Assembly: GCA_963729715.1 (NCBI GenBank)
Contig: CAVSPA010000007.1
Location: 160,001-224,000, forward strand
Reading direction: 5' to 3'
From: an uncultured delta proteobacterium
Lineage (GTDB): Bacteria; Desulfobacterota; Syntrophia; Syntrophales; UBA2185
DNA length: 64,000 nucleotides
Shown here one piece after another: positions 1 to 64,000 of this stretch; the stretch's first letter is position 1; each line of letters begins with the position of its first letter. The translations under genes were made by a program, and so were the position numbers. The notes under the pieces are model-generated. The model saw only the letters and a program-made list of their open reading frames with translations. It did no database searches and had not been told where the DNA came from.

Positions 1-558
1 ACGGGCACAACTGCCGCTCACGGAGAGCAAGATAGTACCGAGTAAACGTCCCACTGTCGAAATGCCCAGGAAATGCCACGTCTTCATGTGGCTCATACCC
101 ATTATGTAGCATAGATAGTCTTTCGGAAAACCGGGGATCAGAAACAAAAGGAAAGAAACGAAGAGACCGCGGTGCTCCAGAAAGTAATCGTACTTTTCAA
201 TTACCGCGGGCTTCACCGCCTTTTCCACAAGGGGCAAACCAAAGAACCTGGCCAGTGCAAAGGCGATCCAGGAACCGATGGTAAGACCAATGGTGGAATA
301 AACCGTACCCAGGCAGGCGCCGTAGATATATCCGCCGATAAGACCGGTTACTTCGCCGGGTATCGGGGCTGCTACCACCTGCAGGATCTGAAGGCCAATG
401 AAGATGAGTTCATCATACGGATGAAAGGACTCAATGAGCGTGATCATTCTTCGCTGACTCGCGAAGTATATATACAGGTCGTAGTGGAGAAAGAGATAGG
501 TGGAGAGAATTATGAATACGAGAAGGATTAAGACTCTGAGGACAAGACGTCCGTTCAT
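1..558 (-). CDS. TVP38/TMEM64 (VTT/DedA-superfamily) membrane protein, runs off the window start
   Basis: Not in ORF track. Manual translation from ATG at 558 gives MNGRLVLRVLILL...LQILQVVAAPIPGEVTGLIGGYIYG...FLIPGFPKDYLCYIMG..., open to base 1, with motifs typical of the VTT family. Confidence 0.85.
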   Translation of the reverse strand, partial: MNGRLVLRVLILLVFIILSTYLFLHYDLYIYFASQRRMITLIESFHPYDELIFIGLQILQVVAAPIPGEVTGLIGGYIYGACLGTVYSTIGLTIGSWIAFALARFFGLPLVEKAVKPAVIEKYDYFLEHRGLFVSFLLFLIPGFPKDYLCYIMGMSHMKTWHFLGISTVGRLLGTILLSVSGSCAR

Positions 559-580
559 CAAAGGGATCCGGTGAGGTTGT

Positions 581-781
581 TCATTCCTTCTTATCTTCTA
601 TCTTCTTGCCTTCGGAAGAATTTCCCGGCTTCTCGTCCGGCTCCGCCATCGCCTTCTTGAAGCCTTTGATGGCCTTGCCGATGGAGCTTCCCAGTTCAGG
701 AAGTTTTCCCGGCCCGAAGATAATCAGAACGATCACCAATATCACCAGAAGATGCATTGGTTGAAATAGACCCTCAAACAT
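581..781 (-). CDS. tatA: Twin-arginine translocase TatA/TatE subunit
   Basis: N-terminal TM helix, FGPGKLPELGSSIGKAIKGFKKAM signature, GGAGG RBS. Confidence 0.95.
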   Translation of the reverse strand: MFEGLFQPMHLLVILVIVLIIFGPGKLPELGSSIGKAIKGFKKAMAEPDEKPGNSSEGKKIEDKKE

Positions 782-944
782 GGTCTTGGCCTCCTAATTC
801 GGTTTAAATGATCCTATTGGGGAATCCTGGCCACGGTAGCGAATAGAAACAATAGGTTGCTATCTATGCTCACACTTTTCATTGGATGTCCAGAGTTATT
901 CACTGGTGCGGATAAACGGCCCGACGTGTGCCGTGAGCCCTGGC

Positions 945-1625
945 TCATTTGCGGAGGGATCCTGAGCTTAGCCTTTGAAGTTCTTCGTCTATTGCCTCTA
1001 TCTCTTTGGGATCCTGCGAATGGTCTCTCAAGGTAGTCAAATAAGCTAGGGCTGATTCCCTATCTCCGAGATTCCGCTTTAAAGCTGCAGGCAGTATCTT
1101 TACGATCGGAGGGGCAGAGGGCGAATGTGCAGCCTTCAGTGCGTAGTGATACGCAAGGTCGTTATCCTTAAATTTGATTTTCGCCACATATGAGACCTGC
1201 CAGGGAAGCTTCCAGTCATCGGGAAATTTGTCCTGCGCTTCTTCTAAGTAATTGAAGATCAATCGTCCATCGGAATCTGTCCTGTAGCTCATATGATAGA
1301 CGGCAAAGAAAAAAGGACCTTTGTTGTAAGGATCGAGCCTCGTGATCACACGCATGTAAGACAACAGACCCCTGTAGTCCCACTCATAACAATCAGCGGG
1401 GACGGCAGGAAGAAGGTAGAGGGAGAGGAGTAGGCTCGCGAATCTATCCTGATCAAGGGATATAAACTTCATCCAGGAAAGATTCAGTTTGGGAACCACC
1501 TTGTACTGATTTTTTGTTTCACCGCCCCTCCATCCCACATCCACAAGAAAGGCATGAAGAGCCAAGAGGATCAGAAGCGCACACGGCACAAGAATTTTTT
1601 TGAAAATGTCCTTTCTCGCAGACAT
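945..1625 (-). CDS. Membrane-anchored TPR-like helical protein (PilG/XapA-like), third gene of the ABC module
   Basis: N-terminal hydrophobic helix and helical repeats (RLDPY, KFPDDWKLP). Abuts the permease gene. Confidence 0.55.
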   Translation of the reverse strand: MSARKDIFKKILVPCALLILLALHAFLVDVGWRGGETKNQYKVVPKLNLSWMKFISLDQDRFASLLLSLYLLPAVPADCYEWDYRGLLSYMRVITRLDPYNKGPFFFAVYHMSYRTDSDGRLIFNYLEEAQDKFPDDWKLPWQVSYVAKIKFKDNDLAYHYALKAAHSPSAPPIVKILPAALKRNLGDRESALAYLTTLRDHSQDPKEIEAIDEELQRLSSGSLRK

Positions 1626-2393
1626 TTAAAAATCCCTCTTCCTGATATCGATGACAATTACAAGAAAGAGAATGGCAAGATAAAGGACGGCATAGCCAGC
1701 TGGAAAAAGGATATCGGTCCAGGAGACCGGCCCCTGTTCCAGTACAGCCGCCTGCGCGCTAAAGAGGCTGAGAGAAGGAAAGAGATAATAGAAAATCTTG
1801 AGGGCGGGAACCCAAGCGGAAGCCATATGGGTCCCGATGTCAACCATCTTTTTTGTGCTGTGTCCTATTATATAAAAACCGGCGACCCCGAGAAGGGAAG
1901 ACGGAAGGGATCGCAATCCAAGCGTAATAGTGAGGGCAGCCATAATCATTACCAGTTGTTCAAAAAGACAGAGAATGTAATGAACGGCAAGGGGTTTTGC
2001 AGGCCCCACCCCCAGTATGAGAGCGCCTGCAAAAAAGATAGTAATTATTCCTGCGGAAATCAGGGAAAAGGCCATGAATTTGCCAAGAATATATTCATGC
2101 CTTGCTAATGGTTTCGTAATCACCATGTAAATTGCATTTGAATCAATCTCACGATGCATTGAACTTACGACAAGGAGGACAATAAAAACAGCAGCGGCCA
2201 AGGCAGTAAGGGCAATGTATGACCGGTTAAAGGCTTCTGCTCCGGCGACTATACTGGTTTCTCTCATAAAGAAGGTAAAGGCAATTACGAAGAGCATTAA
2301 TGGTACGAATCCCCAGACTAGTCTGTCCCTCCTTGCCTCTTGCAGAGTGTAGATGGCCACGATGCCTATTCTGCTCATAGGAGAACCGCCCAT
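1626..2393 (-). CDS. ABC-2 type transporter permease
   Basis: About 6 TM segments and the REIDSNAIYMVITKPLARHEYILGKF motif. Confidence 0.85.
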   Translation of the reverse strand: MGGSPMSRIGIVAIYTLQEARRDRLVWGFVPLMLFVIAFTFFMRETSIVAGAEAFNRSYIALTALAAAVFIVLLVVSSMHREIDSNAIYMVITKPLARHEYILGKFMAFSLISAGIITIFFAGALILGVGPAKPLAVHYILCLFEQLVMIMAALTITLGLRSLPSSLLGVAGFYIIGHSTKKMVDIGTHMASAWVPALKIFYYLFPSLSLFSAQAAVLEQGPVSWTDILFPAGYAVLYLAILFLVIVIDIRKRDF

Positions 2394-2396
2394 TTT

Positions 2397-3116
2397 TTAT
2401 TGCGCCCGGTGTGAATGGATAACGTAAAGAAATGCATCCTCGAGGGTACAACCGCCATATGACCTCAATTCTTCCGGCTTGCCGTCGAAGAGCTTCCTCC
2501 CTTCATGCATGATAACCAATCTGTCGGCTACTTCTTCAAGGTCCGTCAATATGTGTGAAGAAAAAAAGAGTGTCTTGCCTTTTTTATGAAGCGTGCCGAA
2601 TGCGTCTTTAACAACGGCCCGCGCTTCCGGATCGAGTCCGCTCAAGGGTTCGTCGAGGATGACGATTTCTGTATCCGGCAGCATGGCCGCAAGCAAGCCG
2701 AGTTTCTGACTCATGCCCTTTGAATAGGTTCTTATCGGCCGTGACAATACATTCACTTGCAGTTCAAGTGTGTCGGCGAAATCGTCAATCTCGCTATGAT
2801 TCAAACTCCCGCCGCAAAGGCGCATCATGTAAGAAACAAAGTCATACCCAGTGAGATAAAGAGGCGGGGAAAAATCCTCGGGCAGAAAAGACGTGCTTAA
2901 TCTCGCCATCCTGTCAGTGGCTGCCAGGTCATTTATCCGCACATCTCCATCGAAGTTGATAATAAGCCCGACAATTGTTTTCAAGAGCGTAGTTTTCCCT
3001 GCGCCATTAAGACCTACGAGGCCGACAGATTCGCCGGTCGGGATGTTCAGGTTGATATCCGAAAGGGCTTCCGTCTTTCCGTAAAATTTGGATAAATTTT
3101 TAATTGTTATGGACAT
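2397..3116 (-). CDS. ABC transporter ATP-binding protein
   Basis: Walker A GLNGAGKTT, signature YSKGM, Walker B ILDEP, H-loop SSH. Confidence 0.95.
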   Translation of the reverse strand: MSITIKNLSKFYGKTEALSDINLNIPTGESVGLVGLNGAGKTTLLKTIVGLIINFDGDVRINDLAATDRMARLSTSFLPEDFSPPLYLTGYDFVSYMMRLCGGSLNHSEIDDFADTLELQVNVLSRPIRTYSKGMSQKLGLLAAMLPDTEIVILDEPLSGLDPEARAVVKDAFGTLHKKGKTLFFSSHILTDLEEVADRLVIMHEGRKLFDGKPEELRSYGGCTLEDAFLYVIHSHRAQ

Positions 3117-3328
3117 AATTGAAATTAGTCAGGCGGGATAGAGTGTTTCCTGTTCTTCATCCATTCACACATGTGAACCGCATTTTTATGTAAAAAAGTT
3201 GGCCTTGTCAAGTTTTTGTAATTCTAATCTTCTTGTCTTGCCGTTTATGTTAGTATATAAACTCTGAAACTGAAAAGTTTACTTCCTTATTTGTTATTTC
3301 GGAATCAATTCACCAGGAGAGATATAAA

Positions 3329-5380
3329 ATGGCCGACGATAAATCATTTGAAGAAAAATGCATAAACACAATACGCTTTCTCGCTGCCGATGCTGTGGAA
3401 AAGGCCAAATCTGGGCATCCCGGAATGCCCATGGGTGCGGCGGCAATGGCCTACACACTCTGGATGCGACATTTGAAACACAATCCTGCCAACCCCATGT
3501 GGAGCGACCGGGACCGCTTTGTTCTTTCCGCAGGGCATGCCTCGATGCTTCTCTATGCCATGTTGCATCTGACTGGCTATGATCTTTCCCTCTCCGACCT
3601 TCAGTCATTTCGCCAGTGGGAGAGCAAAACACCCGGCCACCCGGAACGCCACTGTGCGTGCGGCGTCGAGGTAACCACAGGCCCCCTCGGTCAGGGCCTC
3701 AGCAACGCCGTCGGTATGGCTCTTGCGGAAGCGCACCTTGCAGCGAGATATAATCGACCCGGCCATAAGATCGTCGACCACTTCACATACGTCTTTGCGA
3801 GCGATGGCGATCTCATGGAGGGCGTCACTTCTGAGGCATGTTCGCTGGCCGGGCATCTCGGCCTCGGAAAGCTCGTGGTCCTCTATGACGACAACCGCAT
3901 TTCTCTTGCCGGAACGACATCACTCACTTTTACCGAAGATGCGGGAAAGCGGTTCAAGGCATATGGCTGGCACGTCCTCCATGTGGAAGATGGGAATGAT
4001 GTTTCCGCAATTGATCGTGCCGTAAGGAAGGTAAAGACTCAAAAGTCGCGCCCTTCGATTATTTTCGTTCGGACCACGATAGGTTATGGTGCACCCCACA
4101 AACAGGGAACATTTGAAGCCCACGGTTCACCCCTCGGGGGAGAGGAGCTCCTGGCAGCCAAGAAGGCCTTAGGCTGGCCTGCGGAGCTTGCCTTTTACAT
4201 CCCTGATGATGTCCTCACCTTCTACCGCAAATCTATGGACCGCGGTCGTTCGCGGGGGAATAAATGGAAACGATCTTTCAAAAAATATGGCGCAGAATTC
4301 CCCGACCTGTCCGCTGAATTCCTGCGCATCATGAAAGGAGAACTCCCCGAAGGTTGGGAAGCAAAGCTGCCCGTATATCCGGAGGGCTCCAAGGATGTGG
4401 CAACGCGCAAGGCATCGGAGAGCGTCATGCAGAGTCTCGCCCCAGTCCTGCCGGAACTCATGGGAGGGTCGGCAGACCTCAACCCTTCGACCTTCACCTG
4501 GCTCAAGGGGTTCGGCGATTTTCAGAAGCCCGACGGTCCGGCAGACAGGCAAGGCGCTGTCGGCACTGAGTGGAATTACGCAGGACGCAATATTCATTTC
4601 GGCGTGCGCGAGCATGCCATGGGCGCCATTGCTTCCGGCATGGCGATCCACGGTGGGTTCATTCCGTATACAGCCACGTTCCTCACCTTCTCCGATTACA
4701 TGCGTCCGCCCATGCGTCTGGCCGCCCTTATGGGCCTGCGGGTCATCTACGTCTTTACGCATGACAGCATCGGCCTCGGCGAAGACGGGCCCACGCATCA
4801 GCCTATCGAGCATGTGATGAATCTGCGCGCCGTGCCGAATATGACTGTGATCCGTCCTGCCGACGCAGGCGAGGCAGTCGAGGCATGGAAGGCCGCGCTT
4901 CTCAAGGATGACGGCCCTACGACGCTGATATTTACACGCCAGAATCTCCCTGTACTCAACAGAACCGAGCTGTCACCCGCCGCCGGTCTCCAGCGCGGCG
5001 GCTATATCCTCTGGGAATCCGCTCCTGGTAATCCGGATGTCATTCTGATCGGAACCGGGTCGGAAGTACCGATCGCGCTCGAAGCGGGAAGAAGACTATC
5101 GTCCGAGGGTCTTCGGGTAAGGGTCGTGTCTCTCCCGAGCTGGAGGATGTTCGATCGTCAACCGTCTGAATACCGCAATCATGTGCTGCCTCCGGACGTC
5201 AAAGTCAGAGTCGCCGTGGAGGCCGGAATAAAACTTGGCTGGGAGCACTACGTGGGACTCGGTGGCGCAGTCGTGGGAATGGACAGCTTCGGCGCCAGCG
5301 CTCCGTATAAGGTTCTCTACGAAAAATTCGGTATCACCGCAGAGCACGTTGCTCAGGCTGCAAAGGCATTAATGAAGTGA
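3329..5380 (+). CDS. tkt: Transketolase
   Basis: [25 protein letters not shown] motif, [16 protein letters not shown]. Confidence 0.97.
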
Positions 5381-5507
5381 AGCCTTCCGCGCGGGCCTTT
5401 GTCCGTGAGCCCGCCGCACTCCGGGACACCCTTTCCCGGACCGGATGCACGGACATAAATGTGAACGCTGATCTTATTTTTGCATTGGTATTTGAGAGGT
5501 TTCCCAT

Positions 5508-6389
5508 ATGATAATGCTGCGCCGCTGCCGTTTGATCTTCCTCCTCGTATTGCCCGTTATTTTGCTCGGCATCGCCTGGCCCTCGGCGGGTTATTCATCG
5601 ACACTCTATGAGCGGTCGCTACAGAAACTGGAAGAAAATCTTAAAACTGCGCCTCCCGATGATTTTATGTTCGTCGTTATGGGGGACAGCAGGGACAGTG
5701 ACGAGATATTCAAGAAAATACTCACTGCCGCAGCCAAACTGAAGCCGCTTTTCATCCTGCACGGAGGAGATACGGTCTTCACGGGCAGGGGAAAAAAGTT
5801 TAACCGCTTTCTCGACATCGTGGAGAGCACATTGCAGGACACGCCGATCTTTGTGGTCATCGGCAACCATGAACTGACGAACAACATCAACAGTCCGCAC
5901 GGCAAACAAATGTTCCAGGAGAAGATCGGCCCGCTGAATTATGCTTTGGATTTGAAGAAGCTGAGCATGCGGATTGTCGCCCTCGACGACTCAGTGTATG
6001 AGCTGATTCCGACACAGCTGCAATACCTCGAGGATCAACTAACGGCAAAGAGGAAATATAAATTTGTAATTATGCATATACCGCCGGAAACACAGAAATG
6101 GCAGCACAACCACTGTTTTATAAAAGGGGCAGACAGGCTCAAACAGATCATGGCGGAGAAAAAGGTCTCAGTCGCTTTTTTCAGCCACCTTCATATCTAC
6201 GCTCAGGATGAGGTGAAGGGCGTGAAATACATAATCACCGGGGGCGCGGCGGCGCCTCTCTATATGAGTGTTCCCTTCGGCGAGCATTCATATCATTTCA
6301 TTGTCGTCAGAGTGAAGGACGGCAAGGTATCAACAGAAGTCATTCGCATTAACTCGGATGTTGAGGAAAGTCCTTTGTCCATGGAATAA
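5508..6389 (+). CDS. Secreted calcineurin-like metallophosphoesterase
   Basis: Signal peptide and GDSR, GGD, GNHE, MHIP, SHLH metal motifs. Confidence 0.85.
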
Positions 6390-6403
6390 AGGGAACGTCA
6401 TTT

Positions 6404-8518
6404 ATGTCCAGCTCGGAAGATGCATCCGGAAATATTCCCAACCGTCTGATTAATGAGAAGAGCCCATATCTTCTCCAGCACGCCTACAATCCCGTTGACT
6501 GGTACCCATGGTGCGCGGAGGCATTCGATAAGGCCCGTACAGAGGATAAACCCGTTTTTCTCTCCATAGGGTATTCGACCTGCCACTGGTGCCACGTCAT
6601 GGCCCATGAATCTTTTGAAGATCCGGAAATCGCAAGACTCCTCAATGAGGTTTTCGTCTGCATCAAGGTCGATCGTGAAGAGCGGCCGGACATCGACAAG
6701 GTTTACATGAACGCCTGTCAGATGATGACGGGAGCCGTAGGGTGGCCGCTCACCATTATGATGACGCCCGACAGGCAACCTTTTTTCGCTGCCACCTATA
6801 TTCCGAGGGAAAGCGGTTTCGGCAGGATCGGACTGCTCGACATGATCCCGAGGATCAAGGAGATATGGAAAGAACGTCATCATGACATTTTGAAATCGGC
6901 AGATGAGATAGCATCCTCCATGCGGCAAAAGACAACGGGGACGCCGGGCGGAGCGTTGTCGAAAGATACTATCCGTAAGGCATACGAAGGGCTCGCGGGG
7001 CTCTATGATGACAAATATGGAGGATTCGGCCAGGCGCCTAAATTTCCCATTTCCCACCAGCTGCTCTTTCTTATGCGTTACTGGAACTGGAGCGGTGAAA
7101 CGAAGGTGTTGGAGATGGTTGTAAAGACGCTTCATGCCATGCGCTCCGGTGGTATTTATGATCATGTCGGCTTCGGCTTCCACCGGTACAGCACCGATAA
7201 ACGATGGCTCGTACCCCATTTTGAAAAGATGCTCTATGACCAGGCATTGCTGGCCATGGCATATACGGAGGCGTACCAGGCGACGGGAGACGAATTCTTC
7301 AAGAGAACGGCATGTGAAATATTCACTTATGTACTCAGAGATATGAAGGCGCGGTCAGGCGCTTTCTACTCGGCAGAGGATGCGGACAGCGAGGGCGAAG
7401 AGGGGAAATTCTACTTCTGGACACAAAACGAGATCAGAAGGTTGCTGGGACCAGCCGAAGCGAAACTGGTAATGAAGGTGTTTGAGGTGGATAAGGCGGG
7501 GAATTTTGTCGATCCACAAACGGAAGAAAGAACGGGCCAGAATATTCTTCACATGAAGAAGCCCGCCCACGAACTTGCTTCATCTCTCGGGATTTCCGAA
7601 GATACGCTGCGCAAGAGGCTCTCTGCCGCAAGGCTTGCGCTGTTTTCAGCCCGTGACAGGCGCGTCCGTCCCTACAAAGATGATAAGATACTCACGGACT
7701 GGAACGGCCTCATGATAGCTGCCCTGGCAAAAGGGGCGCAGGTCTTTATGGACAAGGTTTACCTTACGGCGGCGCAAAAAGCCGTCAGGTTCATCATGGA
7801 TAATATGCGCGAAATCGATGGAAGGCTTTTTCATAGGCACCGCGAGGGAGAGTCTGCCATCATGGCCAATCTCGATGATTATGCCTTTTTGATCTGGGGA
7901 CTGATAGAGTGTTACGAGGCGTCATTTGATGCTTCATTTCTGAAGACGGCATTGAGGCTGCAGGCGGACTTAACGAAACACTTCTGGGACAGGGAACATG
8001 GCGGCTACTATTTCACGCCCGATGACGGTGAAGACCTGATCGTCCGCGATAAAGAGAGCTATGACGGCGCCATTCCCTCGGGAAACTCGGTGGCCATGTT
8101 AAATCTCGTCCGTCTTTCCAGACTGACGGGAAACATAGAGTTGGAAGCACAGTCCGTGGAGATCAGCCGCACACTTGCGGCTTCAGTCGGACGCGTGCCC
8201 GTGGGTCATACCCAGTTTATGGTGGCTCTCGGCTTTTTGCTCTACCCCTCTTATGAAATCGTGATTGCCGGCAGACCCGAAGCGGACGATACGGAGCAAA
8301 TGTTGCGCGGGCTGAGAGAGCATTTTTCCCCCAACGCAGTTATTATTCTCAGGTCTGCCGATGATGAATCCTCTGATATAATCAACATGGCGCCTTTTAC
8401 GAAAGACCTTAAACCCATAAAGAATAAGGCCACGGCCTATGTCTGCGCCAATTTTGCATGTCACAGCCCGACGACCGACGTGGCCGAGATGCTCAGGCTC
8501 TTGGCCATACAGGAATAA
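6404..8518 (+). CDS. Thioredoxin-domain protein of the YyaL/SSP411 family
   Basis: [37 protein letters not shown]. Confidence 0.93.
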
Positions 8519-8560
8519 TATTCTGACAGGTTGTTCTTCTTTGCAGGACCGGAGGTTTGA

Positions 8561-8953
8561 ATGACTAATACATCGGAAAGAAAAATAATAAGCACTCCCA
8601 ATGCCCCAAAAGCAATCGGCCCTTATGCGCAGGCAGTAAGGTACGGCGATCTGCTGTTTGTTTCGGGGATGATTCCCATTGATCCCAAGACGGGTGAATT
8701 ATTAACGGGGAATTTCGCGGCCGAGGTGACGTTGGTTCTCGAAAATCTCAAGGCCGTAGTTGAGGCAAGCGGCATGAGCCTGAAGAATGTCCTGAAAACA
8801 TCAGTCTTCCTCAAAGACCTCGCACTCTTCGGAAAATTCAACGATATCTACACAAGATATTTCGGCGACGTCCTCCCCGCGCGGGAGACTATTCAAGTGG
8901 CCCAATTGCCGAGGGATGCGTCAATTGAGATTTCCATAATCTGCGGGAAGTGA
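8561..8953 (+). CDS. ridA: RidA family enamine/imine deaminase
   Basis: APKAIGPYAQA, VSGMIP, PAR, LPRDASIEI. Confidence 0.9.
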   Translation: MTNTSERKIISTPNAPKAIGPYAQAVRYGDLLFVSGMIPIDPKTGELLTGNFAAEVTLVLENLKAVVEASGMSLKNVLKTSVFLKDLALFGKFNDIYTRYFGDVLPARETIQVAQLPRDASIEISIICGK

Positions 8954-8986
8954 CAAAGGCAAAATACAGTTCGTAAGATCTTACCA

Positions 8987-9874
8987 ATGGCAAAGAGATT
9001 AAAAGATTTGATCAGGGCATTGCCACAGTTCTTCGCTTTCCTGTTCAGGGTAATGCGCGGCTTCAGACAGAACCAAGGCATGCTGCTCTCCGGCGCCATT
9101 GCCTTTTACACCCTTCTCTCGATCGCTCCCCTGTCGATACTCACCCTGATTGTTCTTTCGCATTTTGTACAAGAGGAGCAATTGTTCCTCACCTTGTCGA
9201 CATACCTGGAGATGGCGATGCCGGGATACGCTTCCACGCTGATAGAACAGGTGCGGACATTTTTTGCACACCGCAAAGTAATCGGAGTTATCGGTATTCT
9301 TATCATGTTGTTTTTTAGCTCCGCTGCCTTTACGGTGCTTGAGAATGCGATCTCGGTAATATTTCACCACCGCATCAAGATCCAGCGCCGCCACTTTATC
9401 ATCTCCGCCATCATTCCTTACGTATACATCCTCTTAATCGGACTCGGCATATTCTTTGTGTCATTCTTTGCGGGCGCATTTGAGGCCATAGAAAGCAGGC
9501 ACTTCATACTCTTGGGATGGAATTGGAGCTTTGAAGGCACGTCGAGGATTGTATTCTATTGGTCAGGGTTGATTGGCGAAGTGCTCATGTTTACATCTCT
9601 ATATCTCGTCATGCCTGTTGGACGGATAACTTTCCGCCACGCACTCCTGGGAGGATTGGCCGCCACGATCCTTTGGGAGATAACCCGTCGCATCGTCGTC
9701 TGGTATTATAAATCAGTATCCTTCGTAAATATAATTTACGGCTCCCTGGCCTCAACAGTAGTATTTCTTCTCAGTGTGGAGGCAGCAGCGATAATCCTGC
9801 TCTTGGGAGCCCAGGTTATTGCAGAGCTCGAAAGCAAACCTGATGATATTAAGGAAGACCATTTCCGGTTTTGA
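8987..9874 (+). CDS. YihY/BrkB family membrane protein
   Basis: AIAFYTLLSIAP and IYGSLAS motifs, multi-pass TM. Confidence 0.88.
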   Translation: MAKRLKDLIRALPQFFAFLFRVMRGFRQNQGMLLSGAIAFYTLLSIAPLSILTLIVLSHFVQEEQLFLTLSTYLEMAMPGYASTLIEQVRTFFAHRKVIGVIGILIMLFFSSAAFTVLENAISVIFHHRIKIQRRHFIISAIIPYVYILLIGLGIFFVSFFAGAFEAIESRHFILLGWNWSFEGTSRIVFYWSGLIGEVLMFTSLYLVMPVGRITFRHALLGGLAATILWEITRRIVVWYYKSVSFVNIIYGSLASTVVFLLSVEAAAIILLLGAQVIAELESKPDDIKEDHFRF

Positions 9875-9903
9875 GAAGGCCCTTATCGCAAGGAGGCCCA
9901 CAT

Positions 9904-10308
9904 ATGAAGACAATAAAGTTTGCCATCATTCTCTCAATGCTGATTTCCTTACTGACCTTTATCACATCGTGCGCGTCAGTAACACGAGGCACCATTAGCT
10001 CGACAACGAGTTACGAGCGAGTATTCAACGCGTGCATCGAGAGCGCGAGTGACGTTAAGTTCATGGTCTATGACAGCAACATGGAAGCAGGATTTATCTA
10101 TGCCGTATATCCAGGGACACTGGGCGGCATGGTTCAAATGAATATCAACGTCACCAAGGCGGCAGGGGAGATAAAGGTTACGATTGCAGTCGCGCTGCCG
10201 CCGGACGTGGTCGGGAGTTCCAAGTCGACTGTAAATGATTTTGCCAAGGCGCTTAAAAGAAGAATCCCCGATGTGAAGGTTGAATCAATAGAACAGAAAT
10301 ATTCTTAA
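9904..10308 (+). CDS. Hypothetical lipoprotein
   Basis: AGGAGG RBS before ATG 9904. Signal peptide with lipobox ITSC. Confidence 0.7.
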   Translation: MKTIKFAIILSMLISLLTFITSCASVTRGTISSTTSYERVFNACIESASDVKFMVYDSNMEAGFIYAVYPGTLGGMVQMNINVTKAAGEIKVTIAVALPPDVVGSSKSTVNDFAKALKRRIPDVKVESIEQKYS

Positions 10309-10690
10309 AATAGAAGACCTATGAAAGGGTCCGATGCCATCGAATCGATCGGACCCGAAAGCAAGGCCGAAGATAAGGGCAAGGAGCATTTCAGATTTTA
10401 GGAAGCGCCGTTATTGTAACGGCCTATGACAATTGCTTCTTAGCTTCTTAGAAAATTCTAATTGGGACTGATTCCTTCCTTGTTTATCCACAAATCGTTA
10501 ACCTTGTTGAAGATGCAAGACTTGAACCCATAATCATTGATATTCTGTCCAAAATAAAAGTGATATAAGTATGTAATTGAAATGCTGTGGAACGGCCGTG
10601 AAGCAGACGGCTAACGGATAAAAAACGTAAACTATAGAGAAAAACCGGTCGGTTGACCATTATACAATAGTTAGATTCGAAGAGCAGCAT

Positions 10691-10987
10691 ATGGAATTCA
10701 CTTTTACATTTATCCGACTATTATTTTTAGGCATCTATTTGACCGCACCGTTGATTCTGGTTTTATGTTTGTTTATTGTCGTCCTCGGTATAATAGTCGT
10801 TCGCATTGAAGGTTGGTCTAAATTTGACGCGGTATATTGGTCATTAATAATCGCGCTGACGGTTGGCTTCGGTGACATTCGACCTTTAAAGAGGCATTCA
10901 AAAATGTTAGCAATAGTAATTACATCGGCAGGAGTTATGTTCTCTGGATTACAGGATATTCAAATAATGAGAGAAATAACCAAATAG
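10691..10987 (+). CDS. Small two-TM potassium-channel-family protein, possibly C-terminally degenerate
   Basis: WSKFDAVYWSLIIALTVGFGDIRP pore motif. AT-rich. Confidence 0.7.
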   Translation: MEFTFTFIRLLFLGIYLTAPLILVLCLFIVVLGIIVVRIEGWSKFDAVYWSLIIALTVGFGDIRPLKRHSKMLAIVITSAGVMFSGLQDIQIMREITK

Positions 10988-11353
10988 AATCGTATAACAT
11001 TTGCATTCACCAGCCGGCAAGAATGCGCGGCGGCTTAAGGGGCGAGTTCAATCGCGTAGCTCTGATGCAGGTCTTCTAATCACTTTCAAATCGTAATTCA
11101 CATCATTTCTTTTAGTTCCGCATGCTTGACTTGTAGTCAACTAATTATCATTTCTTCTTTCCTAAAGTCTTGATTTTTCTATTTTACCATTTTGTGTTAT
11201 ATTACAGCTAGAAACAAACTAAAATGGCCCCCATAGGAGCCCTCATAACAGTAGAACTCAAACGATGAATGCGGAACATGTGCTAGAGTCAGATCAGTCG
11301 ATCACAAGGTTGAATAGAGCGTTCGGGAATGTGGATAGGGGGGAATAGGGATC

Positions 11354-11554
11354 ATGAAATGTAACGTGGGGCGAACCGATAGAATATTCAGGATCATCTT
11401 AGGGGTCGTCATCATCTTGGCGGGTATCTATTTCAAAAGCTGGTGGGGCGCTGTTGGCCTTCTTCCTATCGTGACCGGTTCTATCAGATGGTGTCCGGCA
11501 TACGTTCCATTTGGATGGTCAACATGTAAAGAAGTAAAAGACAAGTTAGATTAA
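11354..11554 (+). CDS. DUF2892/YgaP-like small membrane protein
   Basis: NVGRTDRIFRII...WCPAY motif. Confidence 0.88.
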   Translation: MKCNVGRTDRIFRIILGVVIILAGIYFKSWWGAVGLLPIVTGSIRWCPAYVPFGWSTCKEVKDKLD

Positions 11555-11580
11555 CTTGCTGTCGCTAAGGGGGAATCAAA

Positions 11581-11922
11581 ATGGCCTATGATTCATTAGT
11601 CGTTCTATGGACAAGCGGAGATAAGGAAGTAGCTACAAAGATGGTGTTCATGTATACATTAAATGCCAAAAAGAAAAATTGGTGGAATGGTGTCACCTTG
11701 ATCGTTTGGGGGCCCTCTGCAAAGCTGCTGAGTGAAGATCCTGAGTTGCAAAAGAAGATAGCAGACATGAAGAACGAAGGAATTAAATTGGAAGCCTGTA
11801 AGGCTTGTGCAGATCAATATGGCGTTTCAGGCGTTCTTGAAAACCTCGGGATTGAAGTAAAATATATGGGGGGTCCTTTAACAGATTACATCAAAGGAGA
11901 GCATCATATATTGACCTTTTAA
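11581..11922 (+). CDS. DsrE family protein
   Basis: LIVWGPS and ACKACAD motifs. Confidence 0.85.
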   Translation: MAYDSLVVLWTSGDKEVATKMVFMYTLNAKKKNWWNGVTLIVWGPSAKLLSEDPELQKKIADMKNEGIKLEACKACADQYGVSGVLENLGIEVKYMGGPLTDYIKGEHHILTF

Positions 11923-12159
11923 GCGGGGGAGGAAGGCCATATTGGAGCATGACCTGCCTCTTAATCATGATCCAATTCGACACTGTGAATTAATGCGAAT
12001 AAAAGGAGAGTTGCAATTAAAAAGATTCTTTTCAACTTGGCCGCTGTCACCTTGTTATCTTCCTGTGGGAGAGGATATCCCTACGACTCAATGGGTGGTC
12101 CGGGTGGCGGCTGGGTAGGAATGAAACATGCCTGCCATTTGAATCACCTTCTTTTCTTA

Positions 12160-12188
12160 TTGACGCACCACTTCTCTGCACGCATATT
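12160..12188 (+). promoter_or_regulatory. Putative sigma-70 promoter for 12291..13460
   Basis: TTGACG-N17-CATATT. Confidence 0.4.
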
Positions 12189-12290
12189 ATAGTAGGTGTG
12201 TCATACGGAAGAAATTAATGACAAAAGGGGATTTGTGACACAGCCTCCGAGTTTGGGATAACATTTCGCAGAAAGCACGTTCAGGAAAAT

Positions 12291-13460
12291 ATGGAAAAGG
12301 AAACCTCAAAACCTACAGCCCGGAAGATCATGATGGAATTTGCCCGTCTCACCGGACTGTCATCGTCGAAGGAAAAGCCGCGCCGCTACTTATGGACAGA
12401 TGCGTTTGCCGTCTGCAATTTCCTCACCCTGTACAAGCAGACGAGTGATGAGCGCTACAAGGAGCTTGCCCTCCGCCTCGTCGATCAGGTTCACAACATC
12501 CTCGGACGGCGCCGTGAAGAAGACACATGGATAGGCTGGATCAGCGGTCTTTCCGAGGAAGAGGGAAAACTGCACCCCACGAGCGGCGGGTTGAGAATCG
12601 GCAAGGGAATGAACGAGCGCGGACGCGACGAATCTTACGACGAACAGTTGGAGTGGGACCGCGACGGACAATACTACCATTACCTGACGAAGTGGATGCA
12701 TGCCCTCGCTCGCGTAAGCCGGGTTACGGGAGATTCCATTTACGCGAGATGGGCAATTGAGCTTGCGAAAGCGGTGCATTCCAAGTTTACCTATATTCCG
12801 CTGGCGGGTGGACAGAAACGCATGTACTGGAAGATGAGCATCGACCTGTCCTATCCTCTCGTGTCTTCGATGGGGCATCACGATCCACTCGACGGTCTCG
12901 TCACCTACCTGGAGATCCAGGCGGCGGTGGAAGGTTCCAAGAAATCGAAGGAGCTCGACCTCAGCAAGGAGATCAAAGACATGGCCGATACATGCGAGGG
13001 GAAGAGCTGGGCAACAGATGATCCCCTCGGCATGGGCGAACTCTTGAGCACGGCGTACAAACTGGCCCAGTTGATGACTGACACGGATTCTGAGCAGGAA
13101 GAACTTCTGAATGACCTCCTCGATTCTTCCATCACGGGCTTGCGATTGTTTGAAAGAAGGAATCAATTGAAACTCCCCTCAGAGTGCCGCCTCGCATTCC
13201 GGGAGCTCGGTTTGTCCATCGGCCTGCACGCGATCGAGAGACTGCCGGAGCTGATCAAGCAGTCTCCGCGCTTCAGTGCGAACCCCCGTCTGCAATCACA
13301 GATGAAAGACCTGATGCGCTACGTACCTCTCAGCAACGTGATCGAGGCATATTGGCTTGACGACGCGAACAGACAGGCTGCAGGGTGGACGGGGCATCTT
13401 GATATAAACATGGTGATGCTGGCAACGAGTCTCGCTCCCGAAGGGTATATCTCGTTCTAA
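12291..13460 (+). CDS. Conserved hypothetical protein, possibly an alpha/alpha-barrel enzyme
   Basis: Long ORF with enzyme-like motifs RYLWTDAF, DGQYYHYLTKW, HDPLDG, RLAFRELG. Confidence 0.75.
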   Translation: MEKETSKPTARKIMMEFARLTGLSSSKEKPRRYLWTDAFAVCNFLTLYKQTSDERYKELALRLVDQVHNILGRRREEDTWIGWISGLSEEEGKLHPTSGGLRIGKGMNERGRDESYDEQLEWDRDGQYYHYLTKWMHALARVSRVTGDSIYARWAIELAKAVHSKFTYIPLAGGQKRMYWKMSIDLSYPLVSSMGHHDPLDGLVTYLEIQAAVEGSKKSKELDLSKEIKDMADTCEGKSWATDDPLGMGELLSTAYKLAQLMTDTDSEQEELLNDLLDSSITGLRLFERRNQLKLPSECRLAFRELGLSIGLHAIERLPELIKQSPRFSANPRLQSQMKDLMRYVPLSNVIEAYWLDDANRQAAGWTGHLDINMVMLATSLAPEGYISF

Positions 13461-13631
13461 TTTGTTCTTCCACTTTTGTTATCTCAGCTTTGACCCCTAA
13501 TCCTTACAATACACAGATATAGTTAAGGGCCAGCATCGATTATCCGACTGGATCTTTGTGATGGTTTCAGCACCCCATCTTTGTCAGCAGCAATAGCAAT
13601 GACAAATACGCATTACGACAGAGTTTCCGGC

Positions 13632-13667
13632 GGGGTATATGACCCCCAGTGGGGGTAATATTACCCG
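13632..13667. promoter_or_regulatory. Tandem enhancer (UAS) boxes for a sigma-54 activator
   Basis: GGGGtatatgaCCCC (13632-13646) and GGGTaatattaCCCG (13653-13667), starts 21 bp apart. Confidence 0.75.
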
Positions 13668-13730
13668 TAAACAGTGACAAGAACGTTTCTTAAATTTCAT
13701 ATCTCGTTAAGATCATTTAACAAAAACATA

Positions 13731-13746
13731 TGGCATCAGTATTGCT
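13731..13746 (+). promoter_or_regulatory. Sigma-54 (-24/-12) promoter of the hydrogenase operon
   Basis: TGGCATcagtaTTGCT, exact GG-N10-GC spacing. Confidence 0.85.
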
Positions 13747-13903
13747 AATTGTTAAGTTTACATTCTGATCGGCGGATCGCATCCTCCATACCGTGTCATC
13801 CTAATCGCAAGGATGTCATTTCACTTCACTCGAAATGACAGAATGGCAGATAACTCGGGGAAGCGATCTCTAGGTGCGGAAAAAAATATGAGGAGGGATC
13901 ACC

Positions 13904-15703
13904 ATGTGGAAGACCACTATCCAGGGAGAGGCGTCTGTGGAGCCTGCCATCAAGCAGTGTCTCGCACCGTGCCAGGAGCGATGTCCCATCAACGAGGATA
14001 TCCAACGCACAAACGTCCTCATCTCCTTGCTGCCGGAGGATATCGAGCAGGCCAAAGAGGGCCTGATACAGATCGGGGATTATCTTTTTGAAAATAACCC
14101 TCTCTTCCCCGTGTGCGGCTATGTCTGCGGTATATGCGAACTGGGTTGTAATTACCAGAGCAAGGGGGGGTCCATCAGAAGAAGGCTCTTGAAGCGGTTT
14201 GTATCTGATTATTTTTTAAATCACCTCGATGAGAAAAAAGAATACGACGTCGTTAAGGACAAGGGAAACGTGGCCGTCATCGGCGGGGGCCCGGGCGGGC
14301 TGATGTGCGCCTTTCACCTCGGCAGAAAAGGCTACAGAGTGACTATCTTCGAGGCCTCGGGCAGACTCGGAGGAGCGCTCTGGCTGATCCCTCATTATCG
14401 CCTCCCCAAGATAGTACTGCAGAGGGTCATAGAAAACATGCTGCGGGTGGCCGGTGTGGAAGTAAAATACAATTCGAGGATCGGCGAGGGGAATCTCACC
14501 CTCGATAAACTAAGGAAGGACGGCTACAAGGCGGTGTTCATCGCTAAAGGGACGCCCACACCGAGGGTACTCACCTTTGGTCGGGAGATGGTGGAGAACC
14601 AGGATTTGGATGGCGTCATGTATGGGCAAACTTTTCTCTATGAGGTGAGTCGAGGCATCCTCGTGAAAGATTACCTGGGCGAAAAGAAGGTTATCGTCAT
14701 TGGCGGCGGCAACGTGGCCTTTGATGCGGCACGATCAGCCAAGAGGTTGGGTGGAGATGTTACACTGGTGGCCCTCGAAAATGAGGACAAGTCCTCAAAG
14801 GACGGTATTCCCGCAGACCACGAGGAAATCCGGGGCGCCTGGGAAGAAGGCATAAGGATCACCTACTCTCGCGGTGTAAGTAAAATATTGGGCGAAGAAG
14901 GAAGATTCACTGGTATTGTCTCTCCTAAATGCACGGGCGTCTTCGATAAGGAGGGCAGGTTCAATCCGGAATTCGACACCGGCGACACCGTCACCATGAA
15001 CGGCGATGCCCTTATCATCACCGTCGGCCAAGGGCCGGATCGGGCGTTTCTTCAAGGAGAGGGCCTATTGGATGAAAATGGGCGGCTGGCTGTGGATCCA
15101 CTCACCCTCCAGAGCAGCAACAAAGAATGGGTTTTCGTCGGCGGCGACGTGCGAAGGGTAGGCTTTATGGTGGATGCTATGAGGGAAGGCCAGGAGGCCG
15201 CCGAGTCCATTGAGCGTTACCTCAAGGGAATCGATATCAGGGCTGGCAGGAAAAAAGAATTTGAGGCATTCGATATACCGGCCCTAAAGGATGAAGACTA
15301 CAGGTCTGAGCCCGAAGTAGTATGGATACCGGCAGAGAAGCGCGTACACTTCCAGATGTTTGAGAAAGGCTTCACCCTCAAAGAAGCCATCGAGGAAGCG
15401 AGGCGCTGTCTCTGCTGCGGCCCCTGCGTGTCGTGCAAGGCATGTATATCCATCGGTATGCAGGACGAACTGCCGTCTGTTGTTGTTCATGAGCACCTCT
15501 GCAGCGGATGCGGGATATGTGTATCGTCCTGCCATTACGGCGCGGCCTATCTCAAGGAGCAGGTCGGCCACCTTGTATCCGCAACCGACATATTCAGATG
15601 CAAGGCCTGCGGTATGTGCGTATCAGCCTGCCCGGCCGGCGCCAGAGAACTGATCGGCTCCGACATGGAAGAACGTATCGCCGAGGTCTATGCCTCGCTT
15701 TAA
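13904..15703 (+). CDS. FAD/NAD(P)H oxidoreductase (GltD/NfnB-like) with HdrA-like C-terminal 4Fe-4S domains
   Basis: N-terminal CQERCP and CGYVCGICELGC Fe-S motifs, GGGPGG, GGGNVA, then CLCCGPCVSCKAC, CSGCGICVSSC, CKACGMCVSACP. Confidence 0.88.
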   Translation: MWKTTIQGEASVEPAIKQCLAPCQERCPINEDIQRTNVLISLLPEDIEQAKEGLIQIGDYLFENNPLFPVCGYVCGICELGCNYQSKGGSIRRRLLKRFVSDYFLNHLDEKKEYDVVKDKGNVAVIGGGPGGLMCAFHLGRKGYRVTIFEASGRLGGALWLIPHYRLPKIVLQRVIENMLRVAGVEVKYNSRIGEGNLTLDKLRKDGYKAVFIAKGTPTPRVLTFGREMVENQDLDGVMYGQTFLYEVSRGILVKDYLGEKKVIVIGGGNVAFDAARSAKRLGGDVTLVALENEDKSSKDGIPADHEEIRGAWEEGIRITYSRGVSKILGEEGRFTGIVSPKCTGVFDKEGRFNPEFDTGDTVTMNGDALIITVGQGPDRAFLQGEGLLDENGRLAVDPLTLQSSNKEWVFVGGDVRRVGFMVDAMREGQEAAESIERYLKGIDIRAGRKKEFEAFDIPALKDEDYRSEPEVVWIPAEKRVHFQMFEKGFTLKEAIEEARRCLCCGPCVSCKACISIGMQDELPSVVVHEHLCSGCGICVSSCHYGAAYLKEQVGHLVSATDIFRCKACGMCVSACPAGARELIGSDMEERIAEVYASL

Positions 15704-15744
15704 GGATAAATATCCTGGAAATCAGAATAGCGGGAGTAGCAAAA

Positions 15745-16371
15745 ATGGGAACATCCAAATTGACAATCACGCATCCTGAGATTTCACACACTTCTCTGAA
15801 TGCATACTTATCGCGTAGAGCCCCCGAAAGGGTGAAATTACGGATAGCTATCCTGCAGGGTGTCATGGACAGAGTGCCCATAAATCACCTGAGTCGGCGG
15901 CGCAAGATGTCCCGGCAGGGTATCTATAATCTTGTTGACCGCATAAACAGAGAAGGTTTGCGGGGTATCGAGGATCAACATCTCGGTCGCCCCGGCAAAC
16001 TGACGGCAGACATCGCTGAAGATCTGAAAGAGACATTAATCCATTCACCGCTGGATCAGGGGTACGCGCAGCTACGCTGGGACAACTCGCTCGTAAGAAG
16101 GTATCTGAGAGAGAGGCACGGGATCGACATAGGCCGCGCTCAACTCATTAACTGGCTGCACGCGATCGGCACCCCTGTGAAACTGGCCCGGAAGAAGTAT
16201 GAGAAGGCAGCTTCCGAAAGAAGAAGATCATTCGTTGATTATCTGAATCAGCTGGCAGATAGGATCACCCTCTTGGGGGATGAAGCAGGCGCTCAATTAG
16301 ACGTAGAGCTTATTGCCCAGTGGGCGCCGGAAGGATGCCCACCACATTTGTTCACGGGCAGCATACGGTGA
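15745..16371 (+). mobile_element. IS630-family transposase-derived winged-HTH ORF, truncated after the first catalytic Asp
   Basis: SRQGIYNLVDRINREGLRG, GRPGKL, WDNSLVRRYL, WLHAIG, LLGDEAG then stop. 9-bp inverted repeat ATCAGAATA (15721-15729)/TATTCTGAT (16398-16406). Confidence 0.72.
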
Positions 16372-16444
16372 CATGATAATCTCAAGGGAAATGCGAGTAT
16401 TCTGATGAATGGGTATTATGAAAATAGTGCACGAGGAGGACGAT

Positions 16445-16840
16445 ATGAAGGAGTTTACCCCCAAGCTTGTATGCTTCTCCTGTAAGTTCGGGTGGGGCTA
16501 TTTGAATGGCAATGGCTATGCGAAGAAGCTGAAGAACGTTATCCCCGTGGCTTGCAGCGGCAAGGTGGATGCCACACATATCATCGATGCTTTCAAGGAA
16601 GGGGCGGACGGCGTGTTAATACTGGGCTGCGCCGACAAGGAATGTCATTTTCAGACCGGCAACTACCAGGCGAGAAAGAGGGTCCTTCTATTGAAGAAAA
16701 CGCTTAAAGAATTCGGCATCGCGCCCGGCCGACTCAAGATAGCCCTCAGTCTCGACCCGGAAGGCACGAAGATCCCCGTCTTCATCGAGGAGATGAAAAA
16801 AGAGGTTGAGAGTTTGGGACCTCTTTCCATCAGGGCGTGA
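16445..16840 (+). CDS. mvhD: Hydrogenase iron-sulfur subunit MvhD ([2Fe-2S])
   Basis: PKLVCFSC, VACSGKVD, GADGVLILGC...CHF..GNY. GAGGAGG RBS. Confidence 0.88.
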   Translation: MKEFTPKLVCFSCKFGWGYLNGNGYAKKLKNVIPVACSGKVDATHIIDAFKEGADGVLILGCADKECHFQTGNYQARKRVLLLKKTLKEFGIAPGRLKIALSLDPEGTKIPVFIEEMKKEVESLGPLSIRA

Positions 16841-16925
16841 ATCGGCGACTGATGATGAAACATTCGAAAATATTCTTTTTGTGTCATTCCGAAGCGCGAA
16901 GCAACGAGGAAGATTGGAGGATAAT

Positions 16926-17903
16926 ATGGCAGAGAAACCCAAGGTGGCAATTTACTGGCTCGCATCCTGCGCAGGCTGCGATGAGGCCATAGTGGATCTG
17001 AACGAAGTTATTCTGACGGTCGCCGATGCCGTGGATATTGTGCTATGGCCTGTTGCCCTAGACTTCAAGTATGAAAGCATCCGCAAGATGAAAAAGGGAG
17101 AGATAGCCCTTTCCATCCTTCACGGGTCTGTGCGTAATTCCGAGCAGGAAGAGATGGCCAAGCTCCTCCGGGAAAAATCGCAGCTCGTGCTGGCTTTCGG
17201 CGCTTGTGCCTGCTTCGGGGGCACGGCGGGACTGGCGAACTTCATTTCAAAAAAGGATATCTTCGACTGGGTCTACCAAGACGCGCCGACAGTAGTGAAC
17301 CCGAACAATAACAGGCCTCAGACGGAAACGAAAGTCAACGGAAACAAGCTGACTCTTCCAGATTTTTTCGACCGGGTTTATCCCCTCCACGATATCATCC
17401 ATGTAGACTATTACCTGCCCGGATGCCCCCCGCCACCGGAACTTATAGCAAACGCGGTCTTCGCCGTCCTCGAAGACAAGCTTCCTCCGCGAGGCGCGAC
17501 ACTCGCACCTACCAAGCCTCTGTGCGACACATGTCCACGGAACAAATCCAAGCCGCTCAAGATGGAGATATCGGAGTTCAAGAGGATACACGAGATTGAA
17601 GCGAAGGATGACCAGTGTTTTCTCGCACAGGGCGTCCTCTGTATAGGGCCTGCGATCCGTTCAGGGTGCGGAGAAACATGCATCAGAACCAATGTTCCCT
17701 GCAGGGGTTGCTTCGGTCCTGTCGACGGTGTGGATGATGCAGGCGCGAGATTCATCTCCGGATTGGCATCGCTCATCGGCGCAGAAAGCGAGGCGGAAGC
17801 TGAAAAAAGCATCGCAGGGATTGCCGACCTGGCAGGTTACTGTTACCGCTTCAGTCTCCCGAGGGCGTCGCTCAACAGAAAGAGCAAGAATAAGGAGAAA
17901 TAA
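16926..17903 (+). CDS. mvhG: [NiFe]-hydrogenase small subunit MvhG
   Basis: SCAGCD, FGACA, PGCPP, CDTC, PCRGCFG. No Tat leader. Confidence 0.92.
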   Translation: MAEKPKVAIYWLASCAGCDEAIVDLNEVILTVADAVDIVLWPVALDFKYESIRKMKKGEIALSILHGSVRNSEQEEMAKLLREKSQLVLAFGACACFGGTAGLANFISKKDIFDWVYQDAPTVVNPNNNRPQTETKVNGNKLTLPDFFDRVYPLHDIIHVDYYLPGCPPPPELIANAVFAVLEDKLPPRGATLAPTKPLCDTCPRNKSKPLKMEISEFKRIHEIEAKDDQCFLAQGVLCIGPAIRSGCGETCIRTNVPCRGCFGPVDGVDDAGARFISGLASLIGAESEAEAEKSIAGIADLAGYCYRFSLPRASLNRKSKNKEK

Positions 17904-17905
17904 CC

Positions 17906-19366
17906 ATGGCACGAAAGATAACGATAGACCCGATAACCAGGCTTGAAGGACACGGCAAGATAGAGTTGCTTCTCGATGATCAGGGGAACGTAAAGGATGC
18001 CTACTGGCAGGTGGCCGAGTTGCGCGGGTTTGAGCGCTTCTGTCTCGGCAGACCCGCGGAAGAAATGCCGAGGATCGTGCCCAACATATGCGGAGTGTGT
18101 CCTTCGGCGCACCACATGGCCGCCACCAAGGCCCTCGACGACCTCTACAGTGTCGAGCCCACACCGGCGGCAAGACTGATCAGGGAACTCGAATTCAACG
18201 CCTTCTATATCGAGGACCACTACATCCACTTCTTCTTCCTCGCGGCGCCCGATTTCGTCGTCGGCCCGCACGCCGACCCGAAAGAGCGAAACATCCTCGG
18301 CGTTATCGGCAAGGTGGGCAAGGAAATAGGACTCAAGGTAATTGAAGTGAGAAAGAGAAACCGGGACATCATCCGGCACATCTTCACCAAGGCGCCGCAC
18401 CCAGAAGGCGGGCTGCCCGGCGGCGTACCGAGGGGATTTACCGAGCAGGACAGGAAATGGGTCAAGGACACCGCCGTCTTTTCTCTCGACTTCGCCAAGT
18501 TCGCGATCCAGCTCTTCAAGGACGTAGTTCTCAAGAATAAGTCCTACGTGGATCTCATCCTGAACGATGCCTATAAGCTCAAGACTTACTACATGGCCCT
18601 TGTGGATGAAAACGACAAGTCAGTCTTTTATGACGGGCAAGTCAAGGTCATCGATCCTGAAGGCAAAGAATACGTGAGATTCCACCCCCGCGACTACGAT
18701 CAGTATATCGGTGAATGGGTGGAGCCGTGGACATACATCAGGCTCAACCACTTAAGACAGCTTGGCTGGCATGGGCTCAAGGAAGGCAACGGCACATCGC
18801 TGTACCGCGTCGCACCGCTCGCCAGGCTCAACGTAGCCGCCGCCATGCAGACCCCGCTTGCGCAGAAAGAAGCGGAGATCATGTTCGATACTCTGGGAGG
18901 CAAGCCCGCCCATCATACGCTCGCCACGCACTGGGCGCGGCTCATCTGCGCGCTTCAGGCTGCGGAAAATAATGTGCTCATCGCGGATGAACCTCTGCTT
19001 ACCAGCAAGGATATCAGAAACATGAACCTCAAGCTCAAAAACAAGGGCGTGGGCTGTGTGGAGGCGCCGCGTGGAACCCTTTTTCATCATTATGAGACGG
19101 ATGACGAAGGCATACTGACGAAGGTCAACCTCATCGTGGCTACGCAGAATAATGCCGCCCCCATCTGCCTGTCTGTAAAGAAGGCCGCCCAGGAATTCGT
19201 CCATGGGCCGGATGTGAAGGAAGGTTTCCTGAACATGGTAGAGATGGCATTTCGGGCCTATGATCCCTGTCTCTCCTGCGCGACACACTCTCTGCCCGGC
19301 ACGATGCCGCTCCAAGTTAAGATCAGGGATCACGCGGGCAGAGTGATAAGGGAAATAAGCCGCTGA
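17906..19366 (+). CDS. mvhA: [NiFe]-hydrogenase large subunit MvhA (group 3c-like)
   Basis: TRLEGH, RGFE, ICGVC, EAPRGTL, RAYDPCLSCATH plus a cleavable C-terminal tail. Confidence 0.95.
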   Translation: MARKITIDPITRLEGHGKIELLLDDQGNVKDAYWQVAELRGFERFCLGRPAEEMPRIVPNICGVCPSAHHMAATKALDDLYSVEPTPAARLIRELEFNAFYIEDHYIHFFFLAAPDFVVGPHADPKERNILGVIGKVGKEIGLKVIEVRKRNRDIIRHIFTKAPHPEGGLPGGVPRGFTEQDRKWVKDTAVFSLDFAKFAIQLFKDVVLKNKSYVDLILNDAYKLKTYYMALVDENDKSVFYDGQVKVIDPEGKEYVRFHPRDYDQYIGEWVEPWTYIRLNHLRQLGWHGLKEGNGTSLYRVAPLARLNVAAAMQTPLAQKEAEIMFDTLGGKPAHHTLATHWARLICALQAAENNVLIADEPLLTSKDIRNMNLKLKNKGVGCVEAPRGTLFHHYETDDEGILTKVNLIVATQNNAAPICLSVKKAAQEFVHGPDVKEGFLNMVEMAFRAYDPCLSCATHSLPGTMPLQVKIRDHAGRVIREISR

Positions 19367-19438
19367 TAGATGGCAGGCTTGGAAGAATGTATATGTCATC
19401 CCTTCACGAAGAAGGGACGTCGGAGGATGGAATTAACA

Positions 19439-19924
19439 ATGAAGACGCTTATCCTCGGCATGGGCAATCCCATACTGTCGGATGACGGTGTGGGGTTGGT
19501 CCTTGCGGAAAGGCTCCGGAATAAAATTCACGGGGCGGATGTCGCAGCAAGCGCCATCATCGGCCTTTCCCTCTTCGATTTAATCATGGGCTACGATACT
19601 CTCTTCATCATTGATGCAATGACCACGAAAGAAGGACAAGTGGGAGGACTCAAGAAGATCGGCGCGGATGACCGCTGCGGCACGCTGCATCTCTTTTCTT
19701 CACACGGCTTCAATATCTTTGATCTTATGGAACTCGGCCTGCAATGCGGTTTTGAGATGCCCTGTCTTGCCGCTGTCTACGGTGTCGAAATAGGTAGTGA
19801 GGTAGCCTTCGATGAGAGTCTTTCGCAGGGGCTCCATGAAAAAATTCCCGCCATAGCCGCAGAGCTTATCGATGATATGACGGCAATCCAGCGATCACTA
19901 TCCGCCGCTGCGGCGACCAGTTGA
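19439..19924 (+). CDS. Hydrogenase maturation protease
   Basis: LGMGNPILSDDGVG, IIDA, SSH. Alternative start at 19427. Confidence 0.92.
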   Translation: MKTLILGMGNPILSDDGVGLVLAERLRNKIHGADVAASAIIGLSLFDLIMGYDTLFIIDAMTTKEGQVGGLKKIGADDRCGTLHLFSSHGFNIFDLMELGLQCGFEMPCLAAVYGVEIGSEVAFDESLSQGLHEKIPAIAAELIDDMTAIQRSLSAAAATS

Positions 19925-20094
19925 TCCTGTGTATCGTAAATTTCTCCCTCGCGAGATAGCAAGATTTCTCACGCCTTCCTATGAATTGATTAGGATTAAG
20001 ACTTCGATTATTCCCTGGATCTCACGGCATGCGGTGGCGCAGTCTCCCTTGCAGCGCCTGCAGCAGGCGATTGATTGAGGAGTTCTCCATACAC

Positions 20095-20127
20095 AAAGAG
20101 CGGTGTTCGAGAAAGCACCGCTCTCTT
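20095..20127. terminator. Stem-loop, probable terminator
   Basis: AGAGCGGTG-N10-CACCGCTCT. Confidence 0.5.
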
Positions 20128-20253
20128 GGTTATTGAATTCGGTAGCGAGCGCCGCCTATTGGGAACGTTGTTATTTGTAATGTATTTTCCTGATGGAAGG
20201 TGAGAGATCTTATGATGGGGAGATGGGGACGTCCCCATCTCTTTTCCTGCGCC

Positions 20254-20769
20254 TTAGAGGACACTGATGACGGGCTCTGGTTTTGGCGTCAACGTTTCCT
20301 CGTTGGCAAAATCACAAAACGCGAGATCCGTCACCGGACTTCCGAAATGAGAAAATTCCTTCTTCAGCATATCGATAAACATCTTGACGGTTATCGAAAA
20401 GCAAAAGCAGGAGGAATAATCGTAGGATTTGGTGTGTCTGGAAACATCAATGATTATGGCCTTCAGGAGTTGCCTCGAGAGCACATCACTGTTGTGATTC
20501 ATGATGAGCCCGATCATGCTGAGGGCCATCACTTTTATATGATAGCTGATCGCTCCTCCCCTTTCCTTTCTGTAATCCGGATGATCAACAAGATATGCCC
20601 TGCCTTCCAGAAAGGTTATATTGGGGGAAACATCATGGAGAGATTTCCTTTTATAACAGCTATCAAACACAGGCAGGAGAGGTGAATAGACGGCCTTTCC
20701 ATATCCGCCGAAGCCGGAAATGTCAATCCCTGCATGATAGTGCCGATACTTGAGGTATCTTTCCTCCAT
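20254..20769 (-). CDS. Hypothetical protein (start uncertain)
   Basis: Longest ORF in the gap. No recognised motif. Confidence 0.4.
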   Translation of the reverse strand: MEERYLKYRHYHAGIDISGFGGYGKAVYSPLLPVFDSCYKRKSLHDVSPNITFLEGRAYLVDHPDYRKERGGAISYHIKVMALSMIGLIMNHNSDVLSRQLLKAIIIDVSRHTKSYDYSSCFCFSITVKMFIDMLKKEFSHFGSPVTDLAFCDFANEETLTPKPEPVISVL

Positions 20770-21046
20770 TTTATTGCGGCTGTCATTTTGCAAGTTTGCC
20801 GCTATTATCTTTTGTTGCATCATACCACCTGCAGGATATTCGACGATACGTGGCCGGCATCGTGAGTCACCAGTATAGAGACCGTTTGTTGCAGTCCAAT
20901 CCATTCTTCTCGCGTTTTGCGCACGCATTTCCTGCAACGCGCGCAAGCCGCCGGTACGCTTTTTAAAGAGAGGGAATAATTGCTGATGCTGAAATGGCCT
21001 CTTTGTGAGGACCTCAATCAGATGCTTATCAGGTAAATCTTCCCAA

Positions 21047-21080
21047 AAGAGAGCGGTGCAAGAAGAAACACCGCTCTCTT
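21047..21080 (-). terminator. Rho-independent terminator of the CoA-transferase operon
   Basis: AAGAGAGCGGTG/CACCGCTCTCTT stem with a T-run on the minus strand, about 30 bp after the stop. Confidence 0.7.
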
Positions 21081-21110
21081 ACGTTATTATATGTTTTGCC
21101 TTCTCTACAA

Positions 21111-21878
21111 CTATCCGAGGTAGAAACCGGTCGGGTCAATGCCTCTGAGCACCTTGACCTCCTGGTCCGTCGGCGAAGTAGTTTCGGCCACCTTAGGCGA
21201 TACCTTGAGATCCCATGCGCAGTTGGCCTTGATTCTGTCCACCGACTGGCCGGGGAAGTACTCCGCCAGGTACATCTCCTTCGTTTTTTGATCGAACCTG
21301 TAGACACCCATGGTGCTGACCACACAGTCCGGTCCCCCACCGATCATCCCGCACTTCTCGCGTTCGCCGGGGCCGCCCAGGTAGCCGGGCGTCGTAATAT
21401 AGTCCACTTTATCGACGAACTTCTTGGCGTCCTGGGGCATGATGGCAAGGACCCTTTTGCCCGACGTAGCCATGTCGTTTGCTCCCCCGCTTCCGGCAAA
21501 GTAGGTCCAGCTTTCCTTCTTGGCCCAGTTTCCTACACCTGACGAATTGATGTTCCCGTATTTGTCGATCTGAGCGCCGCCGATGAAGGCAACGTCACAC
21601 TCGCCGCGCTGCAGCGCGGCCATAGTGGCCAGCATGCCGAACGTCTGATCGGCCCCGGTGAAAAGAGCCGGGTCATCAACGGTGATCCCCAGGGCCAAAG
21701 GAGCCGTCGCCCGAATAGCGCCGCCCTCGGTGAACATGATCATGTTGGGAGCGTGGGTCGCCATTGCATATGCCGCCACAACGATCGGCAGGCCTACTCC
21801 TACGAAGACGACCTCCCCGTCTTTAATTTCCTTGGCGCAACGGATTGTCATAAGTTCTGTTAGTTTATAGTCAGCCAT
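21111..21878 (-). CDS. Family I CoA-transferase beta subunit (glutaconate CoA-transferase GctB-like)
   Basis: FVGVGLP, catalytic Glu in FTEGG, GGAQIDKYGNIN, GSGGAND, VDYITTPG. Confidence 0.9.
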   Translation of the reverse strand: MADYKLTELMTIRCAKEIKDGEVVFVGVGLPIVVAAYAMATHAPNMIMFTEGGAIRATAPLALGITVDDPALFTGADQTFGMLATMAALQRGECDVAFIGGAQIDKYGNINSSGVGNWAKKESWTYFAGSGGANDMATSGKRVLAIMPQDAKKFVDKVDYITTPGYLGGPGEREKCGMIGGGPDCVVSTMGVYRFDQKTKEMYLAEYFPGQSVDRIKANCAWDLKVSPKVAETTSPTDQEVKVLRGIDPTGFYLG

Positions 21879-21880
21879 AG

Positions 21881-22915
21881 TTACTTCCCCCCTTTCTTAG
21901 CGGCAAGTGCCTCTTCGTAAGCCTTCAGCCGGTCATCAGTATACATCGGCACACCCTTCCAGACCGCCGGATCATGGTAACCATAGTCGACACCCAGTTT
22001 TGGGCTCGGCTTAAAACCGAGAACGGGTTTCAAACGGTCCAGTCCTGCCTGGCCAAATTTCGATTTATATTTTTCGATGTAAGCGGCATGGTCTTTACAA
22101 CCGTATACCCACTCATCTAAGAATTTAGGAAGCAGTTCTGCGTGCCGCTCATATCTGCCCTGATACTGGCTGAAGCGAATATCCAGACCATAGTAGCCGC
22201 GGCAAGCCGAAGGATGGGCGCCATACGGACAGTGGACGACGGCCAGGGTCTTGAAGTAGGGTACAATCACGCGGTCAGGATCGCTTCTGACCACTTCGGG
22301 CTCCACAATCTCCTCGGCCGTAACGATTACGCCTCGCTTTGATCCCATGGCGCCAAACTCGTCGGTGACGCCGCGTGATCCATAGGAGACTACATTGCCG
22401 AGACGATCGGCCTTCTGTGCGTGGATTATTGCCACGTCGGCACGCCATGCGCGCACAACGGTGATCTTCTCGCCGGTGAACGGATCTTCAATGACCTTGA
22501 GATCCGTTGTGTTGAATTTAAGCATATCCGTGCCGATATTCCCCCGGATAGGCATGAAGGGAATGCCGAGAAAACCTGACATCATGGCGGTCGTAGCTCC
22601 GAAGTTGGAGATGTCATACCTCTTGAGCTTGCCTTCATTGAAGGCCCTGCGAATGGCATAGGGGGCCTTCACGTACCAGTTCATGATCCAGGCAGTGTGA
22701 ATCTCCGAAACACACCCGGCACCCACCATGATATCCAGCCCCCCCACGTCCGTCGAGGATTCGATGGTGGTGAGGTTCTTCTTCTTCTGTCTGATGATTT
22801 CGTGAGTCAGGGCCATGGGGACCATGATCTGGAAGCCCCCATAGTAAATAGTATCGCCGTCCTTGATGAACTTTGATACTGCATCCTTGAGCGTCATCCT
22901 TTTGTCGAGATCCAT
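21881..22915 (-). CDS. Family I CoA-transferase alpha subunit (GctA-like)
   Basis: IKDGDTIYYGGF, GIPFMP, DPFTGE, DVAIIHAQKADRLGN, PYGAHP. Confidence 0.9.
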   Translation of the reverse strand: MDLDKRMTLKDAVSKFIKDGDTIYYGGFQIMVPMALTHEIIRQKKKNLTTIESSTDVGGLDIMVGAGCVSEIHTAWIMNWYVKAPYAIRRAFNEGKLKRYDISNFGATTAMMSGFLGIPFMPIRGNIGTDMLKFNTTDLKVIEDPFTGEKITVVRAWRADVAIIHAQKADRLGNVVSYGSRGVTDEFGAMGSKRGVIVTAEEIVEPEVVRSDPDRVIVPYFKTLAVVHCPYGAHPSACRGYYGLDIRFSQYQGRYERHAELLPKFLDEWVYGCKDHAAYIEKYKSKFGQAGLDRLKPVLGFKPSPKLGVDYGYHDPAVWKGVPMYTDDRLKAYEEALAAKKGGK

Positions 22916-22966
22916 GTAATCCTCCTTTGTAATTAGTAATAGAGATGAATTAATAATGCCAACAAT

Positions 22967-23152
22967 TCACGGAAAGCAGCTCATACCTCCTTCCTCGGGC
23001 TTCACAAACCCCCGCTCAATGCGTCTCTCATAACATTGACGGCATAGAATAATAGACGCGGATATTTCCACAACCAGTGCCATAGAGCTTAAGAGAAAAC
23101 TGCATTCAGGACAACTCTGCAGCATGCACCTCTCGCACAACCTGAAGCTCAC
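22967..23152 (-). CDS. Small Cys-rich (CxxC) hypothetical protein, start uncertain
   Basis: CERC, CPEC, CRQC. The same frame continues upstream with a fourth CDEC to an in-frame TGA near 23204. Confidence 0.45.
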   Translation of the reverse strand: MSFRLCERCMLQSCPECSFLLSSMALVVEISASIILCRQCYERRIERGFVKPEEGGMSCFP

Positions 23153-23371
23153 CTCAGGCTGGCCGCATTCATCGCAGTCACGGGGAAAGATGGGAATAGT
23201 TCTTCATTCCGTGAGCTTTTTCTCTTTTTTTAAAGTAAGTAATGGTGTAGCAACAAGGTAAAGTGGGCAGTAGAATAACCAGATTAAGGTCGAGAAATAG
23301 AGCACCTCGCACGCCAGATTTATCCGGTTTTCGAAAGACCCCCTATCAATAGAGGGGTTCTCTCTACCAAA

Positions 23372-23392
23372 AGTTGATCCGTTATGTCAACT
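23372..23392. promoter_or_regulatory. Inverted repeat overlapping a TTGACA -35 box (minus strand) upstream of the CoA-transferase genes
   Basis: AGTTGA-N9-TCAACT. Confidence 0.4.
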
Positions 23393-23714
23393 ATTTTCTG
23401 AGCCCGGGAAGAAATTTCTTTATAAGAATTTTTTCTGAACAGGGCTTAATAATGGGCATATATTGCAGCTGTTACAGCGATATTTCTCGCGGGGTACATG
23501 CAAGAGAAGCAACTCGATAACGCGCTTGCCCAAAGCGTCGGATCAAATCGATGTCACCTTACATAGCGGCAATAGCGGTCAAATATATTTCAGATATTAG
23601 GGGAATATGATCGAGCAGGCAGAGGGTAGGGGATAGGATTGATGGAGCTGCGTCTCTGGCTTATGAAGATCAAGCACTCGCTGCAAGCCGCAAGATCCAC
23701 AACTCATCGCCTTG

Positions 23715-23936
23715 CTAAATAGTGTTTTTCTCGCTGAGCCAGGGTCTCGTATTGTCGAGGAGATAATCTGCGACGTTTTCATATATGCAGTCCCGGCAGA
23801 TATGGACAAGCAACATGCTCTTGATTTGCCGGAATATCAGGAGTACATCTGTGTCCTTATGACAGACAAAACATCGGCCCGGCATGTCTTCTTCGTGAAA
23901 CTGGTAATCTCTTGCGTCGTCGTATTTTGTTGGCAT
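23715..23936 (-). CDS. Small zinc-finger-like hypothetical protein
   Basis: CFVC...HICRDC. Co-oriented directly after the hybrid kinase gene. Confidence 0.6.
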   Translation of the reverse strand: MPTKYDDARDYQFHEEDMPGRCFVCHKDTDVLLIFRQIKSMLLVHICRDCIYENVADYLLDNTRPWLSEKNTI

Positions 23937-23987
23937 GTTGTTAGTTGTATAATGCTCTTTAGAAATAAGAAAACTTCTCGAGGCGCT

Positions 23988-25118
23988 TCATGATAGAGCC
24001 TCAGGAAGTTTCTCCACCCTCGGATGGGGGACGGGGAATTTCAATATACATGTTGTGCCTTCACCTTCTTTCGATGTGGCCCTTATTTCCCCGCCATGGG
24101 AATCCATGATCTTCTTACAAAAAGTCAATCCGAGACCAGACCCTTTGTGGCGTTCTTCCTTGCCCCCTGCTCTGAAAAACGGCTCAAAGATAAAGGGGAG
24201 CTTGTCCTCGGGAATGCCAATTCCTGTATCCGAAATGTCCACAATAACATAGTACTCATCGTTCCGGGCAGAAACAGATATTTTGCCGCCATCCTGCGTA
24301 TATTTTGTTGCATTGCCTATGATATTGATGAATACCCTGACCAAACTTTCCTCATCACCGACAATTTGGAATAAATTCTCCGGAACATTTACCTCAAATG
24401 TAATTCCTCTTTCGTTACAAATAGGCATCATTTCCTCGGCGCTGCGGAAAATTACGTCTGATAACCTCAAGGGCTCTTTCTTTTGTGCAAAGGTACCGTT
24501 TTCTATCCGGCTGAGATCCAGCCAGTGTTCAATCAATTCTTCAAGCTTCTGGACGCGAGCGCTGCATCTCTCAATAAGGTCCGAGACGTCTTTATCGAAG
24601 CGATCACCTGTGACCGCTTTCAGAGATTCCATGCATTGTCTGATGACGACCAGAGGGGAACGCATTTCGTGGCTCACGAACGTAATGAAATGCCTCTCCA
24701 TCCGCTCCTTTTCTTCCCTTAATACTCTTGTCTCTATCCTGAGGTTGCGGTGCTCAAGACCTCGTCTGGCCACAGCCCTCAACTGGTCAGGACTGAACGG
24801 TTTCGGGAGATAGTCGTAGGCCCCTTTCTGTATGGCTTCTACGGCAGAGACTATGGTTGCATAGCCGGTAATCATGATAAGAATGACGTCAGGTATATCC
24901 CTGGAGAGGATCTCAATTATTTCCATGCCCGATATACCCGGCATTTTAAGATCCACAAAGGCTATGTACGGTTTATTCTCCCTCGCGATCTTGATGCCTT
25001 CGACCCCTTCCCCCGCAGTCAAGACGGCATACCCCGACCTTTCCAGCGTCTGCCTGCATCCATCCCGCAGGGATTCCTCATCATCGATGATCAAAATGAG
25101 AGGTTTCTGAGCATTCAT
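23988..25118 (-). CDS. Hybrid response regulator-histidine kinase (REC-HisKA-HATPase)
   Basis: IIDDE, DLKMP, SHEMRSPL, NATKY, DTGIG, GSGLGL. Confidence 0.93.
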   Translation of the reverse strand: MNAQKPLILIIDDEESLRDGCRQTLERSGYAVLTAGEGVEGIKIARENKPYIAFVDLKMPGISGMEIIEILSRDIPDVILIMITGYATIVSAVEAIQKGAYDYLPKPFSPDQLRAVARRGLEHRNLRIETRVLREEKERMERHFITFVSHEMRSPLVVIRQCMESLKAVTGDRFDKDVSDLIERCSARVQKLEELIEHWLDLSRIENGTFAQKKEPLRLSDVIFRSAEEMMPICNERGITFEVNVPENLFQIVGDEESLVRVFINIIGNATKYTQDGGKISVSARNDEYYVIVDISDTGIGIPEDKLPFIFEPFFRAGGKEERHKGSGLGLTFCKKIMDSHGGEIRATSKEGEGTTCILKFPVPHPRVEKLPEALS

Positions 25119-25126
25119 TTTGCTAA

Positions 25127-25513
25127 TTACTTGCCCAGCGCCTGGGCAATATATCCAAGGAGGTCATCAGCCTTGACCGGTTTATGCAGTACCTTGTTCA
25201 CCTTGGGAAACTCGGCCGGCGGTTCGAACGACTGGTACGGGCCCTGCAAGTCCACAGCGCTCAACATGAATAGCGGCGTATCCTTCCCGGTATCTGTGGC
25301 ACGGATTTTTTTCAGTACTGAGAAGCCTTCACCCCATGTCTCCATCATCATATCGATAATGGCAAGGTCTGGGGTCACGGATTTCCACATCTCAACTCCG
25401 CTCTTGCCGTCTTCTGCTAAGAACACCTCGTACCCGCCCTTTTCAAGAATCAGTTTGGTGGCGAATAGAAAATCTTTGTCATCGTCTATCAAGAGAATCT
25501 TTTTCTTTGTCAT
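25127..25513 (-). CDS. Single-domain response regulator
   Basis: LIDDD, IIDMMM, HKP. GGAGG RBS. Confidence 0.92.
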   Translation of the reverse strand: MTKKKILLIDDDKDFLFATKLILEKGGYEVFLAEDGKSGVEMWKSVTPDLAIIDMMMETWGEGFSVLKKIRATDTGKDTPLFMLSAVDLQGPYQSFEPPAEFPKVNKVLHKPVKADDLLGYIAQALGK

Positions 25514-25552
25514 CGTTCATTACCTCCATTCTTGATTTTTGTAATTAATATG

Positions 25553-25568
25553 AGCAAGGATGATGCCA
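25553..25568 (-). promoter_or_regulatory. Sigma-54 (-24/-12) promoter
   Basis: Reverse complement TGGCATcatccTTGCT, GG-N10-GC. Confidence 0.85.
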
Positions 25569-25573
25569 GATTG

Positions 25574-25586
25574 TAACTTATTGATT
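25574..25586 (-). promoter_or_regulatory. IHF binding site
   Basis: Reverse complement AATCAAtaagTTA matches WATCAANNNNTTR and lies between the UAS and the promoter. Confidence 0.7.
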
Positions 25587-25631
25587 TATAAAGAAGAAAT
25601 ATGGAGAGTAGTAGGAAAGGCGGACATTTGA

Positions 25632-25667
25632 GGGGCGAAACTCCCCCTCCCTGAGGCGGATAACCCC
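25632..25667. promoter_or_regulatory. Tandem enhancer (UAS) boxes
   Basis: GGGGcgaaactCCCC (25632-25646) and GAGGcggataaCCCC (25653-25667), starts 21 bp apart. Confidence 0.75.
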
Positions 25668-25684
25668 TTGCGGCAATGTTTTTT

Positions 25685-27040
25685 CTAACGATGCTCCATC
25701 TTTATACCGTAATTGCGCATTTTTATCCGGAGAGTCTTCCTGTCAATACCGAGGAATTTTGCCGTCTTGTTGATCTGGAAGTGAAAGTGGTTGAGGGCCT
25801 TTAGTATGTGTTCCTTTTCCACATCTATCAGAGTCATCCTGCCGGTGGAAGAATCCACCACAGGGGCTTTTGCGTGATCTTCCTGACCATAGTAAAATAT
25901 ATCAGACAGGTTAACGACCTCATGGTCGCACAGCACACACAGACGCTCGACGATGTTCTTTAGTTCCCGGATATTACCGGGCCATCTGTATGATACGAGC
26001 GACTTCTTCGCCTCTTCCGAAAATGATCGCACCTTGCTTTCGTACTTCGTTATGAATATATTAAGGTAATGGTGGGCTATGGGGAGGATGTCGGCTTTAT
26101 GTTCTCTCAGTGGTTTTATGGGGAGAGGCACGACGGAAAGCCTGTAAAATAGATCCTCCCTGAACCTCCCCGCTTCGATTTCTGCGCGGATATCCTTATT
26201 CGTTGCAGCAATCAGCCTGACATCTATCCGTTCCGGTGACGATCTGCCAACCTTGGGCACCTCCTGTTCCTGAATTACCCTAAGCAGTTTCGCTTGGATG
26301 TTGAGGTTGATGTTGGAAATCTCGTCAAGAAATAATGTTCCCTTATCTGCCATCTGGAAACGGCCCTCACGCGACTCCGTAGCGCCGCTGAATGCCCCTT
26401 TGACATGTCCGAATAATTCACTCTCCATGAGGGTCTCTACCAGAGAGGAACAATCGACGGGAATGAAGGGTTGATTGGCTCTCTTGCTGAGATTGTGGAT
26501 GGTGCGCGCCACAAGTTCTTTTCCCGTACCGCTTTCTCCTGTGATGAGGACGGTACTGTCGGTTTGTGCTATCCGGTTGATGGATTCCTTAAGCTCTTTC
26601 ATATAGTCGCTCGTGCCGAATAGCAGGGACAGTCTCTTATCCGCATTGCCCTCGTCCCGCTTGAGGGCATCCTCGACAACGCGATTCAGATCGGCTGCGG
26701 AATAGGGCTTCGTCAGGAAATTGAAGGCGCCCTGCCTCATTGCCTCAACGGCAATGGAGATGCTGCCATAGCCGGTGATAACAATGATTCTTGCGGAGAT
26801 GTTTCTTTCGACTTTCAGCTTTGCGAGAATCTCCAGTCCATCCATCTTGGGCATCCGGATATCCAACAGGATCACATCATAGATATCCTTGAGGGCCATC
26901 TCAAGCCCCCGAGGCGCATCTCCCGTGCATGCCACCTGGTACCCCTTGCGCGACAGCACTTGTGTGCACGCATCCCGCATGGATTCCTCGTCATCAATAA
27001 TCAGAATCTTCTTATTTTTCGAAGTCACTGTTTCCGTCAC
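25685..27040 (-). CDS. Sigma-54-dependent response regulator (NtrC family)
   Basis: REC domain, [40 protein letters not shown], Fis-type HTH. Confidence 0.95.
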
Positions 27041-27091
27041 CCTTCTTATTTTATAGAATTAACTGTAAAACACATCTTCGTCCATGCCACT

Positions 27092-29065
27092 TTATCTGCC
27101 CGGATATGCGGGAAGGGAGATAATGAAAGTCGCTCCCTTTCCGGGCCTGCTTTCCGCATCGATGATGCCATTGTGCTTCCTGATGATGCCATAAACTATG
27201 GGAAGTCCAAGGCCCGTCCCTTGGCCGGGTTCCTTTGTTGTAAAGAAAGGTTCGAAAATATGTGGGAAATCTTTTTCTTCTATTCCTTTGCCGGTGTCTG
27301 CGATCAGGATCTTCACTGAATTGTCGGCACCCTGCATAGTGGTAATCGTTAACGTCCCTCCGCCTTTCATGGCATCGGCGGCATTGATGAAGAGATTCAG
27401 AAATACGTCTTCCAGCCTGGACTTGTCGCCCATGACTTCAGGAAGGTTTTCTGCGAGATGGGTGTTTATTTCTATGCCGTGGAACATTACCTGGTCCTTT
27501 ACCAGACTGAGGGAACTCTCAATGACGCCGTTTATATGGAAAGGCAGCATCTCGCCTGTCGGCGTCCGGGCAAAGTCAAGCAGGCTCTCGACGATCCTCT
27601 TTGACCTGTTCGTCTGGTAAATTATCTTCTGCATATTTTCCCTTGCAGGAGAATCTTCCGGAATATCTTCGAGAACGAGGTTGCTGTAAAGGAGTATACC
27701 GCCCAGCGGGTTGTTTATCTCGTGGGCCACACCTGCCGCCATTTCACCCAGTGCCGTGAGCTTCTCCGTCCTGGCCAGTTGCTGATGAGCCCTGTGAAGC
27801 ATTTCATTGTGATTCTTTAGGGATTTCGACATATAATTGAACGCCTCATCAAGCATGTCAAATCCAGACATTTTGTCAGGCGATAATTTATAATCGAGAT
27901 TGCCGGCGGCTATAGACTCCGCGGCCTCCTTCAGCATGCGTATGCGTTTTATTATGGTGTCCCCCAGTCTAAATGAGATGATAAAGGCGATGATCATGCC
28001 GAGAGATGTAATACCCAGGTTGATCCAGATGGTATTCCATTTTATGTCTCTGTACTTTGCCTCCAGAATGCCCACATAGAGCGCCCCTATGAGCTTCTTC
28101 TCTATGTCGTAGATGGGGGTATAGGTGGTTATGTACCAGTCATTAACTACGAATGCCCTGCCGACCCAGTCTTTGCCTTCCACTATGACCCTGTCATATA
28201 CTTCCTTGGACAACATAGTGCCGACGGCCCTCTCGTTGTCTTTCGTCATAACGTTGGTGGATATTCTCACCCCACCCTGAAATATGGTTGCCACACCCAT
28301 TTCACGGCCCTTATACTTTTCACCCTGGTATACGGTTTCCTTTATCTTGTCCACAATCTCATAGTCCTTGTTAAGGAGAACCCCTCCGATTATAGCGCCG
28401 ATTAATCTCTTACTCCCATCAAGAATAGGATATGCTGCCATCATTACCATGCCGCGGGAGAGTCGCTTCTCACTCGATTCAAAAGAGAGAGGAGTTTTTA
28501 TGATTTCTATCCCGACCCGCCCGGCAAGATTAGGGTTTTCCCTGATGATATCATCGATGGGTATGAGTTCCGAAGATGCCTGCGTAGATTTCTTTTCTAT
28601 GCAGTTTTTCACAACTGGCTCCCAGAGCATACTGTCTCCCCTTATTTTCGGGTTCGCCGCCCTGTAGAGGACACGCCCTTGGGCATCGACGACCAAAAGG
28701 ATATCGAGGAACACGTCACCGTCCTGGGCCTGCGTCCCTCCCTCATGCCGGATTAAGCCTTTCAGGTTCTCCATTTTGGGGATGTCATGGCTGGCTATCG
28801 TTGTATGCAGGTTTACCGCTTCTGCCGCAAATTCAATCTGGGAAGTTATCTTTTCCAGCGTCACTCTGTAGATTAGTTTTGCTGTATTGATGTCTTGTCT
28901 GACCCGGTTTTGCACTTCGTCTATTGTACTCTTATTAATTGTCCATATGCCGATGACGGTGGCTGTGAGCCCGGTGATACATGTTGCAATCAGGAATCCC
29001 ACTATCAGGCGGCGCCGGAGATCGAGCTTGAAAAGTTGACTCACCAGCCTGTCGACAAATTTCAT
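27092..29065 (-). CDS. Cache-domain sensor histidine kinase (TM-Cache-TM-HAMP-HisKA-HATPase)
   Basis: ATIFQGGVRISTNV..RAVGT Cache motif, AHEINNPL, PFFTTK, GTGLGL. Confidence 0.93.
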   Translation of the reverse strand: MKFVDRLVSQLFKLDLRRRLIVGFLIATCITGLTATVIGIWTINKSTIDEVQNRVRQDINTAKLIYRVTLEKITSQIEFAAEAVNLHTTIASHDIPKMENLKGLIRHEGGTQAQDGDVFLDILLVVDAQGRVLYRAANPKIRGDSMLWEPVVKNCIEKKSTQASSELIPIDDIIRENPNLAGRVGIEIIKTPLSFESSEKRLSRGMVMMAAYPILDGSKRLIGAIIGGVLLNKDYEIVDKIKETVYQGEKYKGREMGVATIFQGGVRISTNVMTKDNERAVGTMLSKEVYDRVIVEGKDWVGRAFVVNDWYITTYTPIYDIEKKLIGALYVGILEAKYRDIKWNTIWINLGITSLGMIIAFIISFRLGDTIIKRIRMLKEAAESIAAGNLDYKLSPDKMSGFDMLDEAFNYMSKSLKNHNEMLHRAHQQLARTEKLTALGEMAAGVAHEINNPLGGILLYSNLVLEDIPEDSPARENMQKIIYQTNRSKRIVESLLDFARTPTGEMLPFHINGVIESSLSLVKDQVMFHGIEINTHLAENLPEVMGDKSRLEDVFLNLFINAADAMKGGGTLTITTMQGADNSVKILIADTGKGIEEKDFPHIFEPFFTTKEPGQGTGLGLPIVYGIIRKHNGIIDAESRPGKGATFIISLPAYPGR

Positions 29066-29268
29066 CGTGTATTCCTCAGTGTCCTACTGCAGTAATGTTG
29101 CTAACCTGATGAAATTATATCACGACATAAATATTATGACAATCAGTCTGATGATAAGCATTTCGCCCGTTGAGAGTTGATATATTTTTTCTGTTTTATT
29201 ATTATTTTTTTTCAACTAAGATATCTCACGCGGCCTCTAAATACTTTTTTATTTAATGGGGTGAGCAT

Positions 29269-30135
29269 TTGCTGCCAACAGAGAGTTTATCCATACACGC
29301 AATCAATTATGAAATCCCCATCAGGGTCGGAGCTTTCGCGGCCATTTTTATCTGCATGTTCGCCTTTGAGCTGCTCTCGCCACGCCGCAGACTTACTACG
29401 TCGAAGATGTTCAGGTGGTTCAATAATCTTTCCATGCACGTGCTAAACACCGTCATGGTCAGGGGGCTGTTCCCAGTCATTCCGATAACCGTGGCCATTC
29501 TTGCCGCCGAGAAGGGCTGGGGGCTCATCAATTTCTATCACCTGCTCCCATGGTCCGCGATCATTATCGGCGCTGTCTCCCTCGATTTCGTCATCTATCT
29601 ACAACACGTCGCATTTCATACTGTACCCATATGCTGGCGCCTGCATATGGTACACCATACAGACATGGACATTGACATGACGACAGGGGTGCGTTTCCAT
29701 CCCGTGGAAATAATTCTCTCCATGTTCATCAAAATGGCCGCCGTAATCTTATTGGGAGCGCCTCCTCTTGCGGTCCTGATATTCGAAGTGGCCTTGAACG
29801 GCGGCTCTATCTTCACTCACGGCAATGTTTACATCCCCGGCCCCGTGGATAAGGCGCTCCGGGTATTTTTTGTGACCCCCGATATGCATCGCGTGCATCA
29901 CTCCGTCATCATGCGTGAGACGAACACCAACTTCGGCTTCAACCTGTCATGGTGGGACCGCATTATGGGAACCTATCAGGACCAGCCATCGGCAGGGCAT
30001 GAAGAGATGACGATCGGTCTCGGTTATTTCCGTGACGAAAAGAAGCTCTCGCTTCTGTGGCTCCTCTTCCTGCCGCTTACAAGAAAGAAGATAAGGAATC
30101 TCATCAACCCTGTGAGACAAGAGAAAGATTTATGA
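29269..30135 (+). CDS. Sterol desaturase/fatty-acid hydroxylase family protein
   Basis: His boxes HVAFH, HMVHH, RFHP, HRVHH and TNFG..WDR. Confidence 0.9.
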   Translation: MLPTESLSIHAINYEIPIRVGAFAAIFICMFAFELLSPRRRLTTSKMFRWFNNLSMHVLNTVMVRGLFPVIPITVAILAAEKGWGLINFYHLLPWSAIIIGAVSLDFVIYLQHVAFHTVPICWRLHMVHHTDMDIDMTTGVRFHPVEIILSMFIKMAAVILLGAPPLAVLIFEVALNGGSIFTHGNVYIPGPVDKALRVFFVTPDMHRVHHSVIMRETNTNFGFNLSWWDRIMGTYQDQPSAGHEEMTIGLGYFRDEKKLSLLWLLFLPLTRKKIRNLINPVRQEKDL

Positions 30136-30812
30136 GTGTGAAAGCGAAAGACAGATGCCTGATCATGTTTGTCAGGTTTCCCGATCAAGGTCTGGTAAAA
30201 TCGAGACTCGCAAAAGACCTCGGTGCGGAGGCGGCGAAAAACCTCTACCGCTGCTTCGTGGAAGATCTATTGGAGAGGTTTTCAGGAAAATATTACAGCT
30301 TCCGCCTCGCATTTCATCCCCCGGAGAAAGAACGCGAGATGAAAGAAATGCTGGGCGATAAATTTTCTTACATCCCGCAGGCGGGAGATGATCTCGGTGA
30401 GAGAATGAAACTTGCCTTTTTAAGATGTTTCTCGGAAGGGGCTCGGTCCGTTGTTTTAATCGGGAGCGATATTCCAGACCTGCCGGCACGGATCGTTGAT
30501 GAGGCATTTCGCGCCCTCGATGAAAAAGACGCAGTAATCGGCCCTGCTGCCGACGGTGGTTATTACCTGATCGGATTCAAGCGGGACACTGTCATCGGGA
30601 ACGTCTTTCCTGGGATCCACTGGGGAACTGATGCGGTCTTCCGAAAGACCATGGAGATTTTGCACGAAGCCGGGACGCTCGTGCACGTGCTTCCCGTGTG
30701 GCGGGACATCGACAGATACGAAGACATAGCGGCCCTCATCAAAAACAGTAAGGATACAGGATTTACGAACTCCAGGACTATGCTGTATCTAAAGACCATA
30801 GACCTTGCATAA
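30132..30812 (+). CDS. TIGR04282/DUF2064-like transferase
   Basis: VKSRLA, QAGDDLGERM, IGSDIP, GPAADGGYYLIG, DID. ATGA overlap with the upstream gene. Confidence 0.88.
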   Translation: MSVKAKDRCLIMFVRFPDQGLVKSRLAKDLGAEAAKNLYRCFVEDLLERFSGKYYSFRLAFHPPEKEREMKEMLGDKFSYIPQAGDDLGERMKLAFLRCFSEGARSVVLIGSDIPDLPARIVDEAFRALDEKDAVIGPAADGGYYLIGFKRDTVIGNVFPGIHWGTDAVFRKTMEILHEAGTLVHVLPVWRDIDRYEDIAALIKNSKDTGFTNSRTMLYLKTIDLA

Positions 30813-30818
30813 TATCTC

Positions 30819-31505
30819 ATGATGCCGAAATTTTCTTTCATCATCCCTGTATGGAACGAAGATGCGATCATCGCCCGCACGGTTGAGCATGTCCGTGCTC
30901 TCGGCGCCTCCGGCGGCACGGAAATAATTGTCGTCGATGGAGACCCGGCGGGGATAACGATCAAGGTTGCCCATCAGGCGGGTGTGAAAACTGCAATCTC
31001 GGAGACAGGGCGCGGAAAGCAAATGAATCTCGGGGCGGCCCTTGCGGAAGGCGAGATCCTGATTTTTCTCCATGCCGATACCCTCCTTCCCTCCAATGCC
31101 CTCAAGCTCATACAAACGGCAATGGATGACAGCTCCTTCGTGGCCGGGGCATTCGATTTGGCAATCGCTTCAGAGAGGCCGGTATTCAGATTGATTGAGA
31201 AGGCGGCATCCATCCGGTCGCGCCTGACGAGGATACCGTACGGGGATCAGGCGATCTTCATGAGGAAGAGAAATTTCCAGGACCTCGGCGGCTTCAGGAA
31301 CATCCCCATCATGGAAGATGTGGAGATCATGCAGAGGATCAAGAAACGGAAAGGAAAGATATGCATCCTGCGAGAGGCCGTGAGCACTTCCCCACGGCGG
31401 TGGGAGAAAGGGGGCATCGTCTACACGACCATCAGGAACTGGCTTCTTCTTTCTCTTTACCTGTGCGGCGTCAAACCGGAAAGCCTCGTCCGTTTCTACC
31501 GATAG
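30819..31505 (+). CDS. TIGR04283-like GT2 glycosyltransferase
   Basis: IIPVWNE, GRGKQMNLGA, FLHADT, YGDQAIF, MEDVE, TSPRRW. Confidence 0.9.
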   Translation: MMPKFSFIIPVWNEDAIIARTVEHVRALGASGGTEIIVVDGDPAGITIKVAHQAGVKTAISETGRGKQMNLGAALAEGEILIFLHADTLLPSNALKLIQTAMDDSSFVAGAFDLAIASERPVFRLIEKAASIRSRLTRIPYGDQAIFMRKRNFQDLGGFRNIPIMEDVEIMQRIKKRKGKICILREAVSTSPRRWEKGGIVYTTIRNWLLLSLYLCGVKPESLVRFYR

Positions 31506-31543
31506 GCCGAAGTCTTCAACTGTTCCGCCCTGCACCCTGTTCC

Positions 31544-32110
31544 CTACCTGCGGTCGAAGTTCTTTCCAACACTCCAAGCCTTGCCCGCGTTTTCACCAAT
31601 CTTCCAGAAATTGTTGTCGGGCATGGTCAGTGTGAAAGGACTGATCTTCCTGATGTCGGGCTTGCCATCCGTAAGATAACGCTCCTCAGTGTATGTCCCC
31701 ATTATCTCACCGATGAAGAGGCTGTTTGTCGGCAGATCCACAGTATTGACGAGCCTGCATTCCATGGAGAGCGGGCACTCCCTGATCATGGGGGCGCCGG
31801 GAAGTTCACCGTAAAAAACATCGAACACCTTCGACTTGTCGGTCTTCTCACCCGATACGATGCCGCAGTAATCGACCTTCTCGAGGAGATCAATGCCCGG
31901 AACATTCACGCTGAAGGCCTTGTTCTTTTCGATGCCTGCGTTTGTGTAATGAGATCTTCCGAGGGCAACGGCCATCATGGGCGGTTTGAAGTTCACCCGC
32001 GATACCCAGCCTACGGCCATGAAATTGGCACGTCCATCGACGACCGCGCCGACGAGGACCATCGGCATGGGATAGAGGAACGCGTTCTTGTCCAGCTTAA
32101 TCTTTTCCAT
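31544..32110 (-). CDS. Flavin reductase/flavoredoxin family protein
   Basis: YPMPMVLVG, DYCGIVSG..DK, PMIRECPLSMEC. Confidence 0.9.
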   Translation of the reverse strand: MEKIKLDKNAFLYPMPMVLVGAVVDGRANFMAVGWVSRVNFKPPMMAVALGRSHYTNAGIEKNKAFSVNVPGIDLLEKVDYCGIVSGEKTDKSKVFDVFYGELPGAPMIRECPLSMECRLVNTVDLPTNSLFIGEIMGTYTEERYLTDGKPDIRKISPFTLTMPDNNFWKIGENAGKAWSVGKNFDRR

Positions 32111-32131
32111 GACTCCACCTCCGGTTTGGTT

Positions 32132-33202
32132 CTATTTCAGCGCAATCGCTTTCTCAGGGCACATCTCCTGGCAGCAGAAACAACTGATACATGTATCTGC
32201 ATCCACGACCGGCAGGTTGTCGTCGCCCATGGACAGGGCGGATACGGCACACTGATCGATGCAGGTGCCACAGCCCGTGCACAGGTCGGGGTCCGCCTGC
32301 GGTCGCATCAGCGTCCTGTTCTTGATCAGCGTCTGTATCGCCTCATTCTGGAGCATCACATGGCCGCCGAACGGAGGAAGTTTGAAATCGCGTATCGGGT
32401 TCAGCTCCCCGATGATTTCAATTGTCTTCCGGTCATAATTCCCCAGACCGGCCTCCTTCGCCTTCTCTAGGAATCGCAGACGCCCCGGTTCGCATCCCAT
32501 CATCACCGCCACAACGGAGTCCACTGCCACTGCATTGTCGGAGGCGATGATCACGCCTATGTCCCTCAGGTCAGCGGATGCCGGGCCGTTCCCCTCCATG
32601 CCGACCACCGCGTCCATTATGAAGAGGTCAGGTATGCGGAGACGGAATACATCCACCAGCATTTCCTGGAAGCGTTCGGCGTTACCCGCCGCCTTGTGGA
32701 GCTGTGCCTTCTGGGCGCCGGGGAGGATGCCGTAGCTGTTTTTGATCGCCCCCGTAATGACAGTGAGACCGTGGGTCTTGAATTTCGGCAGGCTGATGAT
32801 GACATCGGCATCGAGGACGGCTGTGGAGACGTTGACTGCAGGCATAAACGCAGGATTGAAATCAACCTTCTGCGAATCTCCTCCAATGTTCCGGTAGTAG
32901 CCTTTTGCCGCCTCCATAAGACCCGTCTTCCGGAAGCTTGTCTCGTTTGCGCCATAGTCGAAGAGGCCGGGATTGTCGCCCACGACGATTGCGGCGGGCT
33001 TCATGGATTCCACCTTGTCCACGACCGCGCGCAGCACCGCAGGATTCGTGACGATGCCTTCCCTTGCCTCCGACGCCCGCAGCACATTGGGCTTTAGCAA
33101 GACCTTTTTCCCCTGAACCGGGAGCGGGAAGAGCTCAAACGCCCGATCTACGGCCTTCCGGACGTTCTCATATGTCGCGGGATGGATCATGACCCTTTGC
33201 AT
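32132..33202 (-). CDS. DUF362 protein with C-terminal 2x[4Fe-4S]
   Basis: VLLKPN, PKFKTH, GAIKN, GNGP, CTGCGTCIDQC, CISCFCCQEMCP. Confidence 0.9.
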   Translation of the reverse strand: MQRVMIHPATYENVRKAVDRAFELFPLPVQGKKVLLKPNVLRASEAREGIVTNPAVLRAVVDKVESMKPAAIVVGDNPGLFDYGANETSFRKTGLMEAAKGYYRNIGGDSQKVDFNPAFMPAVNVSTAVLDADVIISLPKFKTHGLTVITGAIKNSYGILPGAQKAQLHKAAGNAERFQEMLVDVFRLRIPDLFIMDAVVGMEGNGPASADLRDIGVIIASDNAVAVDSVVAVMMGCEPGRLRFLEKAKEAGLGNYDRKTIEIIGELNPIRDFKLPPFGGHVMLQNEAIQTLIKNRTLMRPQADPDLCTGCGTCIDQCAVSALSMGDDNLPVVDADTCISCFCCQEMCPEKAIALK

Positions 33203-33253
33203 CGTTGCTGTCTCCTCTCTTTATTGTTGTGGATTCGTAAACCGATAGATTGC

Positions 33254-34168
33254 TCATGCAGCCTTGTGCTTGATGAATTGTCCTCGCCGATATTCTTCGA
33301 AGGCGGTCTGCAATTCCTTCTGTGTGTTCATGACGATGGGATCGTACCACGCGATAGGTTCCCTCAATGGTTTCCCGGAAATCAAAAGAAAGCGGACAGG
33401 CTCATCCTCCGTGGAGACTGCTATCCGTTCCCCGTCTTCGAAGAGCACAACACTCTCATTATATATGAATGCATCCCTCCGAAAGTCGAAATAGTTTTCT
33501 CCTTCCATCTCATAGGTGAACGGCTTCTTTTCCCTGCAGAAATAGGCCTTCCCTTCGATAACATAGGCTAAGACCTTGTGTCCGGGTTTGGTCGGGTGAA
33601 CGAACTCTGCCCCGGGAGGGACGGTGCAGTCGAGGTACTCCGGATCGACTATGATGTCCCGGACGGGACCCCTTGTCCCCTTGACCTCTCCGCAGATGAT
33701 CTTGATTTTGACCCGTCCTCCGGCAGTGACTTCTGGTATCTGATTGTCCTTCACGTCGCGGTACCGCGGCTCCATCATCTTTTGCAAGGCCGGAAGATTG
33801 GCCCATAACTGGAAGCCCCACATCACGCCCTTCTCATCCCCCTTGGGCATCTCCTGATGGATGATGCCGCTTCCCGCCGTCATCCACTGAACGTCCCCCG
33901 AGGCGATGACGCCTTTGTTTCCCATGCTGTCTCCGTGTTCCACGTCTCCCCGGAGGGCGTAGGTGATGGTCTCTATCCCCCGATGCGGGTGCCATGGAAA
34001 GCCCTTGATGTAGTATCTGGGATCGTCCGAGCGAAAATCATCGAGAAGAAGAAAGGGATCGAGCTGAGGCGCCTCGCTGAAGCCGAATGCCCGCCTCAGG
34101 TGGACGCCGGCTCCCTCGATGGTCGGTTTGCTTTTGACGACCTTGCGGATATTTCTTTCTCTTGCCAT
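33254..34168 (-). CDS. Pirin family protein
   Basis: DPFLLLD, HPHRGIET, QWMTAGSGIIHQE. Confidence 0.95.
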   Translation of the reverse strand: MARERNIRKVVKSKPTIEGAGVHLRRAFGFSEAPQLDPFLLLDDFRSDDPRYYIKGFPWHPHRGIETITYALRGDVEHGDSMGNKGVIASGDVQWMTAGSGIIHQEMPKGDEKGVMWGFQLWANLPALQKMMEPRYRDVKDNQIPEVTAGGRVKIKIICGEVKGTRGPVRDIIVDPEYLDCTVPPGAEFVHPTKPGHKVLAYVIEGKAYFCREKKPFTYEMEGENYFDFRRDAFIYNESVVLFEDGERIAVSTEDEPVRFLLISGKPLREPIAWYDPIVMNTQKELQTAFEEYRRGQFIKHKAA

Positions 34169-34182
34169 CTCAATCCTTCCGT

Positions 34183-34488
34183 CTACACTCCCTGCAGCAC
34201 CTTGATAGAGAGGTCCTCAACTATGTCCTTGACCTTCTCTCTATAGGCCAGCATGTGGGGGGTTTTCAAATGCGCCCTCAAGGCTTCCACGCTTTCCCAC
34301 TTCTCAAGGATCGTGACTACGTTCTTATCAAGCTTCTGCACAGGCAAACCCGAATCGATATCTATTGTAGGAAAGTACTCGATGCATCCCTTCTCTTTTC
34401 TGACCTCCGGGACATTGGACTTGACTATCTCAAGAAACTGAGTAAGCATGTCTGCCTTGATCCTTACCGATGCTATTACACTGATCAT
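34183..34488 (-). CDS. Putative quinol monooxygenase (ABM/YgiN family)
   Basis: EKGCIEY, EKWESVEALRAHLKTPHM. Confidence 0.9.
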   Translation of the reverse strand: MISVIASVRIKADMLTQFLEIVKSNVPEVRKEKGCIEYFPTIDIDSGLPVQKLDKNVVTILEKWESVEALRAHLKTPHMLAYREKVKDIVEDLSIKVLQGV

Positions 34489-34526
34489 GTCATCTCCCCT
34501 TTCTGCGATGCGCTACGCTACAGAAA

Positions 34527-34866
34527 CTATTTTTTCTTTCCCTCATCAATATGAAACTTGTGCAGCAACCGGGGTCAGAACTATCCCCATCACGCCTATA
34601 AACATTAGTCCGCTGAACAATGCATATGCTGAAGCGAATATCTTCGCTCCTGTCGTGGGGAGCTGATTGACCGGCCCCATGCCCCCGAGGATCATGGACG
34701 CCTCGAGCAGAGAATCGACCCAACTGAATCCGGCTATCCAGTGGTATCCTGATACTCCGAGAAATAAAGCAGCTGCCACCAGGAGACCCGCCATAGCGAC
34801 GGATTTGGCCATCCTTCTTACAAAAACCGATACAGGCGCGAGCTTTTCGTGCTTCCGCTCAAACAT
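34527..34866 (-). pseudogene. Small two-TM channel-like membrane protein with a late frameshift
   Basis: ASMILGGMGP...YALFSG. The frame stops at 34546 while a plausible ending LHKFHIDEGKKK* lies in another frame (TAG 34527-34529). Confidence 0.6.
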
Positions 34867-35091
34867 TAGTAACCTCGTGACGGTGAACATTCGGGATGTG
34901 GAAACACATAACAATTATGACATGCATGATATTTATGATGACTTTTTTAAATTATGCTGTGAAAGAAAAAAGATGTCAAGAATTTTTGGGGTGAAATGCT
35001 TTCGCTTGATAAAGAACCACAAATAAACTATATGAGCATAAATGACGCGATCATTAAACGGGCAATGTCATTGATCAAAGAGGTGTGAGAA

Positions 35092-36666
35092 ATGAAAATC
35101 AGCAAGACCAGCGAAATGCGGTTCATGGATAGATACGCTGTGGAAAAACTCGATATTCCCGAAGAGATTCTCATGGAAAACGCCGGGCAGGCCGCGACAT
35201 ACATCTTGGCACAGGAGATCGGCATAACGGATAAGAGGTTTGTCGTGTTCTGCGGCATCGGCAACAATGGCGGTGACGGCCTTGTCGTAGCGCGGAAGAT
35301 TCACAGCAATGGCGGACTGGTCAAGGTATTTCTTGCCGGAGATATGAAGAAGTTTAAAGGGGCAGCGAAGGCCAATTGGAATATAATTTCGAAACTCCCC
35401 ATCGAAGCACGAAGGATCGAGTCTGTGGAAGAAATTAGAAGCGACGTCCTCCACTGTCATGGGGTTGTGGACGCTCTCTTCGGTACGGGTCTAGATCGGG
35501 ATGCGGCGGGGCTCCATAAAGAAGTGATTCAGTTGATCAACTCAAGCGGCAAGAAGGTTCTCAGCCTGGATATCCCTTCCGGCGTTCATGGAGATACGGG
35601 AGAGGTCATGGGCGCGGCGGTCAAGGCAGATTATACGGTTGCATTTGGTCTCCCCAAGATCGGGAACATGTTCTATCCCGGATACGACCTGGGCGGAAAA
35701 CTCTACGTTACCCACATTTCTTTTCCGCCTTCCCTCTATAACGGCGAAGCCCTCAAAGTCCAGATCAACGATTATGTGAAGCTCCCACCCCGCGAGAGGG
35801 ATGTCTACAAAGGACGGATGGGGGAGGTTCTCTTTATTGCCGGTGCTGCATCGTATTTCGGCGCTCCCTATTTTTCGGCATTGTCGTTTCTCAAGGCAGG
35901 CGGAGGGTATGCCCGTCTCGCGGCGCCTGTATCGATGACGCCGTTTATCGCAACGAAGGGAAGTGAAATAGTCTTCGTTCCCCAGAAGGAGACGCGGGCA
36001 GGGAGCATCGCGCTGGAGAATCGAGACAGTCTGATCGAACTCGCGGAAGAGATGGATATGGTGGTGATCGGACCCGGCCTTTCCCTCGACGATGAAACAC
36101 AGCAACTCGTCAGGGAGCTCGTGCGGATCATCAAGAAACCCATTCTCATCGACGGGGACGGAATCACGGCGATAGCGGATCAATTGGAGATGATCCGGGA
36201 AAGAAAGGGAGATACCATTCTCACCCCGCATCTTGGGGAGATGGCCCGCATTGCCAAAAAGAGCGTCGGCGAAATCAACAAACAGAAGATAGACATATTG
36301 CAGCTCACGGCCATGTCGCTGCATGCGATCATAGTCCTGAAAGGAGCCCACACATTGATCGGCTATCCGGACGAAAGGGTTTTTGTCAATCTCAGCGGCA
36401 ACCCGGGAATGGCTACGGCGGGCTCAGGCGATGTCCTGACAGGGACCATCGCAGCCATGTTCGGACTCGGTCTGTCGTTGGAGGATGCGGTGAAGAAGGG
36501 CGTCTTTATCCATGGATTCTCCGGAGACCTCGCGGCTGCGGACAAAGGCGAGGACGGCATCACGGCCCAGGACATTCTTGATTATCTGCCGCTTGCCATG
36601 AGGTATGATAGGGAAGGCCCTCTCGATGATTTCAGAGATATATACGAAGGGCCTCAGGTGGTGTGA
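35092..36666 (+). CDS. nnr: Bifunctional NAD(P)H-hydrate epimerase/dehydratase
   Basis: LMENAG, GNNGGDG, DALFGTG, DIPSG, GPGL, TPHLGE, ATAGSGDVLTG. Confidence 0.95.
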   Translation: MKISKTSEMRFMDRYAVEKLDIPEEILMENAGQAATYILAQEIGITDKRFVVFCGIGNNGGDGLVVARKIHSNGGLVKVFLAGDMKKFKGAAKANWNIISKLPIEARRIESVEEIRSDVLHCHGVVDALFGTGLDRDAAGLHKEVIQLINSSGKKVLSLDIPSGVHGDTGEVMGAAVKADYTVAFGLPKIGNMFYPGYDLGGKLYVTHISFPPSLYNGEALKVQINDYVKLPPRERDVYKGRMGEVLFIAGAASYFGAPYFSALSFLKAGGGYARLAAPVSMTPFIATKGSEIVFVPQKETRAGSIALENRDSLIELAEEMDMVVIGPGLSLDDETQQLVRELVRIIKKPILIDGDGITAIADQLEMIRERKGDTILTPHLGEMARIAKKSVGEINKQKIDILQLTAMSLHAIIVLKGAHTLIGYPDERVFVNLSGNPGMATAGSGDVLTGTIAAMFGLGLSLEDAVKKGVFIHGFSGDLAAADKGEDGITAQDILDYLPLAMRYDREGPLDDFRDIYEGPQVV

Positions 36667-36680
36667 GACGGAGGACATGT

Positions 36681-37658
36681 CTATATATTTCTTTCAATGA
36701 TATAGTCTGATATGGCAAGCAGCGCTGCTTTTGGCTTAGAGTCTTCGAAGGATTCAAGATAGCCTTTCGCCTCGCCGATATATGTCCTTGCCTTGTTGAG
36801 GGAATAATTGATGCCGTCGTGACGGTGCATCAGAGAGACGATATCCAAGATAACCTTTTCATCCTGTTCTTTTTCCTCAACTGCCCTCTTGATCAATTTC
36901 TTTTCTTCCGATGAACATTTCTTCAGGGCATGGATAAGAGGGAGGGTTATTTTCCCCTCTTCGAGGTCTTTTCCGATTGCCTTTCCAAATACATCTTCTT
37001 CCGCCACATAGTCGAGGGTATCGTCCGTAATCTGAAATGCGGAGCCGAGGCGCATGCCGAACCGTGTGAGGGCCTCGACCTGATCATCTGATGCCTTTCC
37101 AAGAATACCTCCTACAGCGCATGCGGCGGATATGAGGGTTGCCGTCTTTTTCTCGATGACAGTCAGGTATTCCTTTTCAGTTATATTGATGTCGCCGCAC
37201 TTGACAAGTTGAAGAACTTCCCCTTCCGACATGGTGTTTGTCGTCGTGGAAAGGAGCTTGATGATGGCTAAGTTGCCGTGCTCCGTCATTAGCTTGAACG
37301 ATTTGGAATAGAGGAAATCCCCCACGAGCACGCTGGCTGCATTCCCCCATATATTGTTTGCGGAAATTTTGCCCCTCCTGGTCGTCGCTTCATCAATTAC
37401 GTCATCATGGAGCAGTGTAGCCGTATGGATGAATTCAATCACTGCGGACAGGGCGTACTTTTTCTCGCCTTTGTAACCGCAAAGAGAGGAGGTGGACAGA
37501 AGCAAAAGGGGCCTGAATCTCTTTCCCCCGCTGCCTATGAGATGATGGATGATTTGGGGTATGAGATGCACTCCGGAACGGAGATGCGCTTCCATCTGTT
37601 CTTCAACGTGCTTTAAGTCATCCCCATAAGTGCGAAAAACATCCTGTATCTGCATCAA
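36681..37658 (-). CDS. ispB: Long-chain polyprenyl diphosphate synthase (IspB-like)
   Basis: GGKRFRP, HTATLLHDDVID..RRG, FQITDDTLD, GKITLP. Confidence 0.88.
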   Translation of the reverse strand: MMQIQDVFRTYGDDLKHVEEQMEAHLRSGVHLIPQIIHHLIGSGGKRFRPLLLLSTSSLCGYKGEKKYALSAVIEFIHTATLLHDDVIDEATTRRGKISANNIWGNAASVLVGDFLYSKSFKLMTEHGNLAIIKLLSTTTNTMSEGEVLQLVKCGDINITEKEYLTVIEKKTATLISAACAVGGILGKASDDQVEALTRFGMRLGSAFQITDDTLDYVAEEDVFGKAIGKDLEEGKITLPLIHALKKCSSEEKKLIKRAVEEKEQDEKVILDIVSLMHRHDGINYSLNKARTYIGEAKGYLESFEDSKPKAALLAISDYIIERNI

Positions 37659-37673
37659 CCGGTCCTTGTATGA

Positions 37674-38327
37674 TTATAATCCCAGATCTTCGTTTATCAG
37701 GATGACTTTCACCCTGCCTTTCGGGAAGGATTTTTCCGTGATTGCCCAACTGTTGCAAAGCCGTCCGCTGCTCTTGCATTCCTCGCAATACGATGTTTTC
37801 GCGCAAGGTGTTTTCATGCCCAGCCTGAGGACATTTGCCGGCGCCACATAATTCTTGATGCGCATCATCGCATCTTCCAGATCCGCGACAATTTTATTTC
37901 TCCCGACCAGGATAATCACATTTTTCGGCCCGAATGTGATAGCAGCAACGCGATTGCCGAGCATGTCAAGGTTCACCAGCATTCCCGATTCAGTCACGGC
38001 ATTCGTGCCGGTAATCAGGAGGTCAACAAGGAGGGCCTGCCGGCGTCGCTCCCAGCCGTCCTCGCGCGATATGGTCTTATCAAATGTATCAATCACCTTT
38101 ATTTTCTTGTTGTCCTTAAGTTCGTCATAAAGACCTGTGGCAACGAATGTCATGGAGCCGCCCCAGGAGATGCTCTTGGGGGCAAGCGCGGGAATAATCT
38201 CTTTAAGCACAATATTCTTTGCTTCGGCGCCATTTTGTGTCACGAATGCGTCGAAGCTATTTGCCTCCAGGGATTGTTTGATATTCGCAAGTCTGATCTG
38301 CCAGAACTTATCGACAGTACTGTCCAT
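37674..38327 (-). CDS. LUD-domain (lactate utilization) protein
   Basis: WGGSMT, GMLVNLDMLGNRV, GRNKIV, TPC..C..C..RLC. AGGAGG RBS before 38327. Confidence 0.88.
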   Translation of the reverse strand: MDSTVDKFWQIRLANIKQSLEANSFDAFVTQNGAEAKNIVLKEIIPALAPKSISWGGSMTFVATGLYDELKDNKKIKVIDTFDKTISREDGWERRRQALLVDLLITGTNAVTESGMLVNLDMLGNRVAAITFGPKNVIILVGRNKIVADLEDAMMRIKNYVAPANVLRLGMKTPCAKTSYCEECKSSGRLCNSWAITEKSFPKGRVKVILINEDLGL

Positions 38328-38524
38328 GTCATACCTCCTGCTTTGCTTGGATGTTCCGATTTTTGGCATTATGGAGAAACGGGTGTTTTTTGTCAAGCCT
38401 GTATATTCTTACGGCTTCATGTAAAGGCGCTCCGCCTCTACAGGGACGGACCTGCAGGATTGCGCTCGATCATTCGGCGTGCTAAGGAATATAATAATCA
38501 CTATCTTATTTACGCGCATTGTTT

Positions 38525-39292
38525 ATGGACGATAATTCCTTCAAGCGGCTACTTAGCAGGTTCGGTCTCTCCTCGCGCGGTTACGCTAAGGTGAGAAAGG
38601 GCGTCAAGAAACGCATTCAGCGTCACATGCACGAGCTTGGCCTCCCCGGAGTGGATGACTATCTTCAGGCCATGACCGACCCTGAGATTTTGCGGGATGT
38701 CGAAAGGCTGATGAGCGTTTCTATAAGCCGTTTCTTCCGCGATCGAAACCTGTGGCGCACACTTGCAGAGGAAATTCTCCCGGATGTCACAGCCGGGCGC
38801 ATGGAAAGAATTGATGTCTGGTCGGCCGGTTGTGCGCTGGGACAGGAAGCTTGCAGCCTCGCCATAGAGTGGGAGATGCTGAAGATGAAGCGCTCCGCTC
38901 TGCCTGACCTTAGAATCCGGGCTACAGACATCAGTCCCGATTGCCTGAGTAAGGCCGGGTCAGGGTTATATCGCGGAAGCAGTCTGAAAGGATTGCCAGA
39001 CGGGATTAAATCGCTCTATTTCCACGCATGCGAAGACCGGGAGAACTACTGTGCTGCGGCTTGTTTGAAAAAGTATATTGTGTGGGAGGTGCATGATCTG
39101 ATGAGAGAGCGGCCTCCGGAAGAGGTGTTTCAGATCATATTCTTAAGAAATAGTCTTTTCACATATTACTGCGAAGAAAGCATCTCATCCGTCTTTCAGA
39201 ATGTTTTGGATAGCCTTGATGACGGCGGATTTTTCATTATTGGAAGCCATGAGAGACTGCCTTTTCACAGTAATGCTTCAGGTTACCCTTAA
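38525..39292 (+). CDS. Stand-alone CheR-family SAM methyltransferase, C-terminus interrupted
   Basis: SRFFRD, WSAGCALGQE, ATDIS, IFLRN, GSHERL. Likely native tail at 39377-39430. Confidence 0.85.
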   Translation: MDDNSFKRLLSRFGLSSRGYAKVRKGVKKRIQRHMHELGLPGVDDYLQAMTDPEILRDVERLMSVSISRFFRDRNLWRTLAEEILPDVTAGRMERIDVWSAGCALGQEACSLAIEWEMLKMKRSALPDLRIRATDISPDCLSKAGSGLYRGSSLKGLPDGIKSLYFHACEDRENYCAAACLKKYIVWEVHDLMRERPPEEVFQIIFLRNSLFTYYCEESISSVFQNVLDSLDDGGFFIIGSHERLPFHSNASGYP

Positions 39293-39376
39293 CACCTCCC
39301 TCAAGCTACGTGGGCGAACTACCGAACTCCCACCGTCGGACTTTAACCGACTAGTCATACGTTTTACACGGCATAC
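39262..39376 (-). mobile_element. Probable group II intron 5' fragment (part of domain I)
   Basis: Minus strand GTATGCCGTG...AGTCGGTTAAAGTCCGAC...GTAGC...GGTAACC resembles a group II 5' end, first hairpin, AGC bulge and GNRA loop. No RT ORF. Confidence 0.6.
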
Positions 39377-39487
39377 CCTACACTCTCATCATTTAAAGGC
39401 TCCGCGTACATCATTCAAAAGACAGTATGATCGATCTTGTAAATCCGTGGGAGTTGGTTGAAAGAGAATCACGGACGGCGTTTATAT

Positions 39488-39718
39488 TCAGTCTTCGGGG
39501 CAGATCCACAGAATCTGACTCTTGCTCACGAAAATTACCTTTCCGCCGAAGCCTCCGGGGATTGTGGCATTGAACACCACGACAAAGGGGTCTTCACCGA
39601 AATTGAGCAGGTCGGAAAGCCTGTCATGGTCCTTGATATTGATATGGCCTTTCACGTGGGACCCGTCCGTCAGGCGGATATTTGCTTTTTTTATTTTTGG
39701 ATCTTCAGATTCAGACAT
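39488..39718 (-). CDS. Small hypothetical protein
   Basis: GHINI..RLSDLLN..PFVVV..IFVSKSQILW, protein-like composition. Confidence 0.7.
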   Translation of the reverse strand: MSESEDPKIKKANIRLTDGSHVKGHINIKDHDRLSDLLNFGEDPFVVVFNATIPGGFGGKVIFVSKSQILWICPED

Positions 39719-39761
39719 ATAAATTTATCAATACTGTATTTTGAATATACATTTTCCCACA

Positions 39762-40115
39762 TCAACTGAAGGCAGGACGCCGCAGTTCGGCATCGACACG
39801 TTCTGCATTGCCTAAGTTGTACTGTATCAACTTTTTTAGGTGCACGAAGCTTTCATCATCCATGGAGATGAATTTGATAGCAGCCTCCTTTTCTCCAACT
39901 CTAATAATCTTGGCATCAACTGATATCCGTGAATCCTCGCTTAGGGTAATAATCACTTTACAAGGCTCATCCATTTGAAAGAGGGGACCGGACGTACAGA
40001 GAATCCCCGCGAGGCTGATGTTGACGGATTCCAGCTTTATTACTTCGCCCTTCATTAACACCTCAACATCAATCTGTACGGGAACACGCGTTCGTCTTCT
40101 CCTCTCTTTAATCAT
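39762..40115 (-). CDS. PilZ-domain c-di-GMP receptor
   Basis: ERRRRTR (RxxxR) and NISLAG (D/NxSxxG). Confidence 0.9.
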   Translation of the reverse strand: MIKERRRRTRVPVQIDVEVLMKGEVIKLESVNISLAGILCTSGPLFQMDEPCKVIITLSEDSRISVDAKIIRVGEKEAAIKFISMDDESFVHLKKLIQYNLGNAERVDAELRRPAFS

Positions 40116-40188
40116 AAACACTCCTTCGGTCATCAATTATGTCCACCGCTTAGCGGCTCTCAAATCCGGCCGTTTCAGGTGTGAATGT

Positions 40189-40695
40189 TTATTGCTGGAA
40201 CTGAATATCCAGCTTACTGGCCGTTACCTGCTTGGCGCTTGCGTAAGGCATGGAATCTTTTTTTTCTAATGTCAGGGTTTCCCCCGGACCTATCTTCCTC
40301 CCCTGTTCCCGGCTGGATGCGAGCAAAAAAGCGTCGTCGTCCTGAAGTTTGTACTCAAGAGAAAAAACAATTTCACGCGCCGTCCTGTTTCTCAAAGTCA
40401 CCAACCAGGCCCATTCCACCAGGTCGTGTTCCATTAAATCCTGATAGACGCGGACCATCTTATAGCCGTCGTTTATGACCTCGAGGGGGAAGTTAGGATT
40501 TTTCATTTCAGCACGGGGGAGAGACGGCACGAATTGCCCCTTCCCTGGAAGATTATAGAGAAGATAACGCGCTTCAATACTGTCCCACATATCCGCATAG
40601 ATAGGGCGGACTGTGAGGGTTGATAAGGCTATGAAGGACAGGACGAAAATTGCAAGGATAAAAAGACTCTCTTTTCGCAGCTGCTTTATTTTCAT
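40189..40695 (-). CDS. Hypothetical exported protein
   Basis: N-terminal signal/TM helix. Within the operon. Confidence 0.65.
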   Translation of the reverse strand: MKIKQLRKESLFILAIFVLSFIALSTLTVRPIYADMWDSIEARYLLYNLPGKGQFVPSLPRAEMKNPNFPLEVINDGYKMVRVYQDLMEHDLVEWAWLVTLRNRTAREIVFSLEYKLQDDDAFLLASSREQGRKIGPGETLTLEKKDSMPYASAKQVTASKLDIQFQQ

Positions 40696-40704
40696 TTTCG
40701 GCAC

Positions 40705-41574
40705 CTAAATGACCTTTTTCATTGCGGCAATGGCTGTTTCGATTTGATCGTCCGTCGGCTCCTTAGTGGTGATCTTCTGCAACAGCAATCCCGGCCAGCT
40801 CAAGACTTGCACCCATTTCAAGTTTCTCTTTCTTCCGGTAAAGCGGATAATCTCATATGAGATTCCGGCAATAACAGGAAGGAGCAGAAGTTTATAGAAG
40901 ACTCTGTGCACAAAATCCGGCCTGCCGAGCAGCGAAAATACCAGGATTGCCGTGATCATGACGACGAGGACAAAACTCGTCCCGCAGCGCGGATGGCGGG
41001 TAGAGAATTTCCTGATATTTTCCACGGTCAATTCCTGACCGTTTTCCCAAGCGAATACTGTCTTATGCTCCGCCCCATGATACATGAATACCCGCCTCAT
41101 GTCTTCCATTAAAAGGGTGGTACAGAGGAAGCACAGGAAAATCCCGAGACGGATAATGCCCTCTACAATGTTCAAGAGAATTGTGCTTGCTATGAAAGCT
41201 TTCAATACGGAAAAGCAGTAAGCAGGGACGACGACGAAAAATAATATGGCCGTGCCCAGACCGATTACGACGGAAATCGTCATCTCCCATCCTTTCGGCT
41301 TCACATCATTTTCCGTCAATGCCAGCTCGGCAGAATACATAAGGCATTTCATACCGATCACCATCATTTCCAGAAGGGTTACGGATCCGCGTATAAACGG
41401 CAGCCCCAGCCACTTATATCTTTTGGTGAGCGGAACATAATACTGTTCCCGGATGGCTATTTCGCGGTCAGGCTTTCTTACGGCGGCGGCGATCTTGTTC
41501 CCATGCCGCATCATCACGCCTTCTATAATAGCCTGGCCGCCGGCGATATCTTCCGGATGAGGTTTTTCATTCAT
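40705..41574 (-). CDS. DUF1385 membrane protein (predicted metal-dependent enzyme)
   Basis: GGQAIIEGVMM, YHGAEHK, HPRCGTSF, TTKEP. Confidence 0.92.
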   Translation of the reverse strand: MNEKPHPEDIAGGQAIIEGVMMRHGNKIAAAVRKPDREIAIREQYYVPLTKRYKWLGLPFIRGSVTLLEMMVIGMKCLMYSAELALTENDVKPKGWEMTISVVIGLGTAILFFVVVPAYCFSVLKAFIASTILLNIVEGIIRLGIFLCFLCTTLLMEDMRRVFMYHGAEHKTVFAWENGQELTVENIRKFSTRHPRCGTSFVLVVMITAILVFSLLGRPDFVHRVFYKLLLLPVIAGISYEIIRFTGRKRNLKWVQVLSWPGLLLQKITTKEPTDDQIETAIAAMKKVI

Positions 41575-41628
41575 TGCTGATAAGATAAGGATGTCTCTGT
41601 TTCATTCCGCTATGAGGAACCCACCCGA

Positions 41629-43539
41629 TTACCGGATGCTTGCCCCCGTGACGGGCTCTCTATCGAAACACAAAAGCGTCAGGCCGCCTTCCGCATCGGC
41701 GGCAAGCAGCATTGCCTGGGATTCTATGCCCATCATCTTTGTCGGTTTCAGGTTTGCCACGACGACGATTCTTTTCCCCATGAGGTCTTCCGGCTTGTAA
41801 TCCTTTGCTATACCCGCCACAAGAGTCCTGTTTTCGCCCATATCGATCGTGAGCTTCAGGAGCTTGCTGGACTTAGGAATGGCTTCCGCCCCGATAACCT
41901 TGGCAACACGCAGATCCACCTTCTCGAAATCCGCATAATCTATCAGCGGCTTTACGGGTTGCATCTCTTTCTCTGTCACTTCCGTTTTCTCCCTTTCTTT
42001 TTCATATTTGACCCGCGGGAAGAGCGCCTCTGATCTCTTGAGGCTGTTTCCGTGCGTAAGCCCTCCCCAGCTGCGGATACTGTCAAAATCCAGCGCGGCT
42101 GCTTTCGTGATACCCAATTGATCCGTAATCTTCTCGGCCGAGCCGGGCATGAAAGGATAGACCAGGATGGCAATGATCCGAAGCGATTCGAGGAGATTGT
42201 AGATAACAGTCGCAAGCCGGTTCTTATTTGCCGCATCTTGACCGAGTCTCCATGGCTCCTGCTCAACGATATATTTATTCGTCACGTTGATAAAATCCCA
42301 GATGGCAATGAGGGCCCTGTGGAGCGCAAGCTCCTCGAAACAGCTCTCCACCTCGGCCACGGCCTTGCCCGCTGCGGCCACAAGGAGCTTGTCTTCTTCT
42401 GTTTGAGCGTGCGCTTCAGGCGCTTTTCCGGCGCAGTATTTCATCGCCATCGTCATAGTCCTGCTCACCAGATTGCCAAGGTCATTGGCCAGATCCGAAT
42501 TGATCCTCTGGACGAAGCTCTCTTCGCTGAAACTGGAATCAAGACCAAAAACCATCTCCCGAAGAAGAAAATAACGGAAGGGGTCGAGGCCGTATGTATC
42601 TTTCAAATCGAGGGGCTTAATCACATTGCCTAGGCTTTTCGACATCTTGCTCTGGTCAACGATCCAGTAGCCGTGGACGTTGAGATGCCGGTAAGGCTCA
42701 ATCCCTGCGGCTTTCAGCATGGTGGGCCAGTAAATGCCGTGCGGCTTGAGGATATCCTTCGCGATAAGATGCTGGGCATTAGGCCAGAATATTTTGAAAT
42801 TATCGCCGTCCGGATAACCCGCTCCCGTGATATAATTAATGAGGGCGTCAAACCAGACATACGTCACGTAGTCTTCGTCAAAGGGCAGTGTTATTCCCCA
42901 GTCCAACCTGCTCTTCGGTCTCGATATGCATAGATCTTCGAGCGGGTCCCGGAGGAAGGCTAAGACCTCATTTTTGTAACGCTCCGGCCTGATGAAATCG
43001 GGGTGATCTTTGATATACTCTATCAGCCAGTCCTTGTACTTGCTCATCCGGAAAAAATAATTACTCTCTTCCCGATACTCCGGGGCCGTTTTATGATCGG
43101 GACAGAGCCCGTTCACCAGCTCTTTCTCCGTATAAAATCGTTCACAGCCTACGCAGTAGTATCCCTCGTATTTTCCGAAGTAGATGTCCCCGGCGTCATA
43201 CACCTTCTTGAGGATCAGCCTGACCGTGTCTACGTGGTTTGTATCGGTGGTCCTGATGAAATAGTCATTGGTCACGGCAAGCTGCGGCCACAGGCTCTGG
43301 AACTGGGCACTGATCCTGTCTGCATATTCCTTGGGGGTCGTGTTCGATCCTCTGGCGGCTTCGACGATCTTGTCGCCATGCTCATCCGTACCGGTCAGAA
43401 AAAACACCTTGTATCCGCAAAGGCGATGATACCTGGCTAGGACATCGGCGACAATAGTCGTGTAGGCATGGCCTATGTGCGGCGATGCATTGACATAATA
43501 TATCGGCGTTGTAATGTAATAAGCTTTCTCCACAAACAA
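41629..43539 (-). CDS. metG: Methionine--tRNA ligase with C-terminal tRNA-binding domain
   Basis: HIGH, YVWFDAL, KMSKS, VVANLKP. Confidence 0.97.
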   Translation of the reverse strand: MFVEKAYYITTPIYYVNASPHIGHAYTTIVADVLARYHRLCGYKVFFLTGTDEHGDKIVEAARGSNTTPKEYADRISAQFQSLWPQLAVTNDYFIRTTDTNHVDTVRLILKKVYDAGDIYFGKYEGYYCVGCERFYTEKELVNGLCPDHKTAPEYREESNYFFRMSKYKDWLIEYIKDHPDFIRPERYKNEVLAFLRDPLEDLCISRPKSRLDWGITLPFDEDYVTYVWFDALINYITGAGYPDGDNFKIFWPNAQHLIAKDILKPHGIYWPTMLKAAGIEPYRHLNVHGYWIVDQSKMSKSLGNVIKPLDLKDTYGLDPFRYFLLREMVFGLDSSFSEESFVQRINSDLANDLGNLVSRTMTMAMKYCAGKAPEAHAQTEEDKLLVAAAGKAVAEVESCFEELALHRALIAIWDFINVTNKYIVEQEPWRLGQDAANKNRLATVIYNLLESLRIIAILVYPFMPGSAEKITDQLGITKAAALDFDSIRSWGGLTHGNSLKRSEALFPRVKYEKEREKTEVTEKEMQPVKPLIDYADFEKVDLRVAKVIGAEAIPKSSKLLKLTIDMGENRTLVAGIAKDYKPEDLMGKRIVVVANLKPTKMMGIESQAMLLAADAEGGLTLLCFDREPVTGASIR

Positions 43540-43592
43540 TCCCTCTCCCTAAAAAGCCAGTGTCGTCAACAGAGAGCCGCAAAATCCGAGAG

Positions 43593-44396
43593 CTACAAGT
43601 CTTTTATATTGACTGTAATCTCTTTCCCGCTTTCCAATTGTACCACCACTTCACCCTTCAGGATATTTTGCCTTATGATCTTGCCGCGCCCTTCAGGGGC
43701 ATTTATGACCTTGCCGCACTTTGGTACGTGTTTCTTCATATCCTGATACCCCTCAAATTCGAAGGCCAGACAACACATCAATCTCCCGCAGAGACCGGAA
43801 ATCTTTTCCGGATTCAGAGACACACTCTGTTCCTTCGCCATCTTGACGGATACCCGGTCCAGATTGGGGATCGAATTCGCGCAACATACCTCTCTGCCGC
43901 AGATCCCCAGACCCTTTATCATACGGGCTTCGTGACGGGCGCCGATCTGCCTTAATTCAATCCTTATCTTGAACTGCTGAACCAGATCCTTTACGAGTTC
44001 CCGGAAATCCACCCGGCTTTCCGCTGTGAAATAAAATACCATCTGGCTCTTATCGAAAAGACATTCCACGTCAATCAGCTTCATGGGGAGATCCCGTGCC
44101 TTGATTCTCTCTAGGCAGAATTGGCGGGACTCCTGTTCGAGGGTTTCATTCTCTTTCTTGATCCTGAAATCCTCCTCTGTGACCTTGCGGATGACACTCT
44201 TGAGACCAACGGGCAGTTTATTGACCGGCACGGGCGTCACTGGAGTTATAACCATACCCCAGGACATGCCGTTTTCAGTATTGACAATGACCTGATCATT
44301 TTTCGCAAGCTGGAGATCACCAGTTTCAAAGTTATATATTTTCCCATCTTTGCGAAACTTTATACCGACAATATTTTTCAGATTTACCTGCTCCAT
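43593..44396 (-). CDS. ricT: PSP1/RicT (YaaT) family protein
   Basis: RVDFRELVK, RIELRQIG, CGREVCC, SGLCGRLMCCL. Confidence 0.9.
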   Translation of the reverse strand: MEQVNLKNIVGIKFRKDGKIYNFETGDLQLAKNDQVIVNTENGMSWGMVITPVTPVPVNKLPVGLKSVIRKVTEEDFRIKKENETLEQESRQFCLERIKARDLPMKLIDVECLFDKSQMVFYFTAESRVDFRELVKDLVQQFKIRIELRQIGARHEARMIKGLGICGREVCCANSIPNLDRVSVKMAKEQSVSLNPEKISGLCGRLMCCLAFEFEGYQDMKKHVPKCGKVINAPEGRGKIIRQNILKGEVVVQLESGKEITVNIKDL

Positions 44397-44481
44397 CTCC
44401 CATTAATCGAACTGGCGTTAATCAGTCATTACCTCTTTACCTGCACGGGAAATGCCACCTTCTCCAACGACGGAAAACCAA

Positions 44482-45471
44482 TTATTCATGATACCTGCCC
44501 AGTCTAAACATCATGACCTCTAAAGTCAATTGTTTATTGGCATTCTGATTCAGTGCGTGGAATGCCCGATCCACAGCCCTTATGCAACCTACAATATCGC
44601 GGCCTGATTCACTCTCGGCAACAGACTTTATGATATCAATATAATCCTGATTGATGAGACTCTCTCGATCTCCGGTTTCCTTATACACCAATGCATCCCT
44701 GTAACCGGTCATTAAGATGCCGAGCCTTTCTATAATATCATTTTTTTCCTGGCCAAAATCATTGAGAGCCGACAACAATTTGAGGGGATCTTTCGTTTTG
44801 ATCCTTGCAATTATATCAAGGACCGTCGCCCTCGTCGTCAGATACGATTCATCATTCATTGCATGGGCCCTCCCGACGCTCCCGCCCGACGATAAGGCGA
44901 TCAGTTGAGCCGATTTATGGTCCAATGATAATTCTTTCTCTAAAAACGAAGCAACGGTTTCCCGGCTAAGTGGATTAAACCGCAGGTGCTGGCACCTAGA
45001 GAGAACGGTGGCAGGAAGCTGATGTGGGCGTGCAGTGAGCAATACCAATATATTTGATGCCGATGGCTCTTCCAATGTTTTCAGTATGGCATTAGCGGAA
45101 GCGATATTCATCTTATCGGCATCTACGATGATGAAAATTCGCTTTCCTCCTTCAAAGGGGCTGAACTTCATCTGCTCCTGGAGTTCTCTTACTTCCTGTA
45201 TTTTTATTGATTGTCCCTGAGCTTCTATCGTAATCACATCGGGGTGATTTTCGTGGTCTATTTTCAGGCAGGAAGGACATGTATCGCATGCATCGAGGCT
45301 CTCTCTCCCGGAAGCGCAGTTCAGCGCCTTGGCAAATACCTCCGCCACGGTCCTTTTGCCGACTCCTTCCGCTCCGTAAAAAAGATACGCATGGGGAATA
45401 CGACCACGTGACATGGCAGTTTGAAGGACTCTTATCTGTTTTTCATGGCCATAAACGTCTTTGAAAGACAT
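44482..45471 (-). CDS. holB: DNA polymerase III subunit delta'
   Basis: HAYLFYG..GVGK, Zn motif, HPD, ANAILKTLEEP, SRC. Follows tmk. Confidence 0.95.
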   Translation of the reverse strand: MSFKDVYGHEKQIRVLQTAMSRGRIPHAYLFYGAEGVGKRTVAEVFAKALNCASGRESLDACDTCPSCLKIDHENHPDVITIEAQGQSIKIQEVRELQEQMKFSPFEGGKRIFIIVDADKMNIASANAILKTLEEPSASNILVLLTARPHQLPATVLSRCQHLRFNPLSRETVASFLEKELSLDHKSAQLIALSSGGSVGRAHAMNDESYLTTRATVLDIIARIKTKDPLKLLSALNDFGQEKNDIIERLGILMTGYRDALVYKETGDRESLINQDYIDIIKSVAESESGRDIVGCIRAVDRAFHALNQNANKQLTLEVMMFRLGRYHE

Positions 45472-45580
45472 GCAAACCACCTTCTCTTAAACCTGATCGA
45501 TACAGAAATTCTCATATCAAAAATCCCCGAGGTTTGGCTATGAGAATTTTGACGCTGTCTTAAGAATGGAGATCTTGTGC

Positions 45581-46237
45581 TTAGAGTTTCTTGTTTATGA
45601 ATTGGAACAGATGGACGCAGACTTCGCGATGGACGGATTCAATATCTTTTGACGCGTCGACGATTCGGAACCGTTCAGGTTCGTCTCCCGCAAGGGACAG
45701 ATATCCCTCCCTTACTCTCCTGTGAAACTCCAACGCCTCTCTTTCAAATCGATCTTCCGCCGGCATCCCCTTATTGCTGGATATCCTTTCCACGGCCCTT
45801 CTTAGACCCGTCTCCACCGGCAGATCAAAAAGAAGAGTGAAGTGCGGTTTCAGACCAGCCGAGGAAAAGTCATTGATGCGCCTGATAAAGTCTATATCTA
45901 AGCCCCTGCCGAAACCCTGGTAGGCAATCGTTGCATCAGAAAACCGGTCACACAAGACCACTCTTCCTTCCTTCAGGGCGGGCCCGATCACCTGTTTGAC
46001 ATGTTGCGCCCTCGCCGCCAAGAAGAGAAGAAGTTCGGTCTCGGCGGACATGTTTGCCGTATCACGGGGAACATTATGGAGTAGCATCTCCCTGATTTTT
46101 CTCCCGATGGGTGTACCTCCCGGCTCTTCCGTAATGACAAAAAGTGTACGGCGTTCGCTGAGAAAGCTAGCGGCGAGTTTAATCTGGGTTGATTTTCCAC
46201 AGCCTTCGATGCCTTCAAAGGTAATAAATCGTTCCAT
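45581..46237 (-). CDS. tmk: Thymidylate kinase
   Basis: FEGIEGCGKSTQ, EPGGT, CDRF...YQG. Confidence 0.97.
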   Translation of the reverse strand: MERFITFEGIEGCGKSTQIKLAASFLSERRTLFVITEEPGGTPIGRKIREMLLHNVPRDTANMSAETELLLFLAARAQHVKQVIGPALKEGRVVLCDRFSDATIAYQGFGRGLDIDFIRRINDFSSAGLKPHFTLLFDLPVETGLRRAVERISSNKGMPAEDRFEREALEFHRRVREGYLSLAGDEPERFRIVDASKDIESVHREVCVHLFQFINKKL

Positions 46238-46470
46238 AGTGATACTCTCAACAGGAAAATTTTCAATGCAGAGATTATGTCAATCCGAAGAAAAAAGCGA
46301 CGGGAGATGCTGCCCGCTGCCTGGGGGTTGCAGGATTTCTCCTTTCGGTCGAAATGACAAGCGGAAGTCGTTCAAGGGAAGGGCATCAGCAAAAACAGGC
46401 AAGGGGAAGACACCCGTACTTGACCAAGGCGGATGGTTTCCCCTTTTGAACTCCGATGCTGGGTTTGGCT

Positions 46471-46668
<198 letters not shown>

Positions 46669-46710
46669 TTACTATGTGGGACTCTTATACCAAGACCCTT
46701 ACTGAAATAT

Positions 46711-46935
46711 CTACGTCACGGAAACGACTTCTTTCACTCCCGGAACTTCCTTCTGCAAGTATTTCTGTATCCCCATCTTCAGGGTCATTTGCGACATGGG
46801 ACAGCCGCGGCAGGCTCCCAGAAGTTTCACCTTGACAATGCCCTCATCATCCACGTCAACAAGCTCAACATCGCCGCCGTCCGCCTGCAGGTTGGGCCGG
46901 ATACGCTCTATGGCGCTGCGTACTTCTTCTTTCAT
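46711..46935 (-). CDS. NifU/Nfu-domain Fe-S carrier
   Basis: [28 protein letters not shown]. Confidence 0.93.
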
Positions 46936-47025
46936 TACATAACCTCCATTTACTAACAGCCGCAAGGGCAAGCTGTAGACGATAGAAAAAGCTTGTTTCT
47001 GGTCGCTTTATTAGGTGCCCTCGGA

Positions 47026-47631
47026 TTAATGGGGCATCTCTTTTACCATCCTTTTGACGAGGCTCTTTGCCACATCAGGAAGGGCAGGTTTCATAAGTAT
47101 GTAGGTCTCCACCTCATGATGCCCGGCAGTCCACATTATCTTGCCGGAAACTGCATCGATCATTTTGACGCCCATGACTATTTTGGCTACCTTGTCGTCG
47201 TTTTCTATCGTGTAATTCCAGTAGTCGACATTGGCCAACATGAAGGCGTCGACCTTCATCATTTCACCGAGCTTTCTGCTGAGATCAGCATCGGAATAAC
47301 TGACAGCTTTCAGTTTGGACATATAATCGAGGAACACCTTCCGCAGCTCCTCGCTCGATTGCATCTGCCTGTTTATTGCATCTGCAGCGACGACATCAGT
47401 AAACCACTTTGTATCAATGAGCACAGCAGCAATGATCTGATCAATTACGCCCCTTGCCTCTTCGTATGTTCCTACATCGACAGGAAACACACCGATTCGC
47501 TTGGGATGAAAATTCTTTGCTTCCGGGGCGACCTCGGAATAGCGGATTCCGCCGCAGCCGGCAAGCGCAAGCAGCAGAAGCATCGTTACAGGCAAAAGAA
47601 ATATCTTTCTCGTCACAATACCCGCCCCCAC
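47026..47631 (-). CDS. Putative lipoprotein
   Basis: Lipobox LAGC. Confidence 0.75.
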   Translation of the reverse strand: MGAGIVTRKIFLLPVTMLLLLALAGCGGIRYSEVAPEAKNFHPKRIGVFPVDVGTYEEARGVIDQIIAAVLIDTKWFTDVVAADAINRQMQSSEELRKVFLDYMSKLKAVSYSDADLSRKLGEMMKVDAFMLANVDYWNYTIENDDKVAKIVMGVKMIDAVSGKIMWTAGHHEVETYILMKPALPDVAKSLVKRMVKEMPH

Positions 47632-47635
47632 GTTA

Positions 47636-49384
47636 TTATTCAGCCAAATACACAGTCAGGCAAAGCCAGACCAGGGAACTTATGCCGGCTATGATATAGC
47701 TAGTTTCGAGAATACCCTCCTGAACAACGCCGGAAAATGCCGCCCTTCTAACATAAAGCCTGAAATAAATCCACATAAAAAATATGCAGACCAGGAGGGT
47801 AAAACTCAGCGAGGAAGTCCACCCTAAGGCATGGGATACGCTGAGCAAAATGACCAGCAAAACGAGTATCCCCTGCAACAGAATCTGGGTGGATTTCTTG
47901 CCTATCAGAACAGGTATCGTCTCGCGGCCGATGAGCCTATCGCTCTGTATATCCAAGATATCGGATATGGCGGAGCGAACGAAGACAATGCCGAAGGTAA
48001 AGAGAAAAGCCACAAACATACCGGCGGTGACGGAAAGACTGATTTCGAATTGCGGCAGCACTGCCGCAACAGCAGCCCAAGCCATGGCCATGAAAATGTT
48101 CTTGGAACCCGGCAGGTCTTTAAGGCTCTTGAAGCGCAGGTTCCCCGGCAGTATTTTCGTATTATAGAGCACGCCAAAAATGGAAATCAAAAAAAGCAAT
48201 ATGAAGGCGTTCAAGCCTGCAATGAAGGAAATTGTCAGGGCCAGGACCAGAGACACGACTGCCGCCGATACATAAGCATTTTCATGTTTGAGATAAGATT
48301 CTTCCCTGAATGATCCGATGATGGTGCTCGTTTTTCTGTTGATGAGCCGGTTGAGTGTATGCATGGCATATACATAAAGGGACGTTGTCAGAATATTCAA
48401 TACATTCACAGGGAGTCTCTGCAAGAGCATGCTTGCAAAAGACAGACATCCGGCTCCCATAGCAGAATAAATTTCCGTCTTGACTGCGAACACCCAGAAG
48501 CTGTAGAGCCTCTGTACCTGCTTCTGTCTCTCATCCTGATGGCTCGTAACAGCTTCAAAAACCCGGTTGATGATCCAGTTGGGCGTCGATGCACCTGCGG
48601 AAATACCGATCTTCTCGTACCGGCTTGAAGGAATGTCGTCTAATTCATCGGCAGTCTCGATGTGAAACGTCGGCTTGCACTCAAGCTGTGAAATCCTGAC
48701 CAGCCTTTTTGTATTTGCACTGTTCCTGCCGCCAACGATAAATACGGCATCCATTTCTGCGGCCAGGGCCTTAACTTCCGACTGCCTCTTTTCCGTGGAA
48801 TCACAAATAGTATTGAAAATGACGGCCTCGGGAAACCTTGTCTTGATCTTTTCCACGATGTCAATAAACGCGTCCGTACTCTGCGTGGTCTGAGCGACTA
48901 CACATACCTTGTCGAGGGGCCGAAGATTATCGACCTCCGCCGCGCTGCCGATAACGAAGCCATTGCCGTCGGCATATCCAAGAAGACCATTAACCTCCGG
49001 GTGCTCCCTGTCGCCGATGATGAGAACTGCGTAGTCCGATGATGCGTGCTTTTTGATAATAGCCTGGACATGCGCCACTTTAGGACAGGTGGCGTCAACG
49101 ATCTTGATTCCTTTCTCCCTGATCTTATTTCTCTCCTCCGGGGATATGCCGTGGGCCCTGATTATGATCGTGGCGCCTTTGCCGGACACGTGAATATTGT
49201 CGATGTCCATTACCGGGATAATTCCCCTCGTCCTTAAGAGCTCGACAGTCTGAGGATTGTGGATTAGGGGGCCATACGTATAGACATCCTCTTTCCCTTT
49301 GCGCTGGGCAATGTCAAGGACGAGATCGACGGCCCTTCTCACACCCATGCAAAATCCCGCTGTCTTGGCAAGTTTAACGCCCAT
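47636..49384 (-). CDS. ispH: IspH (HMBPP reductase) fused to a UbiA-like membrane domain
   Basis: GFCMGV, DATCP, QTT, NTICDST, GASTP followed by about 8 TM helices with DILDIQSDRLIGRETIP. Confidence 0.93.
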   Translation of the reverse strand: MGVKLAKTAGFCMGVRRAVDLVLDIAQRKGKEDVYTYGPLIHNPQTVELLRTRGIIPVMDIDNIHVSGKGATIIIRAHGISPEERNKIREKGIKIVDATCPKVAHVQAIIKKHASSDYAVLIIGDREHPEVNGLLGYADGNGFVIGSAAEVDNLRPLDKVCVVAQTTQSTDAFIDIVEKIKTRFPEAVIFNTICDSTEKRQSEVKALAAEMDAVFIVGGRNSANTKRLVRISQLECKPTFHIETADELDDIPSSRYEKIGISAGASTPNWIINRVFEAVTSHQDERQKQVQRLYSFWVFAVKTEIYSAMGAGCLSFASMLLQRLPVNVLNILTTSLYVYAMHTLNRLINRKTSTIIGSFREESYLKHENAYVSAAVVSLVLALTISFIAGLNAFILLFLISIFGVLYNTKILPGNLRFKSLKDLPGSKNIFMAMAWAAVAAVLPQFEISLSVTAGMFVAFLFTFGIVFVRSAISDILDIQSDRLIGRETIPVLIGKKSTQILLQGILVLLVILLSVSHALGWTSSLSFTLLVCIFFMWIYFRLYVRRAAFSGVVQEGILETSYIIAGISSLVWLCLTVYLAE

Positions 49385-49483
49385 ATGTTTTGCAAGACCT
49401 TCACTTCAGTAATGCTACGGACGAAAAGAGATATAGAACTCTTCTCAAAGAAATTTTCAGATGTCTCTTATCAATAAAATCTC

Positions 49484-50230
49484 TTACGTTTTCAGATAAA
49501 TGAAAAACTCCCTGTTACCTTTGGGCCCTGTCAAGGGGGATTCACAGACGCCCATAACCGAGAGCTCCAAGTCTGCGCAGAATTTCTTTATTCCCTCAAT
49601 TACCCTTTCGTGCACCTCAGGATTTCTTATGACGCCGTGTTTTTCAACCTCATCGCGCCCTGCCTCAAACTGAGGCTTAATAAGGGCAAGCATGATTGCG
49701 TCCTTCTTCGCTACCAGCCTCTGTACGGCAGGGATGACGAGCCTGAGCGAAATAAATGACGCATCTATCGTGGCCAAATCAATGCCATCCTTAATTTCCG
49801 AACCTTCAAAATATCTTATGTTTGTCCTTTCGAGGTTTACTACCCGCGCATCCGTCCTCAGCTTCCACGCCAATTGGCCATAACCGACATCGATGGCATA
49901 GACCTTTCGCGCCCCTTCCTGAAGAAGGCAGTCGGTGAAGCCGCCGGTGGAAGCACCTACATCAAGGGCAACGAGGTCTCTCACGATGATATCGAACGCC
50001 GTAAGGGCGCCCTTCAATTTCAATCCTCCCCTGCTGACGTAGGGGTTATCTTCCCCTTCTATCCTGATTTCTGCATCCGGCAAAACGAGGGCGCCCGCCT
50101 TATCCGTCTTGGTCTCTCCCACGAACACGGCGCCTGACATAATCAGCGCCCTGGCTCTCTCGCGGGTCTGGCAGATACCTCTATCCACCAGCAGCAGGTC
50201 TAATCTGATTTTTTTGATTTTGTTGCTCAT
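49484..50230 (-). CDS. tlyA: TlyA family rRNA 2'-O-methyltransferase
   Basis: S4 domain, YVSRGGLKL, DVGASTGGFTD, KPQFE. Confidence 0.95.
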   Translation of the reverse strand: MSNKIKKIRLDLLLVDRGICQTRERARALIMSGAVFVGETKTDKAGALVLPDAEIRIEGEDNPYVSRGGLKLKGALTAFDIIVRDLVALDVGASTGGFTDCLLQEGARKVYAIDVGYGQLAWKLRTDARVVNLERTNIRYFEGSEIKDGIDLATIDASFISLRLVIPAVQRLVAKKDAIMLALIKPQFEAGRDEVEKHGVIRNPEVHERVIEGIKKFCADLELSVMGVCESPLTGPKGNREFFIYLKT

Positions 50231-50242
50231 GCTGAGAAAAGC

Positions 50243-52141
50243 TTACTGCTCCATCAAGGACTTGGCCGCTGCAATGATGCCCTCTTCGTCAATGCCGTAC
50301 ATCCTTCTTAATTCCTTCTGCGTGGCATGTTCGACAAATTTATCCTTGATGCCAAGTCTCTTCACGATGACATCATGAATACCCTTTTCTTCAAAGAGTT
50401 CCAGCACGGCGCTTCCGAACCCGCCCATGCGGACATTCTCTTCGACGGTGATTATCCTCTTTACGGACTTAGCGGTTTCGCAAAGCAGCCCTTCATCAAG
50501 GGGTTTTACGAAACGGGCATTGATGACCCTCGTATTGATTCCTTCTGTCTTCAGTTTCGCTGCGGCAGCAACGGCAGGATAAACGGTAGAGCCAATGGCC
50601 ACGATCGCCAGATTTGCATTTTTGGCGTCATGGATAATTTCGCCTCTTCCAACTGCAAGAGACACGGGAATATCATCGATGGGCACACCAACTCCCCTGC
50701 CGCGGGGATATCTTATGGAAACAGGCCCCCCGCTTTCAACTGCTGTCTTAAGCATATGCTGGAGTTCATTTTCGTCCTTGGGCGCCATCACGATTATATT
50801 CGGAATGGAGCGGAGATAGGAAAAATCAAAGAGTCCGTGGTGGGTCGGTCCATCGGCGCCCACGAAGCCTCCCCGATCGATGGCGAGCACCACCGGTAGT
50901 TTCTGCAGACAGACGTCGTGGAGAATTTGATCATAGGCCCTTTGCAGGAATGTCGAATATATAGCCACCACTGGAATCAGGGCCTCCGTGGCGAGTCCGG
51001 CGGCAAAGGTCACACCGTGCTGTTCAGCCATACCGACATCATAGAAGCGCCCGGGATATTCCCTGGCAAACTCATCGAGCCCCGTACCTTCACTCATGGC
51101 GGCTGTCACGGCGACAATCCGGGGATTGTCGTGGGCCAGTTTTATAATCGTTCTGCCAAACATTTTTGTGTAAGACAGAGGCACAACACCTTCATCAACA
51201 GGCTCGCCTGTATCGATCTTGAATGGGGCAATCCCGTGGAACTTTGCCGGGTCATCTTCGGCGAATTTATAACCCTGTCCTTTTCTTGTGATGACGTGCA
51301 CAAGGACGGGACCTTCTAAAGCTCTCACGTTTTTCAGGTTCTTGATGAGATGATCGAGGCGGTGCCCTTCGAGCGGCCCTACATACGTGAATCCGAGTTC
51401 CTCAAACAGGACGCCGGGAAGGACAAGACCTTTCAGAGATTCCTCCACCTGTTTAGAAAACTTCACCATCTGTTCTCCGATGGAGGGGATAGACTTGAGA
51501 AAGTTTTTGAACTCCGTCTTGAATCTTGTGACAGTTTGGCCAGTCATGATGCGGTTGAGATATGATGACATGGCCCCCACATTGGGTGAAATGCAAAGCT
51601 CATTGTCATTTAATATGATGATGAGATTCTTGCTGCGGTCTCCCGCCCAATTCAGGGCCTCAAAGGCCATCCCTGCTGATATGGAACCATCGCCGATCAC
51701 GGCAAGGATTTTAAAGTCTCCCCCGTTGAGGCACCTTGCTTCGGCCATCCCTATGGCAGCGGATATGGACGTGCTGCTGTGCCCCGTGTTGAAGACATCG
51801 TACAGACTCTCCTCCCTCCTGGGGAAACCGCTTATTCCGCCCTTAGTCCTCAAAGTATGGAACAGGTTCTTGCGACCCGTGATAATCTTATGGGCATAGG
51901 CCTGATGTCCCACATCCCAGACGACTTTATCCCTCGGTGTATTAAATACGTAGTGAATGGCAAGCGTCAATTCAACCGTCCCCAGAGATGAAGCAAGATG
52001 GCCGCCGTTTCTGGAGACGACGTCGATGATCATTTTTCTAATCTCTCCGGCAAGTCTGTTCAACCGGGCAAGATCGAGCCTCCTTATATCCTCAGGAAAA
52101 TTGACTGTAGAAAGGATGCTGCCTTTGTCTTCTCCACTCAT
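50243..52141 (-). CDS. dxs: 1-deoxy-D-xylulose-5-phosphate synthase
   Basis: GGHLASSLG, WDVGHQAY, GHSSTSIS, DGPTHHG, RYPRG. Confidence 0.97.
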   Translation of the reverse strand: MSGEDKGSILSTVNFPEDIRRLDLARLNRLAGEIRKMIIDVVSRNGGHLASSLGTVELTLAIHYVFNTPRDKVVWDVGHQAYAHKIITGRKNLFHTLRTKGGISGFPRREESLYDVFNTGHSSTSISAAIGMAEARCLNGGDFKILAVIGDGSISAGMAFEALNWAGDRSKNLIIILNDNELCISPNVGAMSSYLNRIMTGQTVTRFKTEFKNFLKSIPSIGEQMVKFSKQVEESLKGLVLPGVLFEELGFTYVGPLEGHRLDHLIKNLKNVRALEGPVLVHVITRKGQGYKFAEDDPAKFHGIAPFKIDTGEPVDEGVVPLSYTKMFGRTIIKLAHDNPRIVAVTAAMSEGTGLDEFAREYPGRFYDVGMAEQHGVTFAAGLATEALIPVVAIYSTFLQRAYDQILHDVCLQKLPVVLAIDRGGFVGADGPTHHGLFDFSYLRSIPNIIVMAPKDENELQHMLKTAVESGGPVSIRYPRGRGVGVPIDDIPVSLAVGRGEIIHDAKNANLAIVAIGSTVYPAVAAAAKLKTEGINTRVINARFVKPLDEGLLCETAKSVKRIITVEENVRMGGFGSAVLELFEEKGIHDVIVKRLGIKDKFVEHATQKELRRMYGIDEEGIIAAAKSLMEQ

Positions 52142-52151
52142 TGTTTTTCCT

Positions 52152-53060
52152 TTAAGCTTTTCTCTCTATGATATATGTGGCAATCATCCTTAACGGTTCC
52201 GCCCTGTGATCAAAGTTTGTAATCGCCGAAAGCGCATCTGCAACAAGCTCTCCCGCCTTTTTCCGGGATGCGTCCATACCCACGAGGGCCGGGTAAGTTA
52301 CCTTGCCCCGCTTGGTGTCACTCCCCGTTTCTTTTCCCATTAATTTCTGGTCTCCTTCGACGTTGAGAATATCGTCGGCTATCTGAAAGGCGAGGCCTAT
52401 GTTCCTGCCGTATGCTGTTAGGGCATTGAGCTCAACTTCACCGGCATTCGCCAGTACGGCCCCTGCTTTTACGGCGGCGGCAATCATTGCTCCCGTTTTA
52501 CGCGTGTGGATAAAATTCAGGACTTCGGTGTCAACCGCTTCTCCTTCCGACTGGACGTCAACGACCTGACCTCCTACCATGCCGAAGCATCCTGCCGCCC
52601 CGGCAACGTCGTTGATCAAGGAAACCAATTTTTCCGGCGCGATCTTTTCCATGAGGCCTCTATCCGACATCAGATGAAAAGCCTCAGTCAAAAGGGCGTC
52701 GCCGGCAAGAATGGCAATATTTTCACCGAAAACCTTGTGGCTTGTAAGTCTTCCTCTCCTGTAGTCATCGTCGTCCATGGCGGGAAGGTCGTCATGAATA
52801 AGAGAATATGTATGGATAAGCTCTAAGGCGCAGGCCGCGGGAAGAATCGATCCTATATCGCCGCCCACTGCCTCCGCCGAGGCGAGGCATAAGATGGGTC
52901 TGATTCTCTTCCCGCCTGCAAAGAGGCTGTACCTCAGGGCTTTGAAGATTACAGGCGGATAGTTGTCCTCTCCGGGTATGTACCTCTCAAGGGCCTCATC
53001 TATTATCTTCTTCCTGGTATCCAAATACGTTCCAAGCGGCACATTAAGATTCGGACTCAT
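52152..53060 (-). CDS. ispA: Farnesyl diphosphate synthase
   Basis: HTYSLIHDDLPAMDDDDYRRG, GMVGGQ, FQIADD. Lies between xseB and dxs. Confidence 0.93.
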   Translation of the reverse strand: MSPNLNVPLGTYLDTRKKIIDEALERYIPGEDNYPPVIFKALRYSLFAGGKRIRPILCLASAEAVGGDIGSILPAACALELIHTYSLIHDDLPAMDDDDYRRGRLTSHKVFGENIAILAGDALLTEAFHLMSDRGLMEKIAPEKLVSLINDVAGAAGCFGMVGGQVVDVQSEGEAVDTEVLNFIHTRKTGAMIAAAVKAGAVLANAGEVELNALTAYGRNIGLAFQIADDILNVEGDQKLMGKETGSDTKRGKVTYPALVGMDASRKKAGELVADALSAITNFDHRAEPLRMIATYIIERKA

Positions 53061-53283
53061 TCTCTTCCACCTTGAATGGTTTGATAACAAGTTCCTCTTC
53101 TTGCTTGAGCAATATTTCCACCCGTCGTTCCGCCTCGTCGAGCTTCCGGGAACATAGACGGACGAGTTTTATCCCTTCTTCAAAAGCCTTGAGGGATTCT
53201 TCGAGGGTCATGTCCCCTGCCTCCATTTTTTTTACTATGTCTTCCAATCGCCCCAGAGCTTCTTCGAATTTTTCCTTTGCCAT
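53044..53283 (-). CDS. xseB: Exodeoxyribonuclease VII small subunit
   Basis: FEEALGRLEDIV..LEESLKAFEEG. Confidence 0.95.
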   Translation of the reverse strand: MAKEKFEEALGRLEDIVKKMEAGDMTLEESLKAFEEGIKLVRLCSRKLDEAERRVEILLKQEEELVIKPFKVEENESES

Positions 53284-53287
53284 GTTC

Positions 53288-54640
53288 CTACTCCTCTTTG
53301 ACATCCGTCACTTTCGCCTGAAAGCTTCCCGATGAAACCTTGACGTCCACACTGCTCCCCACAGCAACCGATGCCGCCTCCTTCACAATAAGACCTTCAG
53401 GAAGCTTTCTCACAATGCCGTAACCTCTTCCCAAGACACCGAGGGGGCTTAGAGTGTCCAGCACGGCGAGATTTGTTCCCATCTGCACCTTGAGGCGCTC
53501 CATCATATCATGCCACCCGGCTATCACATTCTTTCTGAAATTTTCAAGAATAAACCGATGATCCCGGATCTTCAAAAGGGGATTTGCATGGTCCAGGCGA
53601 AGCTCAAGATTGAGCAGTTTAGGCCTCTCCCCGGCCCGCTTGTGGTCAAGGCCCTTCTTGAGCCTCTCCAACCGGTCGTCGACGAGCATGCGCAGATCAT
53701 CAATCCTTCTCTTAGGATCCTTCAGCCGCTCTTGCAGGACGCGCGCTTGTTCTCCCATACTGGCTATCAGACGACGCTCGCAATTGATCAGTCTTGCATG
53801 CAGGGCCTCTATCGAGCTCATGAGTTCCCTTCTCACGGGAACAACGAGTTCCGCCGCCGCCGAAGGAGTCGGGGCCCTGAGGTCCGCCACAAAGTCGGCG
53901 ATAGTAAAATCAACCTCATGTCCGACAGCGGAGATTACGGGAATCCGGGAGCGATAAATCTCCCTAGCCACTGCCTCATCGTTGAAGGGCGCCAGGTCCT
54001 CGAGCGATCCGCCTCCCCTTGCTATGATAATGACATCGATGTTCCCCACAGCCTGCATAGCGGTGATGGCCCTTGTGATTTCCGGAGGAGCCTCCACGCC
54101 CTGCACCCTTACGGGAGCAACAAGGATATCCACGGAAGGAAACCGCCGTTTCGTGATATGCAAAATATCCCTGATGACCGCACCCGTCGGAGAGGTGATT
54201 ACCCCGATCCTCTGAGGGAGAAACGGAATGGGTTTCTTGTGAGCAGGATCAAAAAGACCCTCCGTCAGCAGGCGGGCTTTGAGCTGTTCAAATGCTTTCT
54301 GGAGGGCGCCGATGCCCTTTGGTTCCACCACATCCACGATCAGTTGGTATTCGCCCCGCGGCTGATAGACACTCAACCTTCCGCAGCAGATGACACACAT
54401 CCCTTCTTCAAGATCGAACTTTGCCGATCTGGCCCATGGAGACTGCCTTTGCATGGGCAAGGCCCGGAAGATGACGGCCCTGATCTGACTCTTTTCATCC
54501 TTGAGGGTGAAGTATATGTGGCCCGATGCAGGCCGTCGCAGATTGGATACCTCGCCTTCCACCCAAAGCCTATCGAAGCTCGCCTCGAGGAGTTGCTTGA
54601 TATTTTCATTTAGTTTTGTGACGCTCAATATTTCCTTCAT
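53288..54640 (-). CDS. xseA: Exodeoxyribonuclease VII large subunit
   Basis: GHIYFTLKD, TSPTGAV, RGGGSLEDL, GHEVD, PTPSAAAE. Likely start ATG 54640. Confidence 0.96.
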   Translation of the reverse strand: MKEILSVTKLNENIKQLLEASFDRLWVEGEVSNLRRPASGHIYFTLKDEKSQIRAVIFRALPMQRQSPWARSAKFDLEEGMCVICCGRLSVYQPRGEYQLIVDVVEPKGIGALQKAFEQLKARLLTEGLFDPAHKKPIPFLPQRIGVITSPTGAVIRDILHITKRRFPSVDILVAPVRVQGVEAPPEITRAITAMQAVGNIDVIIIARGGGSLEDLAPFNDEAVAREIYRSRIPVISAVGHEVDFTIADFVADLRAPTPSAAAELVVPVRRELMSSIEALHARLINCERRLIASMGEQARVLQERLKDPKRRIDDLRMLVDDRLERLKKGLDHKRAGERPKLLNLELRLDHANPLLKIRDHRFILENFRKNVIAGWHDMMERLKVQMGTNLAVLDTLSPLGVLGRGYGIVRKLPEGLIVKEAASVAVGSSVDVKVSSGSFQAKVTDVKEE

Positions 54641-54791
54641 ATTAGCTGCAAGTACCAGATATTGCAATCGCTGACAAGCCCGATTTTTTCTTGTCCTGGA
54701 AGATATCTTGATGAAACACATCAGCAAGACTGTAGCCGCATGTTTGCGGAGTTGCTCGTATCCCTGCCCGATTTGCATCGCCAAACTGTCA

Positions 54792-54820
54792 TTGACACAT
54801 AAGGGAGCTTTTCATATACT
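54792..54820 (+). promoter_or_regulatory. Near-consensus sigma-70 promoter
   Basis: TTGACA-N17-TATACT. Confidence 0.7.
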
Positions 54821-54950
54821 TATTCGAATGCAATATCGTCCTCAAAGATTTCCCGTGTTGCCAGAAACGACAAAGAAGAGATTTGTGGCACAGTCTCAAA
54901 ATCGGAAAAGGTATTTTTGCACACTTTGCTTTGCGTTTGCGGAGGGATGA

Positions 54951-55497
54951 ATGAACAAGAAAAACAAGAAGCGGCCTGCGTTGAAAAAATGCGCTCATCG
55001 ACGATATATTGACATTATCGCGCGTGGTCAAAAAACATTTGTCTACGTCGCAGCTGGAGATGAACGCCGTCGTGAGAGAAATGTGGAAAGAGATTGAAAC
55101 GATCAACCCGGAAAGGAACATCAAGCTGACTGTCCGGGATTGCCCTGTTGCATACGGCGACAGGATGCTCATTAAACAGGTCTATGCCAACCTGCTTGCA
55201 AACGCCGTCAAATTCACGAAGTACCGTGACCCGGCGCTTATTGAAACGGGCGGCTATATCGAAGGAAACGAGAATGTGTATTACGTCAAGGACAACGGCG
55301 TGGGCTTTGAGATGGGGTACTACGACAAGCTCTTCGGCATCTTCCAGCGCCTTCACAAGCCCGACGAGCTCGAGAGCATGGGAGTGGGACTTGTGACAGT
55401 CGAGCGCATCGTACAGCGGCACGGAGGCCGCGCCTAGACGGAAGGTAAGGTGAACGAAGGAGCGACCTTTTATTTTGCGCTCCCGCAGAGAAGATAA
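54951..55497 (+). pseudogene. Decayed histidine kinase (HATPase remnant)
   Basis: NAVKF, DNGVGF, FQRLH. No H-box. In-frame TAG at 55435-55437 followed by TEGKVNEGATFYFALP. Confidence 0.8.
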
Positions 55498-55527
55498 GAA
55501 TCCGTCATTTCAGCTAAGACAGAAAAA

Positions 55528-56982
55528 ATGACGAAACTTAAAAATATCGCTGTTGACAAGAAAAAAGAGAGGCGCGATTCCGAACAGCGCTTTCGCCATA
55601 TCTTTGAACACTCGCCCGCCATGGTGTATCTCACGGATGTCGACGGCGTCGTACTGGATATGAACACTGCCGGCGCCAGGATGCTCGGCTATGACTCCCC
55701 GGAAGACCTCCTCGGCATCAAATCATCCCTCCATGTTTATGCCGACCCTCACGATCGCGAACGATTCCGGGAAATCATCGAGCAGACCGGCTCTGTCCAG
55801 GATTTTGAGACCCGGTTTCGCAGAAGGGATGGCACGATCATAGACGTGAGAATTACCGCCACCATACGCAAGAACAAAAAAGGCGGTGTTGCGGGATATG
55901 AGGGATTCGTCACCGATATCACGGACCGGAAGCAGACCGAGCGGGCGCTCCAGGACTCCGAAGAAAAATATCGCATCGTAGTGGAAAATTCCCTTTCCGC
56001 AATCTTCATCCACCAGGGCGGGTTCTTCCGCTTCGTCAACCACCGATTCGCGGAGATGCTGGGGTATGACAATCCGGAAGATGTTGTTGGAAGACCTTTC
56101 TGGGATGTCGTCCATCCGATTGATCGGGCGATGGTTAAGGAAAGGGGCCTCAGGCGCGAGAAGGCGGAATTCTCACCTGCACGATATTTTTTTCGCGGCA
56201 TAAAAAAGGACGGCACGATGATATGGGTCGATTTGAGGGCGACGCACGCTACGTACATGGGAAGAGCCGCCGTCGTGGGAAATCTCATTGACATCACCCA
56301 GAATGTGAAAGCTGAAGAGGAAATCCGAAATCTCTCCAGACGCCTGATCGAGGTGAGTGAGGATGAGAAGAAAAGGTTGGCGGCGGACCTTCACGATGAA
56401 TTCGGTCAGTCTCTCACCTCCCTGCATTTCGACCTCGAATATCTTGAACGTTCCATCCCGGAAAAATTTGAGGAGCAGAAGAAGGGCTGCGAGAGGGTCA
56501 TCCAGAAAGTGGAGCGTCTTGCGGACAGCGTACGAAAGACCACGTCCTATCTCCGTCCCGATCTCCTCGATCACCTGGGTCTCGTACCGGCCTTGGAGTG
56601 GTCGATTCATGACTTCACTGCGAGGCGTGCGGAAATGGAGGTCGATTTTCAGACCCTCGGCCTGAAGAAAAGGCTGAACCCAAAGATCGAACTCGCGCTG
56701 TACCGGCTTTTTCAGGAATGCATGACGAATATCTCCAAGCACGCGAAGGCCACGCTGGTCGAGATCATGCTGACTTACAGCCATCCCCGCGTCATTTTTA
56801 TCGTTAGGGATAATGGGGTGGGTCATGATCCGTCGAAACGCGGAGCTGCCGCAGGAAAGGCACCAGGAGGCATCGGTCTCCTCAGCATGAGAGAGCGAGT
56901 CGCTTCCCTCGGAGGCTCGATCGATATAGCTTCCTCACCGGGAAAGGGTACCACGATACGGGCCGAAATCCCTGTGGGATAG
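55528..56982 (+). CDS. Cytoplasmic PAS-PAS histidine kinase (HisKA_3/NarX type)
   Basis: Two PAS domains, RLAADLHDEFGQ, NISKHA, DNGVG, GIGL. Confidence 0.92.
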   Translation: MTKLKNIAVDKKKERRDSEQRFRHIFEHSPAMVYLTDVDGVVLDMNTAGARMLGYDSPEDLLGIKSSLHVYADPHDRERFREIIEQTGSVQDFETRFRRRDGTIIDVRITATIRKNKKGGVAGYEGFVTDITDRKQTERALQDSEEKYRIVVENSLSAIFIHQGGFFRFVNHRFAEMLGYDNPEDVVGRPFWDVVHPIDRAMVKERGLRREKAEFSPARYFFRGIKKDGTMIWVDLRATHATYMGRAAVVGNLIDITQNVKAEEEIRNLSRRLIEVSEDEKKRLAADLHDEFGQSLTSLHFDLEYLERSIPEKFEEQKKGCERVIQKVERLADSVRKTTSYLRPDLLDHLGLVPALEWSIHDFTARRAEMEVDFQTLGLKKRLNPKIELALYRLFQECMTNISKHAKATLVEIMLTYSHPRVIFIVRDNGVGHDPSKRGAAAGKAPGGIGLLSMRERVASLGGSIDIASSPGKGTTIRAEIPVG

Positions 56983-56991
56983 AGGATAAAA

Positions 56992-57660
56992 ATGAAAAAG
57001 ATCAGAATCATGATTGCTGATGACCATGCTATTGTGCGTGACGGGCTCAGGCAGCTTCTGAACATTCAGGCAGATATGGAGGTGACAGGTGAGGCGGAGG
57101 ACGGTCGGGATGCGTTGAAGAAAGTGAAGACGCTGCGTCCTGACGTCATCCTTCTCGATATCGCCATGCCGCGCCTCAACGGCCTTGAAGTGATAAGCCT
57201 GATCCGCGAAGCATCGACTGAAACGCAGGTAGTGGTTCTCTCCATGCATGCGAAGGAAACCTACGTCCAGCAGGTGTTGGCGTCAGGAGCCCTTGGCTAC
57301 GTCCTCAAGGCGTCGCCGAGCACGGATATCCTCGAAGCGATCCGGATGGCTCACCGGGGGGAGTACTTCCTCAGTTCCCGCCTGAAGGCGGAGGTCATAG
57401 GCCAGTACTTGAAGACGCGGCCGGCGGCCGTGGCTGTCCGCGGCTATGAGCTCCTCACGGAAAGAGAACAACAGGTCTTCCGTCTGGTCGCCCAGGGCCA
57501 CTCCACGGTCCAGATCGCCGATATCCTTTGCGTGAGCGCCAAGACTGTGGAAAAGCACCGTGCCGGCCTGATGAACAAGCTGGGCGTGCATGACCGTATG
57601 GAACTCCTCAAATACGCAATCAAGATCGGCGTCGTCGATCCGGATCTCTGGGAGGACTGA
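56992..57660 (+). CDS. NarL/LuxR family response regulator
   Basis: ADDH, DIAMP, LTEREQQV, KTVEKHR. Confidence 0.95.
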   Translation: MKKIRIMIADDHAIVRDGLRQLLNIQADMEVTGEAEDGRDALKKVKTLRPDVILLDIAMPRLNGLEVISLIREASTETQVVVLSMHAKETYVQQVLASGALGYVLKASPSTDILEAIRMAHRGEYFLSSRLKAEVIGQYLKTRPAAVAVRGYELLTEREQQVFRLVAQGHSTVQIADILCVSAKTVEKHRAGLMNKLGVHDRMELLKYAIKIGVVDPDLWED

Positions 57661-57707
57661 TTGCAACGACAGAAACTTTGTATTTCAATGTCATGGTGCA
57701 AAGAACG

Positions 57708-57914
57708 ATGAAAGAAAAACTGAAATTGTTTTGGGGGTTGTTGTTCATCTTGGCGCTGTTTGGTCCGTACATCATGGGCGTCTGGGACGACTACGGGTAT
57801 GGAGGGGTTGTTGTAGCCGCTGTCGCTTTGGTGCTGATCCTCATATCGAGCCGTGAAGTCCGGCCAACCTTCTGGTGGCGGGGCTTGAGAAAAAAGAAAG
57901 ACAGGAATTTGTGA
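57708..57914 (+). CDS. Small two-TM hypothetical protein
   Basis: Two hydrophobic segments and a basic tail. Confidence 0.5.
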   Translation: MKEKLKLFWGLLFILALFGPYIMGVWDDYGYGGVVVAAVALVLILISSREVRPTFWWRGLRKKKDRNL

Positions 57915-57989
57915 ATAGAATTAAAAGCAAAAAAAGTAAATAAAAAGGATTCTTAGCATGCGAAAGATCGGGAGGGCCAGGGGATCATT

Positions 57990-58678
57990 ATGAAAAAATA
58001 TCGCTTGTTCTTCTAATCATTTTTTTGGCTTCCTGTGCCACCACGCCGGATATCCATCTGAATATTCCGGGAACTAATATGGAGATCAATCAGCAGGCGG
58101 AACTGGCAGAGAGACTGGCGGTTTCTCCGAGGAATCACCTCATCCTCGTCGGTTAATTGAGACACGCCTCTGCCTTGTGGGACATCGCAACGGGCCAGAA
58201 ACTGAGATCCCTTAAGTCGTCGTCTGAAATACGTGCTTCCGCGGCCGGCGTAGGGGTAAGATTTTTGCCCGATGGAACGAAGGCTATTACATACGACACC
58301 CGCATCACCGTATGGGACATCGAAACAGGCAAGTAGATGAAGGCTTTTCCGATTGCGGCCGGGGACATGGCCATTTCTCCGGACGCAAAATATGCCCTGA
58401 TGATTGGTCCCGTAAGCAACACGGATCTCAGTATTCTTGACCTCGAGACAGGGAAGGTCAAGAAGCTAAAAGGCCATGCCGATTCAGGATGGCGAGGGGC
58501 CCTCTATACGGTGGATATATCCCCCGATGGGAAATACGGTCTTACCGCAAGCTTCGACTCAACGGTAAGACTCTGGGACATTAAGACCGGAGAAGAAGTG
58601 CGGCGGTTTATCGGCCACACTCAGACGCCTCTGATTATTCATTTCGGCAAGGACAATCCCATCTATAAATTGCCGTGA
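57990..58678 (+). pseudogene. WD40-repeat lipoprotein pseudogene
   Basis: Frameshift in the A-run after the ATG, lipobox LASC, in-frame TAA (58154) and TAG (58334), repeats LWDIATG, VWDIETG, SPDGKY..SFDSTVRLWD, FIGHT. Confidence 0.8.
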
Positions 58679-58908
58679 AACATCCGGCATCGTCGATGCT
58701 GAATTAAGGTCCGCACCACACATCATTATTGACACCCCGCCTTCACCATGTCATTCCCGCCCTCGAAAAAAACTTTCGAGGGCAGGCTGCGGTGAGAATC
58801 CAGCCCAACTCCAAACTCGTAATTTCGTCTTGAGAAGTAGGGTCGTCCCCCCCCATAATGGGGTTCTTCCCCCATTGTCTCCGTCCCCACAGTAATCTAT
58901 GTCCATGC

Positions 58909-58932
58909 ACGGGCAGAAAAAATTTTTGCCCG
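58909..58932. promoter_or_regulatory. Palindromic operator-like site upstream of the GntP operon
   Basis: CGGGCAgAAAAAATTTTTGCCCG. Confidence 0.4.
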
Positions 58933-59061
58933 CGGACAAAAGCGAGAAGGGACTTTGTCGAATCAAAATACCCTGTACTCGAATCCGCCGCCGTCGGCGC
59001 TGCCGGCGATAAGGCCTTCATTTTTTCTTACAGTTATCTCTTAATGAAAGGAGGATGCTAA

Positions 59062-60375
59062 ATGGACTTAAGCGTTATTGGAATTATTTTGTCGTTAGCG
59101 TTTATTGTCGTCCTGGCGCTCAGGGGCTGGCACATCATCATCATCGCCCCTCTTGCCGTCGTCATCGTATCGATTTTCTCCGACATGAACATCATGCAAA
59201 CGATGACGGGACCTTATATGAAAGGGTTCGTCAATTATGCAGGAAGATTCTATCTCATATTCCTGGCCGGTTCCGTTTTCGGCAAATTCATGGAGGACGG
59301 TCAGGCGGCCCGTTCCATCGCCAACGGCATTTTGAGGGTGATCGGAAAGGAGAGTCCCCTGCGTGTGATGTTGTCTATTTCAGTCGTGGCGCTGTGTCTT
59401 ACTTATGGCGGCGTGAGCTTGTTCGTTGTCATCTTCGCTGTCATTCCGATCGCGCGACCTCTTTTCAAGGAGGCGGATCTTCCCTGGCATCTCTTCATGG
59501 CGGCCTTCATATTCGGGGCGGCGTCTCTGTCGATGACCATGCTCCCGGGCACCCCCCAGATCCAGAATATCATGCCCACAAAATACATGGCATCTTCACC
59601 CACTTCTGCTCCACTGGTCGGCTTGTGCGGAGCGTTTATTGTCGCTACTTTTAACATTTTCTATTTCCGCTACATATTGAAGAAGGCAAAGGCAAAGGGC
59701 GAGGTTTACGAGGAACCCGCAGTCGGCCTTCTCGGAGCAGGAGCTTCCGCTTCCGGGCCAATGCCCAATGTATGGTTAAGCCTGGTACCGCTGGTTGTCG
59801 TTCTCGTGCTGCTCAACGTGAATATGCCCTATATCAAGAAAGATGTCGTTCTTGCCTTGACGGGCGGCGTTGTTGCCTGCATCATCCTGTTCTGGAACTA
59901 TTATACCAAGATCCTGGATACCTTGAATAAAGGCGCCCTGAACACGGTTATTCCCATCGTCAACACCTGCGCCGACGTCGGCTACGGCATGGCCGTGGCG
60001 GCAACTGCAGGATTCAAAGTCGTCTCTGCCTGGCTGCTGACGCTTCCCATGAACCCCATCATCTCTCTTTCCGTAGCCACGAACATCATGGCGGCAATCA
60101 CCGGGTCCGCATCCGGAGGCCTCGGAATCATCCTAGAGACTATGGCTCCCAAGTACCTTGCCCTCGGCCTGAGCCCCGATTTGATTCACAGGGTTGCAGC
60201 GATGTCCTCCGGTGCGTGGGACGCCATGCCCCATAACGGTGTGGTCATTACCGTGCTTGCCGTCTGCGGTCTTGTTCATGCCAACGCGTACAAGCATATC
60301 TTCTGGGGACATGTCGTCGCAACAACCATAGCCCTCTTCTTCGCAATCCCGCTGGGTATCATGATTTACGGTTAA
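59062..60375 (+). CDS. GntP-family organic acid permease
   Basis: LTYGGVSLFVV, PGTPQIQN, TGSASGGL, MPHNG. About 12 TM. Confidence 0.9.
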   Translation: MDLSVIGIILSLAFIVVLALRGWHIIIIAPLAVVIVSIFSDMNIMQTMTGPYMKGFVNYAGRFYLIFLAGSVFGKFMEDGQAARSIANGILRVIGKESPLRVMLSISVVALCLTYGGVSLFVVIFAVIPIARPLFKEADLPWHLFMAAFIFGAASLSMTMLPGTPQIQNIMPTKYMASSPTSAPLVGLCGAFIVATFNIFYFRYILKKAKAKGEVYEEPAVGLLGAGASASGPMPNVWLSLVPLVVVLVLLNVNMPYIKKDVVLALTGGVVACIILFWNYYTKILDTLNKGALNTVIPIVNTCADVGYGMAVAATAGFKVVSAWLLTLPMNPIISLSVATNIMAAITGSASGGLGIILETMAPKYLALGLSPDLIHRVAAMSSGAWDAMPHNGVVITVLAVCGLVHANAYKHIFWGHVVATTIALFFAIPLGIMIYG

Positions 60376-60399
60376 TAAAAACGCGGAGAGGAGGAATAC

Positions 60400-61365
60400 A
60401 TGAAGAAGCCGGAGATTAAAAAAGTGGCCGTCCTCGGGGGAGGGATGATCGGATCGAGCTGGGCGACCAACTTCCTCTGGAAAGGTTTTCCCGTCCACAT
60501 CTATGACGTCAGCGATGAGGCCTTGAAAACCGCCCGGGGCCGCATCCTTGGCAACATGAAATATCTCGTCGGGAAAGGCATCCTGACGGTGGATAAGATG
60601 AACGTCGCCCTCAGTCTTGCGAAATACACGACGAACATCGAAGAAGCCGTAAAGGGTGTTCAGTTCATCCAGGAGTCCGTACTCGAGCATTATGATGTCA
60701 AACAGGCCCTGCTCGCGGAGGTGGACAGGCATGCGGCGCCAGAGGCCGTCTTTGCGAGCAGCACCTCCGGTCTCCTCATAACGGAGATTGCGAAGGACTC
60801 AAAACACCCCGAGAGATGTATCGGCGCCCACCCTTACAATCCCCCTCACCTTATCCCGCTTGTCGAGATCAATAAGGGACAGAAGACCGCGGAGGAAACT
60901 GTAGAGAGAACCTACGCATTCTATAAATCCATCGGCAAGGAACCCATAGTCCTCCGGAAGGAGGCCCTCGGGTTCATCGCCAACAGGCTGGCCATGGGCC
61001 TCTACCGGGAAGCCGTCGATCTCGTAGTGAGGGGTGTCTGCTCTGTGGAGGATGTCGATAAGGCTGTATGCTTCGGACCGGGACTGCGCTACGCCCTCAT
61101 GGGCCCAAATCTCATCTACCATTTGGGAGGCGGCCCGCACGGAATTCAGGGTCTCCTCAAACACGTCGGGCCTTCGATTGAGCTGTGGTGGGGCGACATG
61201 GCGGTCTGGAAAAAGTGGCCGCCGGGCTGGGCTGAAACGGCCCAGGAAGGCGTCAACAAGGAAATGATGAACCGTGCGCCGGAACAAGGCCGTAATAATG
61301 AAGAGATCACCAGGTGGCGCGATGACGGCCTCATTGAAGTTCTGAAATTTATGAAGAAACTCTGA
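60400..61365 (+). CDS. 3-hydroxyacyl-CoA dehydrogenase-family protein (carnitine dehydrogenase/lambda-crystallin-like)
   Basis: GGGMIG, QESVLE, SSTSGL, HPYNPPHLIPLVE, GFIANRL, GPGLRYALMGP. Confidence 0.88.
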   Translation: MKKPEIKKVAVLGGGMIGSSWATNFLWKGFPVHIYDVSDEALKTARGRILGNMKYLVGKGILTVDKMNVALSLAKYTTNIEEAVKGVQFIQESVLEHYDVKQALLAEVDRHAAPEAVFASSTSGLLITEIAKDSKHPERCIGAHPYNPPHLIPLVEINKGQKTAEETVERTYAFYKSIGKEPIVLRKEALGFIANRLAMGLYREAVDLVVRGVCSVEDVDKAVCFGPGLRYALMGPNLIYHLGGGPHGIQGLLKHVGPSIELWWGDMAVWKKWPPGWAETAQEGVNKEMMNRAPEQGRNNEEITRWRDDGLIEVLKFMKKL

Positions 61366-61408
61366 TGGAAATACCTATTCCTCCGAAGAGGGAGAGGAGG
61401 GAAATACG

Positions 61409-62698
61409 ATGGACTGGAAACAAATATATAAAAGCAAACTTGTATCTATCGAAGAGGCAGCCGCCAAGATTGGATCAGGAGACAGAATCTGGATGTCTCC
61501 ATGTTCGGGAGCGCCCATACAGATAGCGGAAGCCCTTGCTGATCGTGTAAAAGAACTCAAGGATGTCCATGTCGTAACAGGCCTAGCATTACATCCCTTC
61601 AAAATCCTCAAATCATCTGAGTATATCGGTCGTATCAATTTCCACACTATTTTTATGGGACCATATGAAAGGGCCTTCTTCAAAGTTGGTAACGTAAACG
61701 TCAACTCAGTTAATTTTTCCAAGACGTATGTCGCCATGAGGGACTATTATAAAATCAATGTCCTTCTCGCCGATGTTTCGCCTCCCGACGACGAGGGTTA
61801 TCTGTATTATGGTGCAATGGGGGTCGGTTGGAATGGAACCGCCGCCGATCTGGCGGAAAAAATTATTGTACAGGTAAATAAGCATCAACCAAGGGTCCGG
61901 GGATTCGAACACAGAGTTCATGTCAGCAAGGTAAGCCACATCTGTGAATTCGACCACGCATTGCCGCCACTTCCGCAACCGGAGCCCACTGAGATTGACA
62001 AGAAAATAGCGGAATTGCTTGCCGGACAGATTCCGGACGGGGCGGCGATTCAAATCGGAGTCGGCGGGCTTTCCAATGCGATCGGTTACTATTTGACAGG
62101 CAAAAAAGATCTGTCCATCTACACCGAGATGTTTGTTGATTCGATGCTGGATCTGATCAAAAAGGGAATTGTCTCCGGTAAAATCGTGGCAGGTTTCGGC
62201 CTCGGCAGCAATGAACTTTACAATTTCATGGGAGATGGCAGGGTGGAACTGAGACCGGTCAGAATCATCAATGACACAAATGAAATCGGGAAAATTGACA
62301 ATCTTATTTCCATCAATGTGACATTGATGATTGATTTGACGGGACAGTCCTGTTCCGAATCGCTTGGATTTGCGCAGTATAGCTGCACCGGCGGCCAATC
62401 AGATTTTACAAGAGGCGCCGCGTTGTCGAAGGGAGGAAAAGGATTTCTTTGTCTGCCTTCAACAATACAGACGAAAGACGGAAAGAAGTCTTCGACAATC
62501 ACGGCGGTGCTGCCGCCGGGCGCTGTGGTCACTACGCAGAGGTCGGACGTCATGTATGTGGTTACGGAATATGGGATTGCGAATCTTTACTGTAAGCCGA
62601 TCGCGGCCCGGGTCAATGAACTAATTGCTATTGCCCATCCTGATTTTCGTGAGGGCTTAAGAAAACAGGCAATAGAAGCGGGGTTGATCAGGGCGTAA
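61409..62698 (+). CDS. Acetyl-CoA hydrolase/4-hydroxybutyrate CoA-transferase family protein
   Basis: QIGVG, YTEM, DLTGQSCSES, GGQSDF, VVTEYG, IAHPDFR. Confidence 0.92.
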   Translation: MDWKQIYKSKLVSIEEAAAKIGSGDRIWMSPCSGAPIQIAEALADRVKELKDVHVVTGLALHPFKILKSSEYIGRINFHTIFMGPYERAFFKVGNVNVNSVNFSKTYVAMRDYYKINVLLADVSPPDDEGYLYYGAMGVGWNGTAADLAEKIIVQVNKHQPRVRGFEHRVHVSKVSHICEFDHALPPLPQPEPTEIDKKIAELLAGQIPDGAAIQIGVGGLSNAIGYYLTGKKDLSIYTEMFVDSMLDLIKKGIVSGKIVAGFGLGSNELYNFMGDGRVELRPVRIINDTNEIGKIDNLISINVTLMIDLTGQSCSESLGFAQYSCTGGQSDFTRGAALSKGGKGFLCLPSTIQTKDGKKSSTITAVLPPGAVVTTQRSDVMYVVTEYGIANLYCKPIAARVNELIAIAHPDFREGLRKQAIEAGLIRA

Positions 62699-62754
62699 GA
62701 GTTTTGTGCTGTGTCTGTCATGGCGACCTGAAAAGATAGACACATGGAAATAGT

Positions 62755-63375
62755 AAACTACCACCGACCTTGTCGGTGGCTTTCTTGAAGGACGACAACT
62801 CCTGACAATGTCATTCGCTGTCGTCCCTCCATAACCCAAGCTGCTCTTCTCGCATCTGATCTTCTACTTGCTCTTTAACATATTTCTGAATGGTGGCGCT
62901 GTCGATTCCCACAGTGCTCACAAAATAGCCCCCGGCCCATATATGCAGCCCCCAATACTTTTTGCACAATTCAGGAAAATCCCTACGCAGATACTCTGCA
63001 CTTTTTCCTTTGAGGATCTTCATTACATGGGCCGGAGAATATTTCGGAGGAACTGAAAGATACATATGCACGTGATCTGAACATATCGCTCCTTCTATAA
63101 TTGTGACGTCAAGCCAGTTGCATAACTCCACCAACAGCTCCTTTAATCTTGGCTTGATCTCTTTCACCAGCACCTGATAGCGGTATTTCGGAACCCAAAC
63201 GAAGTGATACTCACATCGGTAAATTGCATGAGATGATTTGTTGTATTCTTCCATACCCTTGCCTCCTATGGATACGTTACAACAAATCCTATCTGCTTAT
63301 CAACATTGTTGATGCGCTAAAGGTGTGGGGCCTCCGCCCCCACGCCCCACCACTGACTATGTCAGTGGTTTTGAG
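62755..63375 (-). mobile_element. IS200-type insertion sequence (tnpA only), ends approximate
   Basis: Subterminal hairpins CCACCGAC-ctt-GTCGGTGG (62761-62779) and ACCACTGAC-tat-GTCAGTGGT (63349-63369) flank tnpA. Confidence 0.88.
62811..63254 (-). CDS. tnpA: IS200/IS605 Y1 HUH transposase
   Basis: YHFVWVPKYR, DHVH, KGKSA, WAGGYFVSTVG, catalytic YVKEQ. Confidence 0.95.
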   Translation of the reverse strand: MEEYNKSSHAIYRCEYHFVWVPKYRYQVLVKEIKPRLKELLVELCNWLDVTIIEGAICSDHVHMYLSVPPKYSPAHVMKILKGKSAEYLRRDFPELCKKYWGLHIWAGGYFVSTVGIDSATIQKYVKEQVEDQMREEQLGLWRDDSE

Positions 63376-63407
63376 AGATAAATAAAGTTAACAGCAGAGG
63401 AGGATTT

Positions 63408-64000
63408 ATGAAAAGACCGTTCGAACATGTGGCCATCGTGGGCACGGGCCTTCTGGGCACGCAGATCGCAATGCTGTCGGCATATGCAGGTTACAAGGTT
63501 AGCGTATACGATACCAGGGAAGGCGCCTTCGATGACACATATGAAAGACTATTTGCGGATTTGAAGACAAAGGTTGCGAATCCCTTCATTCCCTGGGATG
63601 ATTGGGCGAAATGCAAAAGCAGGATCACCTTCACAACGAAAATTGCCGATGCCCTCAAGGTTGCCGACCTGGTAGTCGAAGCTGTAACGGAAGATGTTGA
63701 AATAAAGCGCAAGTTATTCAAGCTCATGAATGAAAACGCGCCTGCCAAGGCGATATTTGCCACAAACAGCTCATCTCTTCCTGTATCGCGGATGGAAGAG
63801 AGCAGCGGCAGGCCGGAGCGGTGCATAAACACCCATTTCTATCTGCCGCTCCAGGGAATGAACATGGCGGATCTCATGGCAGGGACAAAGACTCTTCCCG
63901 ATGTCATGCAGAGGGGTGAGGAATGGATTCGTTCTCTGGGTCTTGTGCCATTGAGGGTGAAGAAGGAGATTCTCGGTTTCTGCTTTAACAGCGTCTGGCG
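63408..64000 (+). CDS. Second 3-hydroxyacyl-CoA dehydrogenase-family protein, runs off the window end
   Basis: Not in ORF track. GAGGAGG RBS, MKRPFEHVAIVGTGLLGTQIA...EAVTEDVEIK...TNSSSLP...HFYLP...KKEILGFCFN. Confidence 0.9.
   Translation, partial: MKRPFEHVAIVGTGLLGTQIAMLSAYAGYKVSVYDTREGAFDDTYERLFADLKTKVANPFIPWDDWAKCKSRITFTTKIADALKVADLVVEAVTEDVEIKRKLFKLMNENAPAKAIFATNSSSLPVSRMEESSGRPERCINTHFYLPLQGMNMADLMAGTKTLPDVMQRGEEWIRSLGLVPLRVKKEILGFCFNSVW

Follow-up and report, generated by a model that had tools for sequence, protein, structure and literature searches.

The hydrogenase genes examined here have several described relatives. In the MvhAGD-HdrABC or VhuAGD-Hdr complexes of hydrogenotrophic methanogens ([NiFe] group 3c; 5ODC, 9SW2, 9SFI), HdrA's N- and C-terminal domains together with MvhAGD form one "mobile arm", according to the available part of the report (PMC13580544). 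HdrL, in the accessible sections of two further papers (PMC2702500, PMC5947623), is an HdrA/NfnB-type fusion in Desulfobacterium autotrophicum and Syntrophobacter fumaroxidans. Related flavoproteins occur in the NfnAB (NfnSL) transhydrogenase (4YLF, 5JCA) and in the Bfu-type NfnABC/StnABC complexes (9N5U/9N5V, 9BOV, 8OH5), where excerpts describe the NfnL-like domain in NfnA/StnC as a non-bifurcating NADPH entry port. Further points of comparison are the NAD(P)-linked soluble [NiFe] hydrogenases (3d Hox, 5XF9; 3b sulfhydrogenase; NiFe-HydABCSL, 7T2R) and "Mvh1" of S. fumaroxidans (Sfum_3535-37), to which the available portion of its source assigns no function.

The window, a 64,000-nt stretch of DNA from an uncultured delta proteobacterium of the order Syntrophales, contains an operon (13904-19924) of six intact ORFs, in the order flavoprotein gene, inserted ORF, mvhD, mvhG, mvhA and maturation protease gene; ORFs were found where the original prediction had placed its genes. 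The features of the locus are as follows.

13731..13746, forward strand: sigma-54-type promoter-like element TGGCATCAGTATTGCT (motif), 173 nt 5′ of the flavoprotein gene
13904..15703, forward strand: NfnB/GltD-like FAD/NAD(H) iron-sulfur flavoprotein, 599 aa (Pfam, NCBIfam and PDB matches), with two extra modules, a five-Cys motif following the GltD-like part (C502-C514) and, at the C-terminus, a 2x[4Fe-4S] domain of HdrA type (C533-C576)
15745..16371, forward strand: IS630-transposase-derived helix-turn-helix ORF, 208 aa (IS630 model match)
16409..16840, forward strand: MvhD, [2Fe-2S] adaptor subunit, 143 aa (FlpD, 105 bits; 5odc_D, 79 bits); its start may be an internal ATG at 16445
16926..17903, forward strand: MvhG, long-Mvh-type small subunit, 325 aa (5odc_E, 219 bits); start about 16926, with which all tblastn matches are consistent
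17906..19366, forward strand: MvhA-like [NiFe] large subunit, 486 aa (VhuA model, 366 bits)
19370..19924, forward strand: hydrogenase maturation endopeptidase, ORF of 184 aa (TIGR00072, 74 bits), with homology beginning near residue 24
20097..20124, forward strand: terminator-like hairpin with an 11-bp stem past the last gene (consensus scan only)
25685..27040, reverse strand: NtrC-type sigma-54 activator with receiver, AAA+ and HTH_8 domains (Pfam)

We propose, with slightly more than even confidence, that MvhA, MvhG, MvhD and the flavoprotein form a soluble four-subunit [NiFe] hydrogenase that reversibly interconverts H2/H+ and NAD+/NADH along one Fe-S chain, probably without bifurcation. 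Because a glutamate-synthase-like iron-sulfur flavoprotein replaces the Hdr partner, the complex likely just interconverts NADH and H2. A literature search found no biochemical study of this flavoprotein-Mvh cassette and no activity, cofactor or expression report on any of its members.

Pfam places Fer4_20 at residues 18-106, Pyr_redox_2 at 122-429 and Fer4_7 at 533-580 of the flavoprotein, and the top NCBIfam match is PRK12771 (324 bits, under its cut-off of 516). Residues 17-443 match NfnA of NfnABC (9n5u_A, 210 bits, the top match) and NfnL (5jca_L, 184 bits), and the tail, searched on its own, matches at 522-583 the ferredoxin domain at the HdrA C-terminus (9sfi_A 573-634, E 4e-16); the HdrA flavin domain has no match anywhere in the protein. 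This mapping confirms the predicted combination of GltD/NfnB motifs with an HdrA-like ferredoxin tail and no HdrA flavin domain. Predicted models of the flavoprotein are of middling confidence (pLDDT 75.5 and 77.4). The structures closest to the model are those of NfnA/StnC (Z 36.1 to 34.9; for the best, rmsd 3.3 over 451 aligned residues, model 17-510), whose matches continue past GltD through the Cys motif to model residue 510 and in two cases to residues 584-587, whereas NfnL ranks behind them (Z 30.7, span 17-442). NfnA/StnC and the flavoprotein both have Lys at the proximal-cluster ligand position, but the flavoprotein lacks the NuoG/Fdh-like domain and the BfuBC (HydBC-like) core, and its output is an Mvh hydrogenase. 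With NfnB/NfnL it shares the fold, FAD and NAD(P) sites, the N-terminal cluster domain and an arginine; unlike NfnB/NfnL it has no NfnA/NfnS partner, has Lys in place of the Glu cluster ligand, and carries an additional 150-residue Fe-S tail.

Contig C5 of this genome encodes a distinct HdrL of 1124 aa together with MvhD and HdrBC. HdrL and the flavoprotein both have an NfnB-like domain, a Cys-rich motif after it and a C-terminal ferredoxin domain, followed by an mvhD gene, and the flavoprotein aligns to HdrL residues 155-634 (31% identity) and 1039-1104; it lacks the first 154 residues of HdrL and its middle ~400 residues, and its gene is linked to mvhGA, whereas hdrL is linked to hdrBC. In a phylogenetic tree the flavoprotein family is a clade of its own (SH-aLRT 100), separate from HdrL. 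A broken hdrL fragment is ruled out by this separate clade and by a conserved full-length family: of the best 120 database clusters, 119 cover 100% of the flavoprotein at 65-97% identity. The separate HdrL and the split in the tree uphold the predicted distinction from both HdrABC-Mvh and full-length HdrL. Compared with MvhAGD-HdrABC, the cassette has a flavoprotein tail that matches the HdrA C-terminal ferredoxin domain, but lacks the thioredoxin-reductase-like flavin domain of HdrA, and HdrB and HdrC are absent from the operon and the window. Its flavin module is instead NfnB/GltD-like with a pyridine-nucleotide site, and therefore no heterodisulfide chemistry is expected.

C22, C25, C49, C74 and C79 of MvhD are invariant in 31 sequences. 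MvhG matches 5odc_E over its full length (6-315 versus 3-293), whereas HoxY- and HydS-type small subunits match its N-terminal half only. MvhA is about equally near 7t2r_D (363 bits), 5xf9_D (303 bits) and MvhA of methanogens (5odc_F, 340 bits), and it ends in a C-terminal DPCLSCATH motif with a 25-residue extension. The protease gene follows mvhA in 34 of the 37 orthologue loci with enough room, and HypD is encoded in the genome. The overall reaction predicted here is that of the NAD(P)-linked soluble hydrogenases (Hox, 3b sulfhydrogenase and NiFe-HydABCSL), but the small subunit is of the long MvhG type and the diaphorase would be a GltD-type FAD protein acting via MvhD, not a NuoF-type FMN protein.

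Several lines of evidence support the predicted docking of MvhD on the HdrA-like tail. Eight of 35 flavoprotein orthologues are fused in frame to MvhD (717-733 aa) and make up a single subclade, whose sister group is the unfused forms; the three genes of "Mvh1", compared by description only from the accessible part of its source, would fit this fused form. The tail and MvhD are collinear with positions 571-631 and 633-774 of the HdrA2 model. A complex model of flavoprotein residues 440-599 with MvhD gave ipSAE 0.76 (best of three controls, 0.00), although memory of solved HdrA-MvhD structures may contribute to the score; the mark applied is reached by 116 of 157 solved pairs and 2 of 215 mismatched pairs. 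The runs share at least 81% of contacts with partner pLDDT of at least 80, and the modeled interface joins flavoprotein residues 567-575 and 586-599 to MvhD residues 42-54 and 80-84, beside the MvhD Cys ligands.

The cassette is also held together genetically. Where an orthologue locus extends at least 450 nt downstream, the gene after the flavoprotein gene is mvhD (43 of 43 loci), and where it extends at least 3100 nt, mvhD-G-A follows (40 of 40); among 31 paralogue loci, an mvhD-like gene occurs in one, and mvhG or mvhA in none.

The nucleotide site points to NADH. As predicted, the strand ends in VALE instead of YRR: E292, which follows the second Rossmann strand, is shared by all 32 orthologues compared, and this NADH-type motif (ALE) stands where NfnL, NADPH-type NfnA and the HdrL of the same genome carry YRR, which four other GltD paralogues of the genome also keep. 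Glu at this position goes with NADH as a general rule for Rossmann folds. The rule is uncalibrated for this subfamily, because many uncharacterized paralogues also carry the "LE" motif.

In the H2:NAD+ enzyme proposed here, NADH would reduce the FAD of the GltD-like domain by hydride transfer. Single electrons would leave it through the Lys-ligated proximal [4Fe-4S] and another cluster of the N-terminal region, continue through the five-Cys cluster (C502-C514) and both clusters in the HdrA-like tail, then cross the MvhD [2Fe-2S] and the clusters in MvhG, and so reach the Ni-Fe site. Cluster count and wiring are uncertain, because only six N-terminal Cys are invariant (C23, C27, C71, C75, C78 and C82, besides K97, R166 and E292), whereas relatives have seven and one other ligand.

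The N- and C-terminal Fe-S arms could equally make a branch point at the FAD, and a possible but doubtful alternative is a bifurcating or confurcating [NiFe] hydrogenase whose arms lead to MvhD and to ferredoxin; NADH and reduced ferredoxin would then jointly yield H2, or both would be reduced by H2. The flavoprotein has the fold of bifurcating NfnL, and R166, at the FAD-N5 arginine position, is invariant, but in the passages available that arginine is also kept in non-bifurcating relatives. Likewise, the [2Fe-2S] of MvhD parallels that of NfnS/NfnA (PMC5861303, in part), and the HdrA tail holds a low-potential shuttle cluster in Hdr complexes (the portion seen of PMC13580544). However, where NfnL has its Glu ligand the flavoprotein has the invariant K97, which aligns with K165, the Lys ligand of Tsi NfnA; to this Lys/Glu difference the available part of the source paper attaches no established functional meaning (PMC12018979). 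A ferredoxin-facing surface cluster is less likely because most orthologues lack the first two Cys of the usual N-terminal cluster motif (only 6 of 35 have C19). Across the orthologue loci, the cassette holds neither a conserved ferredoxin gene nor an NfnA/NfnS-type second flavoprotein gene, and dividing NADH electrons between H2 and ferredoxin in the manner of Nfn is estimated to be uphill at realistic H2 pressures. We therefore favor a simple reversible H2:NAD+ oxidoreductase over a ferredoxin-coupled enzyme on the strength of E292, K97 and the nearest structures, NfnA/StnC.

It is improbable that the complex is only an H2-input/output arm whose acceptor acts in trans (HdrBC, HdrL or HdrA of contig C5, or a thiol/disulfide carrier), with the pyridine-nucleotide site taking NADPH or having another role. 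At C5:185-193 kb the genome does encode HdrL, MvhD, HdrA-MvhD and an HdrBC fusion, and it has three more FlpD domains; genome surveys, in their accessible parts, group Mvh together with HdrABC for these lineages (PMC13685792, PMC5606693, PMC6129605). The predicted absence of hdrB and hdrC thus stands for the operon and the window (in 60 window ORFs beyond the operon, Pfam found no Hdr or CCG domain, and the sole CCG match on the contig, C7:494631, lies outside the window) but not for the genome. Against an acceptor in trans, hdr genes occur in none of the loci examined for five query genes, the neighbors conserved in relatives being regulators; the cassette has its own MvhD, flavin and NAD site, and the C5 Hdr cluster its own MvhD copies.

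The ORF between the flavoprotein gene and mvhD was absent from the original prediction. It matches only positions 2-172 of the 299-position IS630 transposase model, the DNA-binding half without the DDE catalytic half; no terminal inverted repeats were found for it. Found in the window genome and six of 46 orthologue loci, it is a lineage-specific insertion, and substitution ratios indicate purifying selection in the closest relatives (dN/dS 0.14-0.27, against 0.03-0.07 for the flavoprotein and 0.03-0.12 for mvhD; dS up to 1.9). It would likely be a domesticated regulator, or a neutral passenger. Although this 700-nt insertion parts two genes that are fused or separated by just 0-130 nt in 37 other orthologue loci whose sequence extends downstream, it is very improbable that it has uncoupled the flavoprotein gene from mvhD in a crippled, decaying cassette, given the intact ORFs, these dN/dS values and the same gene order in six related species genomes across that dS range.

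The sigma-54-like element may act as the operon promoter: of 39 orthologue loci, 19 have a loose form of the motif in the 600 nt upstream (window background, 0.023 per 600 nt per strand). Orthologues of the NtrC-type activator (67-80% identity) stand directly upstream of the flavoprotein gene in nine relatives (L015, L022, L027-L030, L033, L037, L038), which makes it a candidate regulator. Operon expression would thus likely depend on sigma-54 and be controlled by a two-component activator.

The cassette occurs widely among uncultured anaerobes. The predicted suitability for syntrophy is weakened, because among 121 genomes sampled from the order only eight carry the cassette, and MAGs of Acidobacteriota, Geobacteraceae and Desulfatiglandales have it too. 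The direction of the proposed reaction would depend on H2 pressure; a Nernst estimate (E0′ of -414 mV for H2 and -320 mV for NADH) suggests that, under roughly 60 Pa H2, forming H2 from NADH would be favorable. A syntroph paired with a methanogen would dispose of NADH in this way, and other hosts could use the enzyme for H2 uptake.

The operon consists of six closely packed ORFs on the + strand (window 13904–19924), listed here with its candidate control elements.

13731–13746, + strand: sigma-54-type element TGGCATCAGTATTGCT, 173 nt upstream of the operon
13904–15703, + strand: flavoprotein gene (gene 1), 599 aa; Pfam domains Fer4_20 (18–106), Pyr_redox_2 (122–429) and Fer4_7 (533–580)
15745–16371, + strand: IS630-derived ORF, 208 aa, between gene 1 and mvhD
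16409–16840, + strand: MvhD; FlpD, 105 bits; 5odc_D, 79 bits; five invariant Cys
about 16926–17903, + strand: MvhG; full-length match to 5odc_E, 219 bits
17906–19366, + strand: MvhA-like large subunit; VhuA model, 366 bits
19370–19924, + strand: maturation protease, which closes the operon
3′ of the protease gene: terminator-like hairpin, from a consensus scan
23988–25118: hybrid kinase, with orthologues beside the cassette in relatives
25685–27040, − strand: NtrC-type activator, with orthologues beside the cassette in relatives

The gene 1 product opens with an Fe-S region of the DPD/GltD type, continues with an FAD/NAD(P) body made of two Rossmann folds, and ends in a dicluster ferredoxin domain (the tail). 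No curated NCBIfam model reaches its cut-off on this protein, the best being PRK12771 (324 bits versus 516). Among solved structures, residues 17 to 443 match NfnA of the Bfu-type NfnABC (9n5u_A, 210 bits) and NfnL (5jca_L, 184 bits), and the match to StnC (8oh5_C, 177 bits) reaches residue 515. A five-Cys motif (C502–C514) follows the GltD body. The tail resembles the C-terminal ferredoxin domain of HdrA, matching 9sfi_A at 573–634 (E 4e-16 when the tail was searched alone) and 5odc_A at 558–633. Of the N-terminal Cys residues only six are invariant; C19 is found in 6 of 35 orthologues. No Hdr gene came up when 60 further ORFs of the window were scanned with Pfam, and the sole CCG domain on the contig lies far outside the window. 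The original prediction, that gene 1 carries GltD/NfnB-type motifs followed by HdrA-like ferredoxin motifs and that hdrB and hdrC are missing from the window, is thus confirmed, since domains and genes are as it described and Hdr is absent from the window. Among the other window genes is an unusual-looking 582-aa ORF (47636–49384, − strand) that fuses LytB/IspH (3–279) to a UbiA-family prenyltransferase (315–547); it lies among isoprenoid genes (DXP synthase, polyprenyl synthetases).

The large subunit carries its Ni-Fe Cys pairs in CGVC, around residue 62, and in DPCLSC, close to the C terminus. Its best NCBIfam match is the VhuA model, at 366 bits below that model's cut-off of 800, and against the Protein Data Bank it matches 7t2r_D (363 bits) ahead of 5odc_F (340 bits). 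MvhG is of the long type, aligning with 5odc_E over its full length, whereas Hox- and HydS-type subunits match only residues 4 to 186. By sequence, the hydrogenase has the large-, small-, and MvhD-subunit features of [NiFe] group 3c (Mvh/Vhu type). It differs from the canonical group 3c arrangement in that the HdrABC partner is absent from the operon, from the window, and from the surroundings of the cassette in relatives. Hdr genes do exist elsewhere in the genome, which also encodes a Hox-like [NiFe] hydrogenase and HypD. Locus L092 of this genome (G000:C5:225897-229681) encodes a second cytoplasmic [NiFe] hydrogenase, in which a NuoG-like subunit with a molybdopterin-type domain precedes a small subunit of short length and a large subunit sharing 42% identity with the window's MvhA.

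The flavoprotein and its link to Mvh are conserved. The best 120 database clusters are 65 to 97% identical to the flavoprotein, and in 119 the match spans 100% of the query, with lengths of 594 to 613 aa. A scan with one genome per species yielded 77 loci, 46 of them orthologue loci (at least 43% identity) and 31 paralogue loci (30–38%). The flavoprotein gene is followed by mvhD in 43 of 43 orthologue loci that have 450 nt or more downstream, and mvhD-mvhG-mvhA is complete in 40 of 40 with at least 3100 nt; the protease is present in 34 of the 37 with room for it. Paralogue loci have an mvhD-like gene in 1 of 31 cases and mvhG or mvhA in none of the 31. In the window and in every orthologue locus that was examined, an NAD-type flavoprotein is the direct partner of mvhDGA. 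A maximum-likelihood tree of 76 rows, from which the short rows L035 and L056 were left out, groups the 39 Mvh-linked proteins in a single clade (SH-aLRT 100, stem 0.96), separate from the paralogues and from eight same-genome paralogues, HdrL included. These sequence comparisons indicate that the flavoprotein is a conserved family rather than a fragment. In the three exceptional loci for the protease, all from Acidobacteriota (L040–L042), the cassette is complete through mvhA and is followed by no maturation protease gene. One full-length flavoprotein with 67% identity (P0081) is assigned to an archaeal MAG (Candidatus Methanolliviera), for which lateral transfer or a binning error is possible.

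The HdrL of the same genome (1124 aa) is encoded on another contig (C5), in a cluster that also has an MvhD of its own, an HdrBC fusion, and an HdrA-MvhD gene and that adjoins pyruvate:ferredoxin oxidoreductase genes. The flavoprotein aligns only to its residues 155 to 634 (31% identity) and 1039 to 1104, and so lacks the N terminus and the roughly 400-residue HdrA-like middle; its 599 aa compare with an HdrL body of about 1000 aa or more. A broken hdrL fragment is ruled out by the full-length clusters (119 of 120), the partial alignment to HdrL, the intact HdrL on C5, and the separate clade. The distinction from full-length HdrL (described in PMC2702500) that had been proposed thus stands on conserved length, a clade of its own, and a separate HdrL gene, and these data indicate that the flavoprotein is an old lineage separate from HdrL. 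In this C5 cluster (L091, G000:C5:181000-195000), HdrA is divided between two neighboring same-strand ORFs (202 and 610 aa), possibly through a selenocysteine TGA or a break.

With NfnB/NfnL of NfnAB, the flavoprotein has in common the GltD-like fold, the FAD and NAD(P)H sites, and the N-terminal Fe-S domain. No NfnA/NfnS partner (PyrK-like, FAD/[2Fe-2S]) is found in the operon or among conserved neighbors, and the cassette contains no NuoF- or NuoE-like genes of the kind that form a HydBC-like core. An AlphaFold model of the flavoprotein (pLDDT 75.5, pTM 0.72) lies nearest to NfnA/StnC in Foldseek (TMq 0.69–0.67, versus 0.59 for NfnL). VIA comparison likewise gave Z 36.1 for NfnA/StnC (rmsd 3.3, 451 residues aligned, model 17–510) and Z 30.7 for NfnL; two of the NfnA/StnC rows extend to model residues 584 to 587. 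The flavoprotein shares with NfnA/StnC the position of a Lys-ligated proximal cluster, but it ends at residue 599 after the ferredoxin domain and lacks their NuoG/Fdh-like domain. In proteome papers on S. fumaroxidans, an 'Mvh1' appears whose subunits include one that binds FAD/NAD (PMC5947623). A search of the main text of open-access papers turned up no work on the biochemistry or structure of a GltD/NfnB-like flavoprotein together with MvhDGA. The cassette is a real, conserved, and uncharacterized variant of Mvh hydrogenase.

The IS630-derived ORF between gene 1 and mvhD matches only the DNA-binding (HTH) half of its model (positions 2–172 of 299); the DDE half is absent. Besides the window genome, six close relatives within Syntrophales (L014, L019, L020, L021, L023, and L024) have it at the same position, and it occurs in no other orthologue locus. 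Across six genomes it is intact, with dN/dS of 0.14 to 0.27 at dS up to 1.9, compared with 0.03 to 0.07 for the flavoprotein and 0.03 to 0.12 for mvhD; the L019 copy, which is divergent and ends early, was excluded from this count. We found no terminal or flanking inverted repeats around it, and just one distant paralogue in the genome. An active IS element is ruled out by these features together with the purifying selection. The ORF is probably a domesticated transposase remnant, and may serve as a DNA-binding protein; we do not take it to signal decay. An IS200-like Y1 transposase gene lies close to the end of the window (62811–63254, − strand).

MvhD is predicted to dock on the flavoprotein tail, and four lines of evidence agree. 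In 8 of 35 orthologues (L048–L054 and L057, Syntrophorhabdus type) the flavoprotein and MvhD are fused in frame into proteins of 717 to 733 aa, which form one subclade in the tree; a model of a fused protein (pLDDT 77.4, pTM 0.65) contributes no further evidence. In the HdrA2 model the tail corresponds to positions 571 to 631 and MvhD to positions 633 to 774, in collinear order. In methanogen complexes, HdrA's N-terminal and C-terminal domains are described as moving with MvhAGD as one mobile arm (PMC13580544). Finally, in the multimer modeling proposed at the outset, flavoprotein residues 440 to 599 with MvhD scored 0.76 (best of three controls, 0.00), although this pass may show only likeness, because HdrA–MvhD complexes have already been solved; among solved pairs 116 of 157 reach the mark applied, and among mismatched pairs 2 of 215 do. 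The runs share at least 81% of contacts, with partner pLDDT of at least 80, and place the last cluster motif (567–575) and the C-terminal helix against MvhD residues beside the Cys ligands.

At the end of the strand that follows GGGNVA, orthologues have (A/C/S)-L-E and a five-residue insertion. As predicted from the window alone, this strand ends in LE and not in YRR, and 32 of 32 orthologues have both L291 and E292; YRR is found in NfnL, NfnA, the HdrL of this genome, and four other paralogues, and the LE motif occurs in uncharacterized paralogues too. In Rossmann folds generally, a Glu at this strand end goes with NADH. E292 therefore favors NADH, by a general rule that is uncalibrated for these proteins. 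R166, at the position of the FAD-N5 arginine, is also invariant in orthologues but decides nothing on bifurcation, because nonbifurcating NfnA/StnC keep the same arginine (PMC12018979). K97, likewise invariant (32 of 32), is aligned to residue Lys165 in the NfnA of T. sibiricus (numbering checked via R234 and K165); Lys165 is reported to be the proximal cluster's fourth ligand, a position taken by Glu in bifurcating NfnL (PMC12018979). Relative to NfnL, the flavoprotein thus has K97 in place of the Glu ligand of the proximal [4Fe-4S] cluster and A290-L291-E292 in place of the NADPH-type YRR. In NfnA/StnC, the NfnL-like domain is described as a plain NADPH entry port into the cluster chain (PMC12018979 among the sources).

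On balance, we think it somewhat probable that the complex is a linear NADH-to-H2 wire, a plain H2:NAD+ oxidoreductase. We prefer this reading because of K97, the likeness to NfnA/StnC with their plain entry port, and the absence from orthologue loci of a conserved second flavoprotein or ferredoxin gene in the cassette. A ferredoxin-coupled branch in place of the linear wire seems unlikely, as the same three observations speak against it: the Lys is that of nonbifurcating NfnA and not the Glu of bifurcating NfnL, the model is nearer NfnA/StnC than NfnL, and the cassette conserves no gene for such a partner. Still more doubtful is that the flavoprotein and MvhD form a minimal single-flavin bifurcating module, in which the NfnB-like FAD would split or merge electrons among NADH, ferredoxin (through one Fe-S arm), and Mvh (through the HdrA-like tail and MvhD), making a third independently built electron-confurcating hydrogenase beside the HydABC-type and Hdr-linked ones, switched by a sigma-54 two-component system.

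Of 39 orthologue loci, 19 have a loose sigma-54 motif upstream, against a window background of 0.023 per 600 nt; almost all of the 19 are from Syntrophales, Smithella, or Desulfomonilia. About 4 to 7 kb downstream of the operon (23988–29065), the window encodes the NtrC-type activator, the hybrid kinase, a sensor kinase with a Cache domain, and a single receiver protein; in nine relatives, orthologues of the activator and hybrid kinase (62–80% identity) lie immediately upstream of the cassette. From this arrangement we infer sigma-54 and two-component control of the operon. A search for sequencing runs gave 9 from 4 studies, none of them RNA.

The standard potentials are −414 mV for H2 and −320 mV for NADH (PMC5861303). 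A Nernst estimate from these values places break-even near 60 Pa H2, and below this pressure, the regime of syntrophs with methanogenic partners, NADH could drive H2 formation. Syntrophomonas and Syntrophus offer a precedent in their [FeFe] hydrogenases, which depend on NADH and need no ferredoxin. The original prediction of a complex suited to syntrophy would fit this low-H2 regime but is weakened by the distribution: 8 of 121 sampled same-order genomes carry the cassette (7 of 98 high-quality genomes; 5 of 58 genera), and it is found too in Acidobacteriota, Geobacteraceae, and Desulfatiglandales MAGs. The cassette is no hallmark of syntrophs.

Bacterial group 3c (Mvh-type) hydrogenases are customarily taken as Hdr-linked bifurcators, and syntroph genome surveys count 'HdrABC/Mvh' as a single unit (PMC13685792, PMC5606693, and PMC6129605); here the partner is an NAD-type flavoprotein. 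If the complex is a plain H2:NAD+ oxidoreductase, it should be modeled as an NADH-to-H2 valve (or an uptake route) and not as a ferredoxin-generating bifurcator, which would bear on how metabolism is modeled in Syntrophales, Smithella, Syntrophorhabdus, Desulfomonilia, and some Acidobacteriota. MvhD and the HdrA tail would then be a portable docking module that plugs Mvh hydrogenase into unrelated flavoproteins.
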